A DNA stretch of 64,000 nt, taken from NCBI GenBank assembly GCA_965153455.1, contig OZ234493.1, positions 36,756,213 through 36,820,212 of the forward strand, read 5' to 3'. Below the pieces are notes generated by a model. The model saw nothing but the letters and a program-made list of their open reading frames with translations, had not been told where the DNA came from and searched no databases. Shown here piece by piece: positions 1 through 64,000 of the stretch. Position 1 is the first letter of the stretch, and the number at the start of each line of letters is the position of its first letter. Origin of the DNA: Sphagnum compactum (taxonomy: Eukaryota). Both the position numbers and the translations under genes were made by a program.

Positions 1-1699
1 CAATTTGATAACTATCATATCATAAATGAATTGTTTTTAGGGTGATGACCATAATTATGTGGTAAATTAAAATTTTGGCAAAGAATCATTTTCAAATGGA
101 ATATGCTAAAAAATGTGAGGTGGTTTTCTATTTCAAACATTTTTTGGTTGATTAATTCAAACCAAAAACTAATGCATGACCTAAAATAAGAAATGGGTTA
201 TATTATATTATATACACCATAAATATATTGATTATGAATTTAATTCTTTCAATTTATTTCACTTTTTCAAATAATATTAGATGGCATTAACTTTGTGAAA
301 ATTGAAATATAAAGCCCAAACACCAAAATTGAAACCCAAAATTCATTATGAAAAAATAGGTTTCTACAACTAAGCTTCCAATTGGGTTTTAGTTGCAATA
401 AACCCTAAACCCTAAACCATGTGCTCACCCAAAAAGGGTAGATGAAAGTTCATTTTTATGGTCCAAATCTAGTGATTTTTCAAGAAAAAACATTTAAATG
501 ATGTTGAAGTTCACACATTTTTCCATTTCCAAGTTCATACCACCATAATTTAAATTTTTTTTTAAACCTCTAAAAATATGGGCCTTGAAAAAATCAATTT
601 AGATATTGAAATGGACTTTACAAATTTGATATTTTAAATTTTAAATCTTAAAATTTTTGAGAGACTTTTTCTTGCTTGATTTTTTCATCTTAAATGTTAT
701 GGTATTTCAATGTGTGGTGGTAAACAATTATAAATTTAGTTTCCAACTCCATTAGAAAAAAATAATCCATAATGATAAAAACTTTTGAGATAGTTTGGAC
801 TGTGACATTAGATGTACCATCCTTTGTAAAGTCCACCTTGATTTGAACATTTATCCTTTTGGTAAAAAAAAAATTGGGTTTGAAAGATTAGAATGTGGTT
901 TCAAATTTTCATCTCACTTTTGCCAAATTTCTCAAATAGTTTTGAATACAATGCAACAATACTTGACTCAAAAAAAATTCTCACACTACTATCAAAGTGA
1001 GGTGTAATTTATTAGCTTAAATCACTATGGGACCTTAAAAGTGAAATAACTTCATTGCATTTTACTAATTTCACCTAGTGCAAGTTATTTCATTATAATA
1101 TCACTATGTAAACATCATGTTTCATTTCTAGTTAACATAATTCACTATTACAATTTACTATAGCAAATAGGTTTATTTCTATGTTTTTTAAAATATTCTA
1201 TCTATGTTACTTTATGATATACCCTATATTATTTTAAGCTACTTTAGTTATTTAAACGTATATTTTATGTTATTATAGGCTATTATAAATTATTTTACCC
1301 TAAATTATTATATGTTATTTTACTTTAAACTATCTTAACTAATTTATTATAAGCTTTTAAATTATTTAAAATTAAATTATTCAACTAATTTTAGGCTATA
1401 CCTTAGGTTATTTATTTTAAATTAATGTATGTTATTTCAAGTTATACTTTAAATTTTTCAAAGTCATTCTACTTAATGTTATTATAAATGATTCTATCCT
1501 AAGCATAATAATTTTAAAATAATCTAAAACAAAATATAATAACCTAAAGTAAAAATAACTTAAAATAGAAAATAATAACCTATGAAAAATAATTTTAAAT
1601 ACCCTACAATATAATAACTACCGATAGCCTATGATATTATAACATAGAATATCAAACAATAATTTATAAAACAATAATCACCAATAGTTGTAATATAAC

Positions 1700-2500
1700 A
1701 TATAATAACCAACAATAACTTACAATACAATAACCATTAATAATCATAATAAAATAGCTGTCAATAACCACCAATAAAATAACCACCAATAACCATTAAT
1801 AAAATAGCCACCAATAGCCATTAATAGATTAATCACGAATAACCATTAATAAAATAATCACAATAACCATTAATACATTAATCACGAATAACTGTTACTA
1901 GAATAGCCACCAATAGCCATTAATAGATTAATCACGAATAATCATTAATAAAATAATCACAATAACCATTAATACATTAATCACGAATAATTGTTACTAG
2001 AATAGCCACCAATAGCCATTAATAGAAGAACCACCAGTAGCCATTAATAAAATAACCACCAATAGCCATTAATAAAATAGCCACCAGTAGTCATTAATAG
2101 AATAATCACCAGTAGCCATTAATAGAATAACCACCAGTATCCATTAATAGATTAATCATAAATAGCCATTAATATATTAGCCACCAATAACCATTAATAG
2201 AGTAGGCACCAATATCCATCAATAAATTAATCACGAATAACCATTAATAATATAGCCACCAATAGCCATTAATAGAATAACCACCAATAGCCATTAATAC
2301 ATTAATCACAAATAGCTATTAATAGAATAACCACCAGTACCCATTAATAGAAGAATAGCCACCAGTAGCCATTAATAGAATAGCCATCAATAACTATTAA
2401 TAGAATAACCACTAATAAACATTAATAGTCACAAATAGAATAGGTACCAATAGCCATTAATAACCACCAATAACACTAATAAAAAAACAACCAATAACCA
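1700..2500. repeat. 25-bp minisatellite (CCACCAATAGCCATTAATAGAATAG) with a ~99-bp higher-order duplication
   Basis: 25-bp period visible at 2031, 2056, 2081, 2106 and onward. 1801-1900 is nearly repeated at 1901-2000. Confidence 0.9.
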
Positions 2501-2607
2501 TATATTATAATTATTTAGGATTGCTAATTTTCAAAGTTTATGTTTTTGTAATGTTCAAAATGAAGTATTTGATAAATAGAATGTAATGTAACATATTATC
2601 ACAACAA

Positions 2608-2680
2608 GTGGGGTGGTTTGATGGTAAAGGTGTTTGCCCCCATTCCAAAAGTCAAGGGATCAAATCTCATGGGTGGTGTT
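2608..2680 (+). other. tRNA-like (SINE-head-like) sequence inside the CACTA element
   Basis: A-box-like TGGTTTGATGGTAA and B-box-like GGGATCAAATC at tRNA-like spacing. No convincing cloverleaf. Confidence 0.3.
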
Positions 2681-3113
2681 GTGTGTGGTCAACATGGTAT
2701 GTTGACCGAATATTCTCCTATCAAATTCCTAGGGTAGGTGCCTAGGTTGATTACGTGGCCTACCTACCTACCTAGGCTAGGTTTTAACCCAGTGTAAATA
2801 GTGACACGTGTCAATAAATAATAGGCTTTAAAAATCATGAAATTATCAATAGTATTATATATTAAATAATTAAAATTTAATTAATTTCCATACTGGTTAG
2901 TTAATTAACTAGCAAGTTAATGGTTTGGTAAATTTGTATTTCATTTGAGAATAACCTTGTTTCACTAGTTACTAGTGAAACAAATCATTGTCCGTAGTAA
3001 CTAGTCCCTGTTCACTAGGGGGTTAAAGAATTTCACCTAGTGAAATCGTCCAAATTCACTCAAAAATATAGTGAAACCCATAGTGAATTAGGACGCATTT
3101 CCTAATAGTGTCA

Positions 3114-3951
3114 CTACGACTTCTAAAAAAGTCCACTGTAGTGTCGTGCAAAATAGTGGTATAATAGTTTGCAACTAAAATGTTTAGTCACAAATGACTT
3201 GCAACTAAAAAGTTTATCCCATATGTTTTGGCTTTCATTCTCATCTTGAAAAGTATATAAACAAGGTGTTTTGTCTTACATTTTCATATATTAAAACATG
3301 GGTATATGGGATGAGCCAATACAAAAGATTTAACCTAAAATAAAATATAAATATTCATGTATTTACACCTATTTACCTATTTCCCCAACTTACCTACTTG
3401 CTTTTCTACCTACCTACCTAAGTAGGTATTTCACCTAAGTAGGTAAATAGGTCCTATCTAAATAGGCGTTTAGCCTAGATGGGTAGGTAGGTATATAGGT
3501 AAGTAGCTAGTTCAACCTACATACCTAAATATTGATTTAAATTTAATTTGGACAAATTGAATAATTAATATACCATGTGGCAAAAAAATTATTGCACCAC
3601 ATGTCACAATCTAAACCATCCAAACATAAAAATTATACATCTTAGATTATTTCAAAATAATGATAAAATATTTTTAAATATTAAGAGTTGGGACACGTGG
3701 CAACACATAATTTGTTCCCGTTGTGCACCAAAAAAGTCGCATCCTAGTTGCAAGCAACAATACATATATAACCAATCAAAAGATGAAGGCATATTTCATT
3801 GATTTATTTTTCATCCAAAATTCATTGTCGTTTGCAATTAGTGTTAATGCAACTTGTCAAACACAACTATTAGGATTTTAGTTACAAATGTTGCTTGCAA
3901 CTAAAAATTAGTCATAGGGACCAATTCCAAAATGGCCATTTTCTACTAGTG
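3114..3951. mobile_element. 3' part of an older CACTA-like element that hosts the 984-3110 insertion
   Basis: Repeated TGCAACTAAAA subterminal motifs (the reverse complement also occurs near 390). Terminus TTTCTACTAGTG at 3951. Confidence 0.45.
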
Positions 3952-4792
3952 GGATTACCTTCCCTAATACTTCATCATTTCCTAATTCAACACCACAAGA
4001 TACTTGGGAATCTATCAACCGTTTTCCATTGCTAGAATCAAAGCACAACTTGATTCCATATTCTCCTCCTTTCTTTAATGTTACACATAACCTTTTTAAC
4101 AAAAGAATCATCTCATAACCAAAAACTCGCAACTATCTCCCCCTTCTTCTCAAGACCACACAAGGCCCATATCCTCCCCATGAAAATAAGTCCTTATCTT
4201 TCTTAGAAATCCACTAGATGATTGGTGGATTACCACCAACCATTCAACTAATTAACCCCATTAACTTCATCCTTTTGGTAAAAGATGATAAGTCTACTAG
4301 ATTAATAACCAACTAGTTACTAAAATGCCCCATGGTACTAATTAGCCTAGGGATTTCTACCCTTAACACCCACCGAACAATGGTGGACCAACACTAGCAA
4401 GTTGGTGGAGGATCTGATAAATAGGGATCAAACACAATTGGCAAAGGACATCTAAAGGGCAAAAAATGTTAGTCGTGAACCAAATGTAATGGTAATGCTT
4501 TAAATGATGTTATTAAAGTTTTTTATAGCAATTACTAAGTGCTCAAAGAAGTAACAAGGCAATGAATCTTATAATTAGAAATGAATATTGATTTTTAAGA
4601 TGTCAATGAGGATGTGGATCATCTTCAAGTGGCGCAAACCCTTTTCCAAGGCCACACCTTGGAGTGGTGGGCCAAGGAAAAGTGAAAGAGCTTAATTAAC
4701 TTGCAATCAATGAACCAGAAGTTCATTACTTCAAGATGATGGTGAAAGAAAGATTCTTTTTTAATAGCTTAACCTTGAAGGATGGGTTTGCC

Positions 4793-7700
4793 CACTAGAA
4801 AAAAACCCCAAAATGTAACAAATTGATTTGAGACTACACGCAACTAATTGTCATCTGCAACTAACCTTGGTTATTTTTGCAATTAAAAATCACATTAGAC
4901 ATCTTTTGGTCACATCTGCAACTATGTTGCAATACTAGTTTTTTTGTTATTCCAATGGACTTTTTTTGCATTATATTCATCCAAGAAGGCCCATGAAGGC
5001 CCATGTATGACCCATTTGTTGCAAAAGTGACCAAAAAATGGTACCTATTGGTTATGTATACATTAAGTTATGTATAATAGGCCTTATGTATACATTATTT
5101 ATTTTACATTCACAAGGTATATATTAGCATTATTTTCATGGTTTAATTGAGCTTGGTTGGAAATTTTATGTAATATATTAACCTCACATTAAGGTATATG
5201 TAAAGGTGGTAATACATCAATAATAAACAAATGTATATATGCATATCTTGAGATTATTAAAATTATAATATATAAAGGATATATTAAAGTCATATTGCAA
5301 GCTTATCCAAGGTTTATTATGCTTCTAAAAAATATTATTTTTGTGCAATTATTATTATCATTAAATATTGATTAATAAAATTAATATCACTTACAACAAA
5401 TGACATTATAAAATTAATATAAATATTATTATAGATAACATCATAAGGTTACCTTCTAGCTAAAATTATATTCCAATAATAATGATAACAATATTTATTA
5501 CTTGAATTATTACAACATAACAACTTATTTCAGTTATAGATTATAAAATTATAATTATTATTATTTTAATATTACATTTTATTATAATTATTAAAAAATT
5601 TAATATAGTTACTCTAATTACTTTAATTATATTAATTACAATAATTACATTAATTTTAATAATTATGTTAATTACATGAATTATTGTAATTTTAATAATT
5701 AATAATCATATGAATTACATTAATTACAATCATTATCTTCCACCAAAGTAATGAATCATGTAATCAAGAGCTTGTCTAGATCACGTTTGACCAAAGCTGC
5801 ATATTTAAGATTCATTCATATCGATTTTGCTGGGAAGGCGGTATCGTTGTATCCAGTTCAATCTGGTGTTGAGCAATGTGAGGAGGTATTCCTTTGAAAT
5901 CCTTGTAGGACCATGCGAAAACATCCTTGTATTCTTGGAGCAAAGATTCCTTTTCTGCAGCTATCAAAAGGTCCATATTAGCGTTGAACTTCACCAACTG
6001 TGGTTTGATAACAGTGCCTAGGTTCAAATCTCAAATTTAGACATCTTGTAGCATCCACCTGGCAATTTTCAAATCCTGCACCTTTAATGTGCGAGATTTC
6101 ATCTACCGGAATTTCCCCCAAGGTATGAAGGAAATCAAATTTTAGCTCCTCTGAACTGATTTCTGGAACAACATAAAACACAAGTGTGCTCAATTCTAGT
6201 AGAATAATTGTTCTAATGGTGAATAATTCTAATTATGCTTAGAGGAAAATTTCCTCTTCATATGTGATGCCATTGGCAAAGTCAAAACAGAAAAGAATTT
6301 CTAGTCACTTGGTATTAGCATCCAAGTGTTTTGTTACTAGAATTGTTCAAATCGTTCCATTTCCTTCTATGGTGATCAAGTTCTTCCCCAATCATGAATC
6401 ACCTTGGCATTCCTAAACCAAGGTTGGCCAAGGAGCATGGAATAACTGGCATCCAACACATTGTTCCACATAATGATGAAAGTTGCAATGTATGGAATTC
6501 CATATATATGTATTTTTAAGTCGCGGATGATTTCGACTGGCGTATTTTTAAATCAAACTTTGATCCACCATTCAGAGCATATAAGGGTAAGGTTTGGGGG
6601 AAGGCAACCCCAACCACTTCCTTAGATCCTCTGTGCTAATGTTGGCACCAAAACCTCCGTCTAGTAACACATCATCCACCAAATTTCTCCCTACATGTCT
6701 TTGGATAGTCACCATGTGAGGGTCGATGGTAACTAAAGCCAATGTTGGAATCGGTGGTAAAGGAGGAACTGATTTTTTTTTCCGAAAAGAGTTTTAAAAA
6801 AACATATTGTTTTAAGTTTGGTGCAAGCTGAAAGAGTTGTCTAAAGGTCAACATATGTTTGCTTTCGAGTAACTGATCTCCAATAGCCTATTGAACTAGA
6901 ATTAATTCCTCCGTGGCTTTTCATGGGTCAATTAATTTCCAAACCAAGATTAACTTGTATGGCATCCTTTGTCTCTTAGCGCTTGTTCATTCTTATGGGC
7001 AGTTCCTCAATGGTCTTCGTTGTTGGAAGTTGTAATGGGTGTTCCTCCTTCTATAGTTGTTCGATAACATCTTCAAATGATTTATGAAGTTGTTCTTTGT
7101 CTTGTCAGTTTGCACCAATCTTGTTTCGCTTTGTCTTTTTTTCCTTGAATGCATAAGCATTAGAAACTTGACTTGGGGTAGTTATGGCCAACACCATGTT
7201 GATTGTTACATTTTCCTTTTTCGGTTCGGAGTTTGCCTTTTTGTTTTTGAACATCTCCAAGGCTTCCTACCAGTGCGAGCAATCAAAAATCTTATGATCA
7301 GGACCTCCACAAATGAAACAAGACTACTAAGTGGTAATATTACCGATTTTGTTATTCCAATTTCCTTTATTTGGATTTCCAATTGTCTTCGATTGAACAT
7401 ACACTTCATTCACATGTACATCCTTTTTCTCCTTCAACCAGTTGTTGAAGTTTTTTGGGTTCAATGGCAATGTTTTTTGGTATGACCTAATTTTTTGCAT
7501 TGATCGCATATTAATTCACCCTTCGTGGAATCTCCGATTTTTTCTAGTTTTGGTGGAGGTTCTAGTAATTTCTAGTATCATTAGCATCACCCATGTTCTC
7601 TTCACATGTCACCGCAACTTCTTTGTGGAAAAACAATGTATCCCGTTTCATCCTTGTAGTGGCTATTTGCAAATAAGGTACCAATTTTGCTTAGAAGAAT

Positions 7701-10297
7701 GTCGTAAGCAAATTGTTCTCCACCTTATGATTTAAGTAGTTCGCTAGTTTTAGTATACGTTCATAATATACCTCCACTTTTTCATTCGTTGCTTGTTTGA
7801 TGACTCTCAAAGCCATATACACATGTTCGTCTATTTGTTTTTCGATAACACTTATAGAAAGTAATTTCCAATTTGATAAATGTGCATCATGGGTGAGATT
7901 GTATGAAATTTTCCCCCCATTCCAAAATTGCATCCATGATGGGCCTATCCAAGGTCCCCCTGCAAGTGTGGTCATTGTTAGAGTCGGTTGTTTTAGAGGT
8001 TCTCCTCCAACCCTCGTCAATCCAACGCCCATTCTCACCTTTTCCATATTAGATGATCGTTGCGGCCATCATTCGTGTTACCCGGTGGAATGACTAAATT
8101 TGTTGGGTTGTCTTTTGTTGGAAGGTCTAGAAGATCCGTCACTTGCATCTAGTGGGCCTCCGCCACCAGCTTCGACCATGATCGTTACAAGCATGGCCAC
8201 ATTATTGCCTGACCTCATATCTAGCCAACCCCATCTTGGTGGTACACTTGGCCTTCCCCCTTAATAAGGCTATCCCATCATGGGCTAGTAAGGTTGCATG
8301 GAAGCCAGTGCTGCAAAAAAGCCATAACCCTTTGGGGAAGGAAAAGGATTTTCTATGGGATTTAAAATCTTGGAAATTCACCCCTATCTCCTTCATTAAC
8401 CGAGTGTGAACCAAAATTTCTTGGTGCAATATTTGGGTAACTAATGACTATAGTTATGGGAGATTTCCCAGAGGAAATGCAGTTGGCAAACTTGGTTGAA
8501 CTTCAACTCAATTAGATCTATAGGGACATCTGGTTAACAAATGCCCAAACCCATGATAGAATGAACACACATGAAGGGAGATTTCCACATTGAAAACAAA
8601 AGTTACCGGATTTTCTGGGTGAAGTTTATTGTTGTTCGTGAAATTCATTTTCAACAAATGGCCACTACAATTATCTTCCAAGGTATCTCTTTCCTAAAGG
8701 TGCTTTAACTTTTTCAAGCGCTCTCAAATTTGATTCAAACTGGTCTTCAGAGTGGTTGAGTTATGTAACATTCTTTCATGGTACCAAAAAACTAGATTTT
8801 CGGTAGGATTTCAAATAGGTTCCCAAGAGACTCCTTGTTATAATGTAACAACATTAACCTCGAGAGAGGTTCCCCCATCAATTTCGATAATTGAACTATT
8901 CTAGTGTCCAATTCTGTTTTTTCCATTACAAATTCCAACGCATTGCTATTATGAAATGTATTGACAATGTTGTCATTCACTCTGGATAGATCCAATTTAG
9001 CAATCAATCAGCCAATTCTTCCACTTTCCTGCAAAACCTCATCCAACTTCTTTCGCATACCTCTCGTCATAACAATTGACATAATGCACCCAAACAAAAG
9101 ATGGCAAATAGTTTTTTATATTTCTTTTTTTATTATTATGTTAAAACAAAAACACTTAATGGAAAACAAATAATAAAAACACTTAATGAAAAATAAAAAA
9201 CAATAATCCTTGTGAAATCAAACCAAAAAAGTTAACGTTGAATAAAGTCAAATAACTTTATTCTTTTGCCAAACTTAAAATTACGGAAATAGATATTTTG
9301 GTTCTATATCCGTAGAATGGTTGCCAAATGTTAAGGCCACTCGGTAAATAACTAGTTTTATAAGTGGACTAGAAATTTAATAAATTTATGTTCAATAGGT
9401 GATCGTTAAAATCATAAAAATGTTGTTACTTATATCAAATAAATTTCCCGAGTAGTGTAGTTTTCGGTAGGGGACATACCCTATTGGATTTGAAGTGAAA
9501 GTAGACACATGTGACCACCTTAGATGTCAAAACTTAAAACCTAAAGTTCAAATGGCAGAAAAAGGATAACCATGAAAAAAACACACATTGAATGAACACA
9601 CTTGAGAACATAAAACCTTGTGGAAAAATACCACTCTGGCATCAACTTATTGATGGAAAATCATGATTATTGAAAGAAAAAACACTTATTATTTCAATAA
9701 GAAGGTAAAGTTTTGAACTTCCTCCACAATTAAGCTTGAAAAAACTTCGTATTGTTTTTCACTTGGCCAGAGAGAGCCCCAAAACTAAAAGTCCTCAATA
9801 TATACATTGCATACCTTGTAAAAAAAATCCTAACTACTAGCCCAATTGATCATTTCTAAATAAACATCTCCAAATCCGATTTCGGTTAAAAAATGTTTCT
9901 CACTTCAATAGAAATGTGAACATGTGACATGATCACATGTATGTACATGGACATTAGTTGCAACATAGTTGATGCGTTAGTGACACATTTACAATATTTC
10001 ATTGTTGTTTAAAATAGTTGTCACATGTAATTACAATGCAATTCTTTAAAAAATCAAACATGGTTGACTATGGATTTATGTATGGTATGTACAAATTATC
10101 ACATAAAAGACCCATTTTCAACTCACTTACAATTATAAAACAATCAACTAAATTTTTAATGTTGCAATTTATTTATTAATTCCTCATATTTCCAAGGGGA
10201 TAATTACATGGTAGTTGTACAATAGTTGTATATGAGTTGTTTTTTGAACTCTAGTTGCAAGGTAATGAGGTTTCAATGGACATAATTTCTCATAGTG
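4793..10297. mobile_element. Probable CACTA-like element carrying a nested gypsy remnant
   Basis: CACTAGAAAAAA at 4793 and TTTCTCATAGTG at 10297, with GCAACT/AGTTGC subterminal repeats at both ends. The flanking trinucleotides do not match. Confidence 0.35.
5790..9922 (-). mobile_element. Degenerate, 3'-truncated Ty3/gypsy element (non-chromovirus, Tat/Athila-like): 5' LTR, gag, protease and start of RT
   Basis: LTR TGTT...AACA at 9329-9922, followed on the minus strand by PBS-like TTTGGCAACCATTCTACGG. Gag EKVEVYYERILKLA, zinc knuckle CFICGGPDHKIFDC (~7270-7325), protease VLLDGG (~6660) and LLQEYKDVFAWSYKDFKGIP..HQIEL (5812-6027). Many stops and frameshifts. Confidence 0.8.
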
Positions 10298-12220
10298 GTA
10301 TTTCAATATCTACATCTGAAGTATTACCAAAAGAATACAAATTTGATGCGTTTTAAACTACATCATTAATCTTATTATTTACATACATAATTATGATCAT
10401 AATTCAACAAAATTCCTATTGTTCTTCATTATTCAAACAAAATGAATATACATTATTCATAAGCAAAATAAAAAGCAAAACCCAACATTAGTTTTCATGT
10501 CCAAGTTAGTCTTCTTCTTTCTCCTATATTTTCAAATTTTCATTTGTAGAAATAATCTTTCTTTCAAAAATCCTCCTCACAAACATCTTCATGGAAGAAA
10601 ATTAATTGAAATCTTCTTTCCAAAAACACAATTCAAACCTCTTTTTAGTTCTAATTAGTTTTTTACAAGTGAGAATGATCACAATCTCCAATTTTTGAAA
10701 AATAGTCGTTGTTGCCACCACACATAATGCCAATAAGACCAATACTTCAAAAGAATCTACACAATTGTTCAAGAGCATAGACCATGATCTTGTATAAGAT
10801 TTTATAAAGATTTTACATGATTGAAATTGTAACAACAATAAGTAAAAGTAGACAAATTACAAATGCAAAAACCATTTTAAGCTATAGAATAATAACGTGA
10901 AGTAGCAAATGGTAGCTTAAGAGTAACAAAGGAAATAAGAGTTGGAAAAAAAGGAACAACATATGAATAAGATACAAATGAATTTTTTCCATTAACATCA
11001 AAAGAAGGAGAACTTGGAATGCAAGTGGAAGCATTGGAGAAGATCAAAATGGAGAGGGATATGCTTCAACAACATTTGAACAAGGTTGATGGAAAGTATT
11101 GGGCATTTCAAAACAAATAAATCAAGTTGCAACACAATGTGCAACCCTAACCTAGGACAATAGCATATTGGAAACAACAATGCTAGATCAAGTAAAATAG
11201 ATTCAGCTTGATTAAAAAAATACTTTGAGATTATAATGCAGAAAAGAATGACGGTAAGCTCGATAGGGCAAGGATGTAGGCCACATATGGGAGATCAATG
11301 AAAACATTGTAGGTGGACACAACTAAATTATAGGTGGCCATGGAAAAAATGAAAATGTTGGAACCATATTATTCCATGCATTGATTGCAAGAGTATGACA
11401 AATAGTTGATGAACTATACCATATTATGGACAGAAAACATGTACTTGAGTTGTTAGCCACCAATATGGATATATGGTGGAATTTAATGTAAGATATTTTG
11501 GTTATTCATCTATAAAAAGTTTTGGCCAAATAATGTGTTGATGAAAAAATGTACAAAGGCAAACTTAGGACATACACAAAGGCATACCTAAAGATTGTGT
11601 CCAATACACTGGTAATGAATATGATATATAGGAATGAAAGTCTAGAACCATTAGAACAAGAAGCAAGTTCAAGTGGTACAACATAGGAGTTAGGACTTTT
11701 ATCACCAACAAAACCATGGACAATATGGGCAAGTGGTGATGGAATAACAAAGGTAGAACCTAAAAATTTGACTGAACCACAACAAACAACTATTCCACAT
11801 AATAAATGCCAATATAATAACAAATGTAGTAAACACAATAAAATTGTGGAACAAGTGACATTGGAATTTGAAAAATGTCACAACATTTGTTACAAAGTTC
11901 ACCACAATTGAGGTGGAGGATAGTGGATAGATGTAGTGTCTTCATCACAATTAGTAAACAAGTGTACAACCACAACAAAAGGCACAACTATTTGATCAAC
12001 AACCAATTGTTACAATATAGGAAACGTTGCATCATACACAATCTTCACATGACCAACAAATTATATATGAATCAAGCACCTGATAATCACAATAGATGTA
12101 GTTCCTAACATGCATCTTTTATGCTTTCTAATTAGGGATTTCAAAGATGGAATGCAAAGTACAAGGGGTGACTGTTAAGGACATAACATGAAATAACGTT
12201 TGGTAAGAAGGGGATCACAC

Positions 12221-12368
12221 CACTACAAAATGTGGGTGCAGTTCACTAGTCCCCATTCACTAGACCAGTGAATTCACTACTTCTTCACTGGTCTTCGTTC
12301 ACTACAACTAGTGAATTCACTCAAAATCCAGTATCACTTGGCGTACATGGACGCATTTTGTTGTAGTG
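12221..12368. mobile_element. Miniature CACTA derivative (~148 bp)
   Basis: CACTACAAAA...TTTTGTTGTAGTG termini with internal CACTA/TAGTG repeats. Its 3' end (AATTCACTCAAAA...GGACGCATTT) resembles the 3' end of the 984-3110 element. Confidence 0.6.
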
Positions 12369-12499
12369 GGATAACAGTACAGTTGGTACCAAAACATAGT
12401 TAATAAGTGGAACTTGAATTAAGAATTGGCACAAAAAATTGTATAGGACAATATGTTCTAAACACTTAAGCAAACCAAAACCCTAGCCCTAAAACATCC

Positions 12500-14150
12500 A
12501 TCACATATCAAGTAGGAAACCACTTTTCAAGTTCATCATTAACTTTGGCTATTTTTTCAAAACATTGTATTTGAATGTTATTAATGGTTTGTTATAAGAT
12601 AACATGAATCACATGCACATGAAGTGATGTCTGAAGACAACGAAAATGCATCATGATGGAATTGTCAACAATTTGGAAACTCAAGTTCTCCAAATTAGTT
12701 TTCACATCATTTGCTAATTCATGCACCACCATCTCTGATGTCCTATTTAGCAAGTTCCAATATTCATTGAACATATCATTGATGTAGACATTATGGGGGT
12801 CAATGTATTGGTAGTAAATATATACCTAGCACAACTTGATTTTAATGAGAAAATCACATACAAAGTAGTGTTGGGATTAGAAGAATATAATCAACTCATT
12901 CAACCCTTCAAGGATGGGCATGATACAAGAGAGCCTCACCATTACTTCAAAGTTGCAAAGTAATTCCAAATTATGGGTAAATTGGGTGATAATGTTGACA
13001 TCTAGATGCATATTCAAAACCATGGCACAATATTTAGATATAACTCTCTTAGCTAGGAACAACATTGAAATCCAACAAGTTTTGACATTCTTCAAAATCC
13101 ATTGACCCCATGTTTCCATGATGTTGGCTATTTACAACAAACTTTTAAATTTTCTTTGGACTATGAAAGAAATATGCATACAAGTTTTGCAACAATCCTC
13201 AAATTTTCCCACAATGCCCAACTTGGAAAGAATTTGGACCACCAAATTGGTGCAATGGTTCATACATGAATAATGCACATTGATCATGAATAGTGTGCAT
13301 TCTAATCTTTCAACTAGATTGTCACACTGGTTCTAATGTGTTGAGAAACACTCACCCCATTAGCTCCAAATGTGATCAATTTGGATGTAATTATATCTTG
13401 ATTCAGATCACCAAAAAACGCCATGGCATCCACAAAATGCACTTCAAATTATTGAAAGTGATCCCACCAACCATTTGTTGCAAAGATAACAATAATGGAG
13501 CCAATCTTCAACAATGTAGGCATGAAATATGGAAACTTGTGATTGTTGATTAGAGTTTGCCATTTCATCACAAGAACAGGAAATGAACCTAGCACTTTCA
13601 ACCAAAGATTTGGTTTTGTTGACAACCAATTCATGCATGCAAAATGCCATCACCCAAATGCTTATGTTTGATTAATAGTTTTTGGAAAATTCTTAGCATC
13701 AAGGAAATGTAACAATATGCTCATTATTTCATAATCCATCATTGTTTGTCTACCTTCAAATAACATGTGGAAACAAAGAGAAAATTGCACCAATTTCTTG
13801 TTCTTTCTCCAAAAGTAGCATGACATGTTTGCTTGAGAATTATATTGTTCCTAGCTACTACATACCATCTTTCATTCTTGGCATGGACAAAACATTTGTT
13901 CATGAGGTATTCACCAACATTGCAAACTCTTGGGATCATAATTAAAGCTTTCCTCCTCCTACCATGTTTTCAAAGGTTGTCCAATTTGGGGGCTAAAAAC
14001 TTTTCCTTGCCTTCTATTTTGGTATAGACCTTGCATCTTTGCCTTTTATTTTGATACAAACCTTGCATTTTACTTGATGCGCCTTCCCTTGTACATTCAC
14101 CACATACTCAACTTATGGAGGTTTTATGTTCCAAACATCCTAAAACACCT
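12500..14150 (-). mobile_element. Decayed hAT-type (ZNF862-like) transposase remnant
   Basis: Fragments ESARFISCSCDE and LELLCNFEVMVRLSCIMPILEGLNELI lie in several frames and resemble hAT/ZNF862 transposases. Confidence 0.55.
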
Positions 14151-16028
14151 TATTTTGCTTGCACTCCTTTTTCTTCTTAGTTTTTTTGATAAAAAGCCAA
14201 AGACTTGCATGAAAAACAGGTTCAATAAAAGGGATGAGGTTTGGGGCTTGGTTGTTACTAAAGAATGTTTCATTACTGAACTTAGTTTGAAAAAAAAAAC
14301 TATGGAATTTAGAGTTTTGGGGAGGTTACAAAGGGGTCATGTTCAATGAAAAGGATTGAAAGCAAGGGACAACAAGAGCAAAGGATCACAAAACCTAAAC
14401 CCTAAACTTGACGTTCAATTGAATGCTTAACATTTGACAAAATGCAAAATTGACTAAATGCAACAACATTTGACTCACCTAAATGCAATGAAAAACAAGG
14501 AATTGTAAAAGTCCTAAAAAATTAACTTTGCATTTGCTGCTTTATAAAACCCTTGATTCTCTTCAACAATTTGCAAGTTGTGACACCGCCCCCCATCCCA
14601 AATCAATAAACTCTAGCATTAGATTTAGAAATAAGCATCCTAAGTTATAACTACACAATTTGGCGATGGTGATCTCAATTGCATAGTTGGAGATGGTGGG
14701 AACATCCATTTTGTATGTGTCAAGTGGTGAGCCCTATGTAATGATTGTTATTTTTTGGGCAAATGATGACAACTACATGTAAGTATTGACAATAATGGAT
14801 GGTGCGATGGAGCCATTTGGTGGCTAGACAATTTTCAAGCCTGCCATGTGCAATGAATAGGCATTAGGGTTTAGGAGAAACTATAGGTGAAACACATTAA
14901 CAGGTATGTAGCCTTTAAGATAATTCCACCCTAATTTTTAGGCATAGAGGTAGAAGAGGTAGATTCCAAGTTGAATTCTTGTGAGATTTTGCTGCTAAAA
15001 AAACACATTGGTGCTGTTCTATTCATAGTCTGCTGGACTTTTGAAGTCTCAGTTTCAGTTTTATGGGCGGGGTTCATGCCTGCTCCAACTCTTCCTTTAT
15101 TTTTAAGTCCATCCCGCCAATTGTGAGCAATAGAATACAGCTTTTTCATTTTACTGTTTGGTTTATGCTCCCTGGACACTACATGCCTCCATCAATGACA
15201 TCATTCTTCAAGATGGTTTTCAATTCTTTTTGGACTGCTCACCCCTCTCAATCAAGTGTTTCTTGACTTTATTCAAACTGAGAAATCAGTCCTTTATGGA
15301 CTTTTAAGTCAAAGCAGGTCCTTGAAGTTGTGATTTTGAACTTGTCTACAGCACAAGAATGCCTTGCCTTGGCCCTATAACAGCAAGAAGCAGAGTTCTT
15401 GAGAAAAAGGTAACAACAGAAAGAAGAAATAAGGTTAGGTATGATACTTAGGATATGTACCACAATTCTGGAACAATTGAACATTCACAGCTAAGGGCTG
15501 TGAAAGCTATGCAAAGGCCTGCTTCAAAAACACAACTTGTATGATGCCTGAAAGAGATCAGGGAAGACTTACAGTCACCAGAGACCAATGTGAGCCAGCT
15601 GGCACCAACAGTGGGCTGTAAGAAACCTTGAAAGCAAAATGAATACCATTCATCCACTTCCGACCAATTGTGTTAATGATATCACAGAGCAGACGCCACC
15701 CTAATCCTTGAGGGATGTACTTGGTTATGTCAACCACATCACTGTACAGGGGGTCCATCCTACATTACTCTTCCAAGGGATTGGATTAGAAGATATTGGC
15801 AATCAGAAATCCTCCACTGTTTCAAACCCACAGAAGCCCATCATAATTTTAACACAACTGTACAATGACAACTTCTAAGCAAACAGAAATCCTTCACCAC
15901 CTCAGGACCAGCTTTGGTTCACACTGCTGCATTCTTTGATGTTCAGTTACGGCAGTGTAGTAATACCATTAAATGTGCTCCAAACCAAATGAACTCAATC
16001 TAGTTCTTGACAAGACAGACTACTGGCA

Positions 16029-18757
16029 TCACCAACAGTCCATGCAAGAACAAACACTGTCCTGAAAGTGATGAAAGCGATTGGCATCCCTCACCATGAT
16101 TGTTCTCCCAACTAATTTTGAGATGAACTTTGTGGAAGTGTGGCAATCTTCACAAACTCGCAGATTCTTCATTATTCGGAGTGGAGTACCAGGATCTGTG
16201 TTGATGAGCCCAAATGTAATGGCCAATTTCTCGCTATGGTGACTCAAATGAAAGACCTTTGATTCTTCCTCCACATCATGCAGCACAAATTCTGTGACTG
16301 GCACATACCCTGCATCATGCATCAGCCATGACAATCTCTTCAGTTGTGCATGGATTTGACTAATCTGAGGGTGTTCCTGATCATCCACTACAAATGTATG
16401 CACCTCATTATTCACTTCAATCCAGGTGCGACCCAGCTGTTTCTTCACACCTCTTTCCTTTCTCTGCCGTTCAACATTCTTACAGAGTTCCCTTTTGCCA
16501 GCAGCTGCATATATGTTTGATAGCAGCACATAACCTGAAGCATTTTCAGGCTCCAGTTCAAGAACTCGTTTAGCAATGCGTTCTCCCATCTCCACATTAG
16601 CATGAATTCTGCAAGCACCAAGTAAAGCCATCCACAAAGCCCCATCTGGTCTAAAGGGCAATGCCTGGATCATGTTCTCTGCCTCCTGTAGACGGCCAGA
16701 ACGGCCGAGAAGGTCCACCATGCAGGCGTAGTGTTCTAATTTTGCAGAAATCTTATAAACTGTGCTCATTGAAGTAAAGCAGCGCAGGCCTTCATCCACC
16801 AAACCTGCATGGCTGCAAGCTGACAGAAGACAAACAAAAGTGATATCATTTGGCTTTACACCTTCTTCACACATCAGTTCAAAATGTCTAAGAGCTTCCT
16901 TGCCATGCCCATGCATGGCACATCCTCCAAGTATGGCATTCCAAGAGACCACATCATGTAATGTCATGTTGTTGAACACTCTCTGGGCATCCTCCATGCT
17001 CCCACATTTTCCATACATGTCAACCAAGCTATTCCCCACAAAGATATTTGAGTGCCATTCGCTTTGAAGGATCTGCTCATGAGCACACCTGCCCTCTTCA
17101 AGTGCAGCTACACTGGCACATGCATTCAGCACCCCCACAAATGTAACAGAGTTTGGTTGCACACCTTCCTTTTGCATCTGTCCAAATAGTTCCAGTGCCT
17201 CTTGCCCTTGCCCACATTTCAAATGTCCAAGCATCATAGTGGTCCAAGTGACTACATCTCGAGAAGGCATCTTGTTGAAAACTCTCCAAGCATCTTCAAT
17301 GCTCCCACATTTTGCATACATGTCAACCAAGCTATGCCCACACAGACATCTGAATCCCATCCACTTTGAATGATCTGCTCATGAGCGCACCTGCCCTCTT
17401 CAAGCGCAACCACACTGGCACATGCGTTCAGCACCCCCACAAAAGTGACAGAATTTGGCTGCACACCTTCATGTTGCATTTGTCGAAATAGTTGCAGTGC
17501 TTTCTGGCCTTGGTGACATTTTACAAATCCAAATATCATCGCAGTCCAAGTGACCACATCTCGAGATGGAATCTTGTTGAACACCCTCTGAGCATCCTCC
17601 ATGCTCCCACATTTCACATACATATCAACCAGGCTACTCCCCACAAAGATATCTGAATCCAACCCCCTTTCAATTATCTGCTCATGGGCAGACCTGCCAT
17701 CTTGAAGTGCAACTTCACTGGCACATGCATTCAGTACCCCCACAAAAGTAACAGAGTCTGGCTCCACACCTTGCTCTCGCATCTGTCGAAATAGATCCAG
17801 TGCCTTCTGGCCTTGCCCACATTTCACATGTCCCAATATCATAGCAGTCCAAGTGACCACGTCTCGTGATGACATCTTGAGGAACACTCTCTGTGCATCC
17901 TCCATGCTTCCACATTTTGCATACATATTAACCAAGCTATTCCCCACACTCACATCTGAATCCCATCCCCTTGCAATGATCCACTCATGAGCACACCTGC
18001 CCTCTTCAAGTGCAGCTTCACTGGCACATGCATTCAGCACCCCCAAAAAGGTAACAGAGTCTGGCTGTGCACCTTCCTTCTGCATTTGTTGAAATAATTC
18101 CAGTGCCTTCCGCCCTTGCCCACATTTCACATGCCCCAATATCATTGTGTTCCACGCGACCACATCTCGAGATGACATATTCTTGAACACTCTCCAAGCA
18201 TCCTTCATTTGCCGACATTTGGCATACATGTCAACCAGACTACACCCCACAAAGACATCAGCCTCACAACCGCTTCGAATTATCTGTTCATGGACCTGCC
18301 TGCCCTCTTGAAGTGCTCCTAACCTAGCACATGCATTGAGAACTGGAACAAAGGTGAAGCTATTAGGACTTATGTTTTTTTGTCGCATTTCTTGGAAAAG
18401 CTGAATTGTCTTCTCATGTTGCCCAGCCTTGACATATCTTGCAAGCCTTCTATTCCAGGAAAAGACGTTCACCTGTACAGTCTCTGGTGCCATTTCAGCA
18501 AGCTTTGCTCCTACCCACGGGGGGTTTCGTCGGTCCCGAAGCCAAAGAGCGTCCTGCCTCTTCTTGTGCTTAAAATCGGGATACCTTTCATCCAGCTTCT
18601 CGGACCTACAGTCCCACCACTGCGCAGGATCTGAAAAGAATTGCCGCCAAAGTTTATCTCTCTGGGCCGCTGGTGTTGGTCCAACCTTTCCACCCGTTGA
18701 CAGCGCTCTGTGGCCATAAGTCACCGTCTGTCCGGAGAGTTGATGGCGCAGTGCCAT
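16029..18757 (-). CDS. PLS-class PPR protein with E1-E2-DYW deaminase domain and an N-terminal OSB-type PDF motif; one 1-bp frameshift near 17335 (pseudogene or assembly error)
   Basis: First ATG at 18757 (MALRHQLSG..RALST, presequence-like). PDF motif at 18512-18652, then five P-L-S triplets plus P2-L2-S2, E1, E2 and a DYW domain with HSEKLA, CEDCH and CSCMDCW. The two ORFs join at GTGGGCATAGC, which is GTGGGGAATAGC in the sister repeats. About 909 aa if repaired; no introns. Confidence 0.93.
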
Positions 18758-19989
18758 CACCAAAGAATTGATGCAGCAACTGAATTGAAGCACTTTAGTT
18801 CGCCGAAGCCACCACAACCGCACTAGTATTGCAACCAAAACAGCTTAGCAGATGAGACAATCGAGAGTTTTTGGTGCAAATAAGACACATAGATTCGTAA
18901 CCGCAGACTTGCAGCAAACTGGAGAGATGGTGAAATACTAAACCCTATTGGTTTGGAGGTTTGGACCAGTATTGGACTGGTATCGGATTTTTAACATACC
19001 CATCGGGTTTGGGCATTTGACTTTTTTTGAAATTCACAGACCATGGTAGAACGGGTATTGAGGCGAAAATACTCAAACTCATATCAGGTGGTATCAATAT
19101 GTCTGTTGTTTACAATTTTCACTAAATGGTATGAGTATCATGGTATTGAAATGTGTGATGCCACAAACAAGTGCAACTTTTTTGCATAAGGTGAAAGAAA
19201 AAATCCTTGATGAACCCTTAAAAAAACAAACCAACAAAACACTAGTCACAACAAAATTGATTTGCAGATGTCCCAAAATCATTACAAATGCATCATTGAT
19301 CAAAGGCTAAGGCTACCAAGTTGGAAAAATTTAATATTATTAATATTATCATAGGCATAAAATTAATAAAATTTGTCTACACATGTAGATCCCAACTTGG
19401 AAAAAAAAATCGTCATTTGATAAGTCATATACAATCATCAACAAAAAATATTATGACAACTTTGATTTGAAGAGGTCATATATTCATCACTAATGCATCA
19501 GTGATAAGAAGTAGACATTGTCAAACATAAAATTAATATGTGCGAGTAGGTCCCAAGTTGAAAAATAATCATCACTTGATGACATATAAAACATGGTACC
19601 AAGTACCAACAACAACACTATAAATTATTTTGATCTACAGAGGTTCCAAAATTATCACAATTGCATGAGACATCACATCAAAGCCTCAATGTGCTATGAA
19701 TTTGGAAAAAATAGTGGTCACTTGATGAATCAAGTAAGTTAACCAATTGGAACGTCGCCAAAAATTTGATGATCAAAGGTCCAAAAACCTACAACAATGT
19801 ATATCATTGACCAAAGGTTCATGGGGCCAAACACAATCACAAAATTAAAAAAAAACATACCCAAGTTCCTTGAGATGGAGAAAAAATTAGCAATTGACCA
19901 AAAAAGGAGGTTGTAGGTAACCAACAAAAGCATTAGAAGAGGTTTCCAACCTGAATGAACATGAAATCATAAAGTTTTTTTACTTGTCC

Positions 19990-21950
19990 TCAAATAGCCT
20001 TGTTCTTAAAGTTCTTTTTCATGTTCATCAAGTAATTTCTCTTTTGCAAAAAAAAAACTCAACAACGCCTTCCTCAATGACTTTGCAATCCATCTGTGCA
20101 TTGTCAAGCCAAATTTTGTAAATCATCACCAAGGCATCCAAATTATCAAGACCCAATTGGCAATGTTGTAAACTAGTCAAAACACTGACATTGTTAAACA
20201 TGCGCTCAATTTCAATTTGGCTTCTTAGAATTCCAAGGATTTGTTTCCCCAATAATCCAACATTTGGGAATTGGGATTCATGCGTCTTCCACCAAGCAAG
20301 AGGACTTTTCAAGTTCTTTTGTGAAACCACAATTCGACGAAATAAAAATAATTCATATTTTAGCAAACCTTTATTGCCTTTTTTTATGGATGTTGAATCA
20401 CCAAACATCGAGTCATCAATAACAGTTGGATTTGGCCAAGATTAAGGGACTTGAAGACCACAACTAAAAGAGGAACCAAATTTATTTTGTTGTATTCCTC
20501 CACTAAAATATGAGCTTTGTCCTTCCCAATTAGGTCTACCACACATTTTAAGCCTTTATATCTAGGGTCTAACATGAGTGCCATCAAATAGAATGCAAAA
20601 TGCAAGAAAAGGTTGGAAGACACATAACGATTCTACTACCATCTTAGCATACAAAATTTCTAGCTATGCATCAAACTCTCCACAAGTCACAAGAGGAAAA
20701 ATAGACATTGTAGAATTGTACTCAATTTGAAACTTAATGTCAATGGAAATTGTAACATAAAAAGCATCAAACAACAACCAATAACCTCTAGTTTGGTTGA
20801 GAACACATTGTTTAACAATTGGGTTCAAGATTTCAGTCACTACCCTTGCAATAGCCCAAAGCAGACCAAACAAAACACGTTTATAAATGCAAAAATTAAT
20901 GACTATAACAAATTGTGATGGCATGGGCATATTCCAATATCTCTTAGAAAAGTAAAACTTTTGAAGCAAACTTGGTTTTCACAAAGGTCTTTAATTTTCT
21001 CAGAGGCAAACTTACTTCTTGGCAAGTAAATTCCCATTCTTGCTTCCCTTTGCTTGACTTTTTTGTCTAAATGATGGTTTTTTGTAAGGTAGATGGGGCA
21101 TTTTTCAAAGAAACCTCCTTCATGCTTTGACAAACCTTTTTTTCATTTGTAGCACATTAGTAGACCTTCGACATTACATGTCCAAAACATGCGCCAAGAA
21201 AGGGCTTCTTTAATTAAAGAACATCACAAGACACAATAGTGGACAAGGCAAAATTCAAGGTGGTTAGATTCTTGCCTTCATCCTTCACACAAGTCAATAC
21301 CTTGTTGGTCAACTAGAATTCAGCCAAAAGAGGTTTCATAAGCTTTGCCAATGCAATTCCATTAGTTATCTACAACCTCAAATAAGCTAATAGAGACATA
21401 GTAAAGTACCTAATCCCGATCCAAGAAGTTCAAAACCAATGCAAAGGTGTCAAACCTAATTTGACTCATCAATAAATCAAATGTGATAGAAATTATATCA
21501 CATTGTGCCAACGCAAATATAACATAATGATCCATGCACTTAGCAAGCAAAAAAGGGTATGTGTCTTTTGACAAGTTATTTATGAGTAGGGAAACAAACT
21601 TTACCATTTTGTCGCATGAACAAGCGTCATAGCTAAGAAGACTCCACTGTAGATAGTGGCACATATCCTTTTGCAATGAATAAGACTAGGTCTTCAATGA
21701 AAACTAAATGAGGGGGATCAGAACTTTTGTAAGGTTGAGTGTTTGAAAAAAGATTCAATTATTGCAAAAAGGTGTAGTTCATTGCGCTTCTTAATTCTAC
21801 TCACAACGTAGATTGGAAACTTCATCTTCATTCTTACAATGCAAATCATACTTGGCAACAATGGCCTTGCATTCATTGTTAATGTGTTTCTTCATGGAGG
21901 TCGATGCCATGCGTTGGATTATAGGTGAAAAGGCCCTTGTGCTCATGAAT
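19990..21950 (-). mobile_element. Decayed hAT transposase with C-terminal dimerisation domain
   Basis: SPLAWWKTHESQFPNVGLLGKQILGI..SQIEIERMF (hATC-like), ALMLDPRYK, and ISITFDL..S (first catalytic Asp region). Fragmented across frames. Confidence 0.8.
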
Positions 21951-24900
21951 GGTGTTGTTTGAACTTTGAACTTGTTTAGTGACATGGCAAATAATGCACC
22001 TCGTGATTTGCAGTGCCCCCAACAAAACTTTTTCAAGAGGTTTATTTAGGACAAAGAAAGCCCACGGTAGTGTGATGGTTTGTGAACCAAAACTTCATGT
22101 TTACTTTTAACTACTATAGTTGCATTTTCCAAATTTTTTTTCTTTAGCAAATAGGACCTCCATTCAAGTCTCTGAAATTTGAAATGTGGAGTCTTTTGTA
22201 AGTCATGTGTCTAACCCCTCAATATCACAAAATTCATTAGTTGTGATGAATTCCCCTGTAGGATCCATTTCACCATGTACCCAAACTTGACTTGTGAAAT
22301 TGCTCTTAAAAACTAAAACCTAAAAGCCCATGCACAAATCTTGAAACTAGTTGATGATTAACCACTTAGGCACCATCATTGCCAACATCACTAAGGCAGT
22401 GAATGAGCACCAAATAATGACACCAAACACCATGTGATTAAAATGATGCACACACAAATCGGCATTTTGGGAGAATATTGAACTCAAGACATGAAGAATG
22501 AAAAATATTGTGAATGGTAGTAGTCAACAATGTTTGTGTTTTGTTTTTCCACCTTAAATATTCTTACTAAATTTATGGAACAAAGAACCATGCACATTGA
22601 GGCACCAAGTGGACTTACCTCTTCTTTTGTAACATTAGATTTCTAAGTTCGATTTTTGCACCACACCGCCCACATTGAAGAGTTGCCCTTAGCTATAATG
22701 TAATAGCTTCCAGCCATGTTGAAGAAATTGTTTCCTATGTTGTGTCTATGGCAGTGATGGAGACCTTTGTCACCCAAGTCAAAATTGTCCATTGTTGCTA
22801 GATGGTTATCAGTGCTTCAAATGTTTTAAACTACATCTTAAGGCGGATTGCCATAATTCCATTCCCCATTCACCTAACAATTGTCCCAAGTGCCACCTTT
22901 TGCACAATGGGTAGGCATTGGGCAATGTCCCATTGCATCAAGGAAGGTCATTTGATTCAATCCTTTTTGTTTCATCATTATTTCTCTTACTAAATCCCTT
23001 TTCCAAATATCCATTATGGTTAACACATCATCACATTAACAAAACAATTGAGAAAGTTTTGTGTTTTTAGAATAAATTTGACTAATTTTTGGAAAATTTT
23101 CCCAAGATTCTCCCAAAATTTGATATCACGAAATTGAAAAACAAAACCATGGTCACATACTCAAGTTAAAGATTGCAAAATTCAATTACGTTTTTTCCCC
23201 TGAAGTTGAAATGATGGAATCAATTTGAAAATTATGAATTTTGATTACTTCTCAAATCAAAATAAATACATTTTTTGCAACAAGCAACAAAAGTTCATGT
23301 TAAATTTTATGGACCTTTCATTTCAAGATTGTTAAAAAAACTTCATAGCTAAATTTATAATGTTATTTTATGCAAAAGGTTCAACTGTTGATTAGGGTAT
23401 TGAACTACTATGGAAAATGAATATGAAATAAATGGTTTGTGTTTGAACATAAATGGTAATTTCAGTTTTTGAATGAAAATTTTAAGAAATGAGAACAATT
23501 GGTTCTTAATTTGAAAACCGAACTTAGAATTGGTTTGTTTTACATAAATATCGTGGAAGCTTAGTTAAGGCCTTTTTCTTCTTTTTTTTGTTCATCAAAT
23601 GCAAATCTTGGAAGACTTGGGAAGGTGTTTTTGTGGCACCGCATACTTGTCATCATGGCCAATTTCACTTGCCTCAAATGTAATGCACATTTTGCTATTG
23701 GGGCGCAACATGATGGACACCAACGACTGTTCCATCAATCAGCCTATCAAGTTGACACTTCGTGTGGTTATGATGTTGTAGATCGATCTAAAGATAACAA
23801 GTTTCATTGTCCCATCGATTGTTGCACTAAAACTTTTACTTGTTGTGATAATATACAATGACACATCAAGGCACATTGTGCAAAGCAAGGCGACTTTGAT
23901 GTCAATCATCAGTTCAATCAACATGCAAACCAAGTGCAACATGCAACTTTAGTAGGCATGCTCATTCGATTACCTATTGCCAAACTCCTAACCTGCTCCT
24001 TGATGTTGGCTTGGTTGTTTTTAGCATCAATGGTGATGTAAATGTGTTATTGTGTAAGGTTTGTTGTGTTTGTTTGGAGCCTAACCATGTCAAGTGCACA
24101 CCCACCTATTGATGTAAGCCAACCATTGACTTTGAAAGCAAAAATGCATAAATGAACAATAGGAAGAATAATTTGTCGCAAATGTTCCCTCTATTGCAAT
24201 TCTCACCTCCTTGTTCCAAGAGGTTGGATTCTCTGTGATGCAAGACCATCGACTTGAAAAATACACCACCAGTCTTGTCCCTCATCGTTCGACAATGTTT
24301 GTTAACATTGCCAAGTGTAAAACCTTTTCAAAAAAGTTGGATACACCACGTTATTTGGCGTGGATCATCAAAACATGCACCTCATAGGTGATTATTTTGG
24401 GTCCAAGCTTGAAGAACACATCTGAGCATCCTTGGATGACCATCGACGCTTTATGGAAGGCTTAACAAACACTCCATCAATTTGAGAATTAAATCCTTGG
24501 TTGAGGGTTTCTTGTTGGTACGAGTTGACTGTTGACCACATCATTCCACAAGGAACGCCCTTGGACCACATCAAGGTGACATTGATGTTTCCCTTGGCCA
24601 TGCATGATGATAATAAATTGGACAAATTACCATCGATGATTCAAACGTATCTTGAAAAAACACAAATATCATCTGTTAGGTGTAATATCGTTTGAGGCGA
24701 CTAGTTGTTTCTATGAATAGATCCCAGGTGACCATAATGGGCCTCAATGAGCTTTGGGTGCCATCAACTAAAAATAAGTATAGTTTGTTAATGACCAAGC
24801 TTTTCACTGGAATGATTTGGTCGAGAGAAAGTAGCCCTCAGGATGACAACCCCATTATGAACATGTTAAGAAATTTGCACGATGACTTTGCATCATTGTT

Positions 24901-26132
24901 GGACAATCTCATTGTCCACATTCAACATCAACAAGACCTAGATGTTTAAATGACCAAGATTTGGTCGTGATCCATGTTGTCATGTTGTAGATGTGTAAAC
25001 CACCAATCTCACCAATTGTTCGATTGAATTTATAGACAAATTGTCCATTCATAAGATTCTAGATCATTAATAGTTTAAAATCTACATCCTCATCCACCAA
25101 CCTAATTTTCAAACATGCTCGACATGTCATAGGACCCATAGCCATCCTTCAATATTGGTGGCATTAGCCATCCTCATGCAATTGGCTCGTTTGATGTGGG
25201 CCCTCATCATCCGGCCATCTTGTCAAATGAAGCAGATAATTGGTTGGCATGCATTAGTGATGATACTAATGACAAAACCTTTAACATATTAAGAGACATG
25301 ATGCGCCTTGCATTCACAATGTTGGGGATATAATAGGCAACCCCAAATTAATTCAAATTGATTCGTTGTCATGCACAATTGACGGCCAAGTGGTGAACAT
25401 TGACACATTATGAAATTTGGTTGGTGCATTGTTCACCAAAAGCAAACATGATCATGAAGAACCATGTGTTACTAAGATTACAAACCACGTGGATTTACAA
25501 GGCAATATCTAATGAAAACATTCTCAATAAATTCAATGAAGATGGCATGGAATATTTTTTTTTATCGGTTAGTTGTAATGAATTTCATAAGCATGCATTA
25601 AATCTCGTTGTCTACTTATTTAGTAATCCACACACATGCAGTTTGTTCATCCATGGTGTAGACCACAACAGATCCATTATGTGGAACCACAATGCTTTGG
25701 CAATTTGAATAAATACATTACATAAACTTGTTTTTCAAAATAGACATGGTATAATATCACACTGCATATGAAAACCGCTTTGGCTCCTTTTACTATGAAT
25801 GCACCCTTCTATATGGTAAAATTCAATCATTTTTAATTTTTTGAATCAATGTTATAAATTTTGTGATGTGTGAAGTTGTTTTGTTGCTATTGGAGTGCTG
25901 CTAAATATAAATACACTACTGAAATACAATTGAAGGGAATTGAACTTGACAATAGGAAGTTGAGAGTTTGAACTTCATGCCATTACAAATATTTGTCCAA
26001 TATCTTTGAACACTACCATTAAAAGTTCAAAGTAATCCAATATTTACCAAAATAATCTTCTTTAATTTTTCAATGTGAAGGTTTTGTTCTAAATGCATGC
26101 ATTTGGTGAATTCATAGGTCCAATGTCCGTCC

Positions 26133-26946
26133 TTGTCGTTGGAAAATTGGATGATAGAACTAGATGATGTAGCCATTTGCATGGAATTTTTCAATGTTAA
26201 GGAAACATTTACATACAATCCACATTGCAAGCAAGGATCGCATGAAATCATGACATTTCGGTTGTTGAAAAAATCTCTAGTTGAATCAAAAGTGAGTGAG
26301 TACCATTTGATTTTTGACTTGAATGGAGTATTAGTAGTGATAGGGGAGGGTCCAACTCGGCTAGTGATTTTGTGACCTGGGTTGAGAGAGTTCCTCTCAA
26401 GTTGTGCAACAAAATTCACTTACATATGGTATTATGTAATGAAGCGAAATTTTTCTAGGCATTTGGAAGCAATCGAAGAGAGACTGGTGTTCACCTCAAA
26501 TCTTCAAGAATAGTAGACTAAACATTATGTTTCAAAAATGGGCATTTCCTCTTTAAAAAGCATGAAAAGCAGGCATGTTCTCCATAAAAACCTAAACGCA
26601 TTTTTCGATGTCTTTCCTGGTACAAACTATGAAAATACATTGCTTGTAGATGACACAATTTACAAGAGTTTATTTAATCCTCATTTTAATGCCATTTTTT
26701 TGGAGACATTTTACGAGTCCCAAACAGACAGTGATTATTTGTTCGGAACTGTTTTCCTTTACTTGGAAGCCTTGCATTCTTCCGAAATGTAGGTCTACAA
26801 ATTTGTTGAGCTAATCCTTTTGGGAGGGTTAAACACATTTTTCCTTTTGACCCTCGGTATGAGAAATTGGTTGAACTTTACTCTTCCAAATGTAATGATA
26901 CTTTTTGTAATAGGATGAAATCTAAACCTGTAAATAAAAATAGGTG
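26133..26946 (+). pseudogene. FCP1/NIF-homology (HAD superfamily) phosphatase-like domain, decayed, copy 1
   Basis: HLIFDLNGVLV, VIL*PGLREFL (probable CGA>TGA), HKNL, and NTLLVDD..YKSLFNP..NAIF motifs. Stops and frameshifts present. Confidence 0.7.
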
Positions 26947-27489
26947 AAATATTTTATTTAATTTTCTATCTATTATGTCCTATGTAGTGTTGATTTTTTT
27001 TTGTTTTCTGTCTACTTGTTTGATTGTTATTAAATGTAAATAATTATCAATTCATGTGTTATAAATTGTGCATATTTAATTTCATGGCAATAAGTTAGAT
27101 GACTTTTAGATATATTGTTTGGTGGCCATTAAGGTCTAGTTGGAATTGGCTTGGTGGCCACTGGGGTTTTGTTGTGTGTGTTTAATTCCAACTTTTTATT
27201 GTTGTCTTGTTTGATATGTTGTAATGTCACATGGTGCCCACATGTGATGTTTTCTTGAAATATAATTTTTAATTCACGATTGGTCAATGTGTTGTATAAC
27301 ATGACAACAATGTTCTTGATTGCACATCGTTATTTGACCATGAGTTGAATTTTGAAGGGGTGCATAATGCCTTAATATTTTTTATTATGTGCGTTTAACT
27401 AGGGCATATTTTTTTGTAGTTCAAGATTCGTTCGCATTAAGCCCAAGTGATCAAAAGTATATATTTGCATTCACGTCTACGCTCCAGAC

Positions 27490-28110
27490 CTTCAAGGCCC
27501 AAAAAATTATTAAATTTAAGCACGAATGGTGTACTTTGCTATTTCCCTCCAATTGTTGTTTTACAAAGGAATGCCCAAGTGTTTGGAAAAAATATTGATA
27601 AAAGCAAAATCGAAGTGAGAGCTAGAGTGAAGCATTTTTCTTGCTCACACATTTGAAAAGTTTTACATCGTAATTTGATCTTGTATGAAATTGGAGGATG
27701 TGCTCGAAGGTCTTCTAAAATACATTCTTAGATTAATTTGTTTTTATTTGAGGACATGAACAATGTTCGAAGACTTCTGGTCAAATTTCTCTTGGGTCCT
27801 ATTATTATTTGAAGGATTTGAAATGTGTGTACTATGGTTGTCGTGGGTTACCTTATGGGAAGGAAGATCAAACATTGTTGATTGACAACAAATTTAATAA
27901 AACATTTTGAAACTTGAGGTGGAATGGTTTTTTTTGGGAATCCTTTAGGAGTAAGTTGTTATCAAATAATAAAGTGCAATTGTTGGACTTTGCATTTCGT
28001 TTGTGGCCAGCTTTAATTAAATTGCCTTCAACGAGCACAATTTGAGATCATTATGATGTTTTGGTCAAGTATTTTACGCCTCATTTAAATTCTTTTCCGC
28101 AAAATTATTC
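27490..28110 (+). pseudogene. Second, more divergent FCP1/NIF-like domain remnant
   Basis: LLNLSTNGVLCYF, KIEVRARVKHF, YYYLKDLK and EDQTLLID motifs occur in the same order as in copy 1. Confidence 0.45.
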
Positions 28111-28739
28111 TTAGTTCATGTAATATATGAATTATGATAATGGCGATCCTATTAATGCCCAACCTTCTTTGGGTATGCACTCTAAATCATTTCATCTCTT
28201 TTCATTTTTGATCTTTCAAGTCATTTCTTATATTATATGTTGAAAAATATTATGATATATGTTTTCTTTTGTTGGCACTGAGTTTTGTTTGTAGTTCGTT
28301 GTGTTTGTTCAAAGATTGCATGATAACATTTGCAGGTCTGAATGGGAGAAAGTAATGTTTGCCATTAGGATTCTTATTTCAAGATAACGTGAATATAATT
28401 ACATATTTGACCATGGACCATCACAAAAGGACAAAGTGAAGAGGAATTGACCTTACTCTTAAAATTTACATTGTTTTAGGGTTATTTACATTAGTTTATG
28501 ATAAGATTATAGTTGGCAATTAGGTTCAATTTGTATGTCACAAATATGTTTTATTTATTCCATTAATATTGGAATTTCTATTTTTTTCAGTTTCGTTTGC
28601 AATAAGAGTTAACAACAAGTTGGGCACTAACTTAGTTCAAACTTCTAATTGTATTTTAAATTTTCAATAAACTCTATTGATTTATGTTGATTCTATTATG
28701 ATAATCATTGCATCTTATTTTTGGTTGTGGTCAAAAACC

Positions 28740-29180
28740 TAGTGGCCACAAGGTGTAATTTGATGATGGATGTAAAGATGCATTTTGCTATTTGTTTTAG
28801 ATTTTTTGTTTTGGTTAAAATCTATTGGCCACAAGGTGTAATTTAATAATGGATGTAAAGATGCATTTTATTATTTGTTCTAAAATTCTTCTATGGTTAA
28901 AATTTGGTGGCCACAAGGCATAATTTGATGATGGATGTAAAGATGCAATTTGCTACTTGTTCTAAATTTTTTACTAGGGTTAGGATTTGGTGGCCACAAG
29001 GGGTGTAATTTCATGATGGATGTAAAGCTATATTTCATTACTTATTCTAGAATTTTTCTATGGTTAAAATTTAGTGGCCACAAGGCGTAATTTGATGATG
29101 GTTGTAAATGCATTTTGCTATTTATTCTTTTGTTTTTTGCTGACTTAGATTTAATGGCCACAAGGTGTAATTTGGATGCT
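28740..29180. repeat. ~83-bp tandem repeat, 5-6 copies
   Basis: TGGCCACAAGGTGTAATTTGATGATGGATGTAAAGATGCA recurs near 28743, 28826, 28908, 28992, 29075 and 29155. Confidence 0.9.
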
Positions 29181-29517
29181 CGACCTATATGTTTTTTGTT
29201 GTTTTCTTGAAATCTTTTACTGCGGTGAACAACTTGGTGGCCACTAAATCATATTTGTAATTAAAAGTCACATTGTTTGCATAATGTAAATCATGTGTTG
29301 GTATTTTTAGACTTTTTTAAAGTCTAGAATTAATTAAATATGTGTTCATGGTAAAAAAAAATAACGCTAAACCAAAAAATCTAATCATACCCCCTCCTTT
29401 TCATAGTAAAAAAAACTTGGAATTCTTAGGTGGTGGGGTTACATCCCCCATGTGTGTAGAACATATTATTTTTCTTCATTATGCATGTGTGTGTGTGTGT
29501 GTGTTTGTGTGTGTGTG

Positions 29518-30418
29518 TGATGCACCCCTAAACTCCTTGATAGATTCAATTGCAAGTCCAAAGGTGAAAACAACGAAAGGATAAAAAGTTGAGTACGCTC
29601 CTTAATTCGCAGCACTTCGGGAGTAAAGGGGCATGTTGGAGCTCCGGGATGGGGACTAGGATGAGTGACAAGCGAATCAATTATTCACATTGACCTACAT
29701 AAACGAAACAACAAGTTGGTTAGTGCGTCGTTGCAACACTTTTGGTGCACAGACGAGCCACGGGCAAACACAGACTCACCACAGCTTGGATTTAGGGGAA
29801 GCCACCACCTTCCCCCCTTATAATATTCTTTGTGCCTGGTCACGAGGCCTGCACCCAAATGTCATTTTGTCCCAAGATTCCCAAATTGGGAGTCCCAAAA
29901 TTTTCGAAATCGAGACTCCCATGACTTTGGAGGCGCAAAACTTCTTATGCAAACCTCTGATTGAGGTGAGGTTTAAAGCAAAGTTATATCCCTTGTCGAG
30001 AATTGGTACATATCACGCCACCTGCATGCAAGTAAATCAGGGTGATTTTTGACTTTTAGTGGTTGGGAGTCAAATTAACAGTTTGACTCCTAGCTTTTCT
30101 TTTGGTCATAATTTATGTTTTAAGTACCCAAATGGGTCATGTAAACCCATTTTAGAATCTACGTTACAATAGCTTTGTAATTGTATAAGGAAATATTTAA
30201 TTCAAGAAGTTTTGACCTTTGTAATCGCCCTTTAAAAATTCGGGAGTCCATTGGGACTCTAATTCCTAAAGTGGGAACCCACTTGGGAATGTGTGAATTC
30301 ATTCCCTCACACTCTCCTACACTCCCAAAAGCATGAAATGTGACTCCCGGGCTTCACTTTTGGCCTTCACCTTTGCAAGCCCTTACTTTTGTCGCAAGCC
30401 CAAGGCTAGGGTTGCAAA
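29518..30418 (-). mobile_element. Old solo LTR of the local gypsy family, inserted in a (GT)n microsatellite
   Basis: TGATGCACCCC...GGCTAGGGTTGCAA ends, similar to the 43386-44384 LTR. GT repeats on both flanks. Confidence 0.8.
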
Positions 30419-30949
30419 TGTGTGTGTGTGTGATTTTTTGAGGTCCATGTACACCTAAAAACCATGATCAAGGTGTGCTTATTGGTGGGAGGGAAAAGAA
30501 AGGGGGGAAAAAAATGAGAATGTGCTTGAGAAGAGAGCAAAAGAAAAACTAAAACATTTGTAATTTTTTTGTTCATGTACACCTTTAAACCCAATAAAAA
30601 GGTTTGGGTACTTGTTGGGGTGGGGGAGAAAATAAAATAAAACGGAGAATATGTGTTGATAGGGAAACCAAAAGAAAAATAAAAACAAATTATTTTTTTG
30701 GCCCATGTACATCCCGGAAACCCAAAAAGAAGATCAAGGTGCTTGCTTTGCTGGAGGAAAAAAAAAGTAGGCAAATAGTGCTTACAAAGGGTACATAATG
30801 TCAAAAACAAAAGTGATCCATTCCAACCCCCTTGAAAACAACCTCTCATTGCGGGGAAAAACAACCTTTTCACTAGGGGGGCGTTGCAAAAACAGCCTCC
30901 GGCCTCTTGCACTATGGCTGCAGTGCATGGATCATATATAGGTAACTAC

Positions 30950-31870
30950 ATCCACAGTGACCAGGTCATATGTAGAGAATAAAATAAAATTACAAATAGT
31001 AAAAAATAATAAAAATAATATTAAAAATATACGAGTAATAAAATGCAACAAAAAATGAAAAATGAAAAAAAACCGATAGAGTAAAAAATGGTAACAAAAT
31101 TTTTTACAAACAATACGAAAAATAACAAAAAAATGAAACCCCCCCCCCCCCCCCCCCTTCAAGAGTAAAGAAAAATGAAAAAAAAACCCATGCCCCCCTT
31201 CCCCCTTCAAAGGTAAACAAGAGTAACAAAAAACTTCCAAATAATAAAAAAACAACAAAAAATAAAAAAATAAAACCCATGTCCTCGTCCCTGAGCTTCA
31301 AAAGTACAAACAAATAATAAAAAGTGCAAAAAAAACCCATGCCCCCCTCCCCTCTTCAAGAATAAATAAAAATAACAAAAAATTAACAAATAGTTTTTAA
31401 AATAACAAAAAATGAAAAAATAAAACCCACGCCCCCCTCATTCTTCAAAAATAAAATATAAGCAACAAAAAGTGAAAAAAAAGCATGCCCCTTTTCGTCT
31501 TCAAAAATAAACAAAAGTAACAAAAAACTTACAAATAATTTTAAAAAAAAAAAAGTGAAAAAATAAAACTCGCGCCCTTCTCCCCGCTCCACCACACGAA
31601 TAGTTGGACAATCCACATTTAATGGATTGTTCACACTTTTTTTAACACATTCCTCCCTTTTGCTCACCCACTTTCCTTCAAAACAAAAGATAAAACAAAA
31701 ATCTTCCCATCCCCCCACCCAAATAATTCGATAATCCACATTCAATGGACCATCCACACTTTTTAAAAGGCAACTACACTCGCAGTGACTAGGTCATATG
31801 TAAAGAATAAAATAAAATTACAAACGGTAAAAAAATATAGACAATTAGAAAATAACAAAAATGAAAAAGG
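30950..31870. repeat. A-rich low-complexity array bounded by direct repeats
   Basis: Recurring AAAACCCATGCCCCC..CTTCAA units. CAGTGAC(C/T)AGGTCATATGTA(G/A)AGAATAAAATAAAATTACAAA occurs at ~30955 and ~31783. Confidence 0.7.
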
Positions 31871-34486
31871 TTTTGAAAAATTACCTCCCATTACATTTGG
31901 TTTTTTGGGTCAAAATTGTCTATTACATGTGTCCTTGGAAGTACAGTGGCAAGATCATATGTATAGGATAGTGAAGTCGACTATGATCTGAATTAAAAAA
32001 TGCAAGAAAATACTTAGCATCATGACTTCGAATGTGGCCACAACTTTGCCTTAACTCCACAAAGATGACATATCTATGTCACTGAAGATGTATGTGTGGC
32101 TAAACAATAGACATAAGATTAGGAGGAAGGTAAAAAGGGAGTGTTAGTTAACTTTAGGATGGCAGTTACCACTATTTTACACATTAGGGAGAAAATGAAA
32201 AAAATGACTACCTCCAAGTGTGGCCCCACCCTTAGAAGTAATTGACATAGAAGGGGATATCACGACAATAACTTGGTTTGAGTTTGAAAACAGTAAATCA
32301 TGTATCAACCCAAAAAGGTCAAACAATCATGATGTTTCTCTTTTTCAAAATTCAATGTAATAACGTTTTGTTGTTAATTACTTAACTGATTTTTTGTTTA
32401 ATTTTTTTGTGAAAATTTTAGGAGAATGTGGTTCTCTATTTATTATTTATTATATTTTTAAACTAGAAAATTTTGTTAAATTCTTAGTACCCTTGCAAAA
32501 TAGCAGTTTGGCATAAATTAAATTATTTTTTGGAGGTGCCAAAATTTAATTATAAGATTATCTCCCTAAGAAACTTTTTTGTGAAGGAACATGAACAATC
32601 TTTCGCCACATTGGATGTGTTCAACTGTATTTGTTCAAATTAACTAACGACTCAGCACAACAGTGTGCCAAAAGACGACAAAACCAAGGGTTTTCTTACA
32701 TTGTTCACACAAAACTGAAAAAACCCTTGAGTTTGTTGTCTTATTCATGCTTCATATTTTTTGGTTATCCTCCTTCTGTTGGAACTTCAAAAGGTATTAG
32801 TTTGCATCTAGTCATAAATGGGATGAATGTTAATACACGTTGTAGGATCTTGGCTAGTTCAACACTAATTATAGTATTTGTAGAACTGTTTGAATTTTCA
32901 AAAAATGTTTTCTTCAAAGGATGAAATTTTGTGAAGGAAGATTTGAACCTTCAAGAATATTCCATTCTTTGAGATGAATATTTCAAATTAATGAATTACT
33001 CAACATACATGTGTTGAAATGGCCAAGGTACTAGGGTGTTCTTGTTTTTTAATAAATATCATACAATTGTTGAATTAATAAATATACAAATTGGTTAAAA
33101 AATGAAAAAGAAAATTTGAATTACATTTTCTAATTCATTTTTTATTTCACTAATTATGATAATATTGTGTGATGTAATTTTTCTTAAAGAATGTTTATAG
33201 AATTCACTTCATAAATGACAAACAAATACCTGATTTTTTGAAATAAAATAATCTTTATAAAGATATAGCCCTGACTTGGTTGTCCTTTTTCTTTGTGGGA
33301 CGTTGATTTCTCTCAATTTGGCGAGGTCAGAAAATTGGTGAATCACTTTTTCAAACTGCAAATTTAGTCAAATTCCACTTGAAAAACACATCTGTCCAAA
33401 TTAATTCTGCCAAATCCAGTATTAATTTAACATTACAATTTTTCATAGAAAGGCTGCTGTAAGTGATGACATACAAAGTGCCCAAGTGTAGATGTGGCTA
33501 ATTTAATTATTTTTATGTCAAAAATGGGCGAGAAAATCCCCTCACTATTGGGGGGGGGGCAAAATTTTTTTTGGTGGATACCCAATTAGAATGGCATATC
33601 AGAAGCAAAACCAAGTCTGATTTTCAAGCCAAAGACTAGAATTTAGACCCGGTTTTTGTTCAAAGAACTGCACCTAGAAAGCAAAGCTTGAGATATGAAT
33701 CAATGGTGAGGGAAACTGAAAACCCTAGGAAAAACTCTCAAGGTGGCCCGGGTGAACCGGCCCTAATGCTAGTTACCTTCACCTTCTTGAGTGAGGCCTC
33801 TTAGTGGCCTTAGGTAATTAACTATTAACCCAAGAAATGTTAAATTGAACTCAGAGACCTTGAACTTATCTTAGGAGGGGATGCTTACCATGGTTAGAAG
33901 CAACCCAGAATAATTCAAGACTTTACCATGGTATGATACCAGTGTAGGTGCTGCTAGTTCACCCAAGGTCCACCCCCCATTCTCAGTCCCCCCCAACCTA
34001 AGGAAACGTTTTTCTGAAGGCTTTTCAGAGAGCATGTAATATTTATATTTCAAGTGTTCAATACAGTCCCCTTTTCAAAGTACCTAATTATGAATAAATA
34101 CCTCATTTTGAATGAACAAATTCTTTTTCTAGAAATGGGAAATGACCCTCAAGTGATGTTGATGATTGTGGAGAGTTGATTGTGGAAAGAAGGAATTCTA
34201 GAAGAATAGATGAAGTTGTTGTGCATGGTGTTTAGTGGAAGGAGAATAAGAAGTCATTGCTTTCGTGGTGGTGTGTGCTCAAGAAGAAAAGAAGAAGACG
34301 TTGTTTGGTGTTAAGTGGAAGAAAAATAAGAAGTGGTTGCTGTTGTGCTGGTGTTGGTGGCAGAAGAAGTTCTTATTCTTGTGTTTGTGGAAGAAGAAGA
34401 AGAAGAACATTTGTTGTTGTATTGTTGGCGGAAGAAGAAGTTGTGGTGGTGTTTGTCGGAAGGGTTGTTGTGGTGGAATTTGAGCA

Positions 34487-36138
34487 ATGGGGGAGGAGGA
34501 GGGGGAGGAGTGGCGGCGGAAGAAGAGTAACAATAAGGGAAAGAACATAGTGCCCATCAGTGTGCTGGTGCGTGTAGCTAGCGTTGAAGCCGGGGTGCGA
34601 TTCGGGAGTGCATTGTAGGTATTGTTGCTGACACCTTACGTGCAAGAGCTGGGCATGTCGTGTGCATGGGTAGGTCTCGTACTTTTGTGCGAACATGTGA
34701 CCGGCATGTTCATGCAGCCAATCATCGGGCATCATAGCGACGGTTGTACGAGTAAGTATGGGAGGAGACCCTCTTTCATTGTCGTGGCTGCCATTTCTGT
34801 AGTTGTGGTAGTTCTTACCATCAGTTTATCCACTGACTTGGGATTTCTTCTCGGGGATTCGCTCGTTGCTCGTCCTTGTGCTATCGTGATTTTTGCTCTT
34901 GGATTCTGGATTTTTGACGTTGCCAATAACGGTCTGCAAAGTCCTTGTCGAACTTTGCTTGCTGATTTCACTGGGAAGGACCAGAAGAGGACGCGAAGAG
35001 CCAACTCTTGTATTCCTTGTTCATGGGGCTCGACAATATTCTAGGATGCACGACTGGTGCATATGCCAGCCGGTAGAAGGTCTTTCCCTTCACTTTCACC
35101 ACTGCTTGCCACGTCGTGTGTGCCAATCATCGTCCGGCCTTCACCACATTTTTTTGCCATCATCGTCCTTGCCTTCACCACATTCTTGGGCATCATTGCA
35201 GCTTCTGAGATTCCTCACGTTCGTCTCCCCAGACACGACAACTGAAAAGACATGGGCCATTGGTCGCAGATCGTTAGTGTTCTTATGCACACCCTGAAGC
35301 TGCCCAGAGCACACCTACTGTATTTGGTGCGGTGCGGAATCCAGACGAAGAAGAAGAAGAACCGGTTGAACTGGAGTCGAAAACAATGCTTTTGGAGCTC
35401 CTGAAGGCGCTGCGGGATCTTCCTTGGCCTATGTGGTGCATTTTCCTTATTATGACGCTCACATGGCTGGCTACCTTCCCTATCCTTTTCTTTGGCACAG
35501 ACTGGATGGGGCGAGAAGTCTACATGGGCAGGCCGACGTCTTTAGATCTCACCAAACAATACTCCGACGAAGTGCACATGGGGTCCCTGGGGCTTGGGTT
35601 CCGTTCCATCGTGTTGGACCTTTTTTCGCTATGCATAGATTACCTTTGCGTAAAGCTTGGGTCTAAGTACGTCTGAGGGTTAGGCAACATGGTTATGGCA
35701 GCATGCTATGCAGCCACGGCGTTGATAACAGCGACAGCGAAGTGAACCGCAACAACGACGGCCGAAAATGAAGGCCCGGAACCTTTGGTAACATTCGCGG
35801 CGCTGGCAGTGTTATCACTCCTGGGAGTTTCTCTCGCGGTGACGTTTTCTGTGCCATTCTCTATGGGTGCAACTTTCATAGAAGAAGTTGGAGGTGGCCA
35901 AGGTGTGTCCATGGGGGCGTTGAATTTGTCTATTGCTCTCCCGCAACTCATTGTTTCCCTGGGAGCCGGACCTTTGGATGAGGTTTTTGGAGGTGGCAAC
36001 ATGCCTACGTTCTTATTTGGAGCTGGAGCTGCATTCTATGGAGGAGTAGCCGCAGTGCTACTTCTACCAATACTGCCACCATCGGACCCCCGAACCTTTA
36101 ACAAGTTGCTTCTCAGCTATAGTTCTCCCATCCCTTGA
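34487..36138 (+). pseudogene. SUT: Sucrose/H+ symporter (SUT/SUC, SUT4/type III-like) pseudogene, intronless
   Basis: VRVASVEAGVRFGSAL*VLLLTPYVQELG, QPIIGHHSD..SKYGRR, GFWIFDVANN..QSPCR, GKDQKRTRRAN, FGTDWMGREVY and GQGVSMGALNLSIALPQLIVSLGAGPLD..FGGGNMP. Stops at 34616, ~35074, 35674 and ~35742; frameshifts near 35010 and 35145. Confidence 0.92.
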
Positions 36139-38807
36139 CACTTTCACCGACACCTCCTTTCAACCTCCGAATTTTCTAAACTTAAATTGAAGTAAAACAT
36201 TGCATCAAACCTTATTAAAACCTTATACTTCCATCTTCTCCTTGAAAGTGATGGAAGAAGGATCATCTTCACCATCTCCTCATGACTCTGGATCCCACAC
36301 CTAGTCTTCTTCTGAAGCTTGCTCCATTCAGAAGCTGTGTTTTACCTTGACCGTCACTGATGAAGCTACCTTAACTACCTTTTCAACACTCTTCTTAACT
36401 CTTATTTGCACCATTAGTCATGACAAGTCACACTCTGGTCATGTTTTTATTGAGCCAAAAGACATAAGTGTGCATGATTGAATGCATCATTGGCCTCCCA
36501 TGTATATAAAACTCTAATGCCTCATCCATTCAAGTGAGGAATGCAGGACACAAACAACTTGGCCTTGCTTGTATCTTCAAGATCCTGTAGTTGCACATGA
36601 TTTTGAGAATCCCCCAACTTTGGGGCTATACAATATTATGCTCAGAAGCTTGCTGTTGACATTCTTGGTCTTCCTTATGCAAAAATGTTGGGTGAGATTT
36701 GAAACCTACACACACACACACACAATTGAAATCCAAAATCCTATTTTTGGGGATGGATGTCCAATCTTCAAACTTCATGACCTTTGGGTGAGACTGGAAC
36801 AAGAAGAATAGAAACAAGTTTCGTATTTGATCGTTTGGGTGATGGGAATAGTTTGGGAGTTGGGCTTGATATTTGTTGGATGATCATTATTGAGCAGTTA
36901 GTGTTGTATTTCTTTGCATCTGCAAGGGAGATCTGTGTCAGACTTCCAGAGATACCAAACATTTGTTTGATCTTTGTTGGAGAATCCACAGAGTAGGTGA
37001 TGGCAGGAGCCTTGCTGCAGCCGAGAATGCCCAGAGTCCACCATAAGAGGACTATTCAAAGGGTTGTCCTAGGCAGCCCTCGTAGGTGTTTTACAAATTG
37101 ATGAAAACAAAGTTTCAGGATATCTTTTTTAGCAAATTATTTCACTTCGTTTAAGTTGGTCTGGTTGACCAACCTGCTGCTAGGTGAAACACAACCTCCT
37201 TTATATGCTTCTATGCCAAAACACCAGCTCAAGTTCAACTCTCAATTATTATTTCCAAATACCCAATCCAAATATAGCGTATAATCAGATCCTAACCATA
37301 TTGGCACATGTTAAAGAGCTCCAATTATCCTTAGTGTGAAGATTTTTTGAGTCTCATCTACTAGTCAAAACTCTATTCCTTGTCATTGTTTACTAGTTTT
37401 TTTCCAGTGTTATAGCACTAACAATGGAAAATTAGAAGGAAACAGAAACTCTCTCGTGATTCAAATACTTGACCTCCATCTCAATGGCTTAGAGCACCTA
37501 CAATGAACAAATCAAATGTAGTAAAGGGGAAAAAAGGTCCCTGCAAGGAGGGCAGCTGGCAAGAAGCACTGATAAATCGTTATACTTTATGAGGATTTGT
37601 AATTGCAATGCCAATCATACACCAATGAAACTGCTCATAATCCACCACTTGAACTCCCTGCTCGTTTCCTGACCCAAAACCTGTCTCACATCAGAATTTC
37701 AATTTCATGCATTTCAAAATTATCTGAACGTGACCCCTGACTCCCTTCAAGAGATGACAATGATCTGTCTACTTCCACTAGGAAATTTGGTTCCCTGACT
37801 ATACCTTCACCTATTTGCAAACCAAACTCTCACACTAGTTAGAAGACTTGAAATAAGAACCATCAGCTTGTCAAGAGGGGTTGAAGCTACACTGAAATAA
37901 ACACTTAATCCTGTTTAAAATTTCAATGACTCAAATCGATCTATCAACATCCTGTGCACAGAGATGACAAACTTACAAAACCAGAAGATCATAATATTTT
38001 AAACCTTTGTGTGTTCCAAGAAACCAACATCATCTCCAATTTTGAAGAAACAGACAAACCTACAGTTGATTTGGGAAACCTGAAATAAAACAGACTTATC
38101 TCTAAAATATCAATCAAGTAGATTGACCTCAAGATGTGGATGACACCAATGGCACCCTATCACCAAATGTTCAGTCCATGATATTTCAAACTGTTGTCTT
38201 TCAACAAAGAGTATATAGTACATTTAGAAGCCAAATACAACATGTCTGTGAACATGGCCAGCTTAAATCCTTTTATGTAACAAAGATTTGAATTGCCCCT
38301 TCCACACATGGGCTGGCTCTGTTCAATTTGCTCAGTGTTCACATGATAGTTGCATGTCATGAATATTCCACACTTGATACAATGTCGGGTGGATTTTGGG
38401 TTCAAGGATCCATAATTGTTCTTCAGCTAGCAGGACATCTGACAGTCAGATTTCAGGTCTATTTACACAACAATGAATTCAGAATCTCAAGTGCTCCAAA
38501 TCTATTTGAGGTCACGCTAACATCCTAAAGTGCCCATTGTCCCAAAATCAACTGTTTGGAGGCTGGATTGCCAAGTAGATACATTGAACTGAAAATCTGA
38601 AAAAAAGAACTGAAAATTTGGAAAATTGGGTCCTGGAAAACGTTGTTTAAAGGCTGGACTGACAAGCAAAGTGTTAAACTGAAAATTTAATAAAAGAACT
38701 GAAAACTGGATATAGAAAAATTAGTACCGGGGTTGGACTAGGTTGAAGCACCCCACCACCCAATATCTTCTTGTAACATATTGCATGTTTTTAGCAAGTA
38801 TCAGATT

Positions 38808-39933
38808 TCACTCATTGAACCTCCTCCATGATGAATAATTTTCACCATCACTAACTGTAAGTCCAAACCCTTGCTGAGAGGTACTGTCACCCTCGATTTT
38901 TCCAACACCCAAATAGTACATCCTGAAGCTTCCACCTTCCATTGCCAAAACATAAGGAGTTCCCACCAGCACATTATCCCAGAAATCCTCTCCTGTCTAG
39001 GGCTTTAAAATTGGTCCTCTAGGTTTAATTCCACAGTTCTAATCTCTCTCCCAAATAATTCCATCATCAGAGATAGTAACCCAACAGCCAACTGGAACTT
39101 GAAATCTGAGCCTTCATAAAACATCACAAATCAGTCACCAATTTTAAGCACATGGCGGATAGAAACACCTCCCTCATCCCATGAGCCTGGGGCACCTGGT
39201 GATAGAATTTTACCACCCTTCACCCAATTCTCTCCATCTGTTGATATGGCTACACCTGGTGAAAACACCCAACTCTTGTTGGTCCTTTTGTCTCATGTGT
39301 GTGATAGGTCATAAACCATTTCCCATCTTCACCTCCTGATTACATACAGTACATGGTTATGACTTTGCATTTGCCTGACAATGAAGTTTAAGAGTTTGCC
39401 CACCTCATATGAGTCTCTAGGAAACCTGCCTCCCTTGCATAGGAGAAAAAAAAGTCTGCTTGAAAAGAACTTTCCAGAGGTCATCAGTGATTGGAAGAAG
39501 AGTCTTTGAGTATTTTTGTGTCATAGAAGGTATTCCAGCCCATACATAAATCAAAGTGGAATACTGTAATAACATAAAAGGAAGGGCCCTCAAACTATTC
39601 ACTTCAATGTCAAAACCAAGAGGTACCAGTATCATGGCTGTTGATTTCAAAGTTCGTCCAAACCCATTAGCACCCAAGGAATTTTCAGAGTTTTCGTGCA
39701 TGTGATGTGTCCCATGTTTTGATGAAGATCCAAACACATCAAAGAGTGCAAAAGGGTTTCACCACTATAGGAATGTAAGATCATATATACCTTTGGGTGG
39801 GATCACTTGTGGCCAGGAAACTCCATTCTTGTCCCAAGAGTCAGCATCTCCAAGTTCTAGAATTGGACCTTTTCGGTCTTCAAATGAGAGCCCACCTCTA
39901 GACATAGCTAGTCCCGGCTGCAACATCACACCC
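38808..39933 (-). pseudogene. Five-bladed beta-propeller glycosyl-hydrolase-like gene (arabinanase/levansucrase/invertase-like fold), last two exons, pseudogenised
   Basis: Hand translation. Exon 39933-39791 reads GVMLQPGLAMSRGGLSFEDRKGPILELGDADSWDKNGVSWPQVIPPK. A phase-compatible GT-AG intron follows. Exon 39335-38808 reads GEDGKWFMTYH..GVAISTDGENWVK..GSWDEGGVS..MFYEG..AISDDGIIWER..WDNVLVGTPYV..FRMYYLG..GFGLTVSDG..WRRFNE*. Three internal stops and two frameshifts. Confidence 0.8.
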
Positions 39934-42009
39934 CTACATCACCAAGCCGAGTCACAAAACATCAACACAAAAATCTCCAATTCATGCTCTGTAACCTGAA
40001 GCACTATGACTTTTGCCAGAAAACACGGTGACAATTGGCTTGTGCCTTGACATGAAGTGATATAACTTAAACCAAGATCCCATGCTTCTGCATCTTCTAT
40101 TCCACAAATTACCTTCTTCTAAAGATTGCAAATCAGCAACACATGGTGTACAAAATGTAAAAACAAACCTATTTGACTGTGGCAGATGTAAGCTTCCAAT
40201 TGTTGTGTTGTGGCTCTTCCCTTCCATACTGCAAACAGTGGCACACAACTTGAAACATTGCACCTTTAACTTCTCCATGTTGTTGTCAGCAGGGATCATC
40301 TGCACTTGAAATGAAAGATTAAGATCAGAAAAACAACACTATATCAAGCAGAGATTTTGTTCAAGCTAAACTTGGCACTGAATGCTACAACTGGAGGGAA
40401 CATTCAAAACTGGTCCTTAGGCTAGAAATGTCACTGCAAAAAAAAAGTAATCTGCCATGAATCAGATACATCAATTTCAGGCTGATCAACAACAGAATCA
40501 ACAACCTGTTAACAAAGAGAAATTGCTTGAGAAAAAAATTATTGTATATCTTTGAAAGATTCAATGGCATCCCAAGAAAACACAGTTTCAAAGCTCTCCT
40601 TTGAAATCCAAAATTTCCAAAATCCACACTTCTTATTAGAAAACATTTAAGTAGTGAGGGACCTCTCAAACCATTTGGAAATCATGGAAATCTGTGCACT
40701 AAATCTTGCAGAAACATGCATGAGAATTCTTCTGAATTCCACAAGCAATGAGGAGGTGAACTCTAGAAAAAAGAAGCATATGATTGATAGCTATCACATA
40801 GACTTGCTTGCCATAAATATTGATGAAGGAAGAAGAAAGACTGATTCTGCCATGCAGGACTTGCAAGGCCCAAGAATCTGATCCCATCCCACAAATTACC
40901 AGCTAGTTTACTGGAGACCCATGACATTCTTTTGAGAAAGATTCGAACATCAATTCAAGGTAGCACCCAACATGAAGTTGACCTTGATAATCAAAATCCA
41001 ACAACCACTTGATAACTCAAAGCAACAAAGCTTTTACTGACGCTTGATGCTGAAAAAGATGTTGCCGAATCTAGCCCAGAAGTAAAAGACTCCTTACAAC
41101 GATCCTCAAAAGCTCGACAATGGACCCAAAAAAAAAACACCCACCGGAAAGACTTACAAACAAAAATTGTTGGAAATTGCTTGCACTAAAATAAATGAGC
41201 TTGGCGAATTCCTAAAGCTTCTGGTTGATGATCCCAGATTGAGAGTCGAACGGATCTTGGGTATGTAGCAACAACTCTGAGCTTGAAGGACGGAAACGGT
41301 TTCAACAAAATAGATGGCTGAACGAGCCATAGCACCACTGCAATACCTTTCGTATTCCGTCGGACCGCACCATCCCCTTATTAGAGAACACAAAACCCAA
41401 ACCTTGGATCCTCGACTTGAGAAACCCAAAGAGAAAGTTTGTCTGAAAAGCCAATTGCTAAATAAATCTCCAAACAATTCCAAAGATGGACTGATGAATA
41501 ATGATGCGAAGAATCTGCGCCAAGTTCCAACAATCAAAGCAAACTAGGAATCGTATTCCGCACGCAATGTGGATGAGGCTATGTGCACATGTTTGGTAGA
41601 GTTTCATACTATTGGGCGGAAGATTTATGGGAGCTCATGAGTGTTGTCGCTCCAATTGTGTTCGTTTTTTCCTTTTTTGTGTAGGGTTTCTCCATTTTGC
41701 AGATGATAATGTCTATTGGGAAGCAATGTGTTCTTCTTCTTCATCGGTCCGAGAAGTGCAATTGTTTAGTGCAGCATGCAGCAGCCCTTGTTGTCTTGAG
41801 CTCCTGCATAAGAGGACCACCACCACCCATGGGGACGAAAAAGAAGAATGGTGGTCCTCAAGAGAAATCGAACAACCCCAACTATGCTCAACAACAACAA
41901 TTTTGCAATTATGTTGATCTTCTTTCCATAGCACAATGGATGGAAGAAATAGAGCCGGGCATCAACATAAGAGACCACCCTGGCCATTTTTGTCAACAGA
42001 AATCGGTTG

Positions 42010-43385
42010 TATAAAAACGTTGGTGAGAGTCCCTCTCGATCCTCCACAGTGGTGGGACAACAGACCAGCAAGAATGGTGAAAAAGAATGTGAGATTTCCC
42101 CTTATCCAACATAAGAAAACACTACACCCATGTTGGCTGAACTACAAACACAATCCTTGTTGGGTGCAAGTGAAGCTTGTGGCCATGGTTCCAAGGAGTG
42201 GACAAATGAACATCAAATGCCCAACTTGGAATGTGTGTGAAATCTAGACAATGGGAGCAAGCCATTGGGTTTTTCCAGCAAATGAAAAGAGAACACATGA
42301 CTCCAAACACCTTCAATTTTGTTCTAGTGCTCAAAGCATGTACAAAGTTGCGACTACTACAAGAAGGCAAACGCATTCATATAGAGATCTTGTAAATTGG
42401 TTGTGAGTTTGATGTTTTTGTGAGCACCAGCCTCATCAATATGTACATCAAGTGTGGGAGCAAAAAAAATGCTTGCAAATTTTTCAACAGAATGTTCAGC
42501 CATGATTTGGTCTCTTGGACAACCATGATCTTTGGCCATGTCAAACAGGGAGAAGCATAAAAGGCATTGGAGTCGAATTAACATATACAAGGAGTGGTGC
42601 TGAATTTTGTCAATTTTGTGCTAGTCCTAAGTGCATGTGGAAGTTTATCAGTAATCAAAGAAGGTAGGGATGTTCATCAACAGATAATTCTAACTGGTTG
42701 TGAATCGAATGTTCATGAGTCTGGGCATTCTATTGAACACTTGCTAAACATCCTCCAAGCTCCTGCAATTTGCATACCTGTTAAAAAAACTACAACCAAC
42801 AAACACATTAGACTCACAGCTACTCTATTAGATTTGTTCATAAGTTAACCTACATTCCTTGAGTGCCATGACAATAGGACACACATTCAAGACCTCCACA
42901 AAGGTGACATAGTTGGGTTGCGTCCCTTTACATTGCATTAAACTTGCCAGCTACATTTTTGGGTACAATTTTAATGCCTTGTGTCCTCACAATCCACTCA
43001 TAACCAATTTGAATGACCTCTTCATGAATACAACTGCCCTCTTCAAGTGCAACAACACTTGTACAAGCATTCAAAAATCCCACAAAGATGACAGGGCATA
43101 GTTTCAAAGAATGCAAGGGGAAGAAGGGGTGTAGTTAGATACTTCACCTTTTTGGGAATGTTGCATGCATGTATTAGCATTTTTGCACTTGAAGATGGCA
43201 AGCATGTTCACAAAAAGATCATTCCAAACAACTATTGGAATTTTGATGTTTGTGTGAGTAATTCCCTAATTTGTACATACACCAAATGTAGGTGCCCAAA
43301 GGACGTTTTGAGTTCAACATGATGTCCATCAAGGTTGCTTGGAATGCCATGATTCTGGGGTATGTGGAATGTTGACGATGATTTT
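42010..43385 (+). pseudogene. Decayed PDF-motif plus PLS-PPR gene with an internal inversion, cut off by an LTR element
   Basis: DPPQWWDNRP..KKNVRFP..QHKKT..CWL..KHNPCWVQVKLVAMVP, followed by PPR remnants (QWEQAIGFFQQMKREHMTPNTFNFVLVLKAC.., DLVSWTTMIFGHVK). Many frameshifts; no DYW domain in view. Confidence 0.82.
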
Positions 43386-46300
43386 TGATGCACTCCCAAG
43401 TTCCTAGTGGACCCATTTGAGGGTCCAAGTATGTGGCAATGCGGAAGGAGTTGGAACTTGGAGCACGCTCTCGACTTCTAGCACTAGAGGGGGGTGAGAG
43501 GGGTGTGCTAGAAGTCCCGGGATAGACTAGGAAGAATTGATAAGCTTATTCACTCACACGGGCCTGCACACAACCCACACAAAGTGGTTAATGCATAGTT
43601 GGAGCACCTTTGGTGCTAGGACGAGCCTCGGGCAACACGGACACACAAGACTCACCACGGCCCGGACTTGGGGGAAGCCACCACCTTCCCCCTTATAGTA
43701 TACTCTGCAGCTCTCCACGGAGGCTACATCCAAATGGCTATTTTTCCCGGGACTCCCGAGTGGGAGTCCCGAAATCGCGCCAAATGGGACTCCCGCGACT
43801 TTGGAGCCCCATAACTTTGCGAGCAGACCTCGGATTGCGATGCGGTCTAAAGCAAAGTTGTAGATCTCGTCGAGACCTTTTCAACGGTATGTCGCACGTC
43901 CTCTGCAGCCTAGTATTTCGGATCGATTCTTGACTTTTAGTGGTCGGGAGTCAAAACTGGCAGACTCCCGGGAATTCGACTCCCGATCCTTCTTTTGGCC
44001 ATAACTTGTGTTTCAGATGTCCAAATGAACAATGCGAGCCCATTTTAGATATCTATGCTTCAAGAGCTTTCCAATGATATAAAAAACGCCACAAGACATT
44101 GAGGTTTGACACCTGCAATTGCTCTCTGAAGTTTCTGGAGTCCACCGGGACTCCATCTCCCAAAGTGGGAGTCGCCTTGGGAGTGTGAGTGTTCACTCCC
44201 TCACACTTTCTTACACTCCCGGGAGTGTGATGTGACTCCCGGGCTTTCTCTTGCCTTGGCTCCCGGGCTTCCTCTTGGTTTAACTCCCGAGCTTCCTTTT
44301 GGTTTAACTCCCGGGCTTCCTCTTGGCCCGCAACCTTATAACCCCTTTGCCTTTGGTCCTGAGCCCAAAGCTAGGGTTGCGACACTCTCCCCCACTAGAA
44401 GAAGAGGTCAATGTCCTCATTGACACTTAGAATTTCTTTCAACAATTGCAATTGCTTTCTTTTGGATCCTTGGCCATCAAATGCCGGCTCCTTGCGGCCG
44501 GACCTTGCCTCAAGCTAACTTAGGCGTCCCCAAGCTTCCAACACTCTCTTGGCAAGTCCAAATGTGTCTCAATAAAAACCCTCCATTGCTTCGTTAAAAG
44601 ACCTAACTAGCCTAATTGACGAAGCCCTCATTTGGGAGGCCATTCTTTCAACCTTCCCCTCATGAGGAACTCAAGCCAAGCCTAATCTTGACCTAAGCTA
44701 CTTGACATGACTCCTTTCCCAATCTTGCGCTTTGATCACAACAATCAAGCCTTCCTAAAGGTATGCTTATCAAGGTACGAGAAGCGACGTTTAAGCTTTG
44801 CAAAAGCCTAAGTCCTAAGTTACGCGATTATAGTACACGAACGGGGTCATGACTTCCCGCGTTGGCCGCCACTACCAACCAACCCCTTGGGATGCACTTT
44901 GGGCATGTGCACGTCCCTGCAAGCTCACCTTGCTTGCCTCCTCTTTTGGGACCAAGATTTCTCCTAGCCCCCAAGTAGGAGTCCGATTTTGATTTGGGCT
45001 TACGCAAGAAAGTTCCATTTGTCCATGCCACTTGACAACGCCCCCCTTTCTAACATACTATTATGTTTGTGATGCAATCTCTCGAAAGTCTTTAGCCTTT
45101 ATTTCACTTACAATTTGATTTGGTACATTTGTGTAACTTTCCGCCCCCTAAAAGAAAGGTGATGTCCTCATCACGCTCTATGTTTCCTTTGCCTTTTAGC
45201 CGGTCTATTGTGGAATTCTTCTATGGCTTCTTGGGCATGTTCCATGTCAGACTCATTCACCCAAGATGCCTCTATTGGATGGTATCCTTTCCACTTGACC
45301 AAGTACTCCCGCTCTCGCCCCTTTAATTGCCTTGACTTGAGCACGGCCTCCACTTCAAATTTCGATTCATTATGAACCAAATCCGGAGGGGGCCTTGAGT
45401 TGTGCTCTCGATCGGGCCTTGAAGCATCACGGACGACCGGCTTCAAAAGCGAAACATGAAATATGGGATGAACCTTGAGATTTTCCGGTAGTTCTAACTT
45501 GTAAGTGTCGGGAAATTTCTTTTCCAACACTTTGAATAGACCCACATATGGGCCCAAGAACTTGTGGCTCAAACCTTCGAGCAACCGAAAATTCTTGATG
45601 TTCAACCACACTTCATCCCCTTCTTCAAAATTCACCTCTCGTCGGGACTTGTTCGCAAAGTCTTTGTACCTTTTATGTGCCTTCTCAAGATTGGCCTTCG
45701 CCCTTTCCCACAAGCGCCGCCTCTCTTCATCAAGTTGTGTGACCATGGGCACTTCCTCACTCGCATCACTTTGGAGTTGTCCCACCCAAGTTATGGGCAC
45801 AATTGGTGACTTGCCCGTCACCATTTGAAAGGGGGTGGCTCCCGTTGCCGAATGCTCCGAATTGTTGTAACAAAACTCGGCCAACTCCAAATGGTCCACC
45901 CAATCTTGTTGATCCGCCGCCACATAATTCCTTAGGAATTGTTGGATCACCAAGTTCACCCTCTCGGTTTGTCCATCCGTTTGGGGTCGGAAAGAGGTGC
46001 TCATCTTGAGCCCCGTCCCCATGCGCTTCCACAAGGCTCTCAAAAACTTGCTTGTGAACTTTGGGTCTCGGTCCGACACAATGTCCTTTGGAAGCCCATG
46101 ATGCTTGAACACGTGGGTGAAGAACAACCTTCCCGTCTCTTGGGCCGTAGCACTTTCCTTGGTGGGAATGAAATGTGCCATCTTGCTAAATCGATCCACC
46201 ACCACCATTATTGCATCAAATCCCTTTGATGGGGGTAAGCTCACCATGAAATCCATGGAGACACTTTCCCACGGCCCTTCCGGAATGGGTAACGGTCGCA

Positions 46301-49300
46301 ACAACCCGGCTTGCTTTTTATTGACTACCCGGTTTTGTTGGCAAGTCAAGCAAGTCTTCACGTATTCTTCCACATCCTCTTTCAAGTTGGGCCAATAGTA
46401 GGACTTCTTCAAGAATGTGGTAATGTGCTTTGCACCACCGTGGCCCACAAGGGGCCCATCGTGACATTCCTTCAAAAGCACATCCCTTAACCTCCCTTTT
46501 GGAACATAGAGCCTTCTTTGCTTGTACCACAATAATCCATTTTGCAAATGAAAATGGGACTTGGCTCCATTTTGGATGTTTTGCCTTGCTTCCTTGGCAA
46601 AAGCATCCCGGCAGCTTGCTAGTCTAACTTCCTTTTGAAGTTCCGTGTCTCCCACATACACCACTCTAAGTTGGTGCTTCCGGCTCAAGGCATTGGGGAC
46701 TATGTTCTCCTTTCCTGACTTGTGCCGGATGTCCACATTGAACAAGGCCAATGTGTCTTGCCATCTTACTTGTTTTGATGACAACTTTGGTTGAGTTGCG
46801 AAGTACTTCAAGGTGACATTGTCGGTCTACACCACCACATCTTTGGAACCTATGTAGTGGCCCCAAGTCTTGAGACAATATATCACGGCCCACATTTCCT
46901 TCTCATGGGTTGGCCACCTTCGCTCCGTCTCATTCAACTTCTTGCTTTCGAAGGCCACCGGCCTTCCATCTTGCACTAGGACTCCTCCTATGGCAAAGTC
47001 GGAAGCATCGGAATGGATCTTAAAGTCCTTGTCAAAATCGGGCAACTTCAACACGGGCGCCTTCACCAAAATGCCTTTCAAAGTCTCAAAGGCCTCATTG
47101 CATGCCTCCTCCCATTCATAAGTCCCGGATGACTTCTTCAAAAGGTTTGTCAAAGGTGTGCCTATCTTTGCAAAGTTCTTGATGAACTTGCGATAATAAG
47201 AAGCCAATCCCAAAAAGGACCTTAAGGCGGGAACGGACTTAGGTGGTTCCCAATCCAAGATTGCCTTCACTTTGTGGTCATCCATTTTCAAACCTTCTTG
47301 GGTGATCCTATGCCCAAGGAAATCCACCTCCGAGACTCCAAACTCACATTTCTCGAACTTGGCATACAGCTTGTTTTCTTTTAACCTTTGGAACACCTTA
47401 CGAAGGTGCTCCGCATGCTCCTCCAAGGAGCTACTATAGATCAAAATGTCGTCTATGTAGACGACCACAAAATCATCAAGTCATTCTCAGAAAATGTCAT
47501 TCATGAGGGTGCAAAATGTGGCGGGTGCATTGGTGAGCCCAAATGGCATCACCAAGAATTCATATGAACCATACCTTGTGCGGCAAGCGGTTTTCTCTTC
47601 ATCCCCTTGTGCAATTCGAATTTGGTAGTATCCCGAACGTAGGTCAATCCTACTAAACACTTTGGCTCCCGAAAGCCGATCAAACAAGTCATCAATCCGA
47701 GGCAATGGGTACCGATTCTTCACCGTCACCTTGTTGAGGGCTCTATAATCCACACACATCCTCAAAGTCCCATCCTTCTTGTGGACAAAAAGGACGGGTG
47801 CCCCATATGGTGACTTGCTAGGCTTGATGTATCCCTTTGCAAGGAGTTCTTCGAGTTGAACCTTGAGCTCTTTTAACTCCTCATGACTCATTCGATACGA
47901 GGCTTTGGCGGGAGGTGCCACTCCCGGGACCACCTCAATGGCATGGTCCACTTGTCTTCTCGGGGGCAACTCATCGGGCAACTCTTCGGGCATCACATCC
48001 GGGAATTCCTCTAACACTTGCTTGATGCACTTGTGGGGGCTCACCACCTTGGTGGCTTCCTTTGGTTCAAACTCATCCAAAACCCGCATCACACATAACA
48101 TGCCATAGCCTCCCCCACATTCTTTTTCCAAGTTCTTTCCCAACATCAAGTGGATGGTGGTCCCACCCACACTAGGCACTTCATGTGCCTTCACCCGCAC
48201 AATCTCACTTTTGGATGGGATCTTAACTAGCCTATTGTGCCCTTCTATGAGCACATTGTTTTGTGTGATGAATTCCATTCTCAAAATGCAATCCATGCCC
48301 CCTAAGGTGGAAACTAACAAATCCACCTTGCCTCTCCAATTCCCCAATTGGAGCGGCACATCTCTTGCTTGCAACTTGGTGGGATGGGGAATCCCATCCG
48401 CAAAGTGCACCTCTATGGGTGCCTTGAGCTCCTCCAACCGGAGCTCCATTCTTTGGGCACTTTCTTGGGTTATGAAGTTCTGGGAAGCGCCTGTGTCCAA
48501 AAGACATAAAACTTCCCGCTTAGAAACTTTCCCTTTTAAGAAAATAAGGCGGTTACATTCACCTTGGACTAGGCTAGCGGAAAGGGCACTTACCTTAGGA
48601 GCCCCATTCCCCGATTTGGGTTTAGGGCAATCCTTGGAGTAATGCCCCACTTCATTACAATTGAAGCATACTCCCTTGGGTTTCCCACTAGCATCTCCCT
48701 TGGGTTGGCTCACTTTGAAAGGAGCCCCCTTCTTGACAAAATTTCCCTTGGGTTTAAAACCCGAGCCTTGGAATTGTTTAGGTTTTTCCCCTTTTGAGGT
48801 GTCTTGGCCTCGGTTCCATTCCCCTTCATGGCGTGCCTTTTTATGAGAGAACTTGCTATCCTTTTTGAATCCGGATTTTTCACCTCGTCCCACATCCAAA
48901 AAGCCTTCCACTTTCATGATGGCTTCGGTTAGTGAGGTGGGCCAATTCTCCTCAAGCTTGCGTTTGGCCCAAATGGGAAATCCCATCACAAAGTGGCACA
49001 CCCGGTCTAATTCATGCATATGCCGAATCTCAAGCATGAGTTCGGAGTAAGCCCTCACATATTGGCGCAAGTTGTCATTGCTCCCATTCTCAAGGTCACG
49101 GAGTTTGCATCTTGAAATGTAGTCAGAATTCTTGAGAATGAATTCCAACTCAATACGCTCCTTGAAGAATTCCCATGTGTAGCCATGGGTCTTCCCTTCT
49201 TCTTGCCTCACCGTCCTCCACCATGTGGAGGCATAGCCCTTCAAATAGGATTGGGCAAGTTCCACGGCCGAATGCCGACCAACCTTGGCGGCATGAAGGT

Positions 49301-50585
49301 AGTCCTCCATTTCTGCAAGCCAAGCATCCACAACCTTCCGATCCCGAGCCCCATCAAAGTTCCCGGGCCTAACGGACTTGAATCCCACACTTTTGGATGA
49401 ACCTCCCATGAGGGCCGCAACCAATTCACTAAAATCGGGCCTATTCATTTTGAGTAGGACCTCCAATTGTTCCGGGGTGAAGAGGACTCCATTTGGTTGT
49501 TCCTCTTCATTTTCATGCTCCTCAAGGCTAACACGGTCTTCTTCATCTTCGGAATGGTTTTGTTCCTCCTCCCTCATAGCTTCGGGAGGAACATCTAGGT
49601 CTTGGGTGGGTTCTTCCACCACGGGCTCTTGGACTAGCTTGCGGGTCTTCTTTGGTGCCATCGGGACTCTCCAATAAATGGATCGAGCTCTCCCCGAGCT
49701 CTGATACCAAATGACGCACTCCCAAGTTCCTAGTGGACCCACTTGAGGGTCCAAGTATGTGGCAATGCGGAAGGAGTTGGAACTTGGAGCACGCTCCCGA
49801 CTTCTAGCACTAGAGGGGTGAGAGGGGTGTGCTGGAAGTCCCGGGATAGACTAGGACGAGTTGACAAGCTTGACTCACTCACACGGGCCTGCACATAACC
49901 CACACAAAGTGGTTAGTGCAAAGTTGGAGCACCCTTGGTGCTAGGACGAGCCACAGGCAACACGGACACACAAGACTCACCACGGCCCGGACTTGGGGGA
50001 AGCCACCACCTTCCCCCTTATAGTATACTCTGCAGCTCTCCACGGAGGCTACATCCAAATGGCTATTTTTCCTGGGACTCCCGAGTGGGAGTCCCGAAAT
50101 CGCGCCAAATGGGATTCCCGCGACTTTGGAGCCCCATAACTTTGCGAGTAGACCTCGGATCGCAATGCGGTCTGAAGCAAAGTTGTAGATCTCGTCGAGA
50201 CCTTTTCAACGGTATGTCGCACGTCCTCTGCAGCCTAGTATTTTGGGTCGATTCCCGACTTTTAGTGGTCGGGAGTCAAAATTGGCAAACTCCCAGGAAT
50301 TCGACTCCCGACCCTTCTTTTGGCCATAACTTGTGTTTCAGATGTCCAAATGAGCAATGTGAGCCCATTTTAGATATCTACGCTTCAAGAGCTTTTCCAA
50401 TGAGTGTTCACTCCCTCACACTCCCTCACACTTTCTTACACTCCCGGGAGTGTGATGTGACTCCCGGGCTTTCTCTTGCCTTGACTCCCGAGCTTCCTCT
50501 TGGTTTAACTCCCGGGCTTCCTCTTGGCCCGCAACCTTATAAACCCTTTGCCTTTGGTCCCGGGCCCAAAGCTAGGGTTGCGACA
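43386..50585 (-). mobile_element. Near-complete Ty3/gypsy chromovirus (Galadriel-like)
   Basis: TG..CA LTRs at 49712-50585 (5') and 43386-44384 (3'). tRNA-iMet PBS TGGTATCAGAGC at 49698-49709 and PPT at 44385-44393. Domain order gag-PR-RT-RH-INT-chromodomain. Confidence 0.97.
45171..49661 (-). pseudogene. gag-pol polyprotein in a single frame, broken by three nonsense codons
   Basis: ATG at 49661 (MAPKKTRK). [14 protein letters not shown] knuckle, LLDTGAS protease, YIDD RT, DASD RNase H, HHCC and DDE integrase, chromodomain EYLVKWKGY. Stops in NDIF*E*LDD (~47480-47489) and DVVV*TDN (46827). Confidence 0.95.
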
Positions 50586-50785
50586 ACGTCGGACTTCGTA
50601 AAGACTTAGTAAATTATGTATTCGAAAACATATATAAATGAAACAAATTTGTAAGTTCATCTAAGTTTTTCACATGTTTGTGAAGTTCGTAATTGTTATG
50701 TCTGAATAAGTCTGTCGCTCTTCTCGCCACAACCACGGCATAAGGATTCCTTCACAAATATGCACCAGTGCAGGATATCCACAGA

Positions 50786-51873
50786 TGACGCGCTCCCAAG
50801 TTCCTTGTGGACCCACTCGAGGGTCCAAGTATGCGGCAATGCGGAAGCGGTTGGAATTTGGAGCCGCTCCCTAGCTCACAACACTTGAGGGGTAGAAGGG
50901 TGTGTTGGAGCTCCGGGATGGGACTAGGAAGAGTTGACAAGCTTGACTCACTCACACGGACCCTCCATTAACCACTCCAAGTGGTTAGTCCAAAGTTGGA
51001 GCACCTTTGGTGCTAGGAAGAGCCACGGCCCGGACCTTGGGGAAGCCATCACCTTCCCCCTTGGGACTCATGTTGAATCCTTTTTGGTGTTGGGACAAGC
51101 CACGGGTGAACTCGGACTCACTTTGAACACACACACACTCCGGGCTCGGGAGTAAGCCACCACCTCACTCCCTTTGGTGGGGAAGCCAGCACCTTCCCCC
51201 TTGGGGAAGCCAACCACTTCCCCCCTTATAGTATACTCTGTGACTCCACGGAGGCTACATCCAAATGGCTATTTTTCCCGGGACTCCCGAGTGGGAGTCC
51301 CGAAATCGCGCCAAATGGGACTCCCGCGACTTTGGAGCCCCATAACTTTGCGAGCAGACCTCGGATCGCGATGCGGTCTGAAGCAAAGTTGTAGATCTCG
51401 TCGAGACCTTTCCAACGGTATGTCGCACGTCCTCTGCAGCCCAGTATTTCGGGTCGATTCCCGACTTTTAGTGGTCGGGAGTCAAAACTGGACGACTCCC
51501 GGGAATTCGACTCCCGGGCCTTCTTTTGGCCATAACTTGTGTTTCAGATGTCCAAATGAGCAATGCGAGCCCATTTTGGACATCTACACTTCAAGAGCTT
51601 TCCATTGATATAAAGTGCAAAACAAGCCATGGAGTTTTGACCCCTCAAAACGCTCTCTGAAGTTTCGGGAGTCCCTCCGGGACTCCAACTCTCACCAACT
51701 CCCAACGTGGGAGTTCACTTGGGAGTGTGAGGGTTCACTCCCTCACACTCTCTGGACTCTTTGCACTCCTTGCACTCCCGGGAGCATGTGATGTGCCTCC
51801 CGGGTCTACTACTAGGCCCGCAACCTCACAACCCCCTTGCCTTGGTCGCAAGCCAAAGGCTAGGGTTGCGACA
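50786..51873 (-). mobile_element. Solo LTR with TSD ACAGA
   Basis: TGACGCGCTCCC...GGGTTGCGACA, flanked by ACAGA at 50781-50785 and 51874-51878. Confidence 0.95.
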
Positions 51874-52272
51874 ACAGATGTCAATATGGGCATATTTTTC
51901 GCTCGAAGGGATTCGTCCAGCTTTGGAAAATAAAATCAAGGCAAAATTTTCTTCCCTTTGCAAGAGCTTGCGGGAACCACTGTCTGACCTGAGCAGACGA
52001 GACAAATTTTGAATTCATGACACCTTATGCCAGGAGTTTAATTTTTTGCTGAGCTTTTTTCTTCGGAAAACAACGTTTTAAAATTACTCTATTCGGATGG
52101 GTCTCTCAGACTAATGCAATGGAACAACAAACTCTGAGTGGTATCACTAACAAGATATAAAATATGCAGACCTCTGGTCAGTAGATTCGCCTTCCTCAAC
52201 ATTAAATATTTTTTGCCACACTTAATAATCAACCTAAAAATGGACTTAACAAATGGCCTCCATAATAGCTCA

Positions 52273-52276
<4 letters not shown>

Positions 52277-52308
<32 letters not shown>
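52277..52308. repeat. (TA)n microsatellite
   Basis: About 16 TA units. Confidence 0.9.
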
Positions 52309-52312
<4 letters not shown>

Positions 52313-52650
52313 AAAAACATAATAACAACCAGCAATCGGTATAGAGAAGGCGAAACCTAACTTTAAAGGAGAAATAAAATTGATGAATAATTTCACAGAT
52401 AATAAAGGTCAAATTTGTGTTTAAGGACCTTCGACAAAAACATGTTCATTATTGATCAACCACACTACGACACCCTCGCCAAATTGGTTAGCTCCAAACA
52501 ACGACTCCATGGCAAAGTCAAAATTGAACTCATTTTAATTTAAAAGAAAAATAAGTTAAGGACAAGTAAAAAAGTATTGTATATTGCCATGTTTTCTAAT
52601 AGAGAAGGCATGCATTTTGAGCTTTCATTGCTCTTACATCGAGTATCTGC

Positions 52651-53603
52651 TGTCGCAACCCTAGCCTTGGCTCGCGACCAAGGCAAGGGGGTCGCAAGTG
52701 TGCGGGCCTATAAGTAGACCCGGGGGTCATATCACATGCTCCCGGGAGTGCAAAGAGTGTGAGGGAGTGAACCCTCACACTCCCAAGTGAACTCCCATGT
52801 TGGGAGTTGGTGAGAGTGGAGTCCCAAAAGGACTCCTGAAACTTCAGAGAGCATTTTGAGGGGTCAAAACTCAATGGCTTGTTGCGCTCTTTACATCAAT
52901 GGAAAGCTCTTGAAGTGTAGATGTCTAAAATGAGCTCGCATTGCTCATTTGAATATCTGAAACACGAGTTATGGCCAAAAGAAGGCTCGGGAGTCGAACT
53001 CCCGGGAGTCCGCCAGTTTTGACTACCGACCACTAAAAGTCGGGAATCGACCCGAAATACTTGGCTGCAGAAAACGTGCGACATATCGTTGAAAAGGTCT
53101 CGACAAGACCTACAACTTTGCTTCAGACGGCAAGTCGATCGGAGGTCTGCTCCGATAGTTACAAAGCTTCAAAGTTGCGGGAGTCCCGAAAATGCGCGAT
53201 TTCGGGACTCCCACGCGGGAGTCCCGGGAGTCCCGGGACAAAATGGCCATTTGGATGCCACCCCCGCGACGAGTCACAGAGTATACTATAGGGAGTAAGG
53301 TGGTGGCTTACTCCCGAGCCCGAGGTGTGGTGTGTCAAAGTGAGTCCGAGTTCACCCGTGGCTATCCCAACACCAAAAGGACCCAGAATGAGTTCTAACC
53401 ACTTTGTGTGGTTTCATGCAGGCCCGTGTGAGTGAGTAAAGCTTGTCAATTCTTCCTAGTCTATCCCGGGACTTCTAGCACACCCCTCTCACCCCCCCCC
53501 TCTAGTGCTAGAAGTCGGGAGCGTGCTCCAAGTTCCAACTCCTTCCGCATTGCCCCATACTTGGACCCTCAAGTGGGTCCACAAGGAACTTGGGAGTGCG
53601 TCA
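52651..53603 (+). mobile_element. Solo LTR with TSD TCTGC
   Basis: TGTCGCAACCCTAG...GGGAGTGCGTCA, flanked by TCTGC at 52646-52650 and 53604-53608. Confidence 0.95.
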
Positions 53604-56600
53604 TCTGCACTAAATAATCGCACTTAATCCTTGCAAAAAAAACTAACTGTGTAACCATTACAATGCCGACAAAAATGAATAATTAGCATTACGTTGACAA
53701 ATCTATTCGTTGTCGTCATCAACGTCGCCATGCGATTTACAAGTCATAAGCACGTTCGGAGGTGGATTACGGGCAAGATCATCGAGTTCCGGGAAACATC
53801 CTACGTTTATAGGGTGATATAGTTTCATGGAACGTTCATTGTGGCGATCTCATGTGTAAGAATCCAAGTACGCATGGATGATGACATGGTTAACGGTGCC
53901 CAGGTGAACATGGGTGAGAATGTCGGACACTTGCTTTTTGTCGTCATAATTAACCAGGACAAGCAACTTGTGCAGGTCCACGATCAAAATGCGATCATTC
54001 TCGTTATATTCCCATGCCTTGTCTTCTCCGGAGCCTAAAATCGTAAGGATGTGAGATCGAACATGTGAGGGCATGTCCATCAAGTTTATAGCTTTGAATT
54101 TTCCCATCTACAAAAAATAAAATTGTGAGACTCAAAATATTTTGAAACAAATGGACATGAAATTGACACCTCTTACAAGATAAGTGCTAATATAAAACCA
54201 ACAACAATCGACGATCAACACATTGGCATCAAAAGGATTAGAAATAACAAAAAAACCAATTACACACCTTTGAAGACAAACGAGTTTCTGAATAGTGCAC
54301 GGATGGAATAAGGGCTATGCAATTCAAGTATATCAACTGCCCGCCAAAAGAACCTTTGAGTGAATGAGTCAATGTGTCGACTACCCTATGCGACCTTTTA
54401 TATTACTTTGAGTTACCGTGAGGCCTGTTTCATTTGAGACAAGAAATCTTGGCCTACTTACAATGATACTTTCTGGATCAAATCCAAACACCGAAACATT
54501 ACCTACAAAATCAGGGGAAACCTAGGAACATAATCACTTATGAAATGCAAGTACAAGACGTGACATTGTCAAAGGAAAATAACACAAGCGAAAAATCAAA
54601 ATTGATTTTTCAGCCGAGGATTATTAGAGTTTCCTCTTTGCATGTTTTGTTTTGATTTCAACTACTTATTCCATTAAAGGACACGTTGGGTGTGAGGTTT
54701 ATACAGTGATTTTTTAAGGAGACACGCCAGGATCTACAATGGACGTGAAATGCCAAGGGAGTACTTAGGAGGTTGTTTAAAGTCTACTGAAAATAATTTC
54801 ATACAAGATATTGGGAAAAAAAATTTGAAAGGATTCGAATCCATGTCATAATTTCCCCATGAATGTAAGTGATGGCAATCGGTTCATGCGTGTGACCAAT
54901 ATCAAACTTTCTTCCAGGGGATTATTTTTTTTCCACCGTGTTATTACTATACCCATCAGTGCAATATGTTTGACATGCATTTTGTACCAACGTCAAAATC
55001 TATGACAAGGTGGCAACCAACAAAACACGTCGCAACAAGATTTGCGCAAGTGAGTGTTCCCACTACATCGACAATCGAACTTTCATAAGATTCTTTGCGC
55101 TTATTTACTTCCTTTTACATGAGATCTTTGCATTGTGAAGGACAAGCACAAAATCTCTTGCACATTTCTTTCAACCCTAGTTGGTAAAAAATGTTTTGCG
55201 TCGAATCATCCATTTTGATTACGAAGATATTTTGACCACACGGTAAATCTTGCATCCAACGTTTCTGGTCGTTGGATTATTTCTAGAGATATCAACGTAA
55301 TGTTGCCAAAATTTACTCATAAACACAGCATGATTCATGTCGGTCAGAAGGAATAGGACACGGGAGCGGCGCAAAAAATTTTGCAGTCCAAGTTTATCTT
55401 AGAATACAGTTTGTGTTGCAATCCAAATGCTTGTTGGCTCCTGTGCGAACAACAAATTAAACCAAGGGATGTGGTTACATGCAATTACAAATCAAAGCAT
55501 CACGTGGAGGAACTATTGTAACTACCCATAGGAGATGTTGTAAGTACTCTCGAAACAGTTATATATTCAAAAACCAAAATAAACGAAAAAAAAACCCTAT
55601 AATAAAAATAAAAATAAAAATAAAGGTTTTGAAAAGTTACAAATACAAAAAAAGGTTGTAAAAGGAAAAAATAAACAAAAATAAACAACAAAAATTGCAA
55701 GAAGAAAAAAAAGACGAAGAAACTACATTTTAAAAAAAAACTTAAACCCCCAAAATTTATCAAACAACCATATAGAATAAAAAAAAAAAATAAACAACAA
55801 AGAAATGGTTTTTACAAACATTGTAGAAAATGAAAACCACCGATGAAATAAAAAATACGAAACTAACATTTCCGACAAGCATCAAAAATAAAATAGAATC
55901 AAATGGAAAATAATAAAACCAAGGGGAAAGTATCTAAAGAAAACCCACGAAAATGGAAACTGTACAACTCTAAAAAACAAATATTTAGAAAACCCTAAAG
56001 TTTTGCTTCACTTACAACTTTGGAACAGAATTTGACCCATTCGGGATCGTGGTGTCAATTGTTAATGTAGAAAGCCTTGAACATATCACAAAAGGCGGTC
56101 TATTTATGTGACACAAATAAAAAATTCCCTTCTAATTTTTTACTTTCTTACCTTGTCCATAATCAAAATTTGGTAAATTGAATTGTGGATCATTGCAAAA
56201 CTGGCTACATCGCAAAATTGGAAAAATAAATGCTAATGAGGGTTCACAACAACCTTTTTTTAAGGGGAAAAAATTGCCCCCCCAAAAAAAACATCAATCC
56301 GAAATGAGGGATTTTTGCCAATTTGAAATCATCAAAAAGTGAGAGATCAAGGGAAAAAAAAAGGTAAAAATCGCCAAACTCCCATATCTAGGTTTGTAGT
56401 GCGGTAGCCAAACATATAGGAAGAAGATAGATGTATATTTCATATTTGGTGTATGACCACATTTGTTTAAATTTTCTCAGAGAGCGTCACGACCGATTGT
56501 TCTACATTTTCTCGTGGATGACATTCACCACTTTGGCTCCAAAACAAATATTAACTAAAAGAACGCTTGGAAGTAAAACATAAGGGGAAAAGGAAAGTTA

Positions 56601-58004
56601 CAAACTTGGGGGGCATGGGGATGAAGAGGGTTAGAGGTACCAGGCGGGTCAAAAGATGAAAGCTCGTGAATGCGTCTTGTCAAACTTGCAAGATACGCGC
56701 AAAGCCTTGCCCACCAAGCTGTGCCTCTCCACCGCCCCACCAAAAGTTGTGTGCTTACACAATGCCACTATATTCTAGGACCATCTTGTTACTGATTACA
56801 TTGTTTCTAAAGCACATCATAATTTCTAAGGTGTTTCTTCTTTTTTTTCTCATTTGCCAAGTCGCCAACCAAACTTGTTCATAGGGTTTTTAATAGGTAC
56901 ATTTGAGATCATTAATAAATTTTTATCATATATATATATGTATATATTCCTTTTTTTTTCGCATGCGCATTTACAACGAACGTTTCTTTTTAAGGATTAT
57001 GAACAATGTAACATGAATGGCAATCACATCCTTAGGAAGGTTTAATCAAACCCGGCTGTTACACATTAGATATGAAATATAGATCTTGAATCAATTTTTT
57101 AATATTGGTGGCAAATAAGGGGTGGCGTCCATATAGGGTTCAACTCCATAGAATCTAACTTTTCGTGCTTGCGGAGGGAGATTGAATCATAGTTTTACTT
57201 GTAATGTCAGCAAGAGGAATGTGTATATATTTTATCGTTGACACCGTCGAGTGGCAAGCAGCATCGTGGTCGAGTTTTCTTGTTCCTTCCATAAAGGTGA
57301 AAAAATGCAAGAGGCAGATTTCGTATAAAATGGTTTTATTGAGAAATTGGGAAATTTTCTGAAATATACTCATATAAGCCTACGCACAGGTCCCAACATC
57401 CGGAGTTGATGAAGTCAGGGGGCAGTCACAAGAGCTCATCATCGTTATTTGTGATTAGGGTTACGGTCGGACACTTTGTGAGCGATTGTTGTAAGTTATG
57501 GTTGCACCAATTTTCATGTTAGCTTGAAATTGTTCTTGTGCATATGTTTTAAGTAGTGTTTTTCGGAGATAGGTGATTGACACTATATATCCCATCCCCC
57601 CACACTAATCGTACATGGATGATGAACTATAAAATTTAGTAAGATCATTAGTCTGTAAACCCATTTTGTAAGCAAAATGATCAGGGGAAAGGATTGATAG
57701 GATTTTATTTTTTTCCAATTTGGCGAAAAAAATTTGTGGAGTTTTTTTTTCTTGTCGTCGAATTCTCCCAAAAAAAAAAGATTCTAGCCTAAGTTTTAGC
57801 AAGTAGCCAAAAAATTATAGAAAGATGTTAGATTTCTTCTAGCCTCATATTTTTTTGTGTCCAAATCTGACTAAATTGTCTATTGTCAATCGCCACTTCG
57901 GCTACATCACAAAACTTGGAAAAAAAACCCCCTGATATTAGAGTTTTCATTAACGGTGCCAACAAGTTTTGGGAATAAAAGTTTCATGCAGCCAATGGGA
58001 AGGC

Positions 58005-58743
58005 TAACGCGCTCCCAAGTTCCTAGTTAGACCCAAGATGGGTCCAAGTTACTTAAACAACAAAATTGTGAATAAACCCTCCCAACTCTCAGCATTAAAA
58101 GGGGTAGAGGGGCGTGCTAAGGCTCTAGGATGGGACTAGGAAGAGTGACAAGCTTTAGTTACTCATTCGAATCTGCATCAAACCAACTAACAAGTTGGTT
58201 AGTTCACTTTTTGGATCACCTTTAGTGCTAGAACAAGCCATAGGCAACTCTGGACTCACAAGACTCACCACGGCCCGAACTTTAGGGAAGCCACCACCTT
58301 CCCCCATATAGTATTCTTTGCGTCTCTCCGCGGAGCCTACATCCAAATTGCTTTTTGTCTCGGGACTCCCAAGGAGGAGTCCCGAAATTGTCCTGGTTTG
58401 GACTCCCGCAACTTTGTGAGAATATAACTCTTTTTTCAGACCTCCGATTGGAACAAGGTCTCAAGCAAAGTTGTAGCTCTCATTGAGAGCTTTCCAATGG
58501 TGTGTCGCACTTGACCTGCACGCACCGAGGTCGGGTCGATTTCTCACTTTTAGTGGTCGGGAGTCAAACTGACAATTTGACTCCCGGCCTTTCTTTTGGC
58601 CATAACTTGTGCTGCAGATGTCCTAATGGCTCATGTGAGCTCATTTTCGACATCTAAATTTCAGGAGTCCCGGAAGACTCCCAAGTCCCCATTTCGAGAG
58701 TGTGAGTCTCATCCTCACACTCTCTCAAAGTAGGGTTGTGACA
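58005..58743 (-). mobile_element. Older solo LTR with internal deletion
   Basis: TAACGCGCTCCCAAG...GGGTTGTGACA, with flanks AAGGC/AAGGT (TSD with one mismatch). Confidence 0.85.
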
Positions 58744-59813
58744 AAGGTTCAACATGCACTCAAGGTGTCTTTTTTTTTCTTTTAATGTTTTGGGGGGGGG
58801 GAGGGGGGGAAGAGGAAGATTTTTGTCATTTTTCCTTTATTCCAACAGGTTCCCAATGTGTTCCCCATGGGTGTTCCCAATCGCACCTTGCTTTAATCCC
58901 ACATGTTTTGCCCAAAGTCCTCCCCTTCTCACATATATAGGTGGGCAAAAGGGGGAGGACTCCATCTATCCATAGAACCTTTAATTTTTGGGAGCCTTCA
59001 TAGTTTCAACTTTTTTTGTTGCCATGGGCTAATCAAATTCAACAAAAAAAAGTTGGACTTGTGAGGGGTAAAGGTCGAGCCAAAAATGGTGATGAACTCT
59101 TTTGGGAGGAGAAATTTCATGCAGCCAACGAGAAGGCCCAAGCACACACTGAAGGTACTTTGCATTTTTTCTTTTTAAGTTTAGGGGGGCAGGGGATTCA
59201 GAGGAGGATATTTTTTCAGTTTTCCCTGGTTCCCACTATGTTCCCTTTAAGTTCCCAATAAGTTACCATCATGTCCTCAATCTGTTCCTCGAGTTCTCAA
59301 TGTATTCCCCAACATGTTCTCCACAGCACCTCACCTGTAACCCATCTGCTTTGGCACATGTAATACTCCTTCCACATATATAGGTGAGCCAAAGGGGAGG
59401 AACTCAAAATAAAACTTTCTATTTTAATTTTAGGGAGCTTTCGTTGCTTCATTTCTTTTTGAGTGATTAGCCAATCAAATTGGCTTGTTGCCAAAAACAA
59501 ATTGAACTTGGGAGGCGCCTCATCTAATTGATAGGATAGGTGAATAGCAAGGGTGAAACCACTTCCATAGCTATGCATGTGCGTGATATTTAGTTGTCGT
59601 TGTGTGTGCCCCTTGTTCGTGTCATAAAACTCAACTATTGATTTTCTCGCTGTCATATCTCATTGATGTCACACTGACGGACAATTACAAGTCAACCTAT
59701 TTTTGTGTTTTGTATGTTCCAAATGTGTTCCTTATGACTTTCCTAGAACCACCTCTGTTAACCATCCCACCATCTGTTCACTTCGGCTGGGGGCCCTAAA
59801 GGGAAAGGGGGGG

Positions 59814-60636
59814 TGTCGCAACCCCACTTTGAGGCTAAGTTGAGAAATGCAACTCAACACTCCCAAAAGTGGGAGACTTGGAGTCCTCTGGGACTCCCAA
59901 AAACTCAGAGGCAATTACAGGGGGTCAAAACACCTTTCCTTGAAGTGTTCTACATATCAATGGAAAGGTCTTGAAGTGTAGATGTCTAAAATGCCCTTGC
60001 ATTGGCAATTTGGACATTTGCAGCCCAAGTTATGGGCAAAAGAAGGGCCGGGAGTCAAACTGGCAGTTTGACTCTTAACCACTAAAAATCAGGAATCGAC
60101 CTCTTCCCGACGTCTGCAGAAAGAGTGCAATAAGGCGTTGGAAAGCTCTCAAAGAGAGCTACAACTTTGGTTTAGACCTCGTTGCGATCGGACTCCGCAG
60201 TCGGGAGTTATGGCCGTTCAAAGTTTTGGGAGTCTAGCCGGGACAATTTCGGGACTCCATTTCGGGAGTCCCAACAAAATGTGCCATTTGGATGTAGCCT
60301 CGACGGCGAACTGCAGAGTATACTATATAGGGGAAGGTGGTGGCTTCCCTCGAGTCCGGGCCGTGGTGAGTCTTGTGTGTCCAAGTGCCCGTGGCTTGTC
60401 CCAACACTAAAGGGTGTCCCGAATGCTAAACTAACCTCGTGTGGTTGGTTTTTGGATGCAGATTCACACAAGTTAAGCTAGTCCCTCTGCCTAGTCTAAT
60501 CCCTGGGCTCCCAACTCGACCCTCTACCCCTTTTTAGAGTTGGAAGCCGAGAGCATGCCTCTAAGTCTCAATTTTCCGCAACTTGACTTTGTGAAGCCCT
60601 CAAGTGGGTTTCACCCCGTGACTTAGGAGCGCATCA
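59814..60636 (+). mobile_element. Solo LTR inserted in a G-run
   Basis: TGTCGCAACCCCAC...GGAGCGCATCA with GGGGG on both sides. Closely similar to the 61425-62245 LTR. Confidence 0.92.
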
Positions 60637-61206
60637 GGGGGGGGGGCTCCAGCCAATCACGAATTACCTACTCAAACCCTTGCGGACACAATTGTTTTAT
60701 ATAAGTAAGAGGATGAGTTACAGATCCGCATTCCTATTTGTCACACAACCCACTAGCTATTGGTCGATTTAAGGGGGTAGGTATTTTTATTGCAACTTAC
60801 CACGTACTATATATTATAACGAAAAATGCCAAAGAGAATTTTAAGAAAGGGAATCAGAAAAAAAAAACAATCTTTTGTCCCATACCTATATGAATATCAC
60901 AAAAAATGACAAATATCACCCATTTCCTTTATATCGGTTCAACAAAGGATGTGTTTCTTTAGTCGTTATTATGATGAGCATGATATCCCAATCTTTTGGA
61001 GGAGCACGCCACTTTTAGGATGATGGAAGGCGCCTCCACTGACTCTCTTATCATTGGGAGTCATCAAGGCGGTAGTGCTTAACTATCCACATACTACACT
61101 GCAGAGGTACTAATAATAAAAAAACAAAATTTGCATTAAAGAAAGTAAAAGGTTTTACCTGGCCAGAAAATTTACAATTGCTGTACTCAGTGGGTCGATA
61201 ACATAC

Positions 61207-61312
61207 CCTGATCTTTGAAATTGAAACTGAATCCAAGAAACCTTTGATGGTGCTCCACAACATTCTAAAGCCTGGACCTGCATTAATGATGAACATCAGT
61301 AGCAGCAGGGTG
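61207..61312 (-). pseudogene. Isolated SEC14/CRAL-TRIO (SFH-like) exon fragment
   Basis: MFIINAGPGFRMLWSTIKGFLD..SISKIR ends at a GTATGT donor (61206). No neighbouring exons recognised. Confidence 0.75.
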
Positions 61313-61424
61313 ACGGGACCCCCAACCCCCTTCTCCCCTAATTTGTTGGCAAGTTGTTTTTCCCATTTTTGGAAATGATATAAGTTTTTCTCTGTGAAGG
61401 TTATTGCTCAAGCAGTGCACTTAG

Positions 61425-64000
61425 TGTCGCAACCCCACTTTGTCCAAGTGTGGGGGTGAAGCCCAACACTTGGAAAAGTTGGAGGTTTGGAGTCTTCCGG
61501 GACTCCCGAATGTTCAGAGCCCGACAGCAAGGCCCAAAACACCTCACATTGGGGTGTTCTTGGTGTCATTGAAAAGGTCTTGAAACGTAAATATCGAAAA
61601 TGGCCTCGCATTGGCCATTTGGACATCTGAAGCCCAAGTTATAGGCAAAAGAAGGGCCGGGAGTCAAACTGGCAGTTTGACTCCCAACCACTAAATGTCA
61701 GGAATCGACCCTTTGCCGACGTTGCCTCAGGGAGTGCGACATGGCGTTGAAAAGATCTCGACGAGGGCTACAACTTTGGTTCAGACCTTGTCACGATCGG
61801 ATTTCAGAATCGAGAGTTATGACCGTTCAAAGTCCCGGGAGTCCCGCCGGGACAATTTCGGGACTCCATTTCGGGAGTCCCAACAAAATGTGCCATTTGG
61901 ATGTAGCCTCCGTGGTGAGCTGCAGAGATAACTATAAGGGGGAAGGTGGTGGCTTCCCCCAAGTCCGGGCCGTGGTGAGTCAAGTAGTCCGAAGTGCCCG
62001 TGGCTTGTCCCAACACCCAAGGGTGTTCCCGAATGTGAACTAACCCATTTATGGTTGGTTTTGGATGGAGATTCGTGCTTGATCTACTAGTCCATCTTCC
62101 TAGTCTAATCCCAGGGCTCCCAACTCGACCCTCTACCCCTTTCTAGAGTTGGAAGTCGGGAGCGTGCCCCTTGGGTCCCCACTTTCCGCAACTTCACATT
62201 GGTGAACCCTTAAGTGGGTTCACCCCGGGACCAAGGAGCGCGTCACGTGGTATCAGAGCTCAAGGTGAAGCTGAACGACATTTTTGGGATGGCACCCAAG
62301 AAGAACCGGAAGCTAGCCCCAGAGCCTAGGTCCGAGGAGCCCATCGATGACCTAGTAGCCCCGCCGGAATCAATTGGGGAGGAACCAAACTTCCGGGAGG
62401 ACCAAGATGAGCCCGAGGTTGAACCCGAGAGTGAGGAGGAACAACGGAGCTCGGTCCTATTCACCCCGGAGCAACTTGAAATCCTCCTCAAGATGAATAG
62501 GCCCGACTTTGGTGAGTTGGTGGCGGCCCTCAAAACGGGGGCCTCCAAAGGCGAAAGGTTTCAACCGGCCAAGCCCGGGAATTTCGATGGTGCCCGAGAC
62601 CGTAAGGTGGTGGATGCTTGGCTTGCGGAAATAGATGATTATATCCATGCCACCAAGGTTGGACGGAATTTCGCCGTGGAGCTTGCCCAATCCTACTTGA
62701 AAGGCTATGCCGCCACATGGTGGCGGACGGTGAGACAAGAGGAGGGCAAGAACCATGGCTATACGTGGGAGTTTTTCAAGGATCGCATTAAGGCGGAGTT
62801 CATTCCGAGAAACTCCAACTACATCTCAAGGTGCAAACTCCGCGACCTTGTGAATGCCACAAATGAAAATTTGAGGCAATATGTGAGGGCCTATTCCGAA
62901 CTCATGGTGGAGATCCGGCACATGCACGAGTTGGATCGTGTGTGCCAATTCGTGATGGGACTTCCGACTTGGGCCAAGCGAAAGCTTGAGGAGAGTTGGC
63001 CCGCCTCATTATCCGAGGCCATCACGAAAGTGGAGAACTTCTCGGATGTGGGGCGGAGCGACAAATCCGGGTTCAAGAAGGACAACAAGTTCCTTCACAA
63101 AAAGCCAAGGCATGAGGGGGAATGGAACCGGGGGCAAGGTAGCCCAACCAAGGATAAGCCAAAACAATTCCAAGGCTCGGGGTTCAAGCCAAATGGTAGC
63201 TTTGTGAAAAAAGGGGCTCCTTTCAAAGGGAGCCAAACTAAGGGAGACTTTGGAGCAAAGCCCAAGGGTGCATGTTTCAATTGCAACGAGGTGGGGCATT
63301 ACTCCAAAGATTGTCCCAAATCCAAAACGGGGGTTGGGAGCTCTAAGGTACTTGCTCTCAATGCCACTTTAGCCCAACCGGAATGCAATCGACTTATATT
63401 CTTGAAAGGGAAGATTGCTAAACGAGAAATCTTATGTCTTTTGGACACAGGGGCCTCCCACAACTTCATAACTCGGGAGAGCGCCGAAAGGATGGAGCTC
63501 CACTTGGAGGAGCTCAAGGCACCCATTGAGATGCATTTCGCGGATGGGGTTCCCCATCCAACTACACTACAAGCAAAGGGAGTGCCTCTCCTATTGGGAA
63601 ATTGGAGAGGAAAGGTGAACTTGTTGGTTTCCACCTTGGGTGGAATGGATTGCGTTCTCGGAATGGAGTTCATCACCCAAAACAATGTGCTCATAGAAGG
63701 GCACAATAGGTTGGTTAGAATCCCATCTAAAAGTGGGATTGTACGAGTTAAGGCACATGAGTTGCCTTGTGTGGGTGGTTCGACCATCCACTTCATGTTA
63801 GGAAAAGCTTGGGAAAGAGAATGCGTGGGGGGTTTCGGCATGATGTGTGTCATGCGGGTGTTGGACGAATATGAGCCCGAGGGAGCCACCAAGTTGGTGA
63901 CTTCCGCCAAGTGCATAAAGCAAGTCTTACAAGAGTTCCCGGATGTGATGCCCGAAGACTTGCCCGAAGACTTGCCCCCGAGAAGACGAGTTGATCATGC
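61425..64000 (+). mobile_element. 5' part of a second Galadriel-like gypsy element (5' LTR 61425-62245, PBS 62248-62259)
   Basis: TG..CA LTR, TGGTATCAGAGC PBS, and a gag homologous to the element at 43-50 kb. Confidence 0.95.
62289..64000 (+). CDS. gag-protease(-pol) polyprotein, apparently open to the window end
   Basis: [60 protein letters not shown]. The start and end lie in the same frame. Probably absent from the ORF track because it has no stop in the window. Confidence 0.85.
   Translation, partial: MAPKKNRKLAPEPRSEEPIDDLVAPPESIGEEPNFREDQDEPEVEPESEEEQRSSVLFTPEQLEILLKMNRPDFGELVAALKTGASKGERFQPAKPGNFDGARDRKVVDAWLAEIDDYIHATKVGRNFAVELAQSYLKGYAATWWRTVRQEEGKNHGYTWEFFKDRIKAEFIPRNSNYISRCKLRDLVNATNENLRQYVRAYSELMVEIRHMHELDRVCQFVMGLPTWAKRKLEESWPASLSEAITKVENFSDVGRSDKSGFKKDNKFLHKKPRHEGEWNRGQGSPTKDKPKQFQGSGFKPNGSFVKKGAPFKGSQTKGDFGAKPKGACFNCNEVGHYSKDCPKSKTGVGSSKVLALNATLAQPECNRLIFLKGKIAKREILCLLDTGASHNFITRESAERMELHLEELKAPIEMHFADGVPHPTTLQAKGVPLLLGNWRGKVNLLVSTLGGMDCVLGMEFITQNNVLIEGHNRLVRIPSKSGIVRVKAHELPCVGGSTIHFMLGKAWERECVGGFGMMCVMRVLDEYEPEGATKLVTSAKCIKQVLQEFPDVMPEDLPEDLPPRRRVDH

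What the first reader, a model, noticed from the sequence alone, without database searches (positions are those of the whole stretch)
16029..18757. PPR-DYW deaminase fused to an OSB-type PDF ssDNA-binding motif: candidate DNA-tethered organellar editing factor
Seen in sequence: after a ~35-aa presequence-like leader comes LWRQFFSDPAQWWDCRSEKLDERYPDFKHKKRQDALWLRDRRNPPWV (18652-18512), joined by a short linker to 18 PLS-type PPR motifs, E1, E2 and a DYW domain with intact HxE and CxxC. Established: the W..FF..P..WWD.R..K....PDFKHK...ALWL....PPWV pattern is the PDF motif of plant organellar OSB proteins, which bind ssDNA, and PLS-DYW proteins are organellar C-to-U RNA editing enzymes. I do not know this fusion as a described editing-factor architecture. 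Inference: the PDF motif could tether the editor to nucleoid ssDNA or transcription bubbles for co-transcriptional editing, add nucleic-acid affinity, or let the deaminase act on ssDNA.
Basis: partly seen in the sequence, partly recalled or inferred. Interest (0 to 1): 0.9.

Follow-up and report, generated by a model that had tools for sequence, protein, structure and literature searches.

The report
Broken PPR-DYW gene with OSB motif
This is a recently inactivated moss gene for an organelle RNA-editing protein whose front end carries the DNA-binding motif of plant OSB proteins, and the same combination turns up intact in mosses, a liverwort, a clubmoss and a fern but apparently not in the literature.

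Summary
On the minus strand, 18757-16029, lies an intronless gene. It encodes a 35-aa leader, a canonical OSB-type PDF motif (residues 36-82), a 15-aa linker, 18 PLS-class PPR motifs, E motifs and a DYW deaminase with HSE and CxxC. An HMM built only from PDF motifs of SSB-fold (OSB-architecture) proteins scores the window 75.7 bits. The best of 1000 shuffles scores 8.4.

This copy is a pseudogene. It has a 1-nt deletion at 17336, ends in DCW instead of DYW, and has three further window-only changes in the DYW domain. Its four closest metagenome counterparts (three distinct sequences, 95.7-97.4% nt identity) each carry different stops, frameshifts or deletions. dN/dS is about 0.5-0.6.

The architecture is not a one-off. 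PDF-PPR proteins occur in many Sphagnum genes, in Diphasiastrum, Adiantum and Riccia. In a quick tree, 22 of 25 PPR-linked PDF motifs form one clade (SH-aLRT 95). Pfam has no PDF model, and my literature searches found no description of the fusion.

What the PDF motif does in intact relatives is inferred, not shown. I favour an accessory single-strand nucleic-acid grip beside the 5' end of the PPR footprint.

Novelty: new variant of a known kind. Interest: moderate to high for the family, low for this dead copy.

The parts
16029..18757 (-). Whole PDF-PLS-E-DYW pseudogene (ATG 18757, TGA 16029-16031). It would encode about 909 aa if read through.
   Evidence: colinear with the uninterrupted 906-aa relative P0262
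18653..18757 (-). 35-aa leader (residues 1-35), presequence-like: 3 R, 2 K, 2 H, only one acidic residue. Targeting itself was not tested.
18512..18652 (-). PDF motif core, residues 36-82. The HMM envelope is residues 28-92 (18482-18676).
   Evidence: AlphaFold2 model pLDDT 90.2.
18467..18511 (-). 15-aa linker between the PDF motif and the first PPR motif
   Evidence: This stretch has the lowest confidence in the 283-aa model (block mean pLDDT 73).
16644..18466 (-). 18 PPR motifs: (P1-L1-S1)x5 + P2-L2-S2
17335..17337 (-). Frameshift: one A is missing from GGC AAT AGC (now GGC-ATAGC), in the codon for residue 5 of motif S1-4.
   Evidence: L001, L004, P0030 and P0262 have the Asn codon or residue.
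16332..16604 (-). E motif (16416-16604) and E+ (16332-16403)
   Evidence: E 1.7e-15; E+ 21.4 bits, below its cut-off; coordinates
16032..16310 (-). DYW deaminase domain. HSE at 16230-16238, CEDC at 16143-16154, CSC at 16044-16052. Ends in DCW at 16032-16040.
42038..42986. Second, heavily decayed PDF-PPR relic. PDF remnant at 42038-42193 (+), PPR pieces to 42713 (+) in another frame, and an inverted PPR fragment at 42696-42986 (-).

Best explanation
Shown:
- The locus is a young pseudogene of a nuclear, intronless PLS-class PPR-E-DYW gene of a peat-moss-like genome. Its nearest named relatives are Sphagnum proteins.
- Its product would have been: transit-peptide-like leader, one OSB-type PDF motif, short linker, 18 PPR motifs, E1/E2, DYW cytidine deaminase.
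- It belongs to a family in which the PDF motif always sits N-terminal to a PLS array. The family is found in mosses, a liverwort, a lycophyte and a fern.
- Within that family the PDF motif is the most conserved part of the aligned N-terminal region (PDF motif plus the first two PLS triplets).

Inferred:
- Intact family members are organellar C-to-U RNA editing factors of the usual kind. The PPR tract reads the RNA 5' to 3' from N- to C-terminus, and the DYW domain deaminates the C just downstream.
- The PDF motif, lying at the end of the tract that faces the 5' side of the RNA footprint, acts as a sequence-unspecific grip on single-stranded nucleic acid. It raises affinity or capture rate.
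- Whether that strand is the RNA itself (my preference) or nearby ssDNA of the nucleoid is open.
- The window copy lost function recently. The likeliest cause is that its editing site became dispensable, the usual route by which editing factors decay. It is one of many decayed copies of this family.
For: Architecture:
-.

PDF identity:
- phmmer hits named OSB3 proteins and the cluster holding a named osb1.
- Of the best 150 representatives, 22 have an SSB fold N-terminal to PDF copies, 13 have PPR repeats, 1 has a kinesin domain, 2 have marginal hits to unrelated families, and 112 have no Pfam family.
- Motif alignment; reciprocal OSB-only HMM 75.7 bits against 8.4 or less for 1000 shuffles.

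Family:
- All 28 of 28 significant near-length hits are PPR proteins, 20 of them with DYW, mostly Sphagnum. 4 of 10 longer candidates also passed.
- Diphasiastrum, Adiantum and Riccia members.
- 348 related stretches in metagenome contigs.
- 22 of 25 PPR-linked PDFs form one clade, SH-aLRT 95.
- In 35 aligned PDF-PPR proteins, 16 of 65 PDF positions are invariant, against 12 of the next 218 positions.
- Confident fold of the motif alone (pLDDT 90.2) and with two PLS triplets (pLDDT 91.2, pTM 0.76).

Pseudogene:
- 1-nt deletion found only in the window.
- L001 has 2 nonsense codons. L002/L003 have a 1-nt deletion, a 303-nt deletion and a nonsense codon. L004 has 233-nt and 2-nt deletions and P>T in the PDF triplet.
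- Flanks align for 0.8 kb or more on both sides.
- dN/dS is 0.49-0.62 in 5 of 6 pairs and 2.9 in the sixth.
- Four window-only changes in the DYW domain and one just upstream of it.

Literature:
- The PDF motif of AtOSB1 suffices for ssDNA binding, and OSB1/2 prefer ssDNA over dsDNA or RNA (passages of PMC6963530 and PMC4166229).
- Loss of an editing site allows loss of its factor (abstract of PMC6424221 in the listing).
Against: - No binding, localisation or editing data exist for any PDF-PPR protein, so the role of the motif is inference.
- OSB proteins were reported to prefer ssDNA over RNA. That speaks against my preference for RNA.
- The reads laid on the locus did not bridge the frameshift site, so the deletion is not confirmed in independent reads.
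- P0262, a 906-aa relative 96% identical in the aligned N-terminal region, is uninterrupted. P0030 is open from residue 67 to DYW. Some genotypes may therefore keep a working copy.
- dN/dS of 0.5-0.6 is raised but not neutral.
- The tree is a quick search on 65 columns, and the three PDF copies of P0045 fall outside the clade.
- Riccia has a PDF-PLS protein without E or DYW. The motif's role is therefore not tied to deamination.
Confidence: 0.65

Rival explanations
1. The gene is functional and the frameshift is an assembly or consensus error in an AA dinucleotide.
For: - There is a single 1-nt lesion only; no stop codon appears otherwise.
- The close relative P0262 is uninterrupted.
- RNA-library contigs of close relatives cover the 5' part.
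- HSE and CxxC are intact.
Against: - All four counterpart loci from other samples carry their own, different lesions.
- The window alone has changes at conserved DYW positions, including DYW>DCW.
- dN/dS is 0.5-0.6.
- 40 of 51 locus groups of the family show lesions.
- S. fallax gene models of the same 90% cluster start downstream, as N-terminally cut models.
Confidence: 0.12
2. One reading: the PDF motif tethers the editing factor to ssDNA of the nucleoid (transcription bubble, R-loop, replication intermediates), so that editing is coupled to transcription.
For: - In OSB1 the PDF motif is sufficient for ssDNA binding, and OSB1/2 prefer ssDNA to RNA.
- The motif is conserved at OSB-like positions.
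Against: - There is no data on any PDF-PPR protein.
- A PPR tract already binds RNA tightly.
- The motif is one copy only, whereas the strongest OSB hits have 2-4.
- The PPR-linked motifs form their own clade and may have changed preference.
Confidence: 0.2
3. The PDF motif here is a protein-protein contact, for example for oligomerisation or for docking to OSB or other PDF proteins, and not a nucleic-acid binder.
For: - AtOSB2 is reported to assemble as a tetramer (passage of PMC6963530).
- Many proteins consist of nothing but PDF repeats, and one kinesin carries three.
Against: - The only experimental role reported for the motif in the passages I read is ssDNA binding.
- No interaction test was run here.
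Confidence: 0.1
4. The DYW deaminase of such proteins acts on ssDNA held by the PDF motif.
For: Only the co-occurrence of a deaminase and an ssDNA-binding motif.
Against: - The PPR tract lies between the two modules, and in all studied DYW proteins it positions RNA, not DNA (established knowledge, recalled).
- PDF-PLS proteins without DYW exist.
Confidence: 0.02

Closest known systems
[quoted passage not shown]
   Same: They share the same ~50-60-aa PDF motif with its signature (LW..FF..P..WWD.R..K....PDFKHK....ALW....P.WV). Both are plant-specific and carry an organelle-type leader.
   Different: The window protein has no SSB/OB fold. Its motif is N-terminal and single, not C-terminal in 1-4 or more copies. 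It is followed by a PPR-E-DYW array. The PPR-linked motifs form their own clade.
PLS-E-DYW PPR RNA editing factors of early land plants (for example Physcomitrium PPR56, PMC10482289 abstract)
   Same: Both have a PLS triplet array, E motifs, and a DYW deaminase with HxE and CxxC. Both are intronless.
   Different: The window protein has an extra PDF motif ahead of the array. The additional PPR domains listed for Physcomitrium are RRM, LAGLIDADG, SMR, NYN, CBS and SAP (passage of PMC9459714). This copy is also broken and ends in DCW.
PPR proteins fused to other RNA-editing-related domains (MORF, RRM, RanBP2 zinc finger; PMC13386178)
   Same: The principle is the same: a PPR tract joined to a second nucleic-acid-related or partner domain (passages).
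   Different: The PDF motif is not among the fusions listed there. 'Single-stranded', 'Sphagnum' and 'Diphasiastrum' each occur 0 times in that text. Its supplementary tables were not readable.
PDF-only repeat proteins and a PDF-kinesin of flowering plants (Kingdonia P0031 with 13 copies; Coptis P0084)
   Same: They carry the same motif outside the OSB context.
   Different: They have no PPR or DYW, they have many tandem copies, and they are angiosperm proteins.

Membership tests
OSB family | One or more PDF motifs | tested here: met
   (75.7 bits with an HMM built from OSB-architecture proteins only)
OSB family | Central SSB-like OB fold N-terminal to the PDF motif | tested here: not met
   no PF00436 in either half of the protein, even at E<=1. 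The motif starts 35 aa from the N-terminus.
OSB family | Binds ssDNA; targeted to mitochondria and/or plastids | not testable with these tools
   Only the leader composition is available.
PLS-class DYW-type PPR editing factor | Array of P-L-S motif triplets ending in P2-L2-S2 | tested here: met
   (18 motifs in units of 35+35+31 aa)
PLS-class DYW-type PPR editing factor | E1/E2 (E, E+) extension | tested here: met
   E motif 57.4 bits (cut-off 27.3). E+ 21.4 bits, just under its cut-off of 24.
PLS-class DYW-type PPR editing factor | DYW deaminase domain with HxE and CxxC zinc/catalytic signature | tested here: met
   (134.4 bits); HSE and CEDC are located.
PLS-class DYW-type PPR editing factor | Conserved C-terminal end (…HHF.DG.CSC.DYW) | tested here: not met
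   The window has QDSVCSCMDCW. L001, L003, L004 and P0030 have QDGVCSCMDYW.
PLS-class DYW-type PPR editing factor | Uninterrupted reading frame | tested here: not met
   1-nt deletion at 17336
PLS-class DYW-type PPR editing factor | Edits a defined organellar cytidine | not testable with these tools
   No organelle genome or editing data of the source species were at hand. The PPR code read-out was not matched to any target.
PDF-PLS PPR subfamily (proposed here) | PDF motif directly N-terminal to a PLS array, and membership of the PPR-linked PDF clade | tested here: met
   The window groups with the moss members inside the 22-row clade, SH-aLRT 95 (quick tree).

The most novel reading that the evidence does not exclude
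PDF-PLS PPR proteins are an old, overlooked class of land-plant organellar factors, arising from one fusion before liverworts, mosses, lycophytes and ferns split. In this class an OSB-type single-strand DNA-binding module physically couples site-specific RNA editing, or other PPR work where DYW is absent as in Riccia, to single-stranded DNA of the nucleoid. That would make editing co-transcriptional in lineages that lack MORF helpers.
Probability: 0.2. Interest if true: 0.8.

Novelty: new variant of a known kind. Interest (0 to 1): 0.58.

Why it matters
PPR editing factors are usually described as a PPR tract plus E/DYW. Accessory domains are catalogued through Pfam, and Pfam has no PDF model. 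That may explain why this fusion is missing from the surveys I could read.

A conserved module ahead of the PPR tract, shared with the proteins that guard organellar ssDNA, gives a concrete and testable handle on two questions:
- How do editing factors of MORF-less early land plants gain affinity?
- Is editing tied to the nucleoid?

It also matters for engineering PPR editors, where an extra grip on single strands could be useful. For this particular locus the message is sober. It is a dead copy, and most sampled relatives in moss metagenome contigs are dead too. That in turn shows how fast this family turns over.

Tried and rejected
- Reads. No run held more than 0.61 of the sampled words. 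Contigs are shattered by the PPR repeats and break at 17326-17345, so the frameshift site was not bridged and the deletion could be neither confirmed nor refuted. The poly(A) raw-read run gave 160 laid reads, of which 139 fit only in part, so most are probably from paralogues. I therefore give it only as weak support that the minus strand is transcribed.\n- Structure search. Foldseek of the PDF model against PDB gave 5 matches, all at E>=8. A profile of alignment A1 found 0 PDB sequences at E<=1. No solved relative of the fold was found.\n- ESM Atlas with the first 110 aa. The best score was 0.78, to phage clusters, which is below the level where the tool calls a hit a lead. Rejected as chance.\n- Whole-genome census. 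No genome is held for this window. Earlier findings were not open.\n- Search for liverwort and model-species relatives with the Riccia motif. It gave 3 of 6 candidates: two Riccia species and one unnamed. No Marchantia or Physcomitrium protein appeared, but the word index limits that search, so this is not evidence of absence.\n- Retroposition marks. No poly(A) tract was seen directly after the stop codon in 15300-16040. Not pursued further.\n- PPR-code read-out (the code itself is recalled). It was not matched to a target because no organelle sequence was available.\n- I considered a complex prediction of the PDF motif with itself or with the DYW domain. I did not run it, because I make no claim of such binding.
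Full report
WHAT IS THERE

The minus strand between 18757 and 16029 carries one intronless gene that table-11 ORF listing splits in two, 17252..18838 and 16029..17360. Translation from the ATG at 18757 gives:
- a 35-aa leader;
- the stretch LWRQFFSDPAQWWDCRSEKLDERYPDFKHKKRQDALWLRDRRNPPWV (residues 36-82, 18652-18512);
- a 15-aa linker;
- PPR repeats.

The second ORF continues the repeats and ends in E, E+ and a DYW deaminase domain. Pfam scores: PPR_2 7.2e-78 and 7.3e-42, E motif 1.7e-15, DYW_deaminase 1.2e-39. E+ is just below its cut-off. Nothing was found for the first 94 aa, even at E<=1. Regular parsing in units of 35+35+31 aa gives (P1-L1-S1)x5 + P2-L2-S2, which is 18 motifs. HSE and CEDC are present.

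IS THE N-TERMINAL STRETCH A PDF MOTIF?

Yes.
- phmmer of the 65-aa envelope against 1.84 billion cluster representatives found 665 proteins at E<=1e-3, 195 at E<=1e-10 and 19 at E<=1e-30. Many contain 2 to 13 tandem copies.
- I scanned the best 150 against Pfam at E<=1e-5:
  - 22 have an SSB fold (PF00436) upstream of the motif copies, which is the OSB architecture;
  - 13 have PPR repeats (2 with DYW, 6 with an E motif);
  - 1 is a kinesin;
  - 2 have marginal hits to unrelated families;
  - 112 have no Pfam family.
- Cluster look-ups name several of the SSB-fold hits: 'protein OSB3, chloroplastic/mitochondrial' in Chenopodium, Canna and Anthurium, and 'protein osb1 mitochondrial' in Phtheirospermum.
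- The motif alignment shows the window sequence carrying the whole signature.
- As a reciprocal test I built an HMM from 48 PDF instances of 23 SSB-fold proteins only. It scores the window 75.7 bits (E 1e-22) over residues 31-89. The best of 1000 shuffles of the first 100 aa scores 8.4 bits.
- According to the passages I read, the PDF motif is a 50-aa element of OSB proteins. In AtOSB1 it suffices for ssDNA binding, and OSB1/2 prefer ssDNA over dsDNA or RNA (PMC6963530 and PMC4166229).

THIS COPY IS DEAD

The two ORFs are offset by one base. The window reads GGC-ATAGC where close relatives read GGC AAT AGC, so one A is missing at 17336. The lost codon specifies residue 5 of motif S1-4.

Four metagenome contigs hold the counterpart locus, representing three distinct sequences because L002 and L003 gave identical results.
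- L001 and L004 are 97.3-97.4% identical over the gene. L002/L003 are 95.7% identical over its first 1.8 kb.
- The flanks align for 0.8 kb or more on both sides.
- None shares the window's deletion, but each has its own lesions:
  - L001: two nonsense codons.
  - L002/L003: a 1-nt deletion, a 303-nt deletion and a nonsense codon.
  - L004: a 233-nt deletion, a 2-nt deletion and P>T in the PDF triplet itself.

The window alone has HLC>HLS, AIA>AIT, DG>DS and DYW>DCW in the DYW domain, and G>W just upstream of it. Nei-Gojobori dN/dS is 0.49-0.62 in five of six pairs. In the sixth, L001 against L004, it is 2.9, from 2 synonymous and 21 non-synonymous differences.

Against a completely dead locus stand two metagenome proteins.
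- P0262 (906 aa) is uninterrupted, though it lacks the HHF of the C-terminal end.
- P0030 is open from residue 67 to DYW.

Two S. fallax gene models in the same 90% cluster (625 and 630 aa) begin downstream of where the counterpart loci are broken.

The reads I laid did not bridge the site. An assembly error cannot be excluded formally, and I give it 0.12.

TRANSCRIPTION

A contig from a moss metatranscriptome library covers 18473-18925 without a break (13 differences, so a close relative). A second covers 18246-18502.
- That library has no depth beyond about 18975, where the two DNA runs do have depth.
- Stranded poly(A) raw reads lie with the first mate on the + strand, as expected for RNA from the minus strand.
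- Most of those reads fit only in part.

There is thus no sign of a transcript start or splice that would remove the motif. This evidence is modest and comes from relatives.

THE FUSION IS A FAMILY

With the motif as query:
- All 28 significant proteins of 275-877 aa, out of 42 candidates, are PPR proteins. 20 of the 28 have DYW. They come from Sphagnum magellanicum, S. fallax, S. jensenii, S. troendelagicum, S. balticum and unnamed metagenome records.
- 4 of 10 longer candidates (899-975 aa) are the same kind.
- PPR-bearing representatives also come from Diphasiastrum complanatum (several genes, one a 957-aa PDF-PLS-E-DYW protein), Adiantum capillus-veneris (two PDF copies) and Riccia sorocarpa.
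- The Riccia protein has a 93% identical counterpart in R. fluitans, and neither has E or DYW. From memory, marchantiid liverworts lack organellar RNA editing, so the motif's job is probably not bound to deamination.

Relationships and conservation:
- In a quick ML tree of 97 PDF instances (65 columns, LG+G4), 22 of 25 PPR-linked motifs form one clade with SH-aLRT 95. The clade spans liverwort, moss, lycophyte and fern. The three copies of one unnamed 1371-aa protein fall elsewhere.
- In an alignment of 35 PDF-PPR proteins, 16 of the 65 motif positions are invariant, against 12 of the following 218 positions.
- The motif always lies N-terminal to the PPR array. In OSB-type proteins it lies C-terminal to the OB fold.

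STRUCTURE

AlphaFold2 gives a confident small alpha/beta unit: helix 3-15, short strands at 20-22 and 35-37, helix 54-62, mean pLDDT 90.2. With two PLS triplets attached the model keeps pLDDT 91.2 and pTM 0.76, and the linker is its weakest stretch. No solved structure resembles the unit by fold (5 matches, all E>=8) or by sequence (0 hits).

A GRAVEYARD

- A degenerate-pattern scan of metagenome contigs found 348 related stretches, and the best 80 were kept.
- Of these 80: in 42 the DYW region lies outside the ORF that starts in the motif; 26 contigs end too early; 4 show no DYW within reach; 8 are in one ORF.
- Frame tracking shows that the breaks are in-frame stops and frame changes inside continuous homology, without intron-like gaps in most loci.
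- Grouped at 98.5% identity there are 51 groups: 31 with lesions, 9 more with lesions before the contig ends, 5 cut early without lesions, 5 in one ORF, and 1 unclear.
- The grouping over-merges at least once: intact L049 falls in a group with broken L072/L073.
- The window itself holds a second, much more decayed PDF-PPR relic at 42038-42986. It lies next to Ty3/gypsy-type retrotransposon ORFs.
[quoted passage not shown] Fast birth and death would fit that.

HOW IT MOST LIKELY WORKS

Shown: the domain order and the conservation of the motif.

Established knowledge (recalled): PPR tracts bind RNA with their N-terminus toward the 5' end, and the DYW domain edits a C a few nucleotides 3' of the footprint.

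Inference: a motif placed 15 aa ahead of the first PPR motif faces the nucleic acid 5' of the footprint. I therefore read it as an unspecific single-strand grip that adds affinity or speeds capture.
- I prefer the RNA itself as the bound strand (about 0.45).
The reported ssDNA preference of OSB1/2 supports it.
- A protein contact gets about 0.1.
- DNA deamination gets about 0.02.

The decay of this copy is most simply explained by loss of its editing site (abstract of PMC6424221), but I could not test that.

COMPARISON AND NOVELTY

The protein is not an OSB, because the OB fold is absent (tested). It is a PLS-E-DYW PPR gene by all sequence criteria except an intact frame and the C-terminal end.

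The literature searches found no description of a PDF-PPR fusion:
- 'PDF motif' + pentatricopeptide: 1 paper, a replication review.
- 'Organellar single-stranded DNA' + DYW: 0 papers.
- 'PDF motif' + OSB: 3 papers, none on PPR.
- Zaegel + pentatricopeptide + DYW + moss: 0 papers.
- The 2026 OSB family survey (182 genes, 59 species) has 0 occurrences of 'pentatricopeptide'.
- PPR fusion surveys list MORF, RRM and RanBP2, and RRM, LAGLIDADG, SMR, NYN, CBS and SAP.

Limits of this search: the library holds open-access papers only, supplements were closed, and the original OSB paper (Zaegel et al. 2006) was not read.

I rate this a new variant of a known kind. The family is of real interest to people who study organellar RNA editing and genome maintenance. 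This locus is a dead member of it.

Noticed in passing
window 42038-42986: A second, heavily decayed PDF-PPR relic. It has a PDF remnant (HMM E 1.3e-10) in one frame, PPR pieces in another, and an inverted PPR fragment on the other strand. It lies about 23 kb from the main gene.
   Followed up: partly
window 45171-49754 (-) and 62214-63998 (+): Ty3/gypsy-type retrotransposon ORFs. The first has gag, protease, RT, RNase H, integrase and chromodomain split over three ORFs. The second element, gag-protease, runs off the window end.
   Followed up: partly
loci L001-L080 (metagenome contigs): Most sampled PDF-PPR loci are broken by stops or frameshifts (40 of 51 groups at 98.5% identity). Only about 5 or 6 run in one ORF to the DYW region. 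Whether PDF-less PPR-DYW genes of the same genomes decay as often was not tested.
   Followed up: partly
P0177 / P0266 (Riccia sorocarpa, R. fluitans): A 458-aa PDF-PLS PPR protein without E or DYW is conserved at 93% between two marchantiid liverworts. That lineage is said (recalled) to lack organellar RNA editing.
   Followed up: partly
P0031 (Kingdonia uniflora), P0084 (Coptis chinensis): The PDF motif also occurs outside OSB and PPR proteins. One 1160-aa protein has 13 tandem copies and no other Pfam domain. A kinesin has three copies ahead of the motor domain. 112 of the best 150 hits have no Pfam family at all.
   Followed up: no
P0262; P0253 and P0265 (S. fallax BDL97_11G118100, BDL97_08G001600): The uninterrupted 906-aa relative lacks the HHF of the DYW C-terminal end. 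The two annotated S. fallax models of the same cluster start inside the PPR array, apparently downstream of lesions like those in L004.
   Followed up: partly
window 16815: Nearly all laid contigs and reads of four runs read A where the window has G (for example 70 of 72 first-mate-on-plus-strand reads of the raw-read run). Most of this depth probably comes from paralogues sharing this repeat segment, so the window base is the odd one in the family.
   Followed up: no
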